Virus record (IMG/VR): IMGVR_UViG_3300049926_000090
Span: 1-43,977 of that record
Source of the DNA: a virus
Lineage: Duplodnaviria; Caudoviricetes
DNA: 43,977 nt
Reading direction: 5' to 3' (one strand)
Shown here: one piece after another, positions 1 through 43,977 of the stretch
Numbering within the stretch: position 1 is the first letter of the stretch
Layout: every line of letters begins with the position of its first letter
The notes under the pieces: generated by a model
The model's database searches: none
What the model was told of the DNA's origin: nothing
What the model saw: only the letters and a program-made list of their open reading frames with translations
Position numbers and translations under genes: made by a program

Positions 1-127
1 CTGCAGGTATTTGGTCGGGAAGGTGACGGGGGTGACCGTCATCTTCAGATTTCCCGGAGGGGCCTTCTTGCGGGGACGGGCGCCGATCGCCAATGCCGCG
101 AAGGCGAAGAGCGGTACTGCGAGTCGC
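1..127. repeat. Terminal direct repeat, copy 1 (127 bp; circular-assembly overlap)
   Basis: 1-127 is identical to 43851-43977. 127 is a common assembler k-mer size and the repeat falls inside a gene. Confidence 0.95.
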
Positions 128-186
128 TTGAACACTGTGTGCTCCTTTGATCGAGGGACGATGGTTGAAGGTCGTACAACCAGCGA

Positions 187-217
187 GAGGGGCGCCCCCG
201 GCAATGGGGCGCCCCTC
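187..217 (-). terminator. GC-rich hairpin downstream of the major capsid gene (terminator or mRNA stabiliser)
   Basis: Perfect 12-bp inverted repeat GAGGGGCGCCCC-N7-GGGGCGCCCCTC, 6 nt after the capsid stop. The U-tract is weak. Confidence 0.6.
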
Positions 218-223
218 GAGCCG

Positions 224-1432
224 CTAGTTGAGTTTCGTCGCAGCCGCGTGCGTGTTGCGACGCAGGAGGGCCGTGTTGAGGCGCCAGAACATGTCGCCCC
301 GGAAACGGGTGGTTCCCTCCTGGTGCCGGATCATCTCCGGCGAGGCCCACTGCGGCCCCTGCTTGCTGCGGATGGACCCGAGGTCCTTTTTCCGCAACAT
401 GAACAGCGCCCGATCGGGGCAGTCGAAATGACGCTCGATCGGGGTGCCCTGCGGAGTGGTCAGACCATTCCGCTTGCCGGTGTTGTAGCTCTCGCCGCCG
501 TTGAAGCGGACCTGGGCCTGCAGTTCTTCACTGAGGATCCTGATCTGCTTCGCGGCGCCGATGCACCAATCCGGCTCCTCACCCGAGGTCTGGAAAACTT
601 CGTCTTCCAGCTCGTAGATGAGGCTCGTGGAGACGTCCTGCGCCGTGTCGTCGACGAAGGCGGCCCACGTGGGCACTTCGGCGGGGTCGATGCCGCCGTA
701 CTCGGTCGAGTCGCTGAGCATCGCCAGCAACCCATCGACCTCGAACGAGTTTGCACCCGCTCGGGCGTTGCAGATCGACACGAAGAATTTGCCGTCTTCT
801 TCGGTGTCGACTCCCGCGCCGCTGATCGTGATCGTCCCGTTCGCTACCGAGACGGCCGTGATTTCGCGGTTGCCGGCGAGGATGTCCTCGTCGGCCACGG
901 TGCCGAGGTCGATCTTGAGGCCCGGGTACAGGTGCCCACGCTTGAGAGCGTTGGCGCCGTCCCCGGCGACGACGAGGGTGGTTTTCGCACCTTCGCTGTC
1001 TTCGAGCGAGCAGATGATGCCGGACCCGTCCGAGAACAGGCCCCGCTGCAACTGTCGCTTGATGCCGTCGACCGCGCCCTGACGCTCCGTCTCGACCGCT
1101 TTGGCAACTGCCAGAGCGGACGTCGCGGATTCGTCGATCACGGCCGACTCGATGATGACGTCGAACCAGTTGTGCGAGTAGGTGTAGTCCGCACGTTTGG
1201 TCACGACGTTGGTGCCTTCGTTCAGTTCCGAAGAACCGTCACGTGGCACCGCCGAGAACCCACCGGACAGACCGGTGCGGACGGTGACGCGGCAAGTGTC
1301 ACCGTTTTCACCCTCGGGCGTGAGCTTCGTGAACTGATCGAGCAGCGGGCTCCCTACGAAGACGCTGTTCTCGATCGAGTCACTCAGCCACGTCTCTTTC
1401 ATTGCGGCAATAAATGCCGTTGCGTTCTGCAC
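224..1432 (-). CDS. Major capsid protein (HK97 fold, P22-like lineage)
   Basis: 402 aa, directly downstream of scaffold and portal. AAAGGAG RBS before a GTG start. Typical MCP pattern (..KRQLQRGLFSDGSG..DGL..YGGID..W..RRNTHA..L). Confidence 0.85.
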   Translation of the reverse strand: MQNATAFIAAMKETWLSDSIENSVFVGSPLLDQFTKLTPEGENGDTCRVTVRTGLSGGFSAVPRDGSSELNEGTNVVTKRADYTYSHNWFDVIIESAVIDESATSALAVAKAVETERQGAVDGIKRQLQRGLFSDGSGIICSLEDSEGAKTTLVVAGDGANALKRGHLYPGLKIDLGTVADEDILAGNREITAVSVANGTITISGAGVDTEEDGKFFVSICNARAGANSFEVDGLLAMLSDSTEYGGIDPAEVPTWAAFVDDTAQDVSTSLIYELEDEVFQTSGEEPDWCIGAAKQIRILSEELQAQVRFNGGESYNTGKRNGLTTPQGTPIERHFDCPDRALFMLRKKDLGSIRSKQGPQWASPEMIRHQEGTTRFRGDMFWRLNTALLRRNTHAAATKLN

Positions 1433-1450
1433 GAAAGAGACTCCTTTCTG

Positions 1451-2428
1451 TTACTCCTGCTGTGAGGCCATCGCCCTCTCGGCGGCCGCTGCGCCGAGTG
1501 CGAGACGGTCCTCATCATTTTTGGGGTCCAGCGCCTTGCCGCCGGGCTTACCACCCGGTGCACCCCGTCCCGGCTCCGACCGCCGTTTGGCAAATTCCTG
1601 CTCGCGGCGAGCGAGGAATCCTTTGAGCACCGTGGCGGCGGTCTCATAGTCGGGGAACCCGTCGGGGCCGGGGTTTGCCTCCGCGCGGTGTCGCACGAAA
1701 GCGTCCTCGTCCGCGTCGAGCTCGCGTCCCCATGCCCCTTCGATTTTCTCGAGCTCCTGGTCGGCCAGATCGTCAAGAGCCCGCTCAATATCGGCAACCT
1801 CTTTGGCCTGGTTTTCCTCGGCCCTCTCGCGTTCGATTTTCTCGATCCGCGTCTCGACGTCTTTGTCGTCCTCGTCGAGCAGGTCGAGCAGCTCTTGGTC
1901 CTCGCCCCCGCCTCCCCCTTTGACGCCGAGCAGCTCGGCGGTCTGAGGGTCGGAGAGGTCGATGCCCATGAGCCGCAGGTAGTGGGGCATGGTTGTGGGG
2001 TCGCGCAGGCCCTCGATAAGCGCCTGCGACTGTTCGGCTTCACGCCTGACCTCGCCGAGCTCCTCCCGATCAGCTTGTCGTCTTTTGGTGTAGGTGCCCT
2101 GCCACTCTTTCTGCAGGGCCTCCACCGCCGGACGGGCAGCCGGGTCTACGCTCTCGAGGTCGAAGGAGTCGATGAAGGACTCCTCCTCGCCCTCGGGTTT
2201 GCCACCTGGCTCACCCTCGGGTTCTCCCCCCGGCTCTGCCTCCGCACCCGGCTCTGCCTCGGCCCCGGGCTCCGCTCGATATACGAGCGTCTCCGGTGGG
2301 GTTGTCGCGGCTTCGTCGGGCCAACGGGCTTCGAGTGCCGGCGCGAGTGCAAGTACCTCGTCCAGCATCGGGGGGACATCAGATACGGCCTTGTTCCGCT
2401 CGATCGCGGAGGGCGCGTGATCCTTCAT
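1451..2428 (-). CDS. Capsid scaffolding protein
   Basis: 325 aa, acidic and coiled-coil, between portal and MCP. Contains the QGTYTKRRQ motif seen in podovirus scaffolds. Strong AAAAGGAG RBS. Confidence 0.75.
   Translation of the reverse strand: MKDHAPSAIERNKAVSDVPPMLDEVLALAPALEARWPDEAATTPPETLVYRAEPGAEAEPGAEAEPGGEPEGEPGGKPEGEEESFIDSFDLESVDPAARPAVEALQKEWQGTYTKRRQADREELGEVRREAEQSQALIEGLRDPTTMPHYLRLMGIDLSDPQTAELLGVKGGGGGEDQELLDLLDEDDKDVETRIEKIERERAEENQAKEVADIERALDDLADQELEKIEGAWGRELDADEDAFVRHRAEANPGPDGFPDYETAATVLKGFLARREQEFAKRRSEPGRGAPGGKPGGKALDPKNDEDRLALGAAAAERAMASQQE
2190..2275 (-). repeat. Tandem repeats encoding EPGAEA/EPGGEP in the scaffold
   Basis: AEPGAEAEPGAEAEPGGEPEGEPGGKPEG, with roughly 18-24 nt DNA units. 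Confidence 0.7.
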
Positions 2429-2538
2429 CGGTGTTACTCCTTTTACTGGCGCGGGGCGCTATGAAGCGCTTGTCCGCTGGTTTGGTCGGGGGGCGCGGCC
2501 TTGTTCCGCTTGCGGCGGAGGGCACGTGCCCTTGTCCG
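2369..2538 (-). promoter_or_regulatory. Four CGGA(A)CAAG bulged-hairpin repeats spanning the scaffold 5' UTR and start (putative translational operator)
   Basis: Minus-strand copies at 2516-2538, 2487-2508, 2451-2477 and 2369-2399, each CGGA(A)CAAG...(C/T)CCG. Confidence 0.55.
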
Positions 2539-2565
2539 GGTAAGTGTGTGACGCGGCTCGAGCGG

Positions 2566-2605
2566 CGTCTTACAAGTGGTCGAGATCCCGACGAGTTGTA
2601 AGACG
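2566..2605. promoter_or_regulatory. GTCTTAC/GTAAGAC inverted-repeat operator upstream of scaffold/capsid
   Basis: CGTCTTACAA-N20-TTGTAAGACG. Homologous to the array at 27580-27704. Confidence 0.65.
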
Positions 2606-2629
2606 GTGAGCTCGCGGCTCAAGGGGGGC

Positions 2630-2659
2630 TACTAGGTAAAGCAGGGGAGCGTCTATTCG
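2630..2659 (-). promoter_or_regulatory. Conserved 30-bp element, copy 1 (putative late promoter)
   Basis: TACTAGGTAAAGCAGGGGAGCGTCTATTCG, repeated at 29957-29987 with one extra G. Overlaps the portal stop codon. Confidence 0.6.
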
Positions 2660-4800
2660 CCGGGTTCGTTGGCGGTCGGCGGTTCTTCACCGTTGCCACC
2701 GCCGGGCTGGGGAGAGCCGCCGGGCACCGAGGGCATCGGCTTCGCGCCCTGGGGCTTGGCGGCGTTGGCTTCGCCCTGCTCTTCGGCGGCCAGGTTCGCC
2801 ACTTCTTCGGCGCGGAGCTGGGCCTGCGTTTCGAGGTCGAGCAGCTTTTGGTAGTAGAAGAGCGAGGCGTCCTTGACACGGCTGGGGGAGCGGTCCCAAT
2901 CCTCGGTCTTCATCCAGTTCTCGATCGCCGCTTTGAGGATCGGCAGCGAGTCGAAGGGCCGCGGCAGCCAGCCCGGCACCATCGGTCGTCCATTGAGTTC
3001 CTCGAGCACTTCCTCGCCGGGCAGCGCCGGCCGGAGCGGCTGGTTCCAGAACGACCCGTCGCGGAGCTGTTGGATCACGCGGTGGGCGCGGCCGACGTCC
3101 TGCTCGTAGCCCTGAATGAGTTTCTCGGGGTTGGCCGAGTTGAGGGCCTCGATCACGACTTCGGGCGGGAAGACGCCGGGGAAGAGCTGCACGAGCTGGG
3201 TGATCCGCTGTTCGATCTGGGGCCGGGTGAGCTGTTCGGTCGCCGAAGCCTTGATCGCGACGTCGGTTTGGTTGCGCAGGTCGGCGCCCTCGAAGTCGCC
3301 GACTCCCTCCCAACCCGTCGAGCCCCGCAGCTTCATCACTCGATCGGCACCGTACTTGCGCTGGGCGATCACGAGGCAGTCCGACATCAGGCCCGAGCGG
3401 AAGCGGTTGAAGTCGTCGATGAACTTTTGCCAGGCCGACCGATTGAGTTCGGTTACCTGGCCGATCGCCTTGCCGGATTCGACCTGGGGCGGAATGTCCT
3501 CGTCGAAGGAGATCGCCGAGAAGCGGGCTTTGGCGCGCTCTTCCATCTCGAAGAGCTCCCCGGGGAAGGTGATGTTTTCGCGCCATTCGGGTTTTTCACC
3601 ATTGGCGAGCGTGCGGTCGTACTCGACGACCAGGCCGGGCTCGTCGGTCGGGTCGGTAAGCAGCACGCCCTCGGCGGCGAGGATCTGCGCGACCAGGCCG
3701 ATCTGCGAATACTCCGACTGCTTGTTGATCGACTGGTCGTAGGAGCGGACCACATCGATGATCTTCTGCACGAGACCCTTGGCACGGTCGTTGGCGCCGT
3801 CGACGTCGTAGATCAGCCGGCGCAGGCAGGGGCGGTCGACGACTTCGCCATCGCCGTCGACGTAGGGGTAGTCCTCGTCCTTGAAAATTTTGCGGCCGCT
3901 CGCGTAGGTGCCCCAGCGGCCCTTCGGGTACTTCGGGCAGGGCCGCTCGAAATATTCGGTGACAATGCCGAGCTTGGAGCCCTTCTTCTCTCGAGCGGTG
4001 CGGCGGTTGTCGGCCGCGGTCGAGGCGTCGGCGCGGAGCTTCTCGCCGGGGATGCCGAGGAAGCCGGGTTCGTCTTCGACCTCCTCGATCGAGCGAACGT
4101 GCTCGACGGCATACCAACGGCTGTCCTCGAAGTCGACGCCGGGCTCCCAGAGAACCTCGAGCCCGGAGTAGATCGTGACCCCGATCTCGCCGCGACCGAC
4201 GAACTTCGGTTTCTCGGGATCGGGCTGACCCTCATACGGCTTGGAACCGTCCTCCTCAGTGTGGTCAGCTTCGGGGTGGGTGGAGACATCGGTGAAGGGG
4301 CCGACGTTCGGATTCCAGTGAGCCCGACCGAAGGTTTCCTCGCTGACCATCGCCCACCACAGGGCCTTCTCCTCGGCGGTCGGGAACCCCCAGAGCTCAT
4401 AGCCGGCAAGGGCGAGGCGGGTGGCGAGCCGCGCGGCCGCGTAGTCCTCGGGGTCGGTCGTGACGGCGGTGGATTCCCAATCGGGATCGCGCTGCGTTGA
4501 AGCGGAGATCTTCCGCTTGAGCATCGGCGAGATGATGTCGTGCGATCGCCGCACCCGGTGGTCGGGCTTTTCGCCACCCTGGGCCACCGTCGCGGTGGAG
4601 ACGTCGATGATCTTGGTGCCGTCGTCGTTGAGCTCGGCGAAGTGGTTGCCGTTGGCGAAGCGGATGCCGAGCTGCCGGCGGGCGAGGACTTCGGCAAGAC
4701 CATCGCGGCCGCGCTTGAGTTTCTCTTCGACCGCGGTGGGGATCTTTTCTTCGCCGCGGGGTTCGTCCTTCTTCTTCTCGTCCTTGAGCTCGTCACCCAT
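2653..4800 (-). CDS. Portal protein (P22-like head-tail connector)
   Basis: 715 aa, lies between terminase and scaffold. Motifs such as EYFERP.PKYPKGR, ..SG.AI..L and KL..GYE.D...A.R are typical of podovirus portals. Confidence 0.85.
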   Translation of the reverse strand: MGDELKDEKKKDEPRGEEKIPTAVEEKLKRGRDGLAEVLARRQLGIRFANGNHFAELNDDGTKIIDVSTATVAQGGEKPDHRVRRSHDIISPMLKRKISASTQRDPDWESTAVTTDPEDYAAARLATRLALAGYELWGFPTAEEKALWWAMVSEETFGRAHWNPNVGPFTDVSTHPEADHTEEDGSKPYEGQPDPEKPKFVGRGEIGVTIYSGLEVLWEPGVDFEDSRWYAVEHVRSIEEVEDEPGFLGIPGEKLRADASTAADNRRTAREKKGSKLGIVTEYFERPCPKYPKGRWGTYASGRKIFKDEDYPYVDGDGEVVDRPCLRRLIYDVDGANDRAKGLVQKIIDVVRSYDQSINKQSEYSQIGLVAQILAAEGVLLTDPTDEPGLVVEYDRTLANGEKPEWRENITFPGELFEMEERAKARFSAISFDEDIPPQVESGKAIGQVTELNRSAWQKFIDDFNRFRSGLMSDCLVIAQRKYGADRVMKLRGSTGWEGVGDFEGADLRNQTDVAIKASATEQLTRPQIEQRITQLVQLFPGVFPPEVVIEALNSANPEKLIQGYEQDVGRAHRVIQQLRDGSFWNQPLRPALPGEEVLEELNGRPMVPGWLPRPFDSLPILKAAIENWMKTEDWDRSPSRVKDASLFYYQKLLDLETQAQLRAEEVANLAAEEQGEANAAKPQGAKPMPSVPGGSPQPGGGNGEEPPTANEPGE

Positions 4801-5098
4801 CCGTCTTCACCTTCTCCCCGCGGCCGTTGAAGGCAGCATCGTCGTCGGCGCCGATCGGCTTGCGCTTCACGTAGGGGCCGCGACGCTCGCGGTGAGCCTC
4901 GGCGACGGCGACCTCCGGGGCCTGGATGCGCTGATAGAGCTCCCTGCGCTCCTGTGCGGCCACCTGGCGCTGTTCGATCAGCTCTCGCTCGAGGGCCTCG
5001 CGGAAGAGCCGGTCGGCCCTGCGATCGCGCGCTGAGCCCCACTCGCGATATGCGAGCAGGGCGATCAGCGCGAGACAGGTGAGGAGGGCGAGGGTCAC
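4793..5098 (-). CDS. Small membrane-anchored protein upstream of portal
   Basis: 101 aa with an N-terminal hydrophobic helix and a coiled region (ERRELYQRIQAPE). Overlaps the portal start. Confidence 0.7.
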   Translation of the reverse strand: MTLALLTCLALIALLAYREWGSARDRRADRLFREALERELIEQRQVAAQERRELYQRIQAPEVAVAEAHRERRGPYVKRKPIGADDDAAFNGRGEKVKTDG

Positions 5099-5106
5099 GG
5101 GTCAGA

Positions 5107-5568
5107 TCAGGTGACGAGCCCGAATTTTTCCAGGGCTTCGCACAGTTCTTTCGCCGTGACTTCGGCCGCCGGTTTGACGGCCTGGGCGGCGACCGGCGCG
5201 GCCCCGATGAAGCCGACTTTGGCCCCGTCGTGGTTGAGGTCGCCGTTCAGTTCGGCCTCCCCGCCGACGACCAGCTTGTCGCCGATCGTCGCATCGTCGG
5301 CGACCGTCAGGTCGTCACCGACGATGCTGTCCTCGACGTGAACCGTCTTCAGTTCACGGAAGACACCCTCGGCCGAGGTCGTCGAGACGAACCACGTGCC
5401 CTCGGTGATCTGGACGGTCGAGCCCGAGGCGAGTTCGGTATCACCCGAGTCGACGTCGGCGGCGTTCTTGTGGAAGATCGCCCCGCCCGCGGCGTTGAGA
5501 ACCTCCATGGGGAACTCGGGGCTCGCGTTGATGAAGCGCGCCGTTCTTCCGATCGTTGCTCGAAACAT
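5107..5568 (-). CDS. Putative virion structural protein (head fibre/decoration-like)
   Basis: 153 aa with GGAG RBS. Beta-rich repeats (DDLTVADDATIGDKLVVGG) and a KVGFIGAAPVAAQ motif typical of fibre-type proteins. Confidence 0.55.
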   Translation of the reverse strand: MFRATIGRTARFINASPEFPMEVLNAAGGAIFHKNAADVDSGDTELASGSTVQITEGTWFVSTTSAEGVFRELKTVHVEDSIVGDDLTVADDATIGDKLVVGGEAELNGDLNHDGAKVGFIGAAPVAAQAVKPAAEVTAKELCEALEKFGLVT

Positions 5569-5592
5569 CTTGTCTCCTATTCCTTGAAGGGC

Positions 5593-5985
5593 TCAGCGGA
5601 GGCTCGAGGCCCCAACCGAGTAGGTCCATTTCCCGCCGGCCGAGTGCGTCACTTTGACGCGCCACTTCTGCGGCAGGGGGAGAGCCATTACCTCGTGCCC
5701 TCCCAACGCTGCCGTCTCGGCGCCGCCGGGGTAGAGGGTGAAGGCGAGGGTCCCGCCGCCACCGAGTTCTTCGCCTTTTTTCGAGACGGCGAAAGCGGTG
5801 AGCGGGACGTACTTGCCAGAGGCCGGGTCGCGCGCCTCGATCGAGAGCTGCAGCGTGTCGGCGGCAGCCGGCGCTTTGGTGACGTCGAGGACGACCAAGA
5901 CGCCGCGCTGGCCGGCGGGGGTGTTCTGGTCTTCGCTGACCGTGGTGGCGACGCGCTCTTCGGAACTAAGCAGGGTGTTCTTCAT
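5593..5985 (-). CDS. Hypothetical beta-sandwich virion protein
   Basis: 130 aa with alternating beta-strand pattern. GGAGG RBS and TGATG coupling to the upstream gene. Confidence 0.6.
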   Translation of the reverse strand: MKNTLLSSEERVATTVSEDQNTPAGQRGVLVVLDVTKAPAAADTLQLSIEARDPASGKYVPLTAFAVSKKGEELGGGGTLAFTLYPGGAETAALGGHEVMALPLPQKWRVKVTHSAGGKWTYSVGASSLR

Positions 5986-6323
5986 CAGCTTCCCTCCAGG
6001 GTTGGGGCGGGGCCAAGAGCCTCGCGCAGTCTGTCTTCCGCGACGGACAGCTCCTCGCCGCCGGCCACGAGCGCCGTCAGACGCTCGATTGCTTCACGGG
6101 CTGCCGCGAGCTCGCCCCGCAGCTCCTCGACCTGGGCCACGCGGACCATGCCGCAGAGCTCGCCGGCTTCTTCGATCCGCTCGCGGCGAATGTAGACGTG
6201 GGGGTCGGAGCCGGTGAAGTCTTTTTGGAAGTCGACGACCTCACCGTCGCGCCGGCCCGAGACGATGCAGGTGTGCGGCGGCTTGGAGTTGTGAGCTGGG
6301 AGGGTGACGAGTTTCGGGTGCAC
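5985..6323 (-). CDS. Hypothetical protein
   Basis: 112 aa, AAAGGA RBS, coupled to the downstream gene. Confidence 0.65.
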   Translation of the reverse strand: MHPKLVTLPAHNSKPPHTCIVSGRRDGEVVDFQKDFTGSDPHVYIRRERIEEAGELCGMVRVAQVEELRGELAAAREAIERLTALVAGGEELSVAEDRLREALGPAPTLEGS

Positions 6324-6333
6324 GTGGGTCCTT

Positions 6334-7965
6334 TCAGGTGAGGCGGCCCATGACGGTGCCGCGGCGTCGTTGCTGGGGTTGGTAGGGAGGGGCGGTGCCG
6401 GGCGTCCACGCTCGAGCGCGCGGGTGCCGGCGTTTGCGCTTGACCGGGACGCGCCGTTCCATGCAGATATAGCGAAGGCAGTCAGGTTTGTGATCGTCTT
6501 TCTTCACCACTCCGAAGCTGCCGTCCTCCTTCGGTTTTTTGCGATAGCGGCGGAGCTGGCGGATCAGGCCGACGCAGCGAGAGGAGATCACGAGCAGGGG
6601 GAAGAGCTTCTTCTCACCCTCGTTGTCGGGGTCGTCAATCAGGTGGGCGAGGCGACGCTGGATCTCGGTCACCCCGGCCTCGACGTCGTTCTTGCCGTAG
6701 ATCACCGGGATGCCGGCGGTGATCCACTGCTCGCCGACGCGCTCGCCCGAGCCCAGGTCGCGCGATTTGGCGGCCGGGTCGATGATCGTGTACTTGCAGA
6801 CCTCGGGCAAACCCCACTCTTCGCGTTTGGTGAAGATCCGCTCGGCGGCATGCTCGGGGACCGCGGCCCGGCCGGAGAGGGTGAGTTCGTCATAGACGAC
6901 GACGCGCCCCTCCTTGTCGATCCCGGTGAAGAGAACCGCCGTCTCGACCTGGCCCGGGTCGATGCCATCAAGGTGTTCGAGCTGCTTGACGAGATCCCGG
7001 TCGATCCACTCTTCGGGGACGACGTGGATGCCGCCGACCTGGGGATCGAATTCCTCGTAGACCAACCCTTTCGCGTTGGTGAAGGCGCCTTCGGTGACGG
7101 CCGCGCGCTGGTCGCCGCGGATGCCTTTGATCGCGTCTTCGCGACCTTCCTCGGAGAGATGCGGGTTCTCGTAGATCGAAGCCTGCACGAGCAGGAGCCC
7201 TTCCTCCTCGTTGAGCCACACCCGATCGGAGAGCTGCTCGCCCTCTTCGACCGCGGCGTCGTGGATCTCGTCAAAGACCCACCCCAACTTTTCGGAGATC
7301 GGGGTGAAGCCCCAGAGCATGTCGCCGTGGTAGTCGGCGATCCGCATCCGGGCCTGGGTGTAGATCCTTTCCCCGTCTTCGGTGTCGGGCGGCTCCTCGT
7401 CCCAGACGATGCGGTGGCGCGCCGAGCCGCCGTGCTTGGAGGGCGGCTGTTCGGTCGTCATGAAGTCGAAGACCGAGCCGTTGGCGAAGAGCACGACGTG
7501 GTCTTTGTCCTTGTACGCCTTGTCCCAGGAGCCGCCCTTCAACTGCGACGGCGGCACCCAAGCTTGGATCGTCTCGAGCAGCGACTGGAAAGGCTTGCCG
7601 TAGTCGGGGGTGATGAAGCGGCATTTGAATTTGGTGCCGTCCGGCCAGATCCGAAACTTGCGCAGGGCCTCGGGCACCGCCGCCAGGTCGAGGGCCTGAA
7701 TCAGACAGTCGATCACCGTAGCGGTCGACTTGCCGGAGCGGTTGCCGCCGACGAAGGCTTTGGTTTTGACCCTGTGTTCGTGGAAGACCAACTGCCTCGA
7801 GTGAGGCACGTAGCGATAGAGCGGGTTTTCCTCGAGCGACTCATTCGCCCTGGCGAGCAGTTCGAGAACCTCGGGGTCCTCGAGCGAGGCGGGGTCGTCG
7901 ACCTCAAGCTCGAAGCCGGGTGGAACGGCACCGCCGAGGCCGTCCTCGCGGGTGATCTCAACCAT
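6334..7965 (-). CDS. terL: Terminase large subunit
   Basis: YVPHSRQLVFH adenine-binding motif, Walker A GGNRSGKS, Walker B IVWDEEP, coupling motif FTP, nuclease GIDPG ... DDHKPDCLRY. Start moved to ATG 7965 (MVEITRE), which overlaps the upstream gene end. Confidence 0.92.
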   Translation of the reverse strand: MVEITREDGLGGAVPPGFELEVDDPASLEDPEVLELLARANESLEENPLYRYVPHSRQLVFHEHRVKTKAFVGGNRSGKSTATVIDCLIQALDLAAVPEALRKFRIWPDGTKFKCRFITPDYGKPFQSLLETIQAWVPPSQLKGGSWDKAYKDKDHVVLFANGSVFDFMTTEQPPSKHGGSARHRIVWDEEPPDTEDGERIYTQARMRIADYHGDMLWGFTPISEKLGWVFDEIHDAAVEEGEQLSDRVWLNEEEGLLLVQASIYENPHLSEEGREDAIKGIRGDQRAAVTEGAFTNAKGLVYEEFDPQVGGIHVVPEEWIDRDLVKQLEHLDGIDPGQVETAVLFTGIDKEGRVVVYDELTLSGRAAVPEHAAERIFTKREEWGLPEVCKYTIIDPAAKSRDLGSGERVGEQWITAGIPVIYGKNDVEAGVTEIQRRLAHLIDDPDNEGEKKLFPLLVISSRCVGLIRQLRRYRKKPKEDGSFGVVKKDDHKPDCLRYICMERRVPVKRKRRHPRARAWTPGTAPPYQPQQRRRGTVMGRLT

Positions 7966-8755
7966 CGGTCGGGACGGAGTCGATCGGCACCGGGGCCGGC
8001 AACGCGCGGGGAGCGCCCTGGCCGACGCCGAGTCGGACGCCCTTCGCCTCGAGCGCGCGCTGCAGCTCGGGGAAGGAGTGCTCGACTCGCTCGGTCGCCC
8101 CTCCGGTGAGGAGCTGCAGTTTTTCGGTGGCGATGCCGCCCATGACACCGGACTCGTGCAGGATCTTGGTCAGGTCTTGGAAGCCGACCTCGAGGCGATC
8201 GCGCCGCTCCCAGAGGACCCGCGATTCGTTGACGAGACCCTCGCGCCGCCGGTAGAGCTGGGTGAGCTCGGCGACGAGCTCGGAGTCGGCCTCCTCGGGA
8301 CGTTCACCGAGAACCTCCTCGAGCAGAGCGTCGACGTTGGGGATCTCGAGCGAGTCGGCGAGGCGGATCTGGGCCGCGTCGATCGCGGTGCGGACCTCCT
8401 TGAGTTCGTCTTCGCAGTCCTCGAGCCGCTCCTCGGTCTCGACGATTTCCCTGTCGTGCCGGGCAAGCTTGCCGGTGAGCCGGGCGAGGACTTCTTCACT
8501 GAGCTCGGCCGACGTCTCGGCGAGGCGCTGGTAGGTGTCCGCCATCTGCGTGCCGACCAGTTTTTCGGCTTCGACTTTGATCGTCCAGTAACGCTCCTTG
8601 TGGACGTTGTAGGCCCAGTTGCGGAGCGTCTGCATCGACACGCTGATCTTGGCGGCGCGGAGGAGTTTCTTGGTGGGCTTTTCGCGGCCGCCCTCGATCG
8701 CGAAACAGGTGAGCGCGATGTCGATCTCGGCGGCGCTGAGGTCACGTGCGCTCAC
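7958..8755 (-). CDS. Putative terminase small subunit
   Basis: 265 aa immediately upstream of terL. N-terminal HTH-like region (ISVSMQTLRNW), coiled coil, and C-terminal GIATEKLQLLTGGATERVE typical of TerS. Confidence 0.65.
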   Translation of the reverse strand: MSARDLSAAEIDIALTCFAIEGGREKPTKKLLRAAKISVSMQTLRNWAYNVHKERYWTIKVEAEKLVGTQMADTYQRLAETSAELSEEVLARLTGKLARHDREIVETEERLEDCEDELKEVRTAIDAAQIRLADSLEIPNVDALLEEVLGERPEEADSELVAELTQLYRRREGLVNESRVLWERRDRLEVGFQDLTKILHESGVMGGIATEKLQLLTGGATERVEHSFPELQRALEAKGVRLGVGQGAPRALPAPVPIDSVPTDG

Positions 8756-8776
8756 AGTCCTCCTCCTTCCAGTTGG

Positions 8777-9049
8777 TTAGTTGCCTCCCTCTTTCAGTCG
8801 ACGTTGGAGCTCGGTCAGAGCACTCTTGCCGGGTTCCCCTTTGGGGGGCACTGCATCGGTGAGCCCGAGGGCCAAGCGGACGAGATCGGATTTGCTCACC
8901 CCGGCCGGGATCACCCGGGCCGGCAACGACACCCCGTCGCGGGCGAGCTCGGTGATCTTGTCGAGCTCGGCCTGCTTGGCGCGGATCTTGAACTGCTTGT
9001 CAATCGGGTCGTCGGTCTGGGGACCGCGCTTCAACGGGCCATATGCCAT
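8777..9049 (-). CDS. Ribbon-helix-helix-like DNA-binding protein
   Basis: MAYGPLKRG...KQFKIRA.QAELDKITELA...VSKSDLVRLAL. Start at ATG 9049 in a TGATG overlap. Confidence 0.55.
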   Translation of the reverse strand: MAYGPLKRGPQTDDPIDKQFKIRAKQAELDKITELARDGVSLPARVIPAGVSKSDLVRLALGLTDAVPPKGEPGKSALTELQRRLKEGGN

Positions 9050-9129
9050 CAGTGAAAGATGGCGATCGCGGCGACGGCGATGCCCTCGTAGACGAAGACG
9101 ATCCAAGCGATCAGGGCGCCGAGGCTCAT
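9049..9129 (-). CDS. 26-aa hydrophobic micropeptide (not in ORF track)
   Basis: MSLGALIAWIVFVYEGIAVAAIAIFH*. Coupled by ATGA and TGATG overlaps on both sides. Confidence 0.6.
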   Translation of the reverse strand: MSLGALIAWIVFVYEGIAVAAIAIFH

Positions 9130-9323
9130 AGGGGATCGGGTGGGTCGTCGTCGAAGGGCCATTCGTCGGCGTCCTTGGCGGCGCTGACCGACTCGGGCTC
9201 AAGCGCAAGCCAGTTAGGGCAGAGAACCCCCAGGGTGGCGCAGAACCCCCCGTCGAGCAGGGTGCTGCACTCGTGCTCGAGTTCGGGGGAGACGCCGCCG
9301 TGATCTTGATCGAGAGCGTTCAT
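9126..9323 (-). CDS. Small Cys-containing acidic hypothetical protein
   Basis: MNALDQDHGG...HEC..C..CPNW. ATGA coupling. Confidence 0.55.
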   Translation of the reverse strand: MNALDQDHGGVSPELEHECSTLLDGGFCATLGVLCPNWLALEPESVSAAKDADEWPFDDDPPDPL

Positions 9324-9535
9324 CCGTTGAGCCTCCATCCGGTTCGGACATTGACCGCGACGACGTCGGTGAAGAAGTCATAGACCCGCCACGCCTCTAG
9401 ACCGCGGAGAGCCTCTTCGCGGGTGAGGAAAGGTGGGCCCGACCAGTGCAGGTAGCCGCCTTCGGTCTTCGCCTGTAGCTCCCACTCGCGCCGGCCCCAG
9501 GCAATGTGAAGGCGCCCGTCGAAGAGCTCGATCAT
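9320..9535 (-). CDS. Hypothetical protein
   Basis: MIELFDGRLH... start chosen from the ATGA overlap with the upstream small ORF. Confidence 0.55.
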   Translation of the reverse strand: MIELFDGRLHIAWGRREWELQAKTEGGYLHWSGPPFLTREEALRGLEAWRVYDFFTDVVAVNVRTGWRLNG

Positions 9536-9654
9536 CGCTGCCTGTTCTCGGCACCGCAGGTGCACGGCGACTTCGAATGGCGGGATGCACACCAAGACTT
9601 GTGACCGCGCTTCGCCTTCGGTGGGGGCTTGCGGCGGCCGCGCTTCTTGCTCAT
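9532..9654 (-). CDS. 40-aa basic Cys/His peptide (not in ORF track)
   Basis: MSKKRGRRKPPPKAKRGHKSWCASRHSKSPCTCGAENRQR*. H-x3-C...CTC motif; fills the gap with ATGA coupling. Confidence 0.55.
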   Translation of the reverse strand: MSKKRGRRKPPPKAKRGHKSWCASRHSKSPCTCGAENRQR

Positions 9655-9656
9655 CG

Positions 9657-9989
9657 CTACATCATCCAAGTGCGTAGGTTGGCGATCAGCAGCGGCCGGA
9701 TCTGGCGATCGTCGCGGACGTCGGCCAGGTCGGAGATCTCGCTGATCCCGCCGAGGGCGATGAACTCGCGCAGTTTCTCCTGGGCTTTGTAGAAGCCCAG
9801 CTGTTCCCTGGCGATCTCGGCCTGCTTGGCGCCGGACATCAGGTCGAAGCCCTCGGGCTCGGAGAGCGTCAGCGAGAGGAACTCTTCGACGACGTGGGGG
9901 AGGGCGAGCCGCTTGCTCTTCGGCAGACGCTCGCCGCCCTGGGCCTCAAGTTCGGAGAGGGTCTCCCCGTTGTTGCGGACGCGGGCCAT
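9657..9989 (-). CDS. Hypothetical protein
   Basis: MARVRNNGETLSELEAQ..., TGATG-coupled start at 9989. Confidence 0.6.
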   Translation of the reverse strand: MARVRNNGETLSELEAQGGERLPKSKRLALPHVVEEFLSLTLSEPEGFDLMSGAKQAEIAREQLGFYKAQEKLREFIALGGISEISDLADVRDDRQIRPLLIANLRTWMM

Positions 9990-10069
9990 CAGAGCGAGAA
10001 CCAGACGAAGAGGGCGAAGACGACCGCCCATTCGACAAAGTCGAGGCTGTCGAAGAAGTCGAAGAGCAT
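9989..10069 (-). CDS. 26-aa hydrophobic micropeptide (not in ORF track)
   Basis: MLFDFFDSLDFVEWAVVFALFVWFSL*. TGATG coupling at both ends. Confidence 0.6.
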   Translation of the reverse strand: MLFDFFDSLDFVEWAVVFALFVWFSL

Positions 10070-10239
10070 CAGTCGCTCACCGACTTCGCCGCCGCCACGT
10101 AGGCCGCCGAGCTCGGGTGGTTCTGCTCGAGCCAGCTCTCGACGGCGCAGGTGGTTTCGATCGAGAACCCGGAGCCCTCCTCGCAGAGCCGCCGGATCAG
10201 GGCGACCGCCTCGACGTGTTTGACGTCGTCGAGGGCCAT
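10069..10239 (-). CDS. Hypothetical protein (56 aa)
   Basis: MALDDVKHVEAVALIRRLCEE..., GGAGG RBS, TGATG coupling. Confidence 0.6.
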   Translation of the reverse strand: MALDDVKHVEAVALIRRLCEEGSGFSIETTCAVESWLEQNHPSSAAYVAAAKSVSD

Positions 10240-10394
10240 CAGACCATCCTCCCTCTGCGCTCGAGCCGGCGAGTCAGCCTCGAGACCGGCTTGCGCAGCA
10301 TCCGCCAGGGCTGTCGGCGGGCATCGTCGAAGGCCGGGTCCTCGAGCTTCAGGAGCTTGACCTCGAGGTCGAAGAGCCAACCCCAGGGCATCAT
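10239..10394 (-). CDS. Small basic hypothetical protein
   Basis: MMPWGWLFDLEVKLLKLED...RRGRMV, coupled overlaps. Confidence 0.5.
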   Translation of the reverse strand: MMPWGWLFDLEVKLLKLEDPAFDDARRQPWRMLRKPVSRLTRRLERRGRMV

Positions 10395-10564
10395 CGGCCG
10401 GCCTGCACAGAGGTCACGTTGGCGAGGTTGATGATCGTCTCCTCGCCGTAGCGGCCCGTCTGGATCGGGGTGCCGCGTTTGATCTGCGCCCAGATCGACT
10501 CGACGTTGTTGGTGCCCTCGATCCGAACGTATTGCTTGTTGACCAAGTGGACCGTGACGGCCAT
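10391..10564 (-). CDS. Hypothetical protein (57 aa, not in ORF track)
   Basis: MAVTVHLVNKQYVRIEGTNNVESIWAQIKRGTPIQTGRYGEETIINLANVTSVQAGR*. Coupled at both ends. Confidence 0.6.
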   Translation of the reverse strand: MAVTVHLVNKQYVRIEGTNNVESIWAQIKRGTPIQTGRYGEETIINLANVTSVQAGR

Positions 10565-10764
10565 CAGGACCGTCCCTGGGCGACCGCCACGGCCTCCGCG
10601 ACACTGGCACCCTCATTGAGCATCTGCCGCCCCTCGCAAGCTCGGCGGTGCAGGCAGATGTCAGTGCTGAACCGCAAGTGAGTGCCGCCCGGCGAGGCCA
10701 TCCCGCAGAGCCGGCAGGCGATCGGGTTGCAGTTGACGCAGCGGCAGTCGTCGGGGTGCGGCAT
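10564..10764 (-). CDS. Small Cys-rich (Zn-binding) protein
   Basis: MPHPDDCRCVNCNPIACRLCG...C...ACEGR, TGATG coupling. Confidence 0.6.
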   Translation of the reverse strand: MPHPDDCRCVNCNPIACRLCGMASPGGTHLRFSTDICLHRRACEGRQMLNEGASVAEAVAVAQGRS

Positions 10765-12350
10765 CAGTCCTCGTCCCTCCCCATCCCGTCGATCCTCTTG
10801 GCGACGGTGACCGGGAGCAGCCAGCGTAGGAGGGCATAGGCGCAGTCGCGTTCCTCGCCGAAGCGACCTTCGCCGGCGCGGGCTTCTTCGCGCTCCTCGA
10901 GCATCCGCTGCCCCCAAGCCCGCTCGGACTCCGCCTCATTGACGACCTCGGCAGCGCCCTCGACGATCGCCTGCTTGTACTCCTCGGGGACCTCGAGGCG
11001 CTCCGGCTCATGGGCGGCCTGTCCGTCGCGCGAGGGCCAGTCCCGCGGGAAGGTCGGCCGGATGCCGTAGTCCTCGAGCAGCGTGTCGAGCGCGTCCGCG
11101 GGGAAGGGCCTGTCGACGTCCTGGCCGGCGGTGATCGCCGCCATCGCGACCCGCTGGACCCACTGGTCGTCTCGGCCGTAGGGGATCACGACGCGGCGGG
11201 TGCCGGGGTCGCCCTGGCGGCTCTCGAAGCCACCGAGACCGCGGCCGTCCTGGTCCTCGAGCTCGACGAAGAACTCGCTGGGATCGTCGGAGGCGTAGTT
11301 GGCGGCGAGGACGATATGCAGCTCGCGGGTGCCAGGAGGCACATTGCCGGCCGGCCGGGGGTCGTCGGTGAAGAGCTGTCGGCCGGCGTGCTCGACGAAG
11401 CGCATCTGGCTGATCCGCTCCCGCTGCAGGTCGATCGTGTCGCGGAGCTCGCGGAAGAGCCGGTCGATCCGGCCGGCGAAGGTCGAGGCCTGCGGCGCGT
11501 CGAGCCGGTCGAGTGCCTCGCCGACCGCGCTGATCGCTTCCTGGGCGTCCGCCTCGCGCCCCTCATCCACCCTCTTGATGTCCACCACGAGGGCATCGGC
11601 TCCCCGCGCCATCGCCTCGTCGTCGATCGTCGACCGCAGGAGAGCCGACTCGATCGCGTCGGTGAACTCCTGGACTTCGGTGGCGGAGAGGACGTTCTGG
11701 GAAAGCAGCGCGTCGAAGATCAACCGGCGCCGCGTGCCCTGCGCGGGGTGCGTGCCCTGCCAGCCATCCGGGATCGCCTCGATCGCGCGGTCGGCCTCGG
11801 CGGCCATCCGCTCGTCGCGGCGGCGCCGGATCTCTATACCCCGGACGCACTGCTCGTCGTGGATCTGGCTCTTCGGGTCCGTGCAGGAGCAGGGCGGCAG
11901 GTCGTCCTTGTAGAGCTGGCGGGCGTTCCTGGCTTCGCTCTTGGGCCGATTCGCCTCGACCTCCTCGCCGAGCTGCCGCAGCGCCACCGGGGTCCACTCG
12001 CGATCGGTCTGCCGCGCCCACCCCCGTCGAAGATCGAAGTCGCTGTAGAGCGCGAGGCTGCCCTTCTGGTCGCGAAGGACCCAGTAGTTCGGCGGGACGG
12101 ACAGCCCCGCGCCGATCCTCGAGTCGAGGTAGCTGATCGTGATCCCTCTCTGGGGTGGCTTGGCCGGACCGACCGTCTCGCCGGGTCGAAGGAAGCCGAT
12201 CGGGAAGTCGGTGCCGCCCATCCAGCGGACGGCCTCGCGCGTCTCCGGCTTCTCGCCCTCCTCGAGAACCTCGCCGGCCCGGATGAACCAGCCAGGGATC
12301 CAGTCGGGGATCTTCGTCGACTCCTGGCCGGGCTGGTTCTGATCGCTCAC
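10764..12350 (-). CDS. Large multi-domain hypothetical protein
   Basis: About 528 aa from GTG 12350 with GAGGAG RBS. Patchwork of segments, including CSC..H..C and coiled regions. Confidence 0.7.
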   Translation of the reverse strand: MSDQNQPGQESTKIPDWIPGWFIRAGEVLEEGEKPETREAVRWMGGTDFPIGFLRPGETVGPAKPPQRGITISYLDSRIGAGLSVPPNYWVLRDQKGSLALYSDFDLRRGWARQTDREWTPVALRQLGEEVEANRPKSEARNARQLYKDDLPPCSCTDPKSQIHDEQCVRGIEIRRRRDERMAAEADRAIEAIPDGWQGTHPAQGTRRRLIFDALLSQNVLSATEVQEFTDAIESALLRSTIDDEAMARGADALVVDIKRVDEGREADAQEAISAVGEALDRLDAPQASTFAGRIDRLFRELRDTIDLQRERISQMRFVEHAGRQLFTDDPRPAGNVPPGTRELHIVLAANYASDDPSEFFVELEDQDGRGLGGFESRQGDPGTRRVVIPYGRDDQWVQRVAMAAITAGQDVDRPFPADALDTLLEDYGIRPTFPRDWPSRDGQAAHEPERLEVPEEYKQAIVEGAAEVVNEAESERAWGQRMLEEREEARAGEGRFGEERDCAYALLRWLLPVTVAKRIDGMGRDED

Positions 12351-12462
12351 TGGGGTCTCCTCGTTCGCTGGATTGAAGGTCGTCCCGGCCCCCAGCACCG
12401 CATCCTGCTCGTCACTCCTGGGGATCGGGACGGGGCGAACCTAGCTGACCGAGCGGCGGAAT

Positions 12463-12800
12463 GTGTACACAAGGCCGCTATTTAGGTGAATTCTTGTAGA
12501 GCAGGACGGCCATATATATATCCGCGCGACCGCCGGCATCGGCACTCCCCTCCCCCCCTGGGTGGCCGCCTGGTCGAGGGTAGAGGCTTCGCGGCTTCAG
12601 GCGTCGATCATCACTGCGCTCAGACGTAGTGCCGAGGGAGGACAGACGTGGAACCGAATGGGGGTTGTCATTCCCTGGGGTATGTCAAGGCAGGGCAGCT
12701 ACCCACCTCGCGCGCGTTTGACAGTCGCGCGCGTCCACCTCGCGGGCCGTCTCTCCTCAAACCCGCACGATGTACGAGCTCTCGTACATGTGTCCACTGC
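12463..12800. other. Non-coding strand-switch region; candidate physical genome end/packaging site and early control region
   Basis: ATATATATAT run, CCCCTCCCCCCC tract, GTGTACAC palindrome (12463-12470), ATGTACGAG-CT-CTCGTACAT inverted repeat (12770-12789). Divergent transcription starts here. Confidence 0.45.
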
Positions 12801-12867
12801 CCTTCAGTCCCAACCCCCGATGCACGATGATCCGTACATGAACGAGGCACCTACCGAAGGAGATTCC

Positions 12868-13017
12868 ATGCAGACCCAGACCAGCAACGTGATCCGCCCC
12901 TTGGAGTGGTGGCAGGCGATTGAGATGGCGACCGCTCGCCAGCTCTCGGAGATGCGCTCGGCCGAGATCCGCAAGCGCATCGACCGCAGCGTCGCCACGC
13001 TGAGGGCAGTTCGATGA
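12868..13017 (+). CDS. Small early protein (49 aa)
   Basis: MQTQTSNVIRPLEWWQAIE..., with ACCGAAGGAG RBS. Confidence 0.65.
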   Translation: MQTQTSNVIRPLEWWQAIEMATARQLSEMRSAEIRKRIDRSVATLRAVR

Positions 13018-13349
13018 GCGTCGAGCAAGAATCAGCCGAGGCGATCCGCGATCACCTAGCCGAGCACGGCAGGACCGAGAGGCCGAGCATGACCGAGGAA
13101 CTACACCGGATGGTCAGCCAGGAGGCCCGCAAGCAAAACGGCTGGGAGGTTCTCGGCATCGACTCCACGTCGGGGACTGACGGGGTGATCCGCTTCCACC
13201 GCCCCAACGCTCCTAGCGGCTGTCATTACGGCACCGCTCACTTCTCTACGGATGGCAAGGCCGTCGTTGCCTTCGAGTGGGGGCACTACGACCTCAGCTA
13301 CCGGGGAGGCCGGGAAGACTTCTCGACCCGGGTAGCGCAGGGCCGCTAG
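13014..13349 (+). CDS. Hypothetical early protein
   Basis: 111 aa, ATGA coupling. C-terminal FEWGHYDL motif. Confidence 0.7.
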   Translation: MSVEQESAEAIRDHLAEHGRTERPSMTEELHRMVSQEARKQNGWEVLGIDSTSGTDGVIRFHRPNAPSGCHYGTAHFSTDGKAVVAFEWGHYDLSYRGGREDFSTRVAQGR

Positions 13350-13397
13350 CGCGTCTGGGGTTGGCCGGGTTCGATTCCCGGCCGCGCTCTGTATCCA
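13348..13397 (+). ncRNA. Minimal tRNA-like (T-arm/elbow) element 1
   Basis: AGCGC-gtctggggtt-GGCCGGG-TTCGATT-CCCGGCC-GCGCT-ctgtatcca. Confidence 0.7.
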
Positions 13398-13427
13398 TGA
13401 ACGCAGCACAACCGAAGGAGATGCACC

Positions 13428-14054
13428 ATGCAGACCGCCAAACACAACGGCGTGCCGGGTTGCCCGCGCGTCGAGGTTCTATCCATCGACTATGACAAGG
13501 CAGCCGTGCGCTCGGACGAAGCCGAGCCGGGGTTCGCCCTGGACATCGTCCCCGTCTCGGAGCTCTCGTCATTCGAGGAGGGGCGCGCCGCTGAGCCCGA
13601 GGTCGGCGACGCGGCCACAGAAGTCGACGCGAAGATGCGAGGGAGGCTTGACGACCTGCACACCCTGCAACGGCTGGCAAACCCCGGTGTCGACCTCGAC
13701 GAGTGGTCGAACGACGAGCTGCTCGCCCTGGACATCGGCTACGGCGAGCCTGGCCCGCTGAGCCGTGAGTACGTCGAAGAGGCGGCCCAGGAGCGGCTCG
13801 ACGAGTATCCGCTCTGTGTCGCGACCCGGACGGTGTTTGAAATCGTGCTCGGCACGGGTGGTCCCGATGATCGGCTGATCGTCGAGTGCGACGTGTCCAC
13901 TGATCCGGAGCGCGAGCTTCAGCCGCAATACAGGGTTCGCCGCATCCTCTACCGCTACTCGTGGACGGGCTCGGCCGAGCGGGAGCTGTACGGCGAGGAC
14001 CGGGAGACGGCCGAAGGGTTCGCGCGGCGCGTTGTGGCGGAGCTGGTCGAATGA
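13428..14054 (+). CDS. Acidic early protein (possible DNA-mimic/anti-defence)
   Basis: 208 aa, very D/E-rich, with EYPLCV...IVLGTGGP motif. Strong RBS. Confidence 0.7.
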   Translation: MQTAKHNGVPGCPRVEVLSIDYDKAAVRSDEAEPGFALDIVPVSELSSFEEGRAAEPEVGDAATEVDAKMRGRLDDLHTLQRLANPGVDLDEWSNDELLALDIGYGEPGPLSREYVEEAAQERLDEYPLCVATRTVFEIVLGTGGPDDRLIVECDVSTDPERELQPQYRVRRILYRYSWTGSAERELYGEDRETAEGFARRVVAELVE

Positions 14055-14380
14055 ACGACCCGACGATGTGCCCCAATTGCGGGCGGACCTACGAGGACCT
14101 GACCGAAGATCGGCACACTGAGAGCGGCTGCTTTCTGGGGATGCTGATCGGGGTCCTTGAAGATCGCGACGTTGCGGTCACTCACGATTCGGTCGCCGCT
14201 GCCGTGATCGACATAGACGGCCTCTGGGACCGCTACGGCGGCCCGGCTGCCGACGACCTGGAAAGGATGCTCGGCAAACACGAGCACCGGCCAGCCGAGG
14301 GCTCTCGTAACCGCGTCACGGCCGAGACGGTCGTGTTCCGCTGTCACGACTGCGGCGAGTTCTACAGCGTCGCGGAATAG
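14051..14380 (+). CDS. Zn-finger hypothetical protein
   Basis: MNDPTMCPNCG...H...C and C-terminal H...CHDCG. ATGA coupling. Confidence 0.7.
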   Translation: MNDPTMCPNCGRTYEDLTEDRHTESGCFLGMLIGVLEDRDVAVTHDSVAAAVIDIDGLWDRYGGPAADDLERMLGKHEHRPAEGSRNRVTAETVVFRCHDCGEFYSVAE

Positions 14381-14381
14381 C

Positions 14382-14435
14382 CAGGGGCGCTTGGAGCTTC
14401 GGCGGGGTTCGATTCCCCGCCGCCCTCTGCATCCA
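14382..14435 (+). ncRNA. Minimal tRNA-like (T-arm/elbow) element 2
   Basis: GGGGC-gcttggagcttc-GGCGGGG-TTCGATT-CCCCGCC-GCCCT-ctgcatcca. Covaries with element 1. Confidence 0.7.
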
Positions 14436-14459
14436 ACCAGCAACCGAAGGGAAGGCACC

Positions 14460-14759
14460 ATGAGCGGACACCTAGACCACAAGATCGAGGTCACTGCAGC
14501 GACGCCGGAGAACATGCGCCGGTTCGAGGAGATGGCAGGACCGCCCCGGACGATCGACACGCCGGACGGCCCCGCAATCGTCGAGCCGACGCGCTGTTTG
14601 GCAATGGACCCGGCGACCGGCGACACGTTCAGCGCATCGGCGGGCGACTACTACAACCAGCCCGACGACGAGCCGCTGACCAACGATGAAGGCGACCCGC
14701 TGATTCTGGTCTTGAAGCGGACGCTCTACGTCGACGCGCTGACCGGGGAGCAGATCTAA
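14460..14759 (+). CDS. Acidic hypothetical early protein
   Basis: MSGHLDHKIEV...TGDTFSASAGDYY...PLILV, with CAACCGAAGGGA RBS. Confidence 0.7.
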   Translation: MSGHLDHKIEVTAATPENMRRFEEMAGPPRTIDTPDGPAIVEPTRCLAMDPATGDTFSASAGDYYNQPDDEPLTNDEGDPLILVLKRTLYVDALTGEQI

Positions 14760-15181
14760 TGAGGCGCGGCGAAGAGACGCTTGCCCGTATCCGAAAGGCG
14801 ACCGGGTACGACCCCGAAGGCGAGGGGAGTGTTGACAACCTGATCGCCTATAAGGACGCGCTAGAGGATCGGCTCTTGGGCCTGATCCCCGACGACAGGG
14901 AGCCGAACGTCGAGGAACTCGCCGTAGAGATCCTCAAGGCGCACGATCTGCCCGCCGAGCTACAGAACACTGGCGGCGGTTGCATGGTCGCTGAGGTCAA
15001 GGGCGAGCACGGCGTCTATGCCTGGGTGACGGAAACCGAGATCGACAACGACGGCGAGCCGTTCTCTGTCGGCCTGTACGCGCAGTGGGAAGACGAACCG
15101 GAGCTGATCCGGTGTACGGCCGCGCAGCTCCCCGACGTGGTGAGCAGCGGCCTAGCCGAGCTAGAGAAGGTCGCCGAGTGA
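14759..15181 (+). CDS. Acidic hypothetical early protein
   Basis: 140 aa, TAATG coupling, contains NTGGGCM motif. Confidence 0.7.
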   Translation: MRRGEETLARIRKATGYDPEGEGSVDNLIAYKDALEDRLLGLIPDDREPNVEELAVEILKAHDLPAELQNTGGGCMVAEVKGEHGVYAWVTETEIDNDGEPFSVGLYAQWEDEPELIRCTAAQLPDVVSSGLAELEKVAE

Positions 15182-15597
15182 CCCGGGCGAAGCTGGGAAG
15201 CGCTGGGGCGGTGTGTGTCGTCGCCCTGGCGCTTGCCGCACCGGCAAGAGCAGCACCCTTCACCCCGGCGCTTGAGCGCGCTGCGGCGGCCGCTGATCGC
15301 TACTGGGGGACGCCGAGCAACTGCACTTCGCTGGACCGCCAGATCGTCCCTGACGGTTCGCTGCCCGGCGGCGCTGACGCCATCGCCACCTACGCCGACG
15401 CGCCGACACCTTGCGTCCTGTACGTCGAGCGTTCGCTCGCTCGCCCCTCTCAGTGGGTGCGGGCCTGCGGCGTGCTGGTCCACGAGGGAGGCCACCTACG
15501 CGGCCTCGATCACGACTTCGGCGGCGTCATGGCGATCGACTCACTGCCACCGCCGCTCTGCTTCCGGGCCGGCGCCCGCGAGCTCAACCGGCGCTGA
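15178..15597 (+). CDS. Secreted metzincin (matrixin/M10-like) metalloprotease
   Basis: GTG start coupled to the upstream stop. Signal peptide ending A-R-A. HEGGHLRGLDH matches HExxHxxGxxH and is followed by a Met-turn (GVM). Confidence 0.75.
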   Translation: MTRAKLGSAGAVCVVALALAAPARAAPFTPALERAAAAADRYWGTPSNCTSLDRQIVPDGSLPGGADAIATYADAPTPCVLYVERSLARPSQWVRACGVLVHEGGHLRGLDHDFGGVMAIDSLPPPLCFRAGARELNRR

Positions 15598-15958
15598 CGA
15601 GACAGCTATGAAGCCGGGGGCTTCCGTCTCCGGCGCTCGCGCTGTCGATGGCGAGACGCCGTCTCCCGCGCTTGCGCAGACGGGACACCCCGGCTATCCG
15701 AAGGTGAGAAAGGTGTTGAGCATCGCGTTACGCGCCGGGCCTCGGATCTGCTGAGCCTTTGGCAGCAGCTTCTCCCGCTTGCGCCACCCACCACACGACA
15801 CACACTTATCGGTCGGGTTTGCCGAGGAGAGCCACGGCCTCACCTTGCAGCCCTTCGCCTTGCAACGGCGGGCCGGGAGTTCGCGGTGCATCGGGCAACA
15901 CTCCATGCCGGCGAACCTACCATCTAGTCCGGCCGGCCGGATTGGGACGAGACAGCTA
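15596..15958. repeat. 13-bp direct repeat GACGAGACAGCTA (15596-15608 and 15946-15958)
   Basis: Exact repeat flanking the small Zn-finger gene. Confidence 0.6.
15694..15906 (-). CDS. Small Cys-rich basic protein
   Basis: C-x4-C...CVSC Zn-binding pattern. The exact start is uncertain. Confidence 0.5.
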   Translation of the reverse strand: MECCPMHRELPARRCKAKGCKVRPWLSSANPTDKCVSCGGWRKREKLLPKAQQIRGPARNAMLNTFLTFG

Positions 15959-16047
15959 CAAACGAATAGCCGATTGACGCCGAGCCCGAAACGAGGGAGG
16001 CTCTGCCGGTCGGGCCGTCAACTGCACTTACGAGAGACACAGGGGAG

Positions 16048-16141
16048 GGGCGGCAGTCGGACTCGAACCGACGTCTCCACGTTGAGGCCAATAACCATTT
16101 GGTCGACGCCTCCGGGGTGAGCTGCATTGCTCCATACCGCC
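16048..16141 (-). ncRNA. tRNA-like RNA with expanded anticodon arm (non-canonical or pseudo-tRNA)
   Basis: Acceptor GGCGGTA/TGCCGCC, D arm GAGC-AATGCA-GCTC, T arm GTCGG-TTCGAGT-CCGAC. The anticodon stem CCCCG/CGTGG encloses 31 nt instead of 7. No encoded CCA. Confidence 0.7.
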
Positions 16142-16426
16142 ACGGTCAGGTCTTTCGCCGGGGCGCCGTCGTGCGGGCCCGCGCCCCCAGCAAGGGCGGT
16201 CCGCAATGAGCGCTCATTCTCAGTCGGTCGTTTGGTCCGCTGGCCGTGACCGGCCGCAGCCCCAGCAAAAGGTGAGAAGACTCCCGCCGCCTTGAGTGCC
16301 GCCAGGGAACGGCGGCGGCGGGCGCGGAGGAGTTCCGCTTTACCTCGTGCCCCAAGGGGACGCCGGACTCACCGGGCTCTTGGCTTGGCCCCCGATATGT
16401 GGGGGGCCTGCGCACGGGCACGGCAA

Positions 16427-16432
16427 AGTATA
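16427..16432 (-). promoter_or_regulatory. Putative -10 element (TATACT) for the non-coding RNA locus
   Basis: TATACT just after the HNH gene stop, upstream of about 500 nt without a convincing ORF. Confidence 0.45.
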
Positions 16433-16437
16433 GGCGC

Positions 16438-16872
16438 TCAGACGGGCGACAACGGGCGCAGGGCGAATTTGCGCTCTGCCTCGATATCCAGGCCCCAGTC
16501 GGCGATGAAATCCTCGACGTCCTCGGGCAACGTTTCACGTGGAACCTCAATGGCAGAGCCAGGTCCGGCGTCGGCGAGCGAGTCGAAGCGACGATGGTGG
16601 TTGACACAGCCCGGGCCGGCGTTGCGAGGGTCCCACTGGGCGAGCTCGAGCAGATCGTCGTCGATGCCGGCGAGCGTGGCGCAGTTGCGGATTTCCACCT
16701 TCGAGATGAAGTGGAACGCCTCCCACTTCATACCGCCCCCGCAGGGGTTGCCGAGCGGGTCAAAGGGCGCCAGCCAACAGCACGGTCGCTGGTCGATGAA
16801 GCCGGGGATGCGGGGCAGCTTCATCCCCGCCTTGTGGAAGGGGCCGGTCAGCTCCTTGGGGCCGCGCTTCAC
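16438..16872 (-). CDS. HNH-like endonuclease / Zn-binding protein
   Basis: CC..C...EAFHFI...WDPRNAGPGCVNHHRRFD resembles an HNH motif. GTG start coupled to the upstream stop. Confidence 0.6.
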   Translation of the reverse strand: MKRGPKELTGPFHKAGMKLPRIPGFIDQRPCCWLAPFDPLGNPCGGGMKWEAFHFISKVEIRNCATLAGIDDDLLELAQWDPRNAGPGCVNHHRRFDSLADAGPGSAIEVPRETLPEDVEDFIADWGLDIEAERKFALRPLSPV

Positions 16873-17426
16873 CCGTCGACTTCCTCGAGCGCGATCTGGT
16901 TCGGGTCGACGGCCTCGGCCTCGGCATCGGACTTCGGCCGTTTCATACACCCGCACTCCTCGCACTCGGTGAGAGGCACCCTCTTGGCCGGCACCTTCTT
17001 GCCGTACTTCTCTCGCAACGCCGAGCGCGACAGCGACTCGCAGTCGGCGAGCGCGTCGGCCAGGTCGACCTCGCCCTTGCGAAGCGCCGGCAACACGACA
17101 GCGAGCTTGGTGGCCTCGAGCTCGGCGAGAACCTCGGGCTCGACCTCCCTCTTGACGACGAGCTCCTCGTAGGACTCGATCAGCGCATAGACCTGGCTGC
17201 GGCCGAGCCCGATCTCCGGTGTCCCGAGCCATTCCTCGAATTTGTCGTGGCCCAGGTGCTCCCACATTTTCGCACCATAGAACTCGTGCAAGAAGCCGGC
17301 GAGGGCGATCCATACCTGCCGGATCGCCCCCACCCCCTTCTTGATTTTCTCCTCAGTGGCATACGCCTTTTTGGCGGCGCGCTCCTCGGGAGTCGAGGTC
17401 TTGCGTTTGGCGACCGACTTCCCCAC
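16869..17426 (-). CDS. Hypothetical DNA-binding protein with C-terminal CxxC
   Basis: 185 aa, W..LGHDKFEEWL..PEIGLGRSQVYALI helical motif common in phage replication regions, plus CEECG. Confidence 0.7.
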   Translation of the reverse strand: MGKSVAKRKTSTPEERAAKKAYATEEKIKKGVGAIRQVWIALAGFLHEFYGAKMWEHLGHDKFEEWLGTPEIGLGRSQVYALIESYEELVVKREVEPEVLAELEATKLAVVLPALRKGEVDLADALADCESLSRSALREKYGKKVPAKRVPLTECEECGCMKRPKSDAEAEAVDPNQIALEEVDG

Positions 17427-17429
17427 GGG

Positions 17430-17927
17430 CTAGAAGGGAATGTCGTCGTCGTCGCCGCTAGCACCCTCGGCCGCCGGCTCCTCCCCGGGAGAGGAGATCC
17501 CGTCGACGGTGCCGACGACTTCGTTGACGTAGGTGTTGCGGTACTTCTTCTCGCCCTTGTCCGTGGTGACGACGCGGATCGACACCCGTGTCGTGCCCGC
17601 CAGGGGCTCGAGGGCCTCGGCCAGTTCGGCGAGGTTGACACCTTGGAGCCCGAGCATCTCGAGGTATCCCTTGGTCCAGGCGATCCGGTCGGGGTCCTCG
17701 AGCTCGTGCCACACGCTCGGGGCGGAGAGGCCGTCGAACTCGCCGCCGTCCTGCACGCTGATCTCGGTTATCAGCTTGAGCGGCCCGCCCCCCTCCTTTT
17801 CCCAGAAATCGAAGCGCTCGATCTGGCCCTCGTAGTCCCCATCGGGGACACCGCCGCCAGACGTTTTTGCCTCGGCGTCATCGTACTCGTCTTGCATATT
17901 CGCGAGCCGCTCTGCGTGGTCGGTCAT
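17430..17927 (-). CDS. Single-stranded DNA-binding protein (DUF669-like OB fold)
   Basis: VPDGDYEGQI start of OB fold, acidic C-terminal tail DDDDIPF, adjacent to the Sak4-like ATPase. Confidence 0.75.
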   Translation of the reverse strand: MTDHAERLANMQDEYDDAEAKTSGGGVPDGDYEGQIERFDFWEKEGGGPLKLITEISVQDGGEFDGLSAPSVWHELEDPDRIAWTKGYLEMLGLQGVNLAELAEALEPLAGTTRVSIRVVTTDKGEKKYRNTYVNEVVGTVDGISSPGEEPAAEGASGDDDDIPF

Positions 17928-18703
17928 TTGGATTTTTCTCCTTTTTTGGACTCAGCTTTTGCTTTTGCCGGGGGTTTGGCCGGCGGCTTGGTTGCCGGGA
18001 ACGACACCGCCATCGCCTTGCGGAGCTCGCCGGCCTCGAGCGGCAGTGGGTCGGGCAACGGCTTGGCACCCTCGGGGATGCGGCCGCCGGCCTCGTGGTG
18101 CTCCGCCCCTTCGGTCCGCAGCACTCGCGTGTCGGACTCCTCCTCATCGCCCTCCCAGGTGGCGAGGAAGATGAAGTCGACGAAGCCGGTCAAGAACTTG
18201 CGGGCCTGACCGGAGAGCGTGGGCTGGGTGACGGTCTTCGTCCCCACCTTCTTTTTGACCTCGCGGTCCTCGGCGTGGGAGACGAACCACACCCCGAGCT
18301 CGAGGCTGGCAAGTTTGCCGACGCGCAGGCGGAACTCGTCGGCGACCGCGGCCCACCCCTTGCCATAGTCGAGGTCGGAGGGGTGCTTGCAGCCGAGCTC
18401 GGTGCAGACGGCGTCGGAGCACATCCGGTAGAGCTCGTCGACGGTGTCGATCACGACGACCTCGAAGCGGCCGGGGTCCTTCGCCAGGTCGGCGCCGATC
18501 TCGCGGAACTCGGCCCAGCTCCGACAAGGCATTTCGAATACGTCGAGCGAGCCGAGGCCCGGTTCGGTCGCGATGAAGAGCGTGTGCTCCGGATTGATCT
18601 TGGAAGCGAACGTGCTCTTGCCGATCTTCGGCGGCCCGTAGAGCAGGGCCTTGATCCTGGCCGGCGAGAGCGCGGGTGCTGATTTCTCGGTGGGGAGTGT
18701 CAT
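17924..18703 (-). CDS. AAA_24 / Sak4-like ATPase (recombinase)
   Basis: LLYGPPKIGKST Walker A, VVVIDTVDE Walker B, YGKGW and SHA motifs. Confidence 0.85.
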   Translation of the reverse strand: MTLPTEKSAPALSPARIKALLYGPPKIGKSTFASKINPEHTLFIATEPGLGSLDVFEMPCRSWAEFREIGADLAKDPGRFEVVVIDTVDELYRMCSDAVCTELGCKHPSDLDYGKGWAAVADEFRLRVGKLASLELGVWFVSHAEDREVKKKVGTKTVTQPTLSGQARKFLTGFVDFIFLATWEGDEEESDTRVLRTEGAEHHEAGGRIPEGAKPLPDPLPLEAGELRKAMAVSFPATKPPAKPPAKAKAESKKGEKSK

Positions 18704-19674
18704 TTGCTGGGGTCCTCCTCGGTGGTTGTGCTGGGGCGCCGCGGGCTTCTCACCTTCGGCTTGTACAGAGCTGGGGCATCGGGATCTCCGGTGCAGAGCG
18801 GCAGGAATGGGCAGCCGCCGTAGTCGTGGCAGTGGGAGGAGTTGCGCGGGTAGATCCGGGCCCGTTTCGCGTCGCGGCGCTGGGCCGCCCACTGCCAGAG
18901 CTCGGCCTCGATCCTGACCAAGTCGGCGGCACTGCGGGTGATCGACTCCTCTACCAAATAGAACTCGGGCCGCTCCTCGTAGTCGCTTTCGACCCGCGCC
19001 GCGAACTCGTCGACCGTCTCGGTTTTTTTCTGCTTGATCGAGGGCTTGCGGGTGAAGCGGTAGGAGACGTCGGTGATCTCGTGGCCGGCCGCGCGCCAGA
19101 TCCCGTAGCACTCGAGCGCGAGCTGCCGATCGAGGGGCAGCCGCTTGATCGCGACCTTGTCCATCTTGCCGACGAACTTGTCCTCGATCAGCCCCCACTC
19201 GGCGGTGAGGCCATCGGCATACCCTTCGAGGTCGAAGGTGCGCGAGTAGGCGCCCGTGTCGGGGTTGCGCAGCCGGACCCGATACCCGAACTCCCGCTTC
19301 TCTCGCTGGCCGTAGGCGGCCAGGTAAGCCTTCGCCCCGGCGCTGACGATCGCGCAATCGACGGTGAGCTTGTCCTGATCGTCCTGGGTGAAGACCGACG
19401 CTTCGCCGGAGAGCTTGGCGACGCCGGCCGCCGGGTCGCCTTTGTCGAGGGCCTCGGAGAAGGCGCCGCCGAGACGCAGCCCGGCCGAGCGCTGAATCGG
19501 TTCGATCTTGTCGACGTACTCATAGCCGTACTTTTGGTGGCAGGCGAGCTGGGTGTTGAGCGAGGAGTGTGAGAGCGCGGCGCGGCCTTCGCGGTCCTCT
19601 TGGTCGACGAGGTTCTGCACGTCAGACGGGATCAGCTCGGGCAGCCCCTCGAGCACGGTCAGGGCAACGGTCAT
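18700..19674 (-). CDS. PD-(D/E)XK (Cas4/RecB-like) exonuclease
   Basis: LSHSSLNTQLAC..KY..EY start, GYADGL..IEDK nuclease core, QL..Y, and C-terminal C..C..C cluster. Confidence 0.85.
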   Translation of the reverse strand: MTVALTVLEGLPELIPSDVQNLVDQEDREGRAALSHSSLNTQLACHQKYGYEYVDKIEPIQRSAGLRLGGAFSEALDKGDPAAGVAKLSGEASVFTQDDQDKLTVDCAIVSAGAKAYLAAYGQREKREFGYRVRLRNPDTGAYSRTFDLEGYADGLTAEWGLIEDKFVGKMDKVAIKRLPLDRQLALECYGIWRAAGHEITDVSYRFTRKPSIKQKKTETVDEFAARVESDYEERPEFYLVEESITRSAADLVRIEAELWQWAAQRRDAKRARIYPRNSSHCHDYGGCPFLPLCTGDPDAPALYKPKVRSPRRPSTTTEEDPSK

Positions 19675-19880
19675 TTTTTCCTCCTGCAGTTGTGTCGTCT
19701 GTAGCTGGGGATATTCGGATAGCCCACGCGGTGGATGCGGGCGCGATCGGTGCCGTGCACCGTGGAGATTGCGAAGGTGTCGGTCTCACCGGCCGTGCCT
19801 TTCTCGAACGGGAGGGTGCGCCCCTCGAAGGCGGCCCAGGAGATCGACCGTTGGCAGTATTTGCAGATAGCGGCTGGCAT
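19671..19880 (-). CDS. Small Zn-ribbon protein
   Basis: MPAAICKYCQRSISW...H.C, TGATG coupling. Confidence 0.65.
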   Translation of the reverse strand: MPAAICKYCQRSISWAAFEGRTLPFEKGTAGETDTFAISTVHGTDRARIHRVGYPNIPSYRRHNCRRKK

Positions 19881-20104
19881 CAAAATATGTCCTCGGGCCT
19901 GATTGAATCCGGCGGGCCGGACTGACCTTCGAGGGTCGAACCTGCGGACTTTGCGGCCTTCGCCTCCTCCTTGGTCTTGCCGGCGCCGGGGCAGGGCTTC
20001 TTGATCCGGCCGCCGCGATCGTGGGCATACATCGTGCCGTCCTGTTTGAGGCGGATATGCCCGAGGCAGGAGGGACACTGGACCCGATCGGGGGTGGGGC
20101 TCAC
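19880..20104 (-). CDS. Small Zn-finger protein
   Basis: CPSC...H...CPGAG. Confidence 0.65.
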   Translation of the reverse strand: MSPTPDRVQCPSCLGHIRLKQDGTMYAHDRGGRIKKPCPGAGKTKEEAKAAKSAGSTLEGQSGPPDSIRPEDIF

Positions 20105-20649
20105 TCGTCGACCGCCGATCGCATCGCATCCTCGCCGAGCTGGTTGAGCAGCTTGCGGATGAAGCGGATCTTGCCGTTCTTGTAGTTGCCGGTGACTTCG
20201 AGCTTCTCGAGCTCGTGGTCGATCGCGTAGAGCGGCGACATCACCACCCGCTCGCGTTTGGCCCGGACCTCCCGCGACTGCCGATCCTGCTCGTCCCTCG
20301 AGACGGCCTCGGGCTCGCTCGAGAGCGCCGAGCTCGGAGACGTCGTGTAGCCGCTCTCCTCGGCGGCAACAGCATCGGCTCCGGCATCGTGCAAATCCCT
20401 GGGCACCCCTTCATCGTCATAGCTGCGTCGGATGGACTCGTAGTCGGCGCCGTGGGGGCTGGCCCGGAGGAGACGGGGGCTGTCGATCGTCACCCGACGA
20501 CGTCGACGGAACCGCAGCGGGGGCGCCGACCCGAAGACGACGACCTCACCGTTCGTCTCCACCACCGTCAGGGGCGCCGGCTTGCGGGCGCTCTTCTTCT
20601 TCTCGCGGGCCGCTTCCCGTTTGCGCTGTCTCTCCGACTTCTCGATCAA
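20101..20649 (-). CDS. Hypothetical basic protein
   Basis: 182 aa, coupled to the helicase stop. Confidence 0.6.
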   Translation of the reverse strand: MIEKSERQRKREAAREKKKSARKPAPLTVVETNGEVVVFGSAPPLRFRRRRRVTIDSPRLLRASPHGADYESIRRSYDDEGVPRDLHDAGADAVAAEESGYTTSPSSALSSEPEAVSRDEQDRQSREVRAKRERVVMSPLYAIDHELEKLEVTGNYKNGKIRFIRKLLNQLGEDAMRSAVDE

Positions 20650-22016
20650 AACGGGAACTCCCTACCCATCCCGGTGTCGTGGGAGGGCTTCATCGGGCCG
20701 ACGTCGATCTTCTCCTGGCCGTCCGGCGGCGGGCGCTCCTCGATCGGAACGAAGGTCAGGGTTTTTGCCAACTGCACGACTTCGATCCCGACCGGAGGCC
20801 CCAGCCTCGAGCGGTCGAAGTAGAGCTCGCCCTCGGGCAACACGTTCGCTTTGTCGTCCTGCCGGCGGTGCAAGAACATGATCGCGTGAGCGTCTCCCTC
20901 GAGCATCCCTGACCCGCGGAGATCGGAAGTAGTGGGCCGCGGCCTCGCCCCCGACTGCAGCGTCCCTCGGCCGCGGTGAAGGTGGGAGACGAGGATTACG
21001 TGGCAATTCGCCCGCGTCGCCAGTTCGCTGAAACGCCCGATGATCCGCTGAGCGTCCTCGGTCTTTTCGTAGCCCGGGATCTTCGTCACCGGGTCGATCG
21101 CCACGACGTCATACCCCCCGTAGATCACCCGCTCAGCGATCTTGTCGACGCCCCACCCGGCCGCCTCGAAGTAGGAGAAGGGAAGCCCCTTCGCTCGGGC
21201 CTGCAGCAACCGTTTGAGCTCCCCTTTGGTGGCCGTCTTTTGGAAGAGCTTTTCGGAGGCGATCCCCGTCGACATCGTCAGCCACCGGATCACTCGCTCG
21301 TGGCGACTGACCTCCGGCGCGAAGATCGCACACCGCTGGCCCTGCTTGGTGAACGCCCCCATCTTTTGATCGAGGACGAAGCTCTTGCCCATCTTCGGCC
21401 AGCCCGCGAGCACCGACATCTGCTTGCGCCGGTAGCCGCCCTGCATCGACTGGTTCAACTTCGGCCACGGCAGCTCGAAGACCTCGGGGTCCTCGTCGCT
21501 GTCGTACCAGTCGAAGAACTCGTCCATTACCTCCTCGGGCGTGGTGGGTTCCGCCTCGATCGAGAAGTCGGATGCCGCCAGTTGGAGCCCCTCGGCTATC
21601 AACTCCTCCCGGCGCTCGTTGTCGAGCTCACCCACCCCGCGGATGATCGTCCGCGCGCCCTCGAGTTTCACCCGAAGGCCGGCGCAGAGGGTGACGATCT
21701 CGGCGTAGTGGACGGCGTTCCCAGGGGCCGGCGCAGCCCCCGTCAGCTCCGCGACGAAGTGTCTGAGCTCCTCGGGCACTACCGCCGCGACTAGGAGCTC
21801 ATCGGCGGTGCCCCGTTCCTCGGAGACCCTGACGATCGCCGAGAAGATTTCCCGGTGTTTGTCGAGGTAGAAATGCGCGGCCTGCAGCCCGGTCTCAACC
21901 CGCACCTGGCGGAGGGCCTGCCCGGAGACCATCATCGCCCCGAGCACCGACCTCTCCGCGTCGATGTTCTGGGGCGGCACGTCGACGTCGCGCTTGGTGG
22001 GATCGACGATCGGCAT
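20646..22016 (-). CDS. dnaB: Replicative DNA helicase DnaB-like
   Basis: PPQNIDAERSVLGA N-terminus, Walker A AGWPKMGKS, RPTTSDLRGSGMLEGDA motif. Confidence 0.92.
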   Translation of the reverse strand: MPIVDPTKRDVDVPPQNIDAERSVLGAMMVSGQALRQVRVETGLQAAHFYLDKHREIFSAIVRVSEERGTADELLVAAVVPEELRHFVAELTGAAPAPGNAVHYAEIVTLCAGLRVKLEGARTIIRGVGELDNERREELIAEGLQLAASDFSIEAEPTTPEEVMDEFFDWYDSDEDPEVFELPWPKLNQSMQGGYRRKQMSVLAGWPKMGKSFVLDQKMGAFTKQGQRCAIFAPEVSRHERVIRWLTMSTGIASEKLFQKTATKGELKRLLQARAKGLPFSYFEAAGWGVDKIAERVIYGGYDVVAIDPVTKIPGYEKTEDAQRIIGRFSELATRANCHVILVSHLHRGRGTLQSGARPRPTTSDLRGSGMLEGDAHAIMFLHRRQDDKANVLPEGELYFDRSRLGPPVGIEVVQLAKTLTFVPIEERPPPDGQEKIDVGPMKPSHDTGMGREFPF

Positions 22017-22847
22017 CTACTCGTCGAGCCCCTGTTCTCGGCGAATGCGGGCGGCCTCCGCGTTGACGTCGACCGTCCCCTTCTTTTTCTTCGAGCGCGC
22101 CCGCGCCATCTCGATCGACGTCTCGAACTGGGCCGCGTTGCCATAGATGATCCGCGGCCCCGGCGCATCCCACCAATGTTCGCCCTCGAAGACCGCTTCG
22201 ATCACCATCCGGTGGTGCTTGGCCTCGAGCTTCGGCTTTTCCCGAATCCGGCCGACGATCGGCGTCAAGTGCGCGTCGACGCTGAGCGCGGTGCCGGCTA
22301 TCTCGTTGAAGTCAGAAACAACGGCAGCGGCGAGAGCCAGCTCGGCGTCCGTGACGGCTTTTTTGTTGACCGTTTTAACGGGCGGCTTCTTCTTGGTTGT
22401 CTTCTTTTCTTCTTGAGTAGTTGTGGGACTCTGTGACCCGGGGTCCCCTGGACTCTGTGACCCGGGGGGTGGACTCTGTGACCCGGGGGGGGTGCACCCC
22501 GGCTCGACCAACATGTAGACGTTCGGGAGCTGTCGATCTTCGCGTCTCTCGATGTGAAGAACGCCGATCCGCTCGAGGGCCTTGAGGCCTCGTGAAACCG
22601 TCTTCGTCGACGTCCCCGAGTAGGTGGCAACTCGCTCTCTCGTCGCCGTGAAGCTCTCACTGTCGCCACCGACCTCGGGGCGAGAACGTTGCTCATTGGC
22701 TACCTCGATCAGGGCGTCGTAGACGGAGCGCAGGCTGCTCAGGCTCGGGTCGCTGGCAGCGATCCCCTCACGAACTGCCTTGATCGACGCCACGGTCGTC
22801 CAGACGAAGGGCGGCCGGCGCCCGTCGACGAGGCCTCGCGTCACCAA
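22017..22847 (-). CDS. Replication initiator (lambda O-like, winged HTH)
   Basis: TRERVATYSGTSTKTVSRGLKALERIG...PNVY wHTH, internal iterons, lies directly upstream of dnaB. Confidence 0.8.
   Translation of the reverse strand: MVTRGLVDGRRPPFVWTTVASIKAVREGIAASDPSLSSLRSVYDALIEVANEQRSRPEVGGDSESFTATRERVATYSGTSTKTVSRGLKALERIGVLHIERREDRQLPNVYMLVEPGCTPPGSQSPPPGSQSPGDPGSQSPTTTQEEKKTTKKKPPVKTVNKKAVTDAELALAAAVVSDFNEIAGTALSVDAHLTPIVGRIREKPKLEAKHHRMVIEAVFEGEHWWDAPGPRIIYGNAAQFETSIEMARARSKKKKGTVDVNAEAARIRREQGLDE
22370..22492. repeat. Replication origin: three GGACTCTGTGACCCGGGG iterons plus adjacent AT-rich tract
   Basis: Copies start at 22426, 22450 and 22471. A T-rich segment at about 22355-22424 lies inside the initiator gene. 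Confidence 0.75.
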
Positions 22848-22995
22848 CCTCCTCCGACCTTGTGATCCTGAGTCACGGCGGGGAAACTAGGTGCATCTGC
22901 GGACGGAACCTCGAGTCCGGCGGGCCGGACGGAAAAGGGCCGCCCTATTGGACGGCCCTCTCCGGCGATTCAGGAAGCGAGAAGCGGGTCGGACC

Positions 22996-23184
22996 CTATG
23001 CCGTCTCGGCCTCCTCCGTCAATGGTCGTTCCTGCAATTTGCGGCGAGCTTCTCTGATCGCCTGGTCGGTGAGCTCGCAACCGCGGCCCTTGCCGATCAC
23101 CGCAGGGAATACGCGATCGACGTCCTGGGGGCAGGTCGCCTTCCAGTCGAAGAGCTCGGTTGGGGGCCGAGCCGGCGTCGTCAT
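22996..23184 (-). CDS. Hypothetical protein (62 aa)
   Basis: MTTPARPPTELFDWKATCPQ..., GGAGG RBS, ATGA coupling. Confidence 0.55.
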   Translation of the reverse strand: MTTPARPPTELFDWKATCPQDVDRVFPAVIGKGRGCELTDQAIREARRKLQERPLTEEAETA

Positions 23185-23393
23185 CCCTCCTCCTCGCCGA
23201 GTGGTCGGAATCGTTCGGCGATCTCGGTGACGTCGTCGATCAGCGACCGGATCTGTATCCCCTGAAAGGCGATTACCTCGGCCATGCCGGCGACGAGCTC
23301 GACCAACTCGATTTCCGACTTCTCGCCGAAGTACCCATCCCGCCTCCGCTGGACGAGCTCGCGGGCCTGCGTCAGCCGCTCCTGGTCGCCCAC
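23181..23393 (-). CDS. Hypothetical helical protein
   Basis: 70 aa, abuts its neighbours. Confidence 0.55.
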   Translation of the reverse strand: MGDQERLTQARELVQRRRDGYFGEKSEIELVELVAGMAEVIAFQGIQIRSLIDDVTEIAERFRPLGEEEG

Positions 23394-23633
23394 TTAGACC
23401 ACCCCCGGCGAGCCTTTGCCGCCGGCGAGCGAGCCGGGGTTCGCGTTGTTGACCGGCATCCCGATCGCGATGTAGCAGGCCGTGCATACGACGCTCTCAC
23501 CGTCCCAGGTGCCGTCTTCACACATGCCGTCACCTTCGGGGTCCATACCCGACGACCGGGTCGGTTGGCCGTGCTCGCAACCCTTCGCCTCCTTCACCCG
23601 GCAGTTGATCGTCTCGCCCTCGGGGATGCTCAT
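23394..23633 (-). CDS. Small Cys-rich protein
   Basis: C..C...CTACY, ATGA-coupled to the recombinase. Confidence 0.6.
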   Translation of the reverse strand: MSIPEGETINCRVKEAKGCEHGQPTRSSGMDPEGDGMCEDGTWDGESVVCTACYIAIGMPVNNANPGSLAGGKGSPGVV

Positions 23634-24223
23634 GAGAGCAACTCGTCGGCGAGCCCGAAGGTGGGGTTCTCGTCGAGGTTGCCGGCGTCCTTGAAGTAGA
23701 TCATCGTCGTCGCCGGATCCGCGTGGCCGACGGCGAGCTGCACCCGATGCAGCGGCGCCCCGTCCTGCAGCGCCAGGGTGACGAAGCTGCGGCGCAGCGA
23801 GTGCGGCGAGATCTCCGGGTTGATCCCCGACCAGTCGGCCAGGTGTTTGACGCGCTCATAGGCCGTCTGCCGGGAGATCCCGGCCAGGGGGTCCAGCACT
23901 GCCCCGGAGGCGTGCAGACGCGGCAGGAGAGGCCCCTCGAGCCGTCCTGCGAGGAACTCGTCGACCGCAAGGCACACGGCCGGCGCCAGGGGGACGACGC
24001 CGCGCTTGCGGCCCTTGCGGACGACGCGGAGGGTGCGGTGGCCGCCCGAGCTGCCCAGGTCGGGGACGGTGGCTGCCACTGCCTCGGAGACGCGCAGGCC
24101 GTTGAGTCCGAGTAGGGAGACGAGTAGGAAATCGCGGGGGTTGGCGTCGCGGGCGGCGAGCAGCAGCTTGCGCAGTTCACCACGATCTGCCCACGGGGTC
24201 GTGAGGTCGGATCGGTTGCTCAT
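23630..24223 (-). CDS. Tyrosine recombinase (catalytic domain only, 197 aa)
   Basis: GLRVSE (R), RKG (K), HSLRR (HxxR), GH (H) and MIY (Y) are all present. GAAGGAGG RBS. Confidence 0.9.
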   Translation of the reverse strand: MSNRSDLTTPWADRGELRKLLLAARDANPRDFLLVSLLGLNGLRVSEAVAATVPDLGSSGGHRTLRVVRKGRKRGVVPLAPAVCLAVDEFLAGRLEGPLLPRLHASGAVLDPLAGISRQTAYERVKHLADWSGINPEISPHSLRRSFVTLALQDGAPLHRVQLAVGHADPATTMIYFKDAGNLDENPTFGLADELLS

Positions 24224-24275
24224 TGGGACTCCTCCTTCGGGGTTTCACCCCGGCTCCTGTAGCCGGGATTCGAGG

Positions 24276-24327
24276 AGACTACCACCACGTGTACACAGAT
24301 CGGGTAAGGTGCGCGATCCAGCAACCG
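24276..24327. promoter_or_regulatory. Divergent promoter region centred on GTGTACAC palindrome
   Basis: GTGTACAC at 24289-24296, with TAAGGT 8 nt to the right (+) and TAGTCT 7 nt to the left (-). Confidence 0.55.
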
Positions 24328-24338
24328 AAGGAGTGAAG

Positions 24339-24674
24339 ATGTCAGACGTAATCACCGAGGCCCGGACCCTCCTACAGCGCCGGCTTCACGAGGTCGACCA
24401 CGAGAAGCTCCGCCTCGAGCGGGCAATGGGTGCCCTCGGGAGCGACCGCAATGGAACGGCACCGGCACGTGCAAAGCGAGGTCGGCCCCGGAAACGTCAG
24501 CCCGGCGGCCGCGCCAAGCAGGCCCTCAACCTGATCGCCGAGAGACCGGGGATCACCGCCTCGGAGATCGCCGGGGTGATGAAGATCAAGCCGAACTACC
24601 TGTACCGGGTGCTCGGCGACCTCGAGAAGCAGAAAAGGGTGAAGAAGAAAGGCCGCACCTACACCGCCGCCTAG
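24339..24674 (+). CDS. Coiled-coil + AT-hook + winged-HTH DNA-binding protein
   Basis: MSDVITEARTLLQRRL..., KRGRPRK, QALNLIAERPGITASEIAGVMKIKPNYLYRVL. CAACCGAAGGAG RBS. Confidence 0.8.
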   Translation: MSDVITEARTLLQRRLHEVDHEKLRLERAMGALGSDRNGTAPARAKRGRPRKRQPGGRAKQALNLIAERPGITASEIAGVMKIKPNYLYRVLGDLEKQKRVKKKGRTYTAA

Positions 24675-24952
24675 TGGACGAGTACCGTCCCCACCCAGTG
24701 CAGCGACGTTTCCACGAGTCCAGCGCCCCTCGAGTGGTCCTCCCAGGAGGCCGCTCGGGCGGGCGGCGACTCGCGATCGAAGCGATCATCCACGCCAACG
24801 CCGCGTCGCCCGAGGAGGCCCGGCTCTGCATCGGTGACCTCAACCGCATCGGCTTCGCCCTACAGTCGAGCGACGGCAAACGGGTCGAGCCGAAACCGAC
24901 TCGAGGCGCCCGCTTCCGATACATGCGCTTCGACGAGGAGGAGAAGCCGTGA
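24674..24952 (+). CDS. Terminase N-terminal fragment-like protein with degenerate Walker A
   Basis: YRPHPVQRRFHES...GGRSGGRR, compared with the phage's own TerL YVPHSRQLVFHEH...GGNRSGKS. Confidence 0.6.
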   Translation: MDEYRPHPVQRRFHESSAPRVVLPGGRSGGRRLAIEAIIHANAASPEEARLCIGDLNRIGFALQSSDGKRVEPKPTRGARFRYMRFDEEEKP

Positions 24953-25116
24953 GGATCGGCCGCAGGCGGAAGCGGCCACCGCGCCACGTCTGCGTCCGTT
25001 GCTACCAGGAGATCGACGGCAATGACTACCGTTTCCGAGGGGCGTGGCTCGGGGAGGCCGCCGACAAGGATGGCCTCGTGTACGAACACTTCCCGCGCGG
25101 TGCCCGAAGTGACTGA
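24949..25116 (+). CDS. Small basic CxxC protein (55 aa, not in ORF track)
   Basis: MRIGRRRKRPPRHVCVRCYQEIDG...YEH, GTGA coupling, GAGGAG RBS. Confidence 0.55.
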   Translation: MRIGRRRKRPPRHVCVRCYQEIDGNDYRFRGAWLGEAADKDGLVYEHFPRGARSD

Positions 25117-25363
25117 CGAGCAGATCCGCCTCTACGCGATCGCGCGCTGCGTCGCCCCGAGTGGCACCCGCATCCGCACCATCGCCGAGCAGACGACCGG
25201 GGGCGGCACCCTCTACACGATCGAGATGAAAACCCCAGGCGGCACCCTCGAACGCTGGTTCGCCGTGCATAGCTCCACCCTGCGAGCCGGCGTCTCTGAT
25301 GGTGGCATCCTCGCCGCGGAGATCAGGCGCGCAATCGACGGCGCCCCGCCCAACCGGGTCTAG
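25109..25363 (+). CDS. Hypothetical protein
   Basis: MTDEQIRLYAIARC..., overlaps the upstream stop. Confidence 0.55.
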   Translation: MTDEQIRLYAIARCVAPSGTRIRTIAEQTTGGGTLYTIEMKTPGGTLERWFAVHSSTLRAGVSDGGILAAEIRRAIDGAPPNRV

Positions 25364-25554
25364 GGGACGATCGGGATGCAGAGCATCGCCAGGATAGCGA
25401 TCGCCTCGCGGCCGAACTCGCTGGACTCAACGTCGACGTGCTCGATCTGATTGGTGTTCCCGTTGAGGATCGCTCGAGCGCGGCACTCACCGTTGGTCGA
25501 GCAGAGGATTTCGATCTGCCGGTCGGACCGGACGATGTCGTAGCCGTTCAGCAT
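25360..25554 (-). CDS. Hypothetical protein (64 aa)
   Basis: End of the convergent minus-strand operon. Confidence 0.5.
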   Translation of the reverse strand: MLNGYDIVRSDRQIEILCSTNGECRARAILNGNTNQIEHVDVESSEFGREAIAILAMLCIPIVP

Positions 25555-25751
25555 GGCGAGGACCCTACCCCCTCGAGCTTCTCTCGTCCAGCCGGGGTGA
25601 GCCGCAGCCGACCGTCGACGTGCGGGTCGAAGGCGAGGCCGTGGGCGATGGCGATCGCCTGGGCCTTCTGCTTCGCCTTCCCCTCGAGGCGGATCTGCTC
25701 GAGCGCCGCGGTGTCGACGGCGCTACCGACGTCGAAGAGGCGATCGCTCAC
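25548..25751 (-). CDS. Small protein with wing motif (LRLTPAGREKL)
   Basis: 67 aa, with a winged-helix C-terminal signature. Confidence 0.55.
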   Translation of the reverse strand: MSDRLFDVGSAVDTAALEQIRLEGKAKQKAQAIAIAHGLAFDPHVDGRLRLTPAGREKLEGVGSSPC

Positions 25752-25927
25752 GCTGCGACGGGCTCGGGATCGCGACGTCGGGTGAGCTCGGCGAAGGCCT
25801 CTTCATCGCCGCTCGAGGCACGTCGGAGCAACTCGTCGGGGCTGAGCGACGTGAGGGTGCAGTCGACGTCGCGGACTTCGGAGAGAAACCCGATCGCGGC
25901 CGTCAGCCTGTCGACGTCGGAGAACAT
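25748..25927 (-). CDS. Hypothetical protein (59 aa)
   Basis: MFSDVDRLTAAIGFL...SPDELLRRASSGDEEAFAELTRR, which resembles an ECF sigma N-terminal helix motif. Confidence 0.5.
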   Translation of the reverse strand: MFSDVDRLTAAIGFLSEVRDVDCTLTSLSPDELLRRASSGDEEAFAELTRRRDPEPVAA

Positions 25928-25980
25928 GGCCGCAAAGGGGAACAGAGCCGGCGGACGGAAACTCAATCCGGCAGGCCGGA

Positions 25981-26053
25981 CCCAGAACGGCGACCGCCCC
26001 GGCAACCCCCGAGCTGTCTCTACACGGGGGCGCCGGGGCGCGGTCGTCTGGGG
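25981..26053 (-). other. Long intergenic RNA hairpin
   Basis: CCCAGA-CGACC-GCCCCGGC-GCCCCCG...CGGGGGT-GCCGGGGC-GGTCG-TCTGGG nested stems, with GAGACAGCT in the loop. Confidence 0.5.
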
Positions 26054-26058
26054 AGAGG

Positions 26059-26235
26059 CTACAGGGGGAGCACCCCGAGCACGAACTGCTTGCCGCCGTC
26101 GAATTCGATCATGATCGACGCGGGCTCGCCTTCGAGGTTGCCCTCGTCGACGTACTCCACGGTGTCGAACTCGCCACCGGCCTTGATCTTCTCGGCGATC
26201 TGCTTCGCCGCTGCGATCAGCTCCTCTTCCGTCAT
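26059..26235 (-). CDS. Small acidic protein (58 aa, not in ORF track)
   Basis: MTEEELIAAAKQIAEKIKAGGEFDTVEYVDEGNLEGEPASIMIEFDGGKQFVLGVLPL*, ATGA coupling. Confidence 0.6.
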   Translation of the reverse strand: MTEEELIAAAKQIAEKIKAGGEFDTVEYVDEGNLEGEPASIMIEFDGGKQFVLGVLPL

Positions 26236-26498
26236 GCGGGCGCGCCTTCCTCGCCTGCGCCATCCTCGGACGCGGGCGTCTCGCCGCAGTCGACCGGCGC
26301 CGGCTCTTCGGCGGTCGGGATCGGCCCGACCTCGCCGAACGAGACCTGCTCGGGGGAGGTCGTGCCGCCGGACGTCACGCGGACCTCCTGGCCCTCGGGC
26401 ACGTTGACACTCTTGAAGCAGTCGCCGTCGTTGGCGGGGTTGATGCCCTCGACGGTGACGCCTCCGTTGGCGCCGTGATTTCTAACCAGTGTTTCCAT
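26232..26498 (-). CDS. Acidic hypothetical protein
   Basis: 88 aa with CCGAAGGAG RBS. Confidence 0.65.
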   Translation of the reverse strand: METLVRNHGANGGVTVEGINPANDGDCFKSVNVPEGQEVRVTSGGTTSPEQVSFGEVGPIPTAEEPAPVDCGETPASEDGAGEEGAPA

Positions 26499-26538
26499 GC
26501 TTCTCCTTCGGGTTGGTGGGGTCTAGAGCTGGGCGATC

Positions 26539-27264
26539 CTACACCCGCTCCGGCCAGCGCCAGGTGCCGGCGACGATCTCTGCCGGCTCCTCATCCGCGC
26601 CGATCTCCTCGACGACGAACTGCGGGATATTGAACTCCTGGTAGGAGCCGCCCGCGGCCTCGTTATTGACCGGGTTGCCGTCCCTCGAGGTCCCCTGCTT
26701 GCCACAGGTGAACACCGTCAGGTGCACCCTCGAGGGAGACGTCAGCTCGGGCACGTGGCCGAGGGAGACGCCTTCGGGGTCGAGCGTGGCGACCGTGGCG
26801 GTGACGACCGCCGGCAGGTCGTACTTGCCCGTCTTGGAGCGGTAGATCACCGCTCGAGCGATGCCGAGGCCGGCCGGGATCTCGACGGCCTCGTCGACCT
26901 CGGGGGCCTCCTCGGCCTCCTCGTCGAGCACACCGCCCTCCGGCGACTCGGCCGGCGACTCCTGGTCGGGCTGCTCGACGGGCTCATAGATCAACTGGAA
27001 CTCGTCGTCGGCGATCGCGTAGGGGTAGCCCCGTGCGTCGATCGCCAGCCAGCCGTCCTCGCAGAAGAAGGGCTCCGACTCGCTCTCAGACGTGTCGACC
27101 CGGAAGGGGCCTTCGATCCTGATCGCCCGGGTGTTGACCTTCTTGCGGAACTCCGCCCAGGCGTTGCCGGGGGCGAGCTCCTCGTTTGCCGGTATGTGCT
27201 CCTTGGAGAAGTGGATCGCACCGTCGTCGTCGACGGGGATCCCCTCCGCTTTCGCGTCTTCCAT
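26539..27264 (-). CDS. Two-domain phage protein (PGDYG-like N-domain plus WxWP C-domain)
   Basis: RKK..RA..I..PF.V.T...DGWL...RGYPY..F..IYE domain, an acidic linker, then RAVIY...PAVVT...VHLTVF...WRWPERV. Confidence 0.7.
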   Translation of the reverse strand: MEDAKAEGIPVDDDGAIHFSKEHIPANEELAPGNAWAEFRKKVNTRAIRIEGPFRVDTSESESEPFFCEDGWLAIDARGYPYAIADDEFQLIYEPVEQPDQESPAESPEGGVLDEEAEEAPEVDEAVEIPAGLGIARAVIYRSKTGKYDLPAVVTATVATLDPEGVSLGHVPELTSPSRVHLTVFTCGKQGTSRDGNPVNNEAAGGSYQEFNIPQFVVEEIGADEEPAEIVAGTWRWPERV

Positions 27265-27283
27265 GCTGCTCCCTTCGGGAGTT

Positions 27284-27324
27284 GGTTGCTGGGACCGCGC
27301 GAGCCTACTTGACCGGGTGTACAC
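27284..27324 (-). promoter_or_regulatory. GTGTACAC-N9-TAGGCT promoter-like element
   Basis: Same architecture as 24289-24327, including the downstream GCGCG..CCAGCAACC. Confidence 0.55.
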
Positions 27325-27333
27325 CGGCCGACG

Positions 27334-27561
27334 TCAGCCCCGCAATTTGCGGAGAGCCTTGCCTGCCACCGTGTCCTTCTTCGACAGCTCCTCCTCGGCG
27401 TCTTTGAGGGCCTCGCGTATGACGTCGCTGCGAGAGGGCCTCCGTGAGCTCGAGAGGTAGCCGCTCCGGCTATAGCCGACGTCGCGCAGACGATCGACTC
27501 TGGCGACCTCTTTGTCGTTCAGCCGGGCTGAGAGCGTCGTGTCCTTGCTGTACCTGCTCAT
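27334..27561 (-). CDS. Ribbon-helix-helix transcriptional regulator
   Basis: TTLSARL(N)DKEVARVDRL...SRSDVIREAL CopG/Arc pattern. GGAGG RBS. Confidence 0.75.
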   Translation of the reverse strand: MSRYSKDTTLSARLNDKEVARVDRLRDVGYSRSGYLSSSRRPSRSDVIREALKDAEEELSKKDTVAGKALRKLRG

Positions 27562-27579
27562 TGGGCCTCCCCAGGTTGC

Positions 27580-27704
27580 GTCTTACGTGGCTCGAGCGCC
27601 GTCTTACAATGACGATTCGTGCGGGATTGTAAGACATTCGGTCGGGATCCCGCCGAGATGTAAGACGAGCGATCGCCCGTAAGACACTGAGCTCATCGTA
27701 AGAC
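27580..27704. promoter_or_regulatory. Array of six GTCTTAC/GTAAGAC boxes (operator/iteron array)
   Basis: GTCTTAC at 27580 and 27601; GTAAGAC at 27629, 27660, 27679 and 27698. Directly upstream of the RHH gene. Confidence 0.75.
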
Positions 27705-27723
27705 CACCGTGCGGCGCCAGAAC

Positions 27724-27760
27724 GACAAAAGCCCCCCGCCCGGTGAGGGCGAGAGGCTCT
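27724..27760 (-). terminator. Intrinsic terminator ending the late operon
   Basis: GAGCCTCTCGCCC-TCACC-GGGCGGGGGGC-TTTTGT on the minus strand after rusA. Confidence 0.7.
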
Positions 27761-27803
27761 TATCTCCATGAACGAGATCCCGAAGGGAATCCCCGCAGGC
27801 AGT

Positions 27804-28172
27804 CTAGCGCTCGAGCTCGAGAGTCACGATCGTCATTGCCACCGAGGCCGGCGCACAGAGCTCGACGGCGCCGAAGCGGTAATGGTCGGGGGTATCGTCG
27901 GGGATCCACCCGCCGCCCGTCAGGGCGTCTCCCAGGGCCTTCTCGAGGATCACCCTGAAGTTGCCCTCGTCACGACGTCGACGCTGCCGGAAGAAGAGCC
28001 TGGCCGTGGCCCTGACCGCCTCGAGCCCGCGCGGCACCTGCGCCAGCATCAAGGCGGTGCCGCAGTCCCGTTGCCAGTCCTGCTTCACCTTCCGGTTGAC
28101 CGTCCAGTGCGCGTGCGCCGTGCGGTTATAGGAGGGCGGGGTGCCGGGGATCTCGAGGGTGACGAGATCCAC
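27804..28172 (-). CDS. rusA: RusA-like Holliday junction resolvase
   Basis: IPGTPPSYN...HW...RRRDEGNF...K.LGDAL...GWIPDD motif. Confidence 0.75.
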   Translation of the reverse strand: MDLVTLEIPGTPPSYNRTAHAHWTVNRKVKQDWQRDCGTALMLAQVPRGLEAVRATARLFFRQRRRRDEGNFRVILEKALGDALTGGGWIPDDTPDHYRFGAVELCAPASVAMTIVTLELER

Positions 28173-28351
28173 TACTCGGCCACGATCGGGATGATCTCGA
28201 CCGAGTGCCCGCGCTCTGTCAGCGCTGCAGCTCGCTGCTCGGCCTCGGGCTCGGAGCGAAACGGCGCCGCCTTCTCGCCGAACTGCGGTTCCCGATCGGC
28301 GGTGCCGGCGTACCAGCGGGCGTCCGATCTCAGAATGCCGAACATGCTCAC
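28172..28351 (-). CDS. Hypothetical protein (59 aa)
   Basis: MSMFGILRSDARWYAG...AAPFRSEPEAEQRA, coupled overlaps. Confidence 0.6.
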   Translation of the reverse strand: MSMFGILRSDARWYAGTADREPQFGEKAAPFRSEPEAEQRAAALTERGHSVEIIPIVAE

Positions 28352-28860
28352 ACGGGGTGGTGAGCCGGCGTCTCGGCGTTGATCGGCCGCTCGACCGGGT
28401 GGTCGTGGAGGAATTGCCCGATCGCGTCGAGGATCGAGCCGAGCTCGGTGGTGACGTCGTTCTTGCCGACGTCCTCGTTCTCGACCCGGACCCGCAGATC
28501 CGCGAGCGCGGCCGAGACCCCCTCGAAGGTGCCGATCGCCGAGATCGCCGCGTGTACGTCGGGGCTGTCGGCGAGCTCGCCCAGCGCATCCTCGAAGTCC
28601 GCCTGGTAGTCGACTCGCTCGCCTTCCTGCCAGCGATCGAACCAGCGATCGAGGAGGCGGACGGTGACGATCACCGCGGCGCCGAGGACGCCCGCGATTT
28701 CGGCCGAGCCGAGGTTGACGCCGGGGACGTGGGCCGCGATCCAGGCCGCGATCGAGCCCGAGACGGCGGTGATTACGCCGGCCAAGAGGATCGCGACCCG
28801 GTTGGGCGGGAACGTCTCTTGCAGCTTGTCTACGAGCCTGCTGAGTAGTGCTTTGAGCAT
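28348..28860 (-). CDS. Holin
   Basis: Two N-terminal TM helices, directly downstream of the endolysin. Confidence 0.65.
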   Translation of the reverse strand: MLKALLSRLVDKLQETFPPNRVAILLAGVITAVSGSIAAWIAAHVPGVNLGSAEIAGVLGAAVIVTVRLLDRWFDRWQEGERVDYQADFEDALGELADSPDVHAAISAIGTFEGVSAALADLRVRVENEDVGKNDVTTELGSILDAIGQFLHDHPVERPINAETPAHHPV

Positions 28861-28869
28861 CGGGATCTC

Positions 28870-29736
28870 CTAGCTGTAGAGGGGGCGGGCGACCATCGAA
28901 CACTGCGAGAGGTCGCGGTGCTTGGGGAAGACGCCGCCGCCGTTGGACTGGCTGCCGCCGTCGTCGGCCGAAGTGTTGCCGCCGACGTCTTCGCTGACCC
29001 CGTGCTCGACGACGAGCTCACCGTGGTCGCTCGGGCTCGAGGGACCGTTGAATTTCCAGATCGAGATGTCACCCGGGCGGGCCTCGGCAATCGGCACCTG
29101 TACCCAGCCGTTTTCGTGGTTGCGGGCATAGCCTTCGATCGCCACCGAGAAGCAGCAATTGCCGGCGATCTTCGCGCCGCCGATCGCCTTGATGCAGTAG
29201 GAGGCGAAGCAGAGGCACCAAAAGCAGGGACCGAGTCCCCAGTAGGACTCCCAGAAGGTGACGCCGCCGGGCTGGCCCTTGCCGTTGGTGTGGGTCGGCC
29301 CGGAGTTGGAGCCGGACGGGCTCTCGGTCGTGCCGACGAAGCTGCGGGCATAGGCGACCGCGGCCGCCGGCCCCTCGCTCTGCGCCTTGCGGATCTTGCG
29401 GAGCCGCGGCTGTCGGCGCTTGGCGCGCAGTCGCTCGATCCTCGAGCGCTTCTCCGGGTTGCGGAGGAGCTCCTGTGTGGCCTTCGGGAGGATCCCCGCC
29501 TTCAGCCTCTTGCGGTGGCGGCCGCCGAGGCCGAGCACCCAGGAGAAGAAGCGCGCCGCGTGCAGCGTCTGCGGGCCGAGATCGCCGTCCGGGTTGACCG
29601 GCAGCCAGTCGATCCTGTTGTGCTCGAGCTCGGCCTTGAGAGCCTCCTGCAGAGCATGGACGTCGGGGCCATGTGCGAGTGGGGACGTCACCGAGAGGCG
29701 ACGGTTCACGGAGCTCACGGAGCGGGAGGGGGTCAC
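28870..29736 (-). CDS. Endolysin (peptidoglycan-binding plus CHAP amidase/peptidase)
   Basis: GPDVHALQ..L...DGDLGPQT PG-binding domain. CHAP motifs G..ESP.GSN.GP, WC..F, PGDI, HGELV and GGNT. Confidence 0.88.
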   Translation of the reverse strand: MTPSRSVSSVNRRLSVTSPLAHGPDVHALQEALKAELEHNRIDWLPVNPDGDLGPQTLHAARFFSWVLGLGGRHRKRLKAGILPKATQELLRNPEKRSRIERLRAKRRQPRLRKIRKAQSEGPAAAVAYARSFVGTTESPSGSNSGPTHTNGKGQPGGVTFWESYWGLGPCFWCLCFASYCIKAIGGAKIAGNCCFSVAIEGYARNHENGWVQVPIAEARPGDISIWKFNGPSSPSDHGELVVEHGVSEDVGGNTSADDGGSQSNGGGVFPKHRDLSQCSMVARPLYS

Positions 29737-30326
29737 GGCAGGAGTCCTTTCGGATCAAGGTCGACTTCGGCGTCGACGCATTTGCTGAGGGCACAGACTT
29801 CAACACCCGCACCGGACGGTGCCTTTTCGCTCTGGCCGGGTGCCGGCAAGGGTGAGGGTGCAGGAGACGGTGGCGGCCCCGTAGCGGGGCCGGGAGGCTG
29901 ATGGCCGTTGTTAGACGGCGGCTGAAAGGCATCACCCCCTTCCGAGCTCGAGCCCTTACTAGGTAAAGCAGGGGGAGCGTCTATTCGGGGCGGCGGCGGC
30001 TTCGAGGCGAGGAGCAGGGCTTCGCGGCAGAGTGGGAACTGCCGGCAGTTGATAAGGGCGACACGCAGCCGCATCGCGCACTTCCGCGATTCCTGAGAGC
30101 CGCGCGGAGCGTCGAGGCTGCAGACCACGGCGTTATTAATCACCCTCGTCACCTGGGGCCTGAGGACGTCGATCTGGCGCTTCGCATCCCCGGCCTGTTG
30201 GAAGGTGTAGAAGACGGCGATCGCGGCGAGCACGATCAGCAAGGCGAGGGTCACGAAGATCGGCGCCGAGTGCTCGGCGATCCAGACCTCGATTCGATTG
30301 AGGGGCTTCGGGCTCTGTTCTGTCAT
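29733..30326 (-). CDS. Membrane-anchored Cys/Pro-rich protein
   Basis: One TM helix, Cys-containing extracytoplasmic region and Pro-rich tail. Lysis-cassette context. Confidence 0.7.
   Translation of the reverse strand: MTEQSPKPLNRIEVWIAEHSAPIFVTLALLIVLAAIAVFYTFQQAGDAKRQIDVLRPQVTRVINNAVVCSLDAPRGSQESRKCAMRLRVALINCRQFPLCREALLLASKPPPPRIDAPPALPSKGSSSEGGDAFQPPSNNGHQPPGPATGPPPSPAPSPLPAPGQSEKAPSGAGVEVCALSKCVDAEVDLDPKGLLP
29957..29987 (-). promoter_or_regulatory. Conserved 30-bp element, copy 2 (putative late promoter for the lysin)
   Basis: TACTAGGTAAAGCAGGGGGAGCGTCTATTCG, about 220 nt upstream of the endolysin start. Confidence 0.6.
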
Positions 30327-30586
30327 TGCACCACCACCATTCCGATCAGGGTTACGACCACCGCGAGCAGGGAGATCAGGGCTGCGCCCATCGCCAACAC
30401 CATCGCGCGGGCGGCCAGCACCCGCTTGTCGGCGTCCTCCTCGCGGCGTTCTCGTTCTTCCCGCCGATAGTCACGGAATTCCCCTCGCATCTCGCGCAGT
30501 TCACCCCGCAGGCCTCCCTGGCCTTGGACTCCGAAGACGGTTGCATTGAGATCGCCGACCTGGCGCTCGAGCTGCTCGACGCTCAC
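30323..30586 (-). CDS. Coiled-coil protein with C-terminal TM helix
   Basis: 87 aa, lysis-cassette membrane protein. Confidence 0.7.
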   Translation of the reverse strand: MSVEQLERQVGDLNATVFGVQGQGGLRGELREMRGEFRDYRREERERREEDADKRVLAARAMVLAMGAALISLLAVVVTLIGMVVVQ

Positions 30587-31071
30587 TGCGAGTCCACCTG
30601 TTCCTGCGCGACGTGGCGATCGTCGAGCGCTGCCCGCAGCTCGGCGATCCGACTCTCGGTCGAGACGATCGCGGCTTCGGCCTCCGCCGAGGGATCGCGG
30701 CCGGCGGCCAAGTGCAGGGCGATCACCTCGCGCATGAGCGTGACCTCACGCGCCGTCGCGTCGAGCTCAGCCTGCATCGACGCCGTCATGTTCGAGTTGA
30801 CGAGGGTGTGGATTTCGTCGAGCTTGCCGAAGGTTTTGTCGGCGGCGCCGGCCGCGGCCTTTGCAACGCGGCGGTTGTCTTCGACCAAGAGCTGCGCGGC
30901 CTCGGCGGCCTGTTTGGCTACCGCCGTCGCGCGATCGGCGACCCGGTCCTCGCGTGCATAGTCTTCGATCTTCTCCTTGCGGCGCTGGATGCCGTTCAGC
31001 CAACTGAGAAGCAGCGGCCCGATCACAGCAACGAAGAGGGCTACGAGAAGAGTGGTCACTGTGAGCTCCAC
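30583..31071 (-). CDS. N-terminal TM + coiled-coil membrane protein
   Basis: 162 aa with KLDEIHTLVNSNMT motif common in actinophage lysis-cassette membrane proteins. Confidence 0.7.
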   Translation of the reverse strand: MELTVTTLLVALFVAVIGPLLLSWLNGIQRRKEKIEDYAREDRVADRATAVAKQAAEAAQLLVEDNRRVAKAAAGAADKTFGKLDEIHTLVNSNMTASMQAELDATAREVTLMREVIALHLAAGRDPSAEAEAAIVSTESRIAELRAALDDRHVAQEQVDSQ

Positions 31072-34000
31072 GGGTTGCTGTCGGAGCTGCTCGAGCTGCC
31101 CGCCCAGGGGTTACTCGAGCCACTGCCGCCCCCGCCCGACCACGGGTTGTCGGAGGCTTCGGGATCGCGGTACTTGCCTTCCCCGTAGAACTCGAGGAAG
31201 AGGCGATCTTCTTTCTCGTGGGGAATCCCCCATTTGTCGAAGAGTTTGCTGAGCTGCCGGTCGGCTTCGTCGTATTCGGCTTCCATCGCCGCGAGCCGAT
31301 CTTCGCGCTCCTTTTTCATCGCCGGCAGCGAGCGGCGCTTGCCTTCTTCGACCGCGTTCTTCATCCGCGTCGCGTACTCGGCCGAGACGTCGTCGCGGGC
31401 GCTCGAGCTGTTCTTCTCGAATGCCTTCAACACCCGGCCGAGGAGAGCGGAGTCGTGCTCTTTGCCGGCGTCCTTGGGGAGCGGCGGCGCGATCAGGGTG
31501 CGGACGTAGCGCTCGGCCGAGTCATAGCCGCGCAGCTTCGCCGAGAGTTTGTCGAGGGCCTCCTGGCGCTCGGTCGACAGCGAGCCGATCACCGGCAGCT
31601 TGCCCACCCCCTCGCCTTTCTTGCGGCCGGCGGGGATCGTCGCCTCCCCTGCCACTCTCGAGAGCGGTGAGAGCGAGAGCATCTGTCCGAAGGCGTTCCA
31701 CCCCGAGCCGCCTTCCTGCTTACCCGAGAGCGGCGAGACGCCGTAGATCGCCGTCCCCAGAGCCGCCAGGGCAGGCTGAGCGAGCTTGGCGGCCGCGATC
31801 CCCTTCGGGCCTTCGGCCGAGCCGCCCAGGGCCTCTACGAGCGCGTTGGAGCCCGGCGCGATCCTCGAGAGGTCGATGAACTTCTTTTCGCCGCCGAGGT
31901 CGATCGGCACCATCGCCCACTGTGTGAAGTAGCTCGGGTCGCCGCCGAGGAGTTTCTTGATCTCCTGCGCGTTCTGCTGGCCGAGGTAATAGAGCATCGC
32001 CGCCTTCACCGGGTGACGTTTCGGAAAGGCATAGAAGGTCCAGCGCAGCGACATACGGATGAAGGGGTAGAAGATCATCGCCTGCGCCGCGACCCGCTCG
32101 TTCTTGGTCAGCGCCGACCAGTTGCCCATGACGTCGTCGAGGTAGGACTGGTAACGGTTCGACCACTTCGGGTGCCCGGCAACCCACTCGGCCTGCTCTT
32201 TGAGCGTCTTGCCCTTCATCTCTTTGAGGGCGAGGCCCATCTCCCGGTTGAGCCCGCCGATACCGTGCACGAAGCTGTTGGTGCGGCTGTTCAGATCCTT
32301 GTCGATTTTCGCCAACGTCGCGAGCGCCCGGATGCGACCGCCCTTCCACTGGTCGAGGCGCTGAATCGAGGTCGGGATGCCCCGCAGAAAGCGACCGTAG
32401 GGCGTCCCCTCGAGCGTCGTGTAGGCCCTCGCGGCCGCGTCCATATCGCCGGCTTTGAGGTCGAGCTTGAGATCCTCGGCGCGCTCGATCGTGCGGGTGG
32501 TGACACCCACCCAGGAGTCGAACTCCTGCCGCGCGGTCGGGTCCATCTCCTTGTAGGTACGGATCGCCTTTTTGACGAAGGCCGGGTTCAAGAGCTTCGG
32601 CTGGGCGACCGCGGCCTGCCCATACTCGGCGATCACCTGCATCGCGGCCCAGGCCGGCGAGGTCCCGAGGATCAGGAACGACGTCGCCCGATTCACCTTC
32701 GCGATCTTCGGCGCGACGAGTGTGTTGGCGAGCTGGGCGACGAGCTCGTCCATCCCCGCTTTGCGGACGATCATGTAGTGAGAGCCGGCCGGGCCTTTGC
32801 CCTGGCGGAGCTGGTCGAGCTGGCCGACGAGCTCGAAGTCCTGGGCGGTGATTCCTTTGCCTTTTCCCTTGCCCTCGAGGACGTCGTAGATCCGCTTGTA
32901 GAACTGGCGCGGCACCTTCATCCACTGATCGCTCGAGAGCACGGGATCTGTTCCGCGGAAGAGCTCGTCGGCCTCCCTCGCCGACCACTCTTTGTGGCCG
33001 CCGGGCTCGAAGCGGTTGGACTCGATCACCGAGCGCGCCGCCTTGTAGCTCTCGCGGCGGGCGACCGGCCGGGCGATCGACTCGCGGATCATCGGCCGCA
33101 GACCCTCCTCGACCATCCCGAACTCCTCGGCGGTGCCCTTGCGCATCTTCGATTTGCCGGGCATCTGCGTCAGCTTCGAGCCGCTCGAGCCGTAGACGGG
33201 GGCGCCGTGGGCCCGACCCATACCGGCGTGCTGGTACTCGGGGAAGTCGCGCTCGGCGATGCCCTCCTGGCGGAGGCGCTGCTTGACCGTCTCGGCGAAC
33301 TCCGGGGTCAGGGTGGTGTCGACCTCGCGGGACGCCTTGTGCTTGGCGATCGCCATCTCGTCGGCCCTCCCGGCCTGCTCGCGGAGGTTGGCGGCGTGGA
33401 CGTCGAGTTTGTCGATCCGAACCCGCAGCTTCTCCTGGGCGATCGGCAGGTCGACGCCGACCGAACGGAGCACCTGGCGCGGGTTCTTGCCCTGGCCGAG
33501 CCGGGTCTTGTTCTGGCGCTCGTAGATCCCCAGCCGCTCGCGCATGATCGAGGCTTTCTTCTCCGCGGTGTCGGCCTTCTTGCGGAGCGCGCGGCCGCGG
33601 GAACGATCGTGCCGGGCCTCTCTGCGCAGGACGTCCTTGGAGAGCTTGCCGCGCTGAGGCGCCGAGCGGACGATCTCGCGCACCGAGCGCGGGTGCATCT
33701 CCTCGGGGAAGGGGATGTCTCGGTGTGTCGCGGCGGAGAGGAAGCGGGCACGCTCGGAGTGCTCGGGGGCGAGCTCGGCCGAGTTCTCGCGGGCGTGGCG
33801 CCCCTGGTCGCGATAGGCCCGCACCGTGTCGATCACCGCCGGGTTGGCGAGGACGTCGGGCTTGGCCTCTATGTGGGCGATCACGTCGCGGGTGTAGAGC
33901 TGATCGGGTGCCGGTGCCATCCCCGGCGGGGGCTCTTTGAGCCGACCCTTGATCCGCCTGACCTCGGCGAGCATCGCGACCGGGTCGTCCATCCGCATCG

Positions 34001-35618
34001 GGTTGCGCTGCAGGAAGCTGGCGACATCGGCGTCGTGGATCTCGAGGTCGCGCTTCTTGCCGCGCTTGCCGCGCACGACGCCTTTGCGGACGACGGTCGA
34101 ATCGGTCGCACCGCGGGCCGCCTCGAGCATCGCGGCCTGGCGATCGCGGAGCTCGACCTTGAGACGGGTGCGGCCTTTCGCCGCGGCCCGCGCGGCGCCT
34201 TTGCGCTGGCTGGTCCGCTCGAGCACCTTGGGTGCTTTGCCGCCCTCATAGCCGTGGGCCTTGCCGTGGCGCTCGCGGACTTTCTCGGCGAGCTTGCGGG
34301 TGGCCTCGGTGATCCGACCCTTGCTCAGCTTGTCGCCGACCGCCTTGGAGCCGAGCCCGAGCATGATCGGCAGCATCAAGCCGAGGTTGTCTTCGACCTC
34401 CTTCTTGACCTCCTTGGAGTCGGTCGCGGTGACGACGTTGGCGACCTGCTTGGCGAAGGCGAGCTGTTCGGCCGGAATGTGCTTGACCGGGGCGAGGATC
34501 TCCTTGCCCGAGTAGCCGGCGGCTCCGGGCACGTGGGCCTCGTGGGCGACCTCTGAGGCCGCCCTGCCGACCGTGGTGCCCGATTTGATCGCCATCGCGA
34601 CGGGGACCGTGACCAGGCCGGGAAGAGCTCGAGCGGTCGTCTTGTAGGTCTTCTTCGAACCCAGGGCTTCGAGGTGACCTCGAGCGCCCGGCAGGCCGGC
34701 GACGCTGATCTTCCCGGCTTTCAGCCCCGGCACCAACCCCGAAGCCGCACGTGAGCGCTTGGCAGCCTCCTGGGCGCCCTTGCGGCGCGCTGCGCGGGTC
34801 GCTGCCGCCCTCGCCCCTGCCTCGGCCAGCTTGGCCGTGTCGCGGCCTGCAGCGCGCTTAGCGGCCCTGCCGGCGAGACGACCACCCGCGCGCACGCCCG
34901 AGCCGGCGTTGAGCGCCCTCGAGGCCACCTTCGACCCTTTGGCCTCGATCTTCGCGGCGCCGGCCTCGAGGATCTCCTTGGCGACGGTCTTGCCGCCGGC
35001 CTGCACCGCCTTCTTGCCGACCGCGCCGACCAGGCCGCCGCCGGGAGCGGCGAGGGTGATCGCCGTGGTCAGGTCTTCGGGTTCACCGAGGCCGCGGGAG
35101 GAACCGTGGCCGCCGGCAGCCGCCGCCCTGCGCGATTTCTCATAGGCCCGCGGGGCGACGCTCTTCAGCTCCTTCTCGGGGAAGTTGCGCTCGACCGCGG
35201 TGCCTTCCGCCGTCTTGCGGCCGGCTTTGAAGGCGGCCTCGGAGGCCAGGGCATGGCGAAGCCTCCGCGTCGCCTCGCGGAGTTTCGGATCGGGCCGCTT
35301 GGCGAGCTTCGCTTCGGCCTTGCGCAGCGTCGCGACAGGGCGAGAGGCGGTCGCTTTTTTGACCGCCTTGGCCGCCGTGGCCGCTTCTCGTTTTGTCTTC
35401 GCCGCGGTGCGGCGATCCTTCTCCTCGAGCCGCGACACGCGCTTGGCGGTGCGGCCCTTGCCCTTCTCGAGGTCCCGACGTTCGGCCGGGGTGCTCTTCG
35501 AGCGGATTGACTTGACCGAGGACTCAGCCCGGTAGGGGCCGGTCGGCGGTGCCACGCGCCCCCTGCCGCGGCGACGCTTCTTCGGCCTGTACCTGTCGGG
35601 GATATCGCCCCAGCCCAT
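31056..35618 (-). CDS. Large internal virion (ejection) protein
   Basis: 1520 aa, basic Ala/Gly/Lys-rich N-half and a helical C-half with YPFIR..LRW..Y motif. Its position matches podovirus ejectosome genes. Confidence 0.7.
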   Translation of the reverse strand: MGWGDIPDRYRPKKRRRGRGRVAPPTGPYRAESSVKSIRSKSTPAERRDLEKGKGRTAKRVSRLEEKDRRTAAKTKREAATAAKAVKKATASRPVATLRKAEAKLAKRPDPKLREATRRLRHALASEAAFKAGRKTAEGTAVERNFPEKELKSVAPRAYEKSRRAAAAGGHGSSRGLGEPEDLTTAITLAAPGGGLVGAVGKKAVQAGGKTVAKEILEAGAAKIEAKGSKVASRALNAGSGVRAGGRLAGRAAKRAAGRDTAKLAEAGARAAATRAARRKGAQEAAKRSRAASGLVPGLKAGKISVAGLPGARGHLEALGSKKTYKTTARALPGLVTVPVAMAIKSGTTVGRAASEVAHEAHVPGAAGYSGKEILAPVKHIPAEQLAFAKQVANVVTATDSKEVKKEVEDNLGLMLPIMLGLGSKAVGDKLSKGRITEATRKLAEKVRERHGKAHGYEGGKAPKVLERTSQRKGAARAAAKGRTRLKVELRDRQAAMLEAARGATDSTVVRKGVVRGKRGKKRDLEIHDADVASFLQRNPMRMDDPVAMLAEVRRIKGRLKEPPPGMAPAPDQLYTRDVIAHIEAKPDVLANPAVIDTVRAYRDQGRHARENSAELAPEHSERARFLSAATHRDIPFPEEMHPRSVREIVRSAPQRGKLSKDVLRREARHDRSRGRALRKKADTAEKKASIMRERLGIYERQNKTRLGQGKNPRQVLRSVGVDLPIAQEKLRVRIDKLDVHAANLREQAGRADEMAIAKHKASREVDTTLTPEFAETVKQRLRQEGIAERDFPEYQHAGMGRAHGAPVYGSSGSKLTQMPGKSKMRKGTAEEFGMVEEGLRPMIRESIARPVARRESYKAARSVIESNRFEPGGHKEWSAREADELFRGTDPVLSSDQWMKVPRQFYKRIYDVLEGKGKGKGITAQDFELVGQLDQLRQGKGPAGSHYMIVRKAGMDELVAQLANTLVAPKIAKVNRATSFLILGTSPAWAAMQVIAEYGQAAVAQPKLLNPAFVKKAIRTYKEMDPTARQEFDSWVGVTTRTIERAEDLKLDLKAGDMDAAARAYTTLEGTPYGRFLRGIPTSIQRLDQWKGGRIRALATLAKIDKDLNSRTNSFVHGIGGLNREMGLALKEMKGKTLKEQAEWVAGHPKWSNRYQSYLDDVMGNWSALTKNERVAAQAMIFYPFIRMSLRWTFYAFPKRHPVKAAMLYYLGQQNAQEIKKLLGGDPSYFTQWAMVPIDLGGEKKFIDLSRIAPGSNALVEALGGSAEGPKGIAAAKLAQPALAALGTAIYGVSPLSGKQEGGSGWNAFGQMLSLSPLSRVAGEATIPAGRKKGEGVGKLPVIGSLSTERQEALDKLSAKLRGYDSAERYVRTLIAPPLPKDAGKEHDSALLGRVLKAFEKNSSSARDDVSAEYATRMKNAVEEGKRRSLPAMKKEREDRLAAMEAEYDEADRQLSKLFDKWGIPHEKEDRLFLEFYGEGKYRDPEASDNPWSGGGGSGSSNPWAGSSSSSDSNPWSSQ

Positions 35619-35621
35619 TGA

Positions 35622-36818
35622 CTACCTCCCTGCCGGGACGGCGCTTATGCCGCTGCCGATCCTCCGGGTGGTCTTGCCGGGGGCGCCCTTGGAAGCCTGC
35701 GCCTTGCGGATCTTCGCGACAGCCGCCGTCGCCTCGGCCGAGTAGCTCGAGCCGAGCTTTTCGATCAGCGCGGCTTCGAACTGCGCCCACTGCTTCGCCG
35801 ATTTGGGCACTTTGACTCCGAGCAGGGCCTTGGCTGCCGACATCGCGTCGGAGGAGTGTTCCCCTCGAGCCCGCCTTTCGGCCGTGGTGAGCCCGCCCTT
35901 GTTGTCTTTCTCGTAGTTGGCCGCCGTCGCCTTCTGGGAGCGGGACGCGGTCTTCGCGTTCTTGGCGGAGATCCCGATCCGTTCCTGGGCCTGGCGATTG
36001 GCGATCGCGTCCTGGCTCGCCTGCCGGGCGGATTCGACCCTGGCGAGGGCCGCATCGGCTGCCGCTGCAGCTTCGGCCGAGCGAGCTTCCTGCCGGGCCA
36101 TCTTGAGCTTTTTGATTTCGGTCGCGTAGCCGCGATCGGCTTCGCGGATCTTCTCCTTGTTGGAGACACGGGCCATGCCCTTTTCCTTGCGGACAGAGCC
36201 GAGCTCTTTCTTGATTTTGTCGCGGCGATCGCGCTCGGCTTTGCGGGCCTCGATCCCCTGCATCCGGGCGGCCGTCTTGTTCTCGCCGAGACGACCGACG
36301 AAGCTGGCCTGCTCGGAGAGGAGCGGCTTGACCTGATCGACTCGAGCCGCGCCGGCGGCCTGCCCGGCCTGGGCGATCTTCGCCAGCCCCGCGGTGTCCT
36401 TGGGGCCGCCGACGAGGTTGGCGAACGTCTCGTCCTGGGAGGCGAGCCGGGCCTGGTCGGCGGAGCTGCTCGCGTCGGCTGCGGCGAGCTGCGCCGACGT
36501 CGTGTTCTCGACCGACTTCAGGGCCGCAGCTCCGGTGTCCTGGGCGCCCTGGTAATCGGCGGCGAGCTGCGCGTACCACTGGCCGAGATCCCCCTCGCGT
36601 TTGCGCGAGCCCTTCGCTTCTTGGCGAGCTTCGCGGATCGGGGCGTTGAATTCGGTCCCGGCCTGAGCGTTGGCGACGGCGCCGGCCTGGCGCCCTGTGT
36701 GTGGTTTGAGGAAGGTGGCGACGCTGTCTCCGCCGCGACCACGACCTCGAGCGCGGCCCCCGCCGCGACTCCCCGCTGCTCCACCCATTCGACCTCGACC
36801 GCGTCCTCGACCCTTCAT
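35622..36818 (-). CDS. Internal virion protein (coiled-coil)
   Basis: 398 aa, Ala/Gln/Lys-rich, with RG-repeat N-terminus. Confidence 0.65.
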   Translation of the reverse strand: MKGRGRGRGRMGGAAGSRGGGRARGRGRGGDSVATFLKPHTGRQAGAVANAQAGTEFNAPIREARQEAKGSRKREGDLGQWYAQLAADYQGAQDTGAAALKSVENTTSAQLAAADASSSADQARLASQDETFANLVGGPKDTAGLAKIAQAGQAAGAARVDQVKPLLSEQASFVGRLGENKTAARMQGIEARKAERDRRDKIKKELGSVRKEKGMARVSNKEKIREADRGYATEIKKLKMARQEARSAEAAAAADAALARVESARQASQDAIANRQAQERIGISAKNAKTASRSQKATAANYEKDNKGGLTTAERRARGEHSSDAMSAAKALLGVKVPKSAKQWAQFEAALIEKLGSSYSAEATAAVAKIRKAQASKGAPGKTTRRIGSGISAVPAGR

Positions 36819-37501
36819 CAGTAGCCCGCCTTTCCTCGACCGCCACCAAGGCGGGCATTGATCGCTCGAGCCTTCGCGTTGGCAGCACGTGCCGCCGCGG
36901 GGCGACGAACGTTGCGCCCCTCTTTCGGCCCGTTCAGCCGGCCGCGACCGCCAGGACGACCGACGCCGAGTGGGGCGGGTGCTGAGGCGGCCGCGCGTTC
37001 GAGCGCCCCTTCCTTGATCCCGGCCTGGCCGAGCTGTTCATCTCGAGCGATCCTGCCGATCCCTCCGGTGTAGTCGCCCTGCGCCGAGGCGATCTGATCG
37101 TCGATCTCTTTCTGCGTTTTGTCGTAGCTCGAGCGGACCTGCGACTGCGCGTTGAGAGTCGACCCCGCGTAGAGCTGGTTGTTGGCGGTGTTGGTCACCC
37201 CGCGCCGGTTGTCCTCGAGCGACTTCGCGTTTTCGGCGACCGCGCCGTAAGGGTTAGACGCCCCCGAACCGAAGCCGAGCTCGGACTGAGCCCGGTCGTA
37301 GCCGGCTTTGGTCGAGGCTCGAGCGTCGGCGGAGTCGGCACCCAGCCCCGCCGATTCACGCTGCGCCTGAGAGTCCCAGGGCATCGCCGCCTTCCCCGAC
37401 TTCCCGCGGCCGCGCTTGCGGGCGGCGCCACTCTTCATCCGCGCCCGCTGCACGGCGAGACGACGCTGCGAGTTTTCGAGGTATCCGCGGCCGCGAGCCA
37501 T
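36818..37501 (-). CDS. Internal virion protein
   Basis: 227 aa, Ala/Gly/Gln-rich, with basic termini. Confidence 0.65.
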   Translation of the reverse strand: MARGRGYLENSQRRLAVQRARMKSGAARKRGRGKSGKAAMPWDSQAQRESAGLGADSADARASTKAGYDRAQSELGFGSGASNPYGAVAENAKSLEDNRRGVTNTANNQLYAGSTLNAQSQVRSSYDKTQKEIDDQIASAQGDYTGGIGRIARDEQLGQAGIKEGALERAAASAPAPLGVGRPGGRGRLNGPKEGRNVRRPAAARAANAKARAINARLGGGRGKAGY

Positions 37502-37969
37502 CTAGTCCTCGCCTTCCGTCTCCTCGTGGCCGCCCTTGCCCTTGCTGCGGGCGCTCTCGAGCAGGCTCGAGCGGTTGGCGACGAGCTTTTTCCGCAGGGC
37601 GGCGAGTCTCGGGCTGGCCGGGTTTTTCTTCAGCCCGGCGTTGACCTGGGCGAAGGACTTGCCGCCCACGGCGAGTTTGCTCCGCCAGTCGGGGCCGAGC
37701 GCCTTCTGCAGCGTCTGCCGCTGCTGCATCGTCTTCTGCGCCTGCTCCGAAGTGATCGCCCCGGAGGAGACGCGAGTGGCGAGCTGGCGACCGCCGGGAC
37801 CGGCCAGTCCACCCCCGCCGATGCCGGCGGTCTGCTTGCCCTGGGGAGCGCCCTGGCCCTGGGGACGAGCGCCGCGGGGAGCGGCAGTGCCGCCATTCTG
37901 TCCGACGCGGCCTCGGCCTCGACCTCGGCCCTTGCCCCTCGAAATTGGATTTCCTACTTCTACAGCCAT
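37502..37969 (-). CDS. Basic virion-associated protein
   Basis: 155 aa with KGRGRGRGR. AAAGGA RBS. Confidence 0.65.
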   Translation of the reverse strand: MAVEVGNPISRGKGRGRGRGRVGQNGGTAAPRGARPQGQGAPQGKQTAGIGGGGLAGPGGRQLATRVSSGAITSEQAQKTMQQRQTLQKALGPDWRSKLAVGGKSFAQVNAGLKKNPASPRLAALRKKLVANRSSLLESARSKGKGGHEETEGED

Positions 37970-37987
37970 GTGAGTCCTTTCAGTGTG

Positions 37988-40882
37988 TTATTCGACCCGG
38001 ACGGGGTCAACGATTAGACGACGCTGATCCCAGGTGCATTTGTAGTTGCCGATCGTTCGAACCTTCTCCGCGATGACGGCCGCCGCCGCTACTTTTAACT
38101 GGCGGGTAGTGGAACCGACCGATGCAGCCCCCCCAGTACCGCTCGGCACGTACTCGACAGCGGACCAAGTGTCGCTCGCCGCTGCCGCACCGACCGCGTA
38201 AGAGATATGGGCGCCGCCCGCCGCCGCGGCTTCGACCAGACCCTCGATTCGGATGTCGTAGTCCCCTTTCAAAGGCACCGTGATCGAGAGCGGGTCGGTC
38301 GGCAGAGATTCGTATGCCGTTTTGTTGGTGAGTTCCCGCACCACGTCCGACTTGGCGACGAGTGGCGGGCCGCCGATCTTTTTCCAGCGCGCTTCGCCTT
38401 CGCCGGCCCCCGCCGCCTCCTTGTAGACGAGCTCCCAGAAGACCCCGTTGACCGCGTCGGCCACGAAGGTCACCTTGTCCCCGGTCAATGCTTCCGCGGT
38501 CTGGGTGGTGAGATTGGTTTCGACCAAGCCGAAGTCCCTCGGCGTCAGCAACGACCACACGTGGGAGGTCGTGCCCGGAGTGATCGAGCCGTTCGTCGTG
38601 ATCCTGAAGACCCGGTCCTTGCACTTTTCGCCCTCCTCGACGTAGACCATCGTGCCACCCGAGAGCTCGCCGGCGGCGTCAGCGTCAGTGGCGCGCGCGG
38701 GGGCCGCCGCGACTACCCAGATCCCGTTTTCTTTGGTCGTCGTCTGCCCGGTGACGAGCACCCTGTCCCCGTTCGCCAGGAGGACGCCGTCGATCGTGTC
38801 GCCGCTGTTGAGGGCGGTTTCGATCACGACGTTGGCGACGGTGGCGACTCGACACGAGTTCTTGAAATCCTGGGAGCCGGGGCCTTCGGGACCCGTTTCG
38901 CCTTTGGCTCCCGTTTCGCCTTTTTCGCCCGTCGCGCCTTTTTCGCCCGTTTCCCCTTTGGCGCCGACGTCGCCGGCCCGGAAGAATTCGAGGGTGCAGA
39001 CGTCGTTGTTGGCGAGCCCATTGCTGGCGACATGGGCGACGGTGAGGCTGTCCCAGGTGCCATTGTCGTTCAACACCCCCGACGTCGAGAAAATCGCGAA
39101 GACGGTCGGCGCTCCGATTTTGCGGAGGATCAGAGTGCCCTTGAGCGTGTTGGTCGAATCGTCGATCGTCGCCAGATAGGCAGCGAGCGAATTGGCATCC
39201 CCATCGGTCTCGGAGACCCGCAGGACGGTGGCTTCGGAGAGGGTCGTTTTGTTGAACTTGAGTTTGCCCGAGCCGGGGTCGGTCGCTTCGATGTTGGTGA
39301 GGTAAGTGAACTTCAGCCCGGCGCTGCGACCTTCGGCGCCTTTTGCCCCTTCCGCACCCGTTTCACCTTTGGCTCCGGTTTCGCCTTTCGCCCCGGTTTC
39401 CCCTTTTTCCCCGGTCGCACCTTTGTCACCCGTGCGGACGAATTCGACAACGATCTGATCGCCGTTGGCGAAGGCTTCACCGCTGGCGACGTGGGCGATC
39501 GTGAGTTTGTCCCAGGTGCCCTGGTCGGCGAGCGCGCTGATACTGACGATCCCGAATACTTTGGGGGCACCTACTTTGCGAAGGATCAACATCCCCTTCA
39601 AGGCGGTGGTCGAGTCGTCGAAGGTATTGAGGTAGGCGCCCAGGCCGTTAGCCTCGGCATCCGTCTCGCTGATGCTCATGCGAACGGCAGCCGCGATCGC
39701 TGCGTTGATTTTGAGCTTGCCGGCGGTGGGGTCGGTGTCTTCGGTATTGGTGCTGAATTCGTACCTCAGCCCGGCCGAGCGGCCTTCAGCACCTTTGGCG
39801 CCCGCTTCCCCTTTTTCCCCTTTTTCGCCCGCCGCGCCTTTTTCGCCCTGGTCCCCGGTGCGCAGCCATTCGATCACGACCTCTTTATTGTTTTCGAGGG
39901 CTTCGCCTTCGGCCAGGAGTTCGGTCGGAATGTTGACCCAGGTGCCTTCGTCGGCGAGGGCGCCCGTCACTTTGAGGATGCGGAAGCGTTTTGGAGAGCC
40001 GAGCTGGCGGACGACGATCGTGCCACGGTTGGCCAACGTCGTCGAGTCGTCCCAGGTGGCGAGGAAGGCGGCGATCGCAGCGGCGTCTTTGTCGGTCTCC
40101 GAGAGCCGCAGGAAGGTGTTGCCGGCGCCGTCCCGTTTGGCTTTGCCCGCACCGGGGTCGGTGTTTTCGGTGTTGGTCAGCCAGGTGTAGTGCAGGCCGG
40201 CATCGCGCCCCGCCGCCCCCGTTTCCCCTTTTTCCCCTGGCGCCCCTTCGGCCCCTTCAGTCGCACCGACAACGGTGACCACGACCGTCTCCCCATCTTC
40301 GAAGAGTTCGGCGTTTAAGCCGGCGACCACGGCGACGACTTTGGGGAACAGGATTGGGAAAGCGCCAGGGGAAGTTTCGACGATCTGGGCGTTGATCTCG
40401 AAGGCGACGTAGGCTTCGCTGGTCTCGCCGTGGATCAGGACGATCCCGCGGTGGCTCGAGCCGGCGGGGGCGAGGGTGTTGGCGATGTATTCGAGCAAGT
40501 GCCCGATGTCTTTGCCATCGACGTCGTCGAAGCTGATCGCCATCTGGGTCGCTTCGAAGAGTTCGGGCGGGTCAGCATCGAAGCGGATCTCGGCCGGGAC
40601 CGCAGGGTTGGATTCAAAGCCGGTGCGGTAAGTGAAGTGAAAGACGGCCTGGTCGGCCATCACGGCATCGGCGGCATCGGCCGGCTGGATCGGGAACCAC
40701 TGCGAGATCTCGTCGAAGTTGTCCTGGTTCGCTCGAGCGGTGAGGAAGACCTCGCCCATCACCTTTTTCAGCGTCTCGTCCTCGATCGAGGCGAGCTGCT
40801 GGCGCTCGGCCGAGAGCAACCGGGGCGGGCCCGTGCGACGGGCACGGATCTGGACGTTGGGCTTGGGGAGCTGTTTGGTCAC
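37988..40882 (-). CDS. Tail fibre with collagen-like (Gly-X-Y) segments and repeated globular domains
   Basis: GTG start coupled to the nozzle stop. GEKGETGAK repeats, repeated ~120-aa domains, and a SCRVATVANV...GDRVLV..Q...ENGIW domain. Confidence 0.85.
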   Translation of the reverse strand: MTKQLPKPNVQIRARRTGPPRLLSAERQQLASIEDETLKKVMGEVFLTARANQDNFDEISQWFPIQPADAADAVMADQAVFHFTYRTGFESNPAVPAEIRFDADPPELFEATQMAISFDDVDGKDIGHLLEYIANTLAPAGSSHRGIVLIHGETSEAYVAFEINAQIVETSPGAFPILFPKVVAVVAGLNAELFEDGETVVVTVVGATEGAEGAPGEKGETGAAGRDAGLHYTWLTNTENTDPGAGKAKRDGAGNTFLRLSETDKDAAAIAAFLATWDDSTTLANRGTIVVRQLGSPKRFRILKVTGALADEGTWVNIPTELLAEGEALENNKEVVIEWLRTGDQGEKGAAGEKGEKGEAGAKGAEGRSAGLRYEFSTNTEDTDPTAGKLKINAAIAAAVRMSISETDAEANGLGAYLNTFDDSTTALKGMLILRKVGAPKVFGIVSISALADQGTWDKLTIAHVASGEAFANGDQIVVEFVRTGDKGATGEKGETGAKGETGAKGETGAEGAKGAEGRSAGLKFTYLTNIEATDPGSGKLKFNKTTLSEATVLRVSETDGDANSLAAYLATIDDSTNTLKGTLILRKIGAPTVFAIFSTSGVLNDNGTWDSLTVAHVASNGLANNDVCTLEFFRAGDVGAKGETGEKGATGEKGETGAKGETGPEGPGSQDFKNSCRVATVANVVIETALNSGDTIDGVLLANGDRVLVTGQTTTKENGIWVVAAAPARATDADAAGELSGGTMVYVEEGEKCKDRVFRITTNGSITPGTTSHVWSLLTPRDFGLVETNLTTQTAEALTGDKVTFVADAVNGVFWELVYKEAAGAGEGEARWKKIGGPPLVAKSDVVRELTNKTAYESLPTDPLSITVPLKGDYDIRIEGLVEAAAAGGAHISYAVGAAAASDTWSAVEYVPSGTGGAASVGSTTRQLKVAAAAVIAEKVRTIGNYKCTWDQRRLIVDPVRVE

Positions 40883-42405
40883 GGCTTCTGGGTCTCCGTG
40901 ACACGCGTCTCCCGCAGGTAGCGATCGAGGCGCTGCACGGACCAGGGCGCGGCGCCCGAGAACTGATGCGAGAAGAGGGTGGCCGTCTGCCCCCTCTGTT
41001 TCTGCACTTGGTCGATCGCCGGGGCGACACCGAGTTTGTAGACGGTCCCGTTGCCGAGCGCTTTGTAGTCCTCGGCGACCTTGACGGTGACTTCGCCCGA
41101 GCCCCAGAGCTTGGTCCCCACCACGGTCTTTTCGTCGGGCGATTCGAGCTCGTAGAAGCCCGACTGCCAACGCGGGCTCATCGCCGCGGTGACGTCGGTG
41201 TCTTTGGCCGGGGTGAAGAAGAATACGCCCTTGTGCGCTTCGTCAGAGGCCGAGAAGAAGAGCCGCATCCGGTGGGTGGCCAGGGCGGAGTTCCAGGGGA
41301 CCATGCTGTGCAGAGCGACCGTGTGGACGGTCCAGCGCAGCCCCTGTAGATCGAACTTGAGCAGGCGGTCGACGTCGCCGGCATTGAGCCCGAGCCCGAT
41401 GTATACGGCGTCGCCTACGAAGGTGAGGCCCTGAGCTGAGGTCCAACGCCGTTCGCCGAAGGTCGTGGCCGCAGGACCGACGAGAGCGGCGCTGTCGGCC
41501 AGTGGGTCGAGATCTTCGGAGAGCAGGGAGGGCTCACCGCCCGTGGTCACGTAGAGCCCGTCGTTGCCGATCAGGTAGACGCCCTCGGCGCCGGCGCAGA
41601 CCTGGGCGTTGCACTTGGCTGAGGGCGGCAGGATGCGGGTGCCGAGGTCGATCGTGCGGAAATTGAAGATCGGTTTGCCCTCGTTATCCGCAGAGACGCC
41701 GTAGAAGACGAACAGGTGGGTCTCCTTGAAGACGAAGATCTGCCCACCCCACTCGCAACACCCGACGATCGTCTCTCCGTCGCCGGGCCGGACCTGCACG
41801 AAGTTGGTCGATTCGAAGCTCTCCGCGTCGCCGGGGTTGGCGAACCACACGTGAGAGCCGCTCGAGGTCGCGCCGTTGGGGCCGCCGTTGGCCTCGGTGC
41901 CGGCGATCACGAGCCGATTGCCCTCGTCGGCCCAGACCGCCAGGTGGTGACCCTTCGGCATCGCTTTTTCGGCGACCCCGTCGACCGAGGCTTTCGGTTC
42001 AGTGAAGTTGGTCCCGTCGTAGCGCTTCAGGGTGCTTTCCTGATCGGCGATGTAGGTGAAGGCGGCGGCCGGGGTGCCGAGCCGGGCGAAGCTCATAAAG
42101 AGCTGTTTGACCACCGCTTCTTTGCCGGCGACCTCTTTGCCCGTAGCGATGTCGAGAGGGACGAGTTTGGTCGTGCGGCGGGCCAGGAGGCGCGAGTCGG
42201 AGTGGGCGAAGAGCGACTCGTAGTTGGCGGCGCCCGCTTCTTTGGTGAACTCGTCGGTGCCCTGGCGGGTGCGCACGGCACCGGCCGAGCCGACCCAGTC
42301 GACGTCGAGGAGGTCGATCGCGTTGTCGCCGCCGACGTCGTCGAGGGGCTGATTGAGGATCAGCCCGCCGAACTTCGTGAAGGGGATCGGGACCGTCGGC
42401 TTCAT
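40879..42405 (-). CDS. Tail tubular/nozzle protein (P22 gp10 / T7 gp12-like beta-propeller)
   Basis: 508 aa, F.GGL N-terminus, NRLVIAG...VWF..PGD.ESF and IFVFKE...GT motifs. Confidence 0.75.
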   Translation of the reverse strand: MKPTVPIPFTKFGGLILNQPLDDVGGDNAIDLLDVDWVGSAGAVRTRQGTDEFTKEAGAANYESLFAHSDSRLLARRTTKLVPLDIATGKEVAGKEAVVKQLFMSFARLGTPAAAFTYIADQESTLKRYDGTNFTEPKASVDGVAEKAMPKGHHLAVWADEGNRLVIAGTEANGGPNGATSSGSHVWFANPGDAESFESTNFVQVRPGDGETIVGCCEWGGQIFVFKETHLFVFYGVSADNEGKPIFNFRTIDLGTRILPPSAKCNAQVCAGAEGVYLIGNDGLYVTTGGEPSLLSEDLDPLADSAALVGPAATTFGERRWTSAQGLTFVGDAVYIGLGLNAGDVDRLLKFDLQGLRWTVHTVALHSMVPWNSALATHRMRLFFSASDEAHKGVFFFTPAKDTDVTAAMSPRWQSGFYELESPDEKTVVGTKLWGSGEVTVKVAEDYKALGNGTVYKLGVAPAIDQVQKQRGQTATLFSHQFSGAAPWSVQRLDRYLRETRVTETQKP

Positions 42406-43020
42406 CTAGAGGTAGTCGCCGCCGCGGCCCGCTCGAGTGAGACGACGCTCCTTGTCGTAGTTGGGCTTCATCAGCGCGTGCACCATCCCGTCGCGCTCGC
42501 GTTCGTAGTCCTTGAGGATTTCGGCGGCCGCCTCGAGGTTGTCGGTCGCCTTGTAGACCTTCACCCTGACCCGAGTGACAATCAGGTCGTGGTAGTCGGA
42601 GTCGAAGATCGGCTCGTCCCCATCTTCGAGCTCGGCCGGCACCTTGCGGTAGAGCACCCGGATCAGCGTGGCGCTCGCGGGGGCGACCTTGATCGTCTCC
42701 CCGTCCTCGGTGTACCAGTATTCGGGCTTGCCAGCCCCGGTCTGGGTGGGGTCGCCGAGGAGAAGCTGATTGATCGTGATCGGTTCGAGCGGGTTGCGAG
42801 CAGCGACGTCGACGACGGCCTGCACGTGGCCGAGTTCTTCGATCGTCAGCGGCGCCACTCCTTCGTCGCTGTCGAAGAGGAAGGGCCAGGGTTTGAAGTC
42901 ACATATCTCGCGGTAAGCCTGCTGAATCCAGCGGTTGATCCGGTCTTCGCCCCCGGTGTCGGAGCTGATATTTTCGGCGCCGCTGGCGACGATCTCTTCG
43001 CGTATTTCTTCTCGGTTCAA
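42406..43020 (-). CDS. Head-tail adaptor (tail tubular protein A-like)
   Basis: 204 aa with INRWIQQAYREI...WPFL, G.PEYW and DEPIF..YHDLIV motifs. Confidence 0.75.
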   Translation of the reverse strand: MNREEIREEIVASGAENISSDTGGEDRINRWIQQAYREICDFKPWPFLFDSDEGVAPLTIEELGHVQAVVDVAARNPLEPITINQLLLGDPTQTGAGKPEYWYTEDGETIKVAPASATLIRVLYRKVPAELEDGDEPIFDSDYHDLIVTRVRVKVYKATDNLEAAAEILKDYERERDGMVHALMKPNYDKERRLTRAGRGGDYL

Positions 43021-43628
43021 GTCAGTCCCCCCGCGGGGATCAAAAGCCCCGAGTCGGACGTCTCCATCGGCGTCGTGACCCCGCCCGCGTAGGGCCTGTG
43101 GGGGGCGTGGCCCCGATCGGTGCGCTTGTACTCGCCGCCGTCGCCCGACACCCGCTTGGCGGCCCGGTAGGCGAGGGCGACTTCGTCTTCGCCCTGCTCT
43201 TTCTCGAGCAACGCCTGCCGTATCCGCGCCCGCTCCTCGTCTTCTTCGCCCTTGCGGATCTTCTCGAGCGCCCCCGGCTTCCAGAGGTCGCGTTCTTTCA
43301 TCTCCTCGACGATCGCGAGCTCGGGGTCGCGGTACTCCCAGTTCGGCCCGCAGATCGGGAAGTAGGCGTTCTGGGGGTGGGTGAGGAGCTTGATATGCCA
43401 GCGGCCGGGGATCACTCCCGGCCCCCGTTCCTTCGGGTGTAGCTCCCCGGCTCGAGGAGAGATTTTTACGACGCGGAGGCGATCGTCGAGCAAGCGCAGC
43501 TCACGCTCGAGCCTCTGCGCTTGCGGGTCGTCGCCGACCTCCTCCATCCTCTCGCGGAGGGCGTTGATCGCCCGCATTCTCTCCTCGCGGCTGACCGGGA
43601 CGACCAGCCCCGCCGGGGTGGTGGGCAT
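43017..43628 (-). CDS. Conserved hypothetical virion-module protein
   Basis: 203 aa between the capsid decoration gene and the adaptor. Confidence 0.65.
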   Translation of the reverse strand: MPTTPAGLVVPVSREERMRAINALRERMEEVGDDPQAQRLERELRLLDDRLRVVKISPRAGELHPKERGPGVIPGRWHIKLLTHPQNAYFPICGPNWEYRDPELAIVEEMKERDLWKPGALEKIRKGEEDEERARIRQALLEKEQGEDEVALAYRAAKRVSGDGGEYKRTDRGHAPHRPYAGGVTTPMETSDSGLLIPAGGLT

Positions 43629-43634
43629 GGTCGC

Positions 43635-43977
43635 TTAGCTCCCGAAGGCGAAGACCAGCGCGGTCGGTTTTTTGACTTCGGCTTCGTTGGCGACCTCGGC
43701 CGGCGTCTCGTCGAAGAGCTTGAGCGTCTCTTCCGCCGGGTCGTAGATCACGTTGGCGATGTTGACCGCGCCGTCGCTGACGTCGGTCAGCACCGCCCAG
43801 CCGTAGACGACTCGCTCGAGCCCAACGTCGGCGGGAGTGAGTTTGTCGGCCTGCAGGTATTTGGTCGGGAAGGTGACGGGGGTGACCGTCATCTTCAGAT
43901 TTCCCGGAGGGGCCTTCTTGCGGGGACGGGCGCCGATCGCCAATGCCGCGAAGGCGAAGAGCGGTACTGCGAGTCGC
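43635..43977 (-). CDS. Putative capsid decoration protein (spans the circular junction; true start GTG at window position 135)
   Basis: The frame continues through the repeat to MFKRLAVPLFAFAALAIGARPRKK (116 aa), with AAAGGAG RBS. It directly follows the MCP. YDP..E.LKLF...AEVAN motif. Confidence 0.65.
   Translation of the reverse strand, partial: RLAVPLFAFAALAIGARPRKKAPPGNLKMTVTPVTFPTKYLQADKLTPADVGLERVVYGWAVLTDVSDGAVNIANVIYDPAEETLKLFDETPAEVANEAEVKKPTALVFAFGS
43851..43977. repeat. Terminal direct repeat, copy 2
   Basis: Identical to 1-127. Confidence 0.95.

Follow-up and report, generated by a model that had tools for sequence, protein, structure and literature searches.

A conserved tRNA top-half mimic between stop codons and ribosome-binding sites of actinobacterial phages, a candidate signal for host RNase P and RNase Z

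The early message of phage T7 is cut by host RNase III at intergenic hairpins, and the tRNA-like domain of tmRNA is built from an acceptor stem, a stemless D loop carrying GG and a T arm. The closest known counterparts of the phage RNA motif considered here are the t-elements of plant mitochondria, which the available text of Forner et al. 2007 (PMC1920247) describes as tRNA-like folds with the T-arm motif GGTTCRANYCC that are embedded in long transcripts, have been proposed to direct RNase P and RNase Z in cis, and coincide with mapped mRNA ends. At nad6 and ccmC, according to the same text, the mRNA 3' ends at t-elements lie within the reading frame, before the stop codon, and these are a precedent for transcript ends inside a reading frame; it also describes the punctuation of the polycistron of animal mitochondria by tRNAs (PMC1920247). 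A Haloferax t-element that flanks crRNAs and is cut by RNase P and RNase Z to release them is described in the available part of PMC6546412, and mascRNA/menRNA is named as an RNase P substrate in that of PMC4919913. As for the enzyme itself, the accessible portions of PMC11143913 describe RNase P as gauging a distance of 12 bp from the T-loop and as cutting model hairpins that consist of an acceptor stem and T arm alone; according to those of PMC4919913, the D loop of a substrate is dispensable and the T-loop is needed.

The window, by which we mean the whole stretch of DNA that was analysed, is a complete virus record of 43,977 bases and contains two copies of an element that a sequence-only reading had interpreted as a minimal tRNA mimic (Table 1). 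Both copies share with t-elements the T-arm motif GGTTCRANYCC in a hairpin and an acceptor-like stem stacked on the T stem, but the phage motif is a compact, repeated unit of 41-47 nt with a T stem of 6-7 bp that lies before ribosome-binding sites; t-elements, as there described, are organellar, few per genome and have mapped ends, whereas the ends of the phage motif are predicted from sequence. The Haloferax t-element is prokaryotic like the phage motif, but in the part of its source at hand it is archaeal and an engineered tool, and the two are likened by description. A reduced tRNA-like RNA is also what mascRNA/menRNA (RF01684) is, but in a vertebrate lncRNA context and with a 7+5 split in its consensus line; RF01684 is the only Rfam model that touches copy 1 (24.1 bits, E 1.2, against a gathering threshold of 42.5), and the copy in Mycobacterium phage Rockstar reaches 26.5 bits, again under 42.5. 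With the tmRNA domain the phage motif shares the acceptor stem, the stemless GG loop and the T arm, but it is without the conserved G3-U70 (G-U at pair 3 in 1 of 32 aligned rows), the CCA and the tag frame. Compared with a canonical tRNA (RF00005), it has a linker of 10-12 nt and neither D stem nor anticodon arm. ARAGORN calls no tRNA or tmRNA and Rfam no tRNA at either element, and no Rfam model reaches gathering level at any copy. The T7 marks would be alike in pairing a host nuclease with a structured intergenic site, but they are long double-stranded hairpins cut by a different enzyme, and animal mitochondria use complete tRNAs where the phage motif is a top half.

Across the record the majority of genes lie on the minus strand, and the matches obtained include terminase, portal and major head proteins, a DnaB-like helicase, Sak4-like and RusA-like proteins, an endolysin and a tyrosine integrase. 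The row of seven small ORFs around the elements, which we take to form a single operon, presumably an early one, has neither a PHROG family nor a Pfam match over the cut-off for any member, and a scan of 12350-16400 for sigma-70-type promoters found none. The 208-aa protein encoded between the two copies, used below as an anchor, belongs to a set of 116 database proteins including itself, falls in viral hypothetical clusters and is without a match in PHROG and Pfam searches. One protein of this set is named from a Solirubrobacterales bacterium, and three of the five genome loci with a relative of the anchor protein are labelled Solirubrobacterales; because of these matches, the host of the phage is probably an actinobacterium of this order. 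The translation of the last ORF of the operon (15178-15597, plus strand) shows an HExxHxxGxxH motif and a hydrophobic N terminus, which suggests an exported zinc protease; Pfam and PHROG searches with it gave no match. Adjoining the integrase is a lone winged-helix-like ORF (24315-24674, plus strand), possibly a repressor, which is preceded by a ribosome-binding context like that of the element tails and has no mimic upstream.

Table 1. Features of the small-gene run and the two elements in the window
Feature	Position	Strand	Basis or remark
Seven small ORFs in a row	12868..15597	+	amid mostly minus-strand genome
ORF upstream of copy 1, 111 aa, family not found	13014..13349	+	
TAG stop of ORF 13014-13349, shared with the start of the copy 1 helix	13347..13349	+	
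tRNA top-half mimic, copy 1	13348..13388	+	sequence; covariance model R1
Copy 1 unpaired tail, spacer and ribosome-binding site before ATG 13428	13389..13427	+	repeat D20
Anchor ORF, downstream of copy 1, 208 aa	13428..14054	+	virus-associated family, function not assigned
ORF upstream of copy 2, 109 aa, cysteine motifs	14051..14380	+	zinc-finger-like Pfam matches, sub-threshold only
tRNA top-half mimic, copy 2	14384..14426	+	sequence; covariance model R1
Copy 2 tail, spacer and ribosome-binding site before ATG 14460	14427..14459	+	
ORF downstream of copy 2, 99 aa, family not found	14460..14759	+	

Copy 1 consists of a 5-bp outer stem (13348-13352 with 13384-13388), a 10-nt linker that contains CTGG (13353-13362), a 7-bp T stem (13363-13369 with 13377-13383) closed by the T-loop TTCGATT (13370-13376), and a tail (13389-13397). 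Copy 2 has an outer stem of 5 bp with a terminal G-U pair (14384-14388 with 14422-14426), a 12-nt linker containing TTGG, a T stem of 7 bp (14401-14407 with 14415-14421), its T-loop at 14408-14414 and its tail at 14427-14435. The 5-bp outer stems, GG linkers, 7-bp stems, TTCGATT T-loop and tails of the sequence-only reading are thus borne out, and its assignment of stems and loops stands, but the helix of copy 2 begins at 14384 and not at 14382. That the elements start at or just after a stop codon is right for copy 2, whose helix starts 3 nt past TAG 14378-14380; copy 1 starts inside its TAG. The tails, said to end just before the next ribosome-binding site, in fact stop about 11-16 nt short of it. 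The shared tail CTG(T/C)ATCCA is present in both copies but proved to be lineage-specific, and the CCA inside it is not a tRNA CCA, as CCA at positions 74-76 occurs in none of 36 copies from the window's phage group.

Exact matches to GGTTCGATTCC in the window are copies 1 and 2 only, and the full descriptor finds two sites there against a mean of 0.003 and a maximum of one in 300 Markov-background windows. Under covariance model R1 the copies score 60.8 bits (copy 1) and 63.3 bits (copy 2), each being a member of the training set, and a covariance model including both copies finds no third copy in the window (next best E 0.73). Folding-energy z-scores of -0.9 and -1.7 lend weak support; the pairing probability of the T stem is 0.99-1.0 in copy 2, and in copy 1 a competing fold is better by 0.4 kcal/mol and the T stem has a probability of about 17%. 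The case rests on the comparison of relatives. Read-through of the stop codon into the next gene was considered and rejected: at copy 1 it would meet a TGA in frame within the tail, and copy 2 does not keep the frame.

Relatives were fetched through the neighbouring protein, with no use of the RNA: an alignment of 81 of the 116 anchor-family proteins retrieved 29 loci, about 23 of them distinct once duplicates were removed, whereas the single anchor protein as query retrieved none. By a descriptor scan, in which hairpins with a T stem shorter than 6 bp were removed before counting, the element is present in 17 of the 29 loci (12 distinct contigs), in one to three copies each and always on the coding strand; it is absent by the same scan from the other 12, of which three are shorter than 1.3 kb. 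Of the 24 protein-anchored copies, two of which are the window's own, none lacks the outer stem or the YGG of the linker, the outer stem of the L120 copy at 5581 being degenerate, and the helices total 11 bp in 8, 12 bp in 13 and 13 bp in 3. The linker GG is conserved in all 24; invariant partners such as this GG and the T-loop cannot show covariation. The ortholog of copy 1 in L073/L131, before the same gene, has altered stems that are nevertheless paired. In a non-circular check, a search that specified only the 5' half and the T-loop gave 31 loci, and all nine tested unspecified 3' positions were paired in 18 of 27 distinct matches, the misses including two ordinary tRNAs.

Alignment A3 comprises 32 copies chosen out of 45 descriptor hits, partly for pairing, and therefore its pairing statistics lean to structure: 95.5% of its cells are paired, versus 68.6% in shuffled and 48-57% in slid controls, and both sides vary in 9 of 12 pairs, where the counts are of sequences and not of independent events. 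Unprompted, RNAalifold recovered 4+7 pairs from it. The outermost pair is broken in 11 of the 32 rows, and hence most copies have a helix of 11 or 12 bp; over the window's phage group, the total is 11, 12 and 13 bp in 10, 20 and 6 copies, respectively (n = 36). G-U pairs are present on the sense strand, the linker GG starts mostly 9-10 nt from the first paired base (36 group and 33 cultured-phage copies), and inspection found no consistent covariation in a leader-tail pairing. The model built from A3 matches 23 of 25 related virus records, most of which are the sources of training rows.

The claim of tRNA top-half mimicry is upheld by the covariation, the kept T-loop and linker GG, and the helix of 11-13 bp (mode 12). 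The arithmetic of 5+7=12 bp survives as a total of 11-13 bp with a mode of 12 and fails as a fixed split, as 4+7, 5+6 and 6+6 exist. Judged by comparative sequence evidence, the two window elements belong to a real, conserved phage RNA motif. The strict consensus of the two copies matched 0 viral contigs; a scan forcing TGG and CTCTG gave 102 loci, many of them ordinary tRNAs, and is a lead only; and similar folds in lower-GC viral contigs come from scans that forced part of the motif. A repeat of the host chromosome was not found, with the pattern in 1 of 401 genomes of the likely host order and the model in 1 of 61 (101 candidates scored per genome), and both matches sit on the anchor-carrying contig.

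The A3 model also finds the motif, independently of training, in cultured phages of Gordonia, Streptomyces, Mycobacterium and Arthrobacter, at 1 to about 14 copies per genome, and such arrays were absent from the sequence-only reading. There are 11 matches at E <= 0.5 within 23 kb in Gordonia phage Cafasso (nine full-length, E <= 0.003), 16 within 18 kb in Gordonia phage VanLee (14 at E <= 0.0013), 10 on the plus strand of Streptomyces phage phiScoe10 (eight at E <= 0.024), and one each in Mycobacterium phage Rockstar and Arthrobacter phage Pitbull. These copies sit amid small hypothetical genes in the same sense as the next gene, two of the matches overlap short annotated ORFs, and the records annotate no RNA feature at the copies. 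The helix totals 11, 12 and 13 bp in 11, 18 and 4 copies (n = 33); here and in the 36 copies of the window's group, T stem and outer stem are split as 7+4, 7+5, 6+5 or 6+6 while the total stays at 11-13 bp. In the cultured phages CCA at 74-76 occurs in 0 of 33 copies and A73-C74 alone in 27, and the tails start with AC. After many copies in Cafasso, VanLee and phiScoe10 (L199, L201 and L202), a second small hairpin and a conserved C/A-rich spacer precede the ribosome-binding site. Ro proteins bind tRNA-mimicking Y RNAs, and VanLee (L201) has a gene annotated 'Ro-like RNA binding protein' at 16896-18058, about 5 kb from its array of mimics.

Several other tRNA-like folds are present in these genomes. 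A second tRNA-like RNA lies on the minus strand of the window at 16048-16141, with a 7-bp acceptor, a D-like hairpin, a T arm and a long variable arm that replaces the anticodon arm (Rfam tRNA 37.9 bits, no ARAGORN call); its counterparts are convergent with the operon in L108, L117, L120, L122, L123, L125, L126 and L137. Tandem, closely spaced T-arm hairpins without an ARAGORN call occur in L043, L044, L045, L059 and L067, and a longer T-arm element, in which about 100 nt separate the acceptor strands, is found in L001 (about 500-612) and L092 upstream of a small gene with a product that by eye resembles CsrA. In L118 (1576-1671) and L136 (6541-6636) there is a tRNA-Glu-like gene that ARAGORN could not assign and that has an additional GC-rich hairpin in the region of the D-loop. 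In phiC31 (L204, NC_001978.3), an unannotated tRNA-like fold at 13424-13516, before gene 14, has a D arm and an altered anticodon arm, and the tail and ribosome-binding site after it resemble the ones that follow the mini elements; the fold may be an extended relative of the motif.

Most copies in the window's phage group begin inside the upstream stop codon, a point missing from the sequence-only reading. The helix starts at the second or third base of that codon in 20 of the 24 protein-anchored copies, 17 directly and three via a GC repeat that gives an equal register; the other four are copy 2 of the window, a single copy in L109, another in L122, and the degenerate one in L120. The overlapped stops are TAG in 18 cases and TGA in two, with the pairing partner base varying accordingly, and TAA versions of the overlap are seen in L140 and L145. 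Clustering the 43 scored upstream proteins on their last 70 residues gives 37 groups, and therefore many unrelated genes end at this register; the base before the stop is C in 19 of 20 overlapping copies versus 15 of 35 window genes. The overlap is lineage-specific, since only 1 of 39 cultured-phage matches overlaps a stop, and 26 of the 39 lie 3-15 nt after one. It could be simple compaction.

We lean, with modest confidence, towards the interpretation that the elements act in cis to direct host RNase P and RNase Z to the polycistronic message, which would be split into units of one to three genes. The linker GG would dock on the T-loop to form the elbow. A first cut, by RNase P where the helix starts on its 5' side, would give the downstream message a 5' end stabilised by base pairing and would leave the 3' end of the upstream message unprotected; RNase Z may next cut after base 73 and free a mini-RNA of 41-45 nt. 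A constant total length combined with a sliding junction is what an RNase P length ruler would select, and the distance from T-loop to predicted cut is about 12 bp (11-13 bp in 36/36 group and 33/33 cultured-phage copies scored, one more hairpin having no outer stem). Searches of the five anchor-relative genomes gave matches over the cut-off in four for RNase Z and in four for type A RNase P RNA. Against processing, CCA at 74-76 is found in 0 of 69 copies, which deprives bacterial RNase P of its RCCA anchor; helices of 11 bp make up about a third of the copies; and the thermodynamic model does not favour the T stem in copy 1.

For most copies in the window's phage group, RNase P would be predicted to cut within the stop codon of the gene upstream. 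As the helix begins there, such a cut would strip the upstream message of its stop, with U, UA or UG as its last bases. In animal mitochondria, A-tailing restores stops. A stop-registered punctuation code, which strikes us as doubtful, would have RNase P cut inside the UAG or UGA; the upstream message would then either be silenced gene by gene through stalling and tmRNA tagging or have its stop re-added through A-tailing, and a ribosome terminating on the codon would melt the outer stem and block the cut. If this were true, message cutting would depend on the state of translation. A cut in the stop codon of 20 of 24 copies would be costly unless purposeful, and this may argue for RNase Z only or for no cut.

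An element that is never cut could be a platform that binds an elbow-reading factor of host or phage, such as the ribosome or an RNA-binding protein, or that bars exonucleases, and so couples termination to the initiation or stability of the next gene. We regard such a platform as unlikely. In its favour, the element is placed without exception after a stop codon and ahead of the following ribosome-binding site, with the ATG 47-67 nt past the T-loop, the stop overlap would be harmless if nothing is cut, the copies have no CCA, and the Ro-like gene of VanLee is about 5 kb from the array. Yet a Ro-like gene was not identified in the window, and a length of 11-13 bp with a sliding junction is needed by enzymes that measure to an end and not by a plain barrier. 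If half-tRNAs of 41-45 nt are instead released to act in trans, as decoys for tRNA-binding defences or by titrating host tRNA enzymes, then up to about 14 copies per genome and a phiScoe10 array that spans a gene annotated as an Ocr-like antirestriction protein would fit. Anticodon nucleases target the anticodon loop, however, which these RNAs do not have, and so strict a position ahead of ribosome-binding sites, with a single element per gene block, suits action in cis better than a dedicated RNA gene; the decoy function appears improbable. The chances are slimmer still that transcription of the operon is stepped down at the elements by leaky intrinsic termination or pausing of the actinobacterial, U-tract-poor kind. 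A GC-rich hairpin right behind a stop codon with a short pyrimidine tail would suit such a site; but a terminator requires neither T-loop, linker GG nor split outer stem, cultured-phage tails begin with AC and are not U-rich, and 0 sites were called in 12350-16400, although U-poor terminators lie outside what that scan excludes. The early terminators of phiC31, which have no U tract, were considered as relatives and rejected, the intergenic phiC31 hairpins being plain and unmatched by the model, with no intergenic full-length match below E 0.3.

Other explanations place the function in the DNA. Repeats at cassette boundaries, through which recombination captures or shuffles small genes, have parallels in integron attC sites and T4-type PeSL cassettes, and could account for 37 unrelated clusters among 43 upstream proteins that mostly end in the same register and for the frequent C before overlapped stops noted above; genes for a short tyrosine recombinase and a Sak4-like annealing protein are present in the phage. 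But stems that have diverged with pairing kept offer less homology for recombination, the T-loop and GG are RNA tertiary features, and the G-U pairs stand on the sense strand, so we give cassette boundaries as small a chance as terminators; gene shuffling could be a side effect of the elements. An identity as attP sites, or as what is left of the 3' ends of host tRNAs, has next to no probability. A T arm with an acceptor 3' strand does look like a tRNA 3' end, and a tyrosine integrase is encoded at 23630-24223, but this is about 9 kb from the elements, the copies inside one genome differ, and the 5' strand covaries with the 3' strand. The sequence-only reading had itself raised attP as the alternative to compare with host tRNAs, and in 61 genomes of the likely host order there is no exact match: the best for copy 1 is a tRNA-Cys with 2 mismatches in 24 nt, in 2 of the 61, and for copy 2 two non-tRNA sites with 3 mismatches.

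The motif is apparently uncatalogued so far. A literature search by titles and abstract openings, with most subscription journals outside its scope, did not find it described; the tRNA-like candidates in the available part of PMC10690425 overlap ARAGORN tRNAs, and such repeats are not mentioned in the accessible text of PMC5311408. If the elements are processing signals for RNase P and RNase Z, a direct test would be possible with Cafasso and VanLee in Gordonia rubripertincta, Rockstar in Mycobacterium smegmatis and phiScoe10 in Streptomyces coelicolor, and the phages would provide dozens of natural minimal substrates of RNase P and RNase Z with an unusually long T stem. A repeat that has been left unannotated in deposited genomes of cultured actinobacterial phages would then have a function. 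A widespread group of phages would be steering the essential tRNA-processing nucleases of the host to shape phage mRNA, a practice described till now mainly in organelles.
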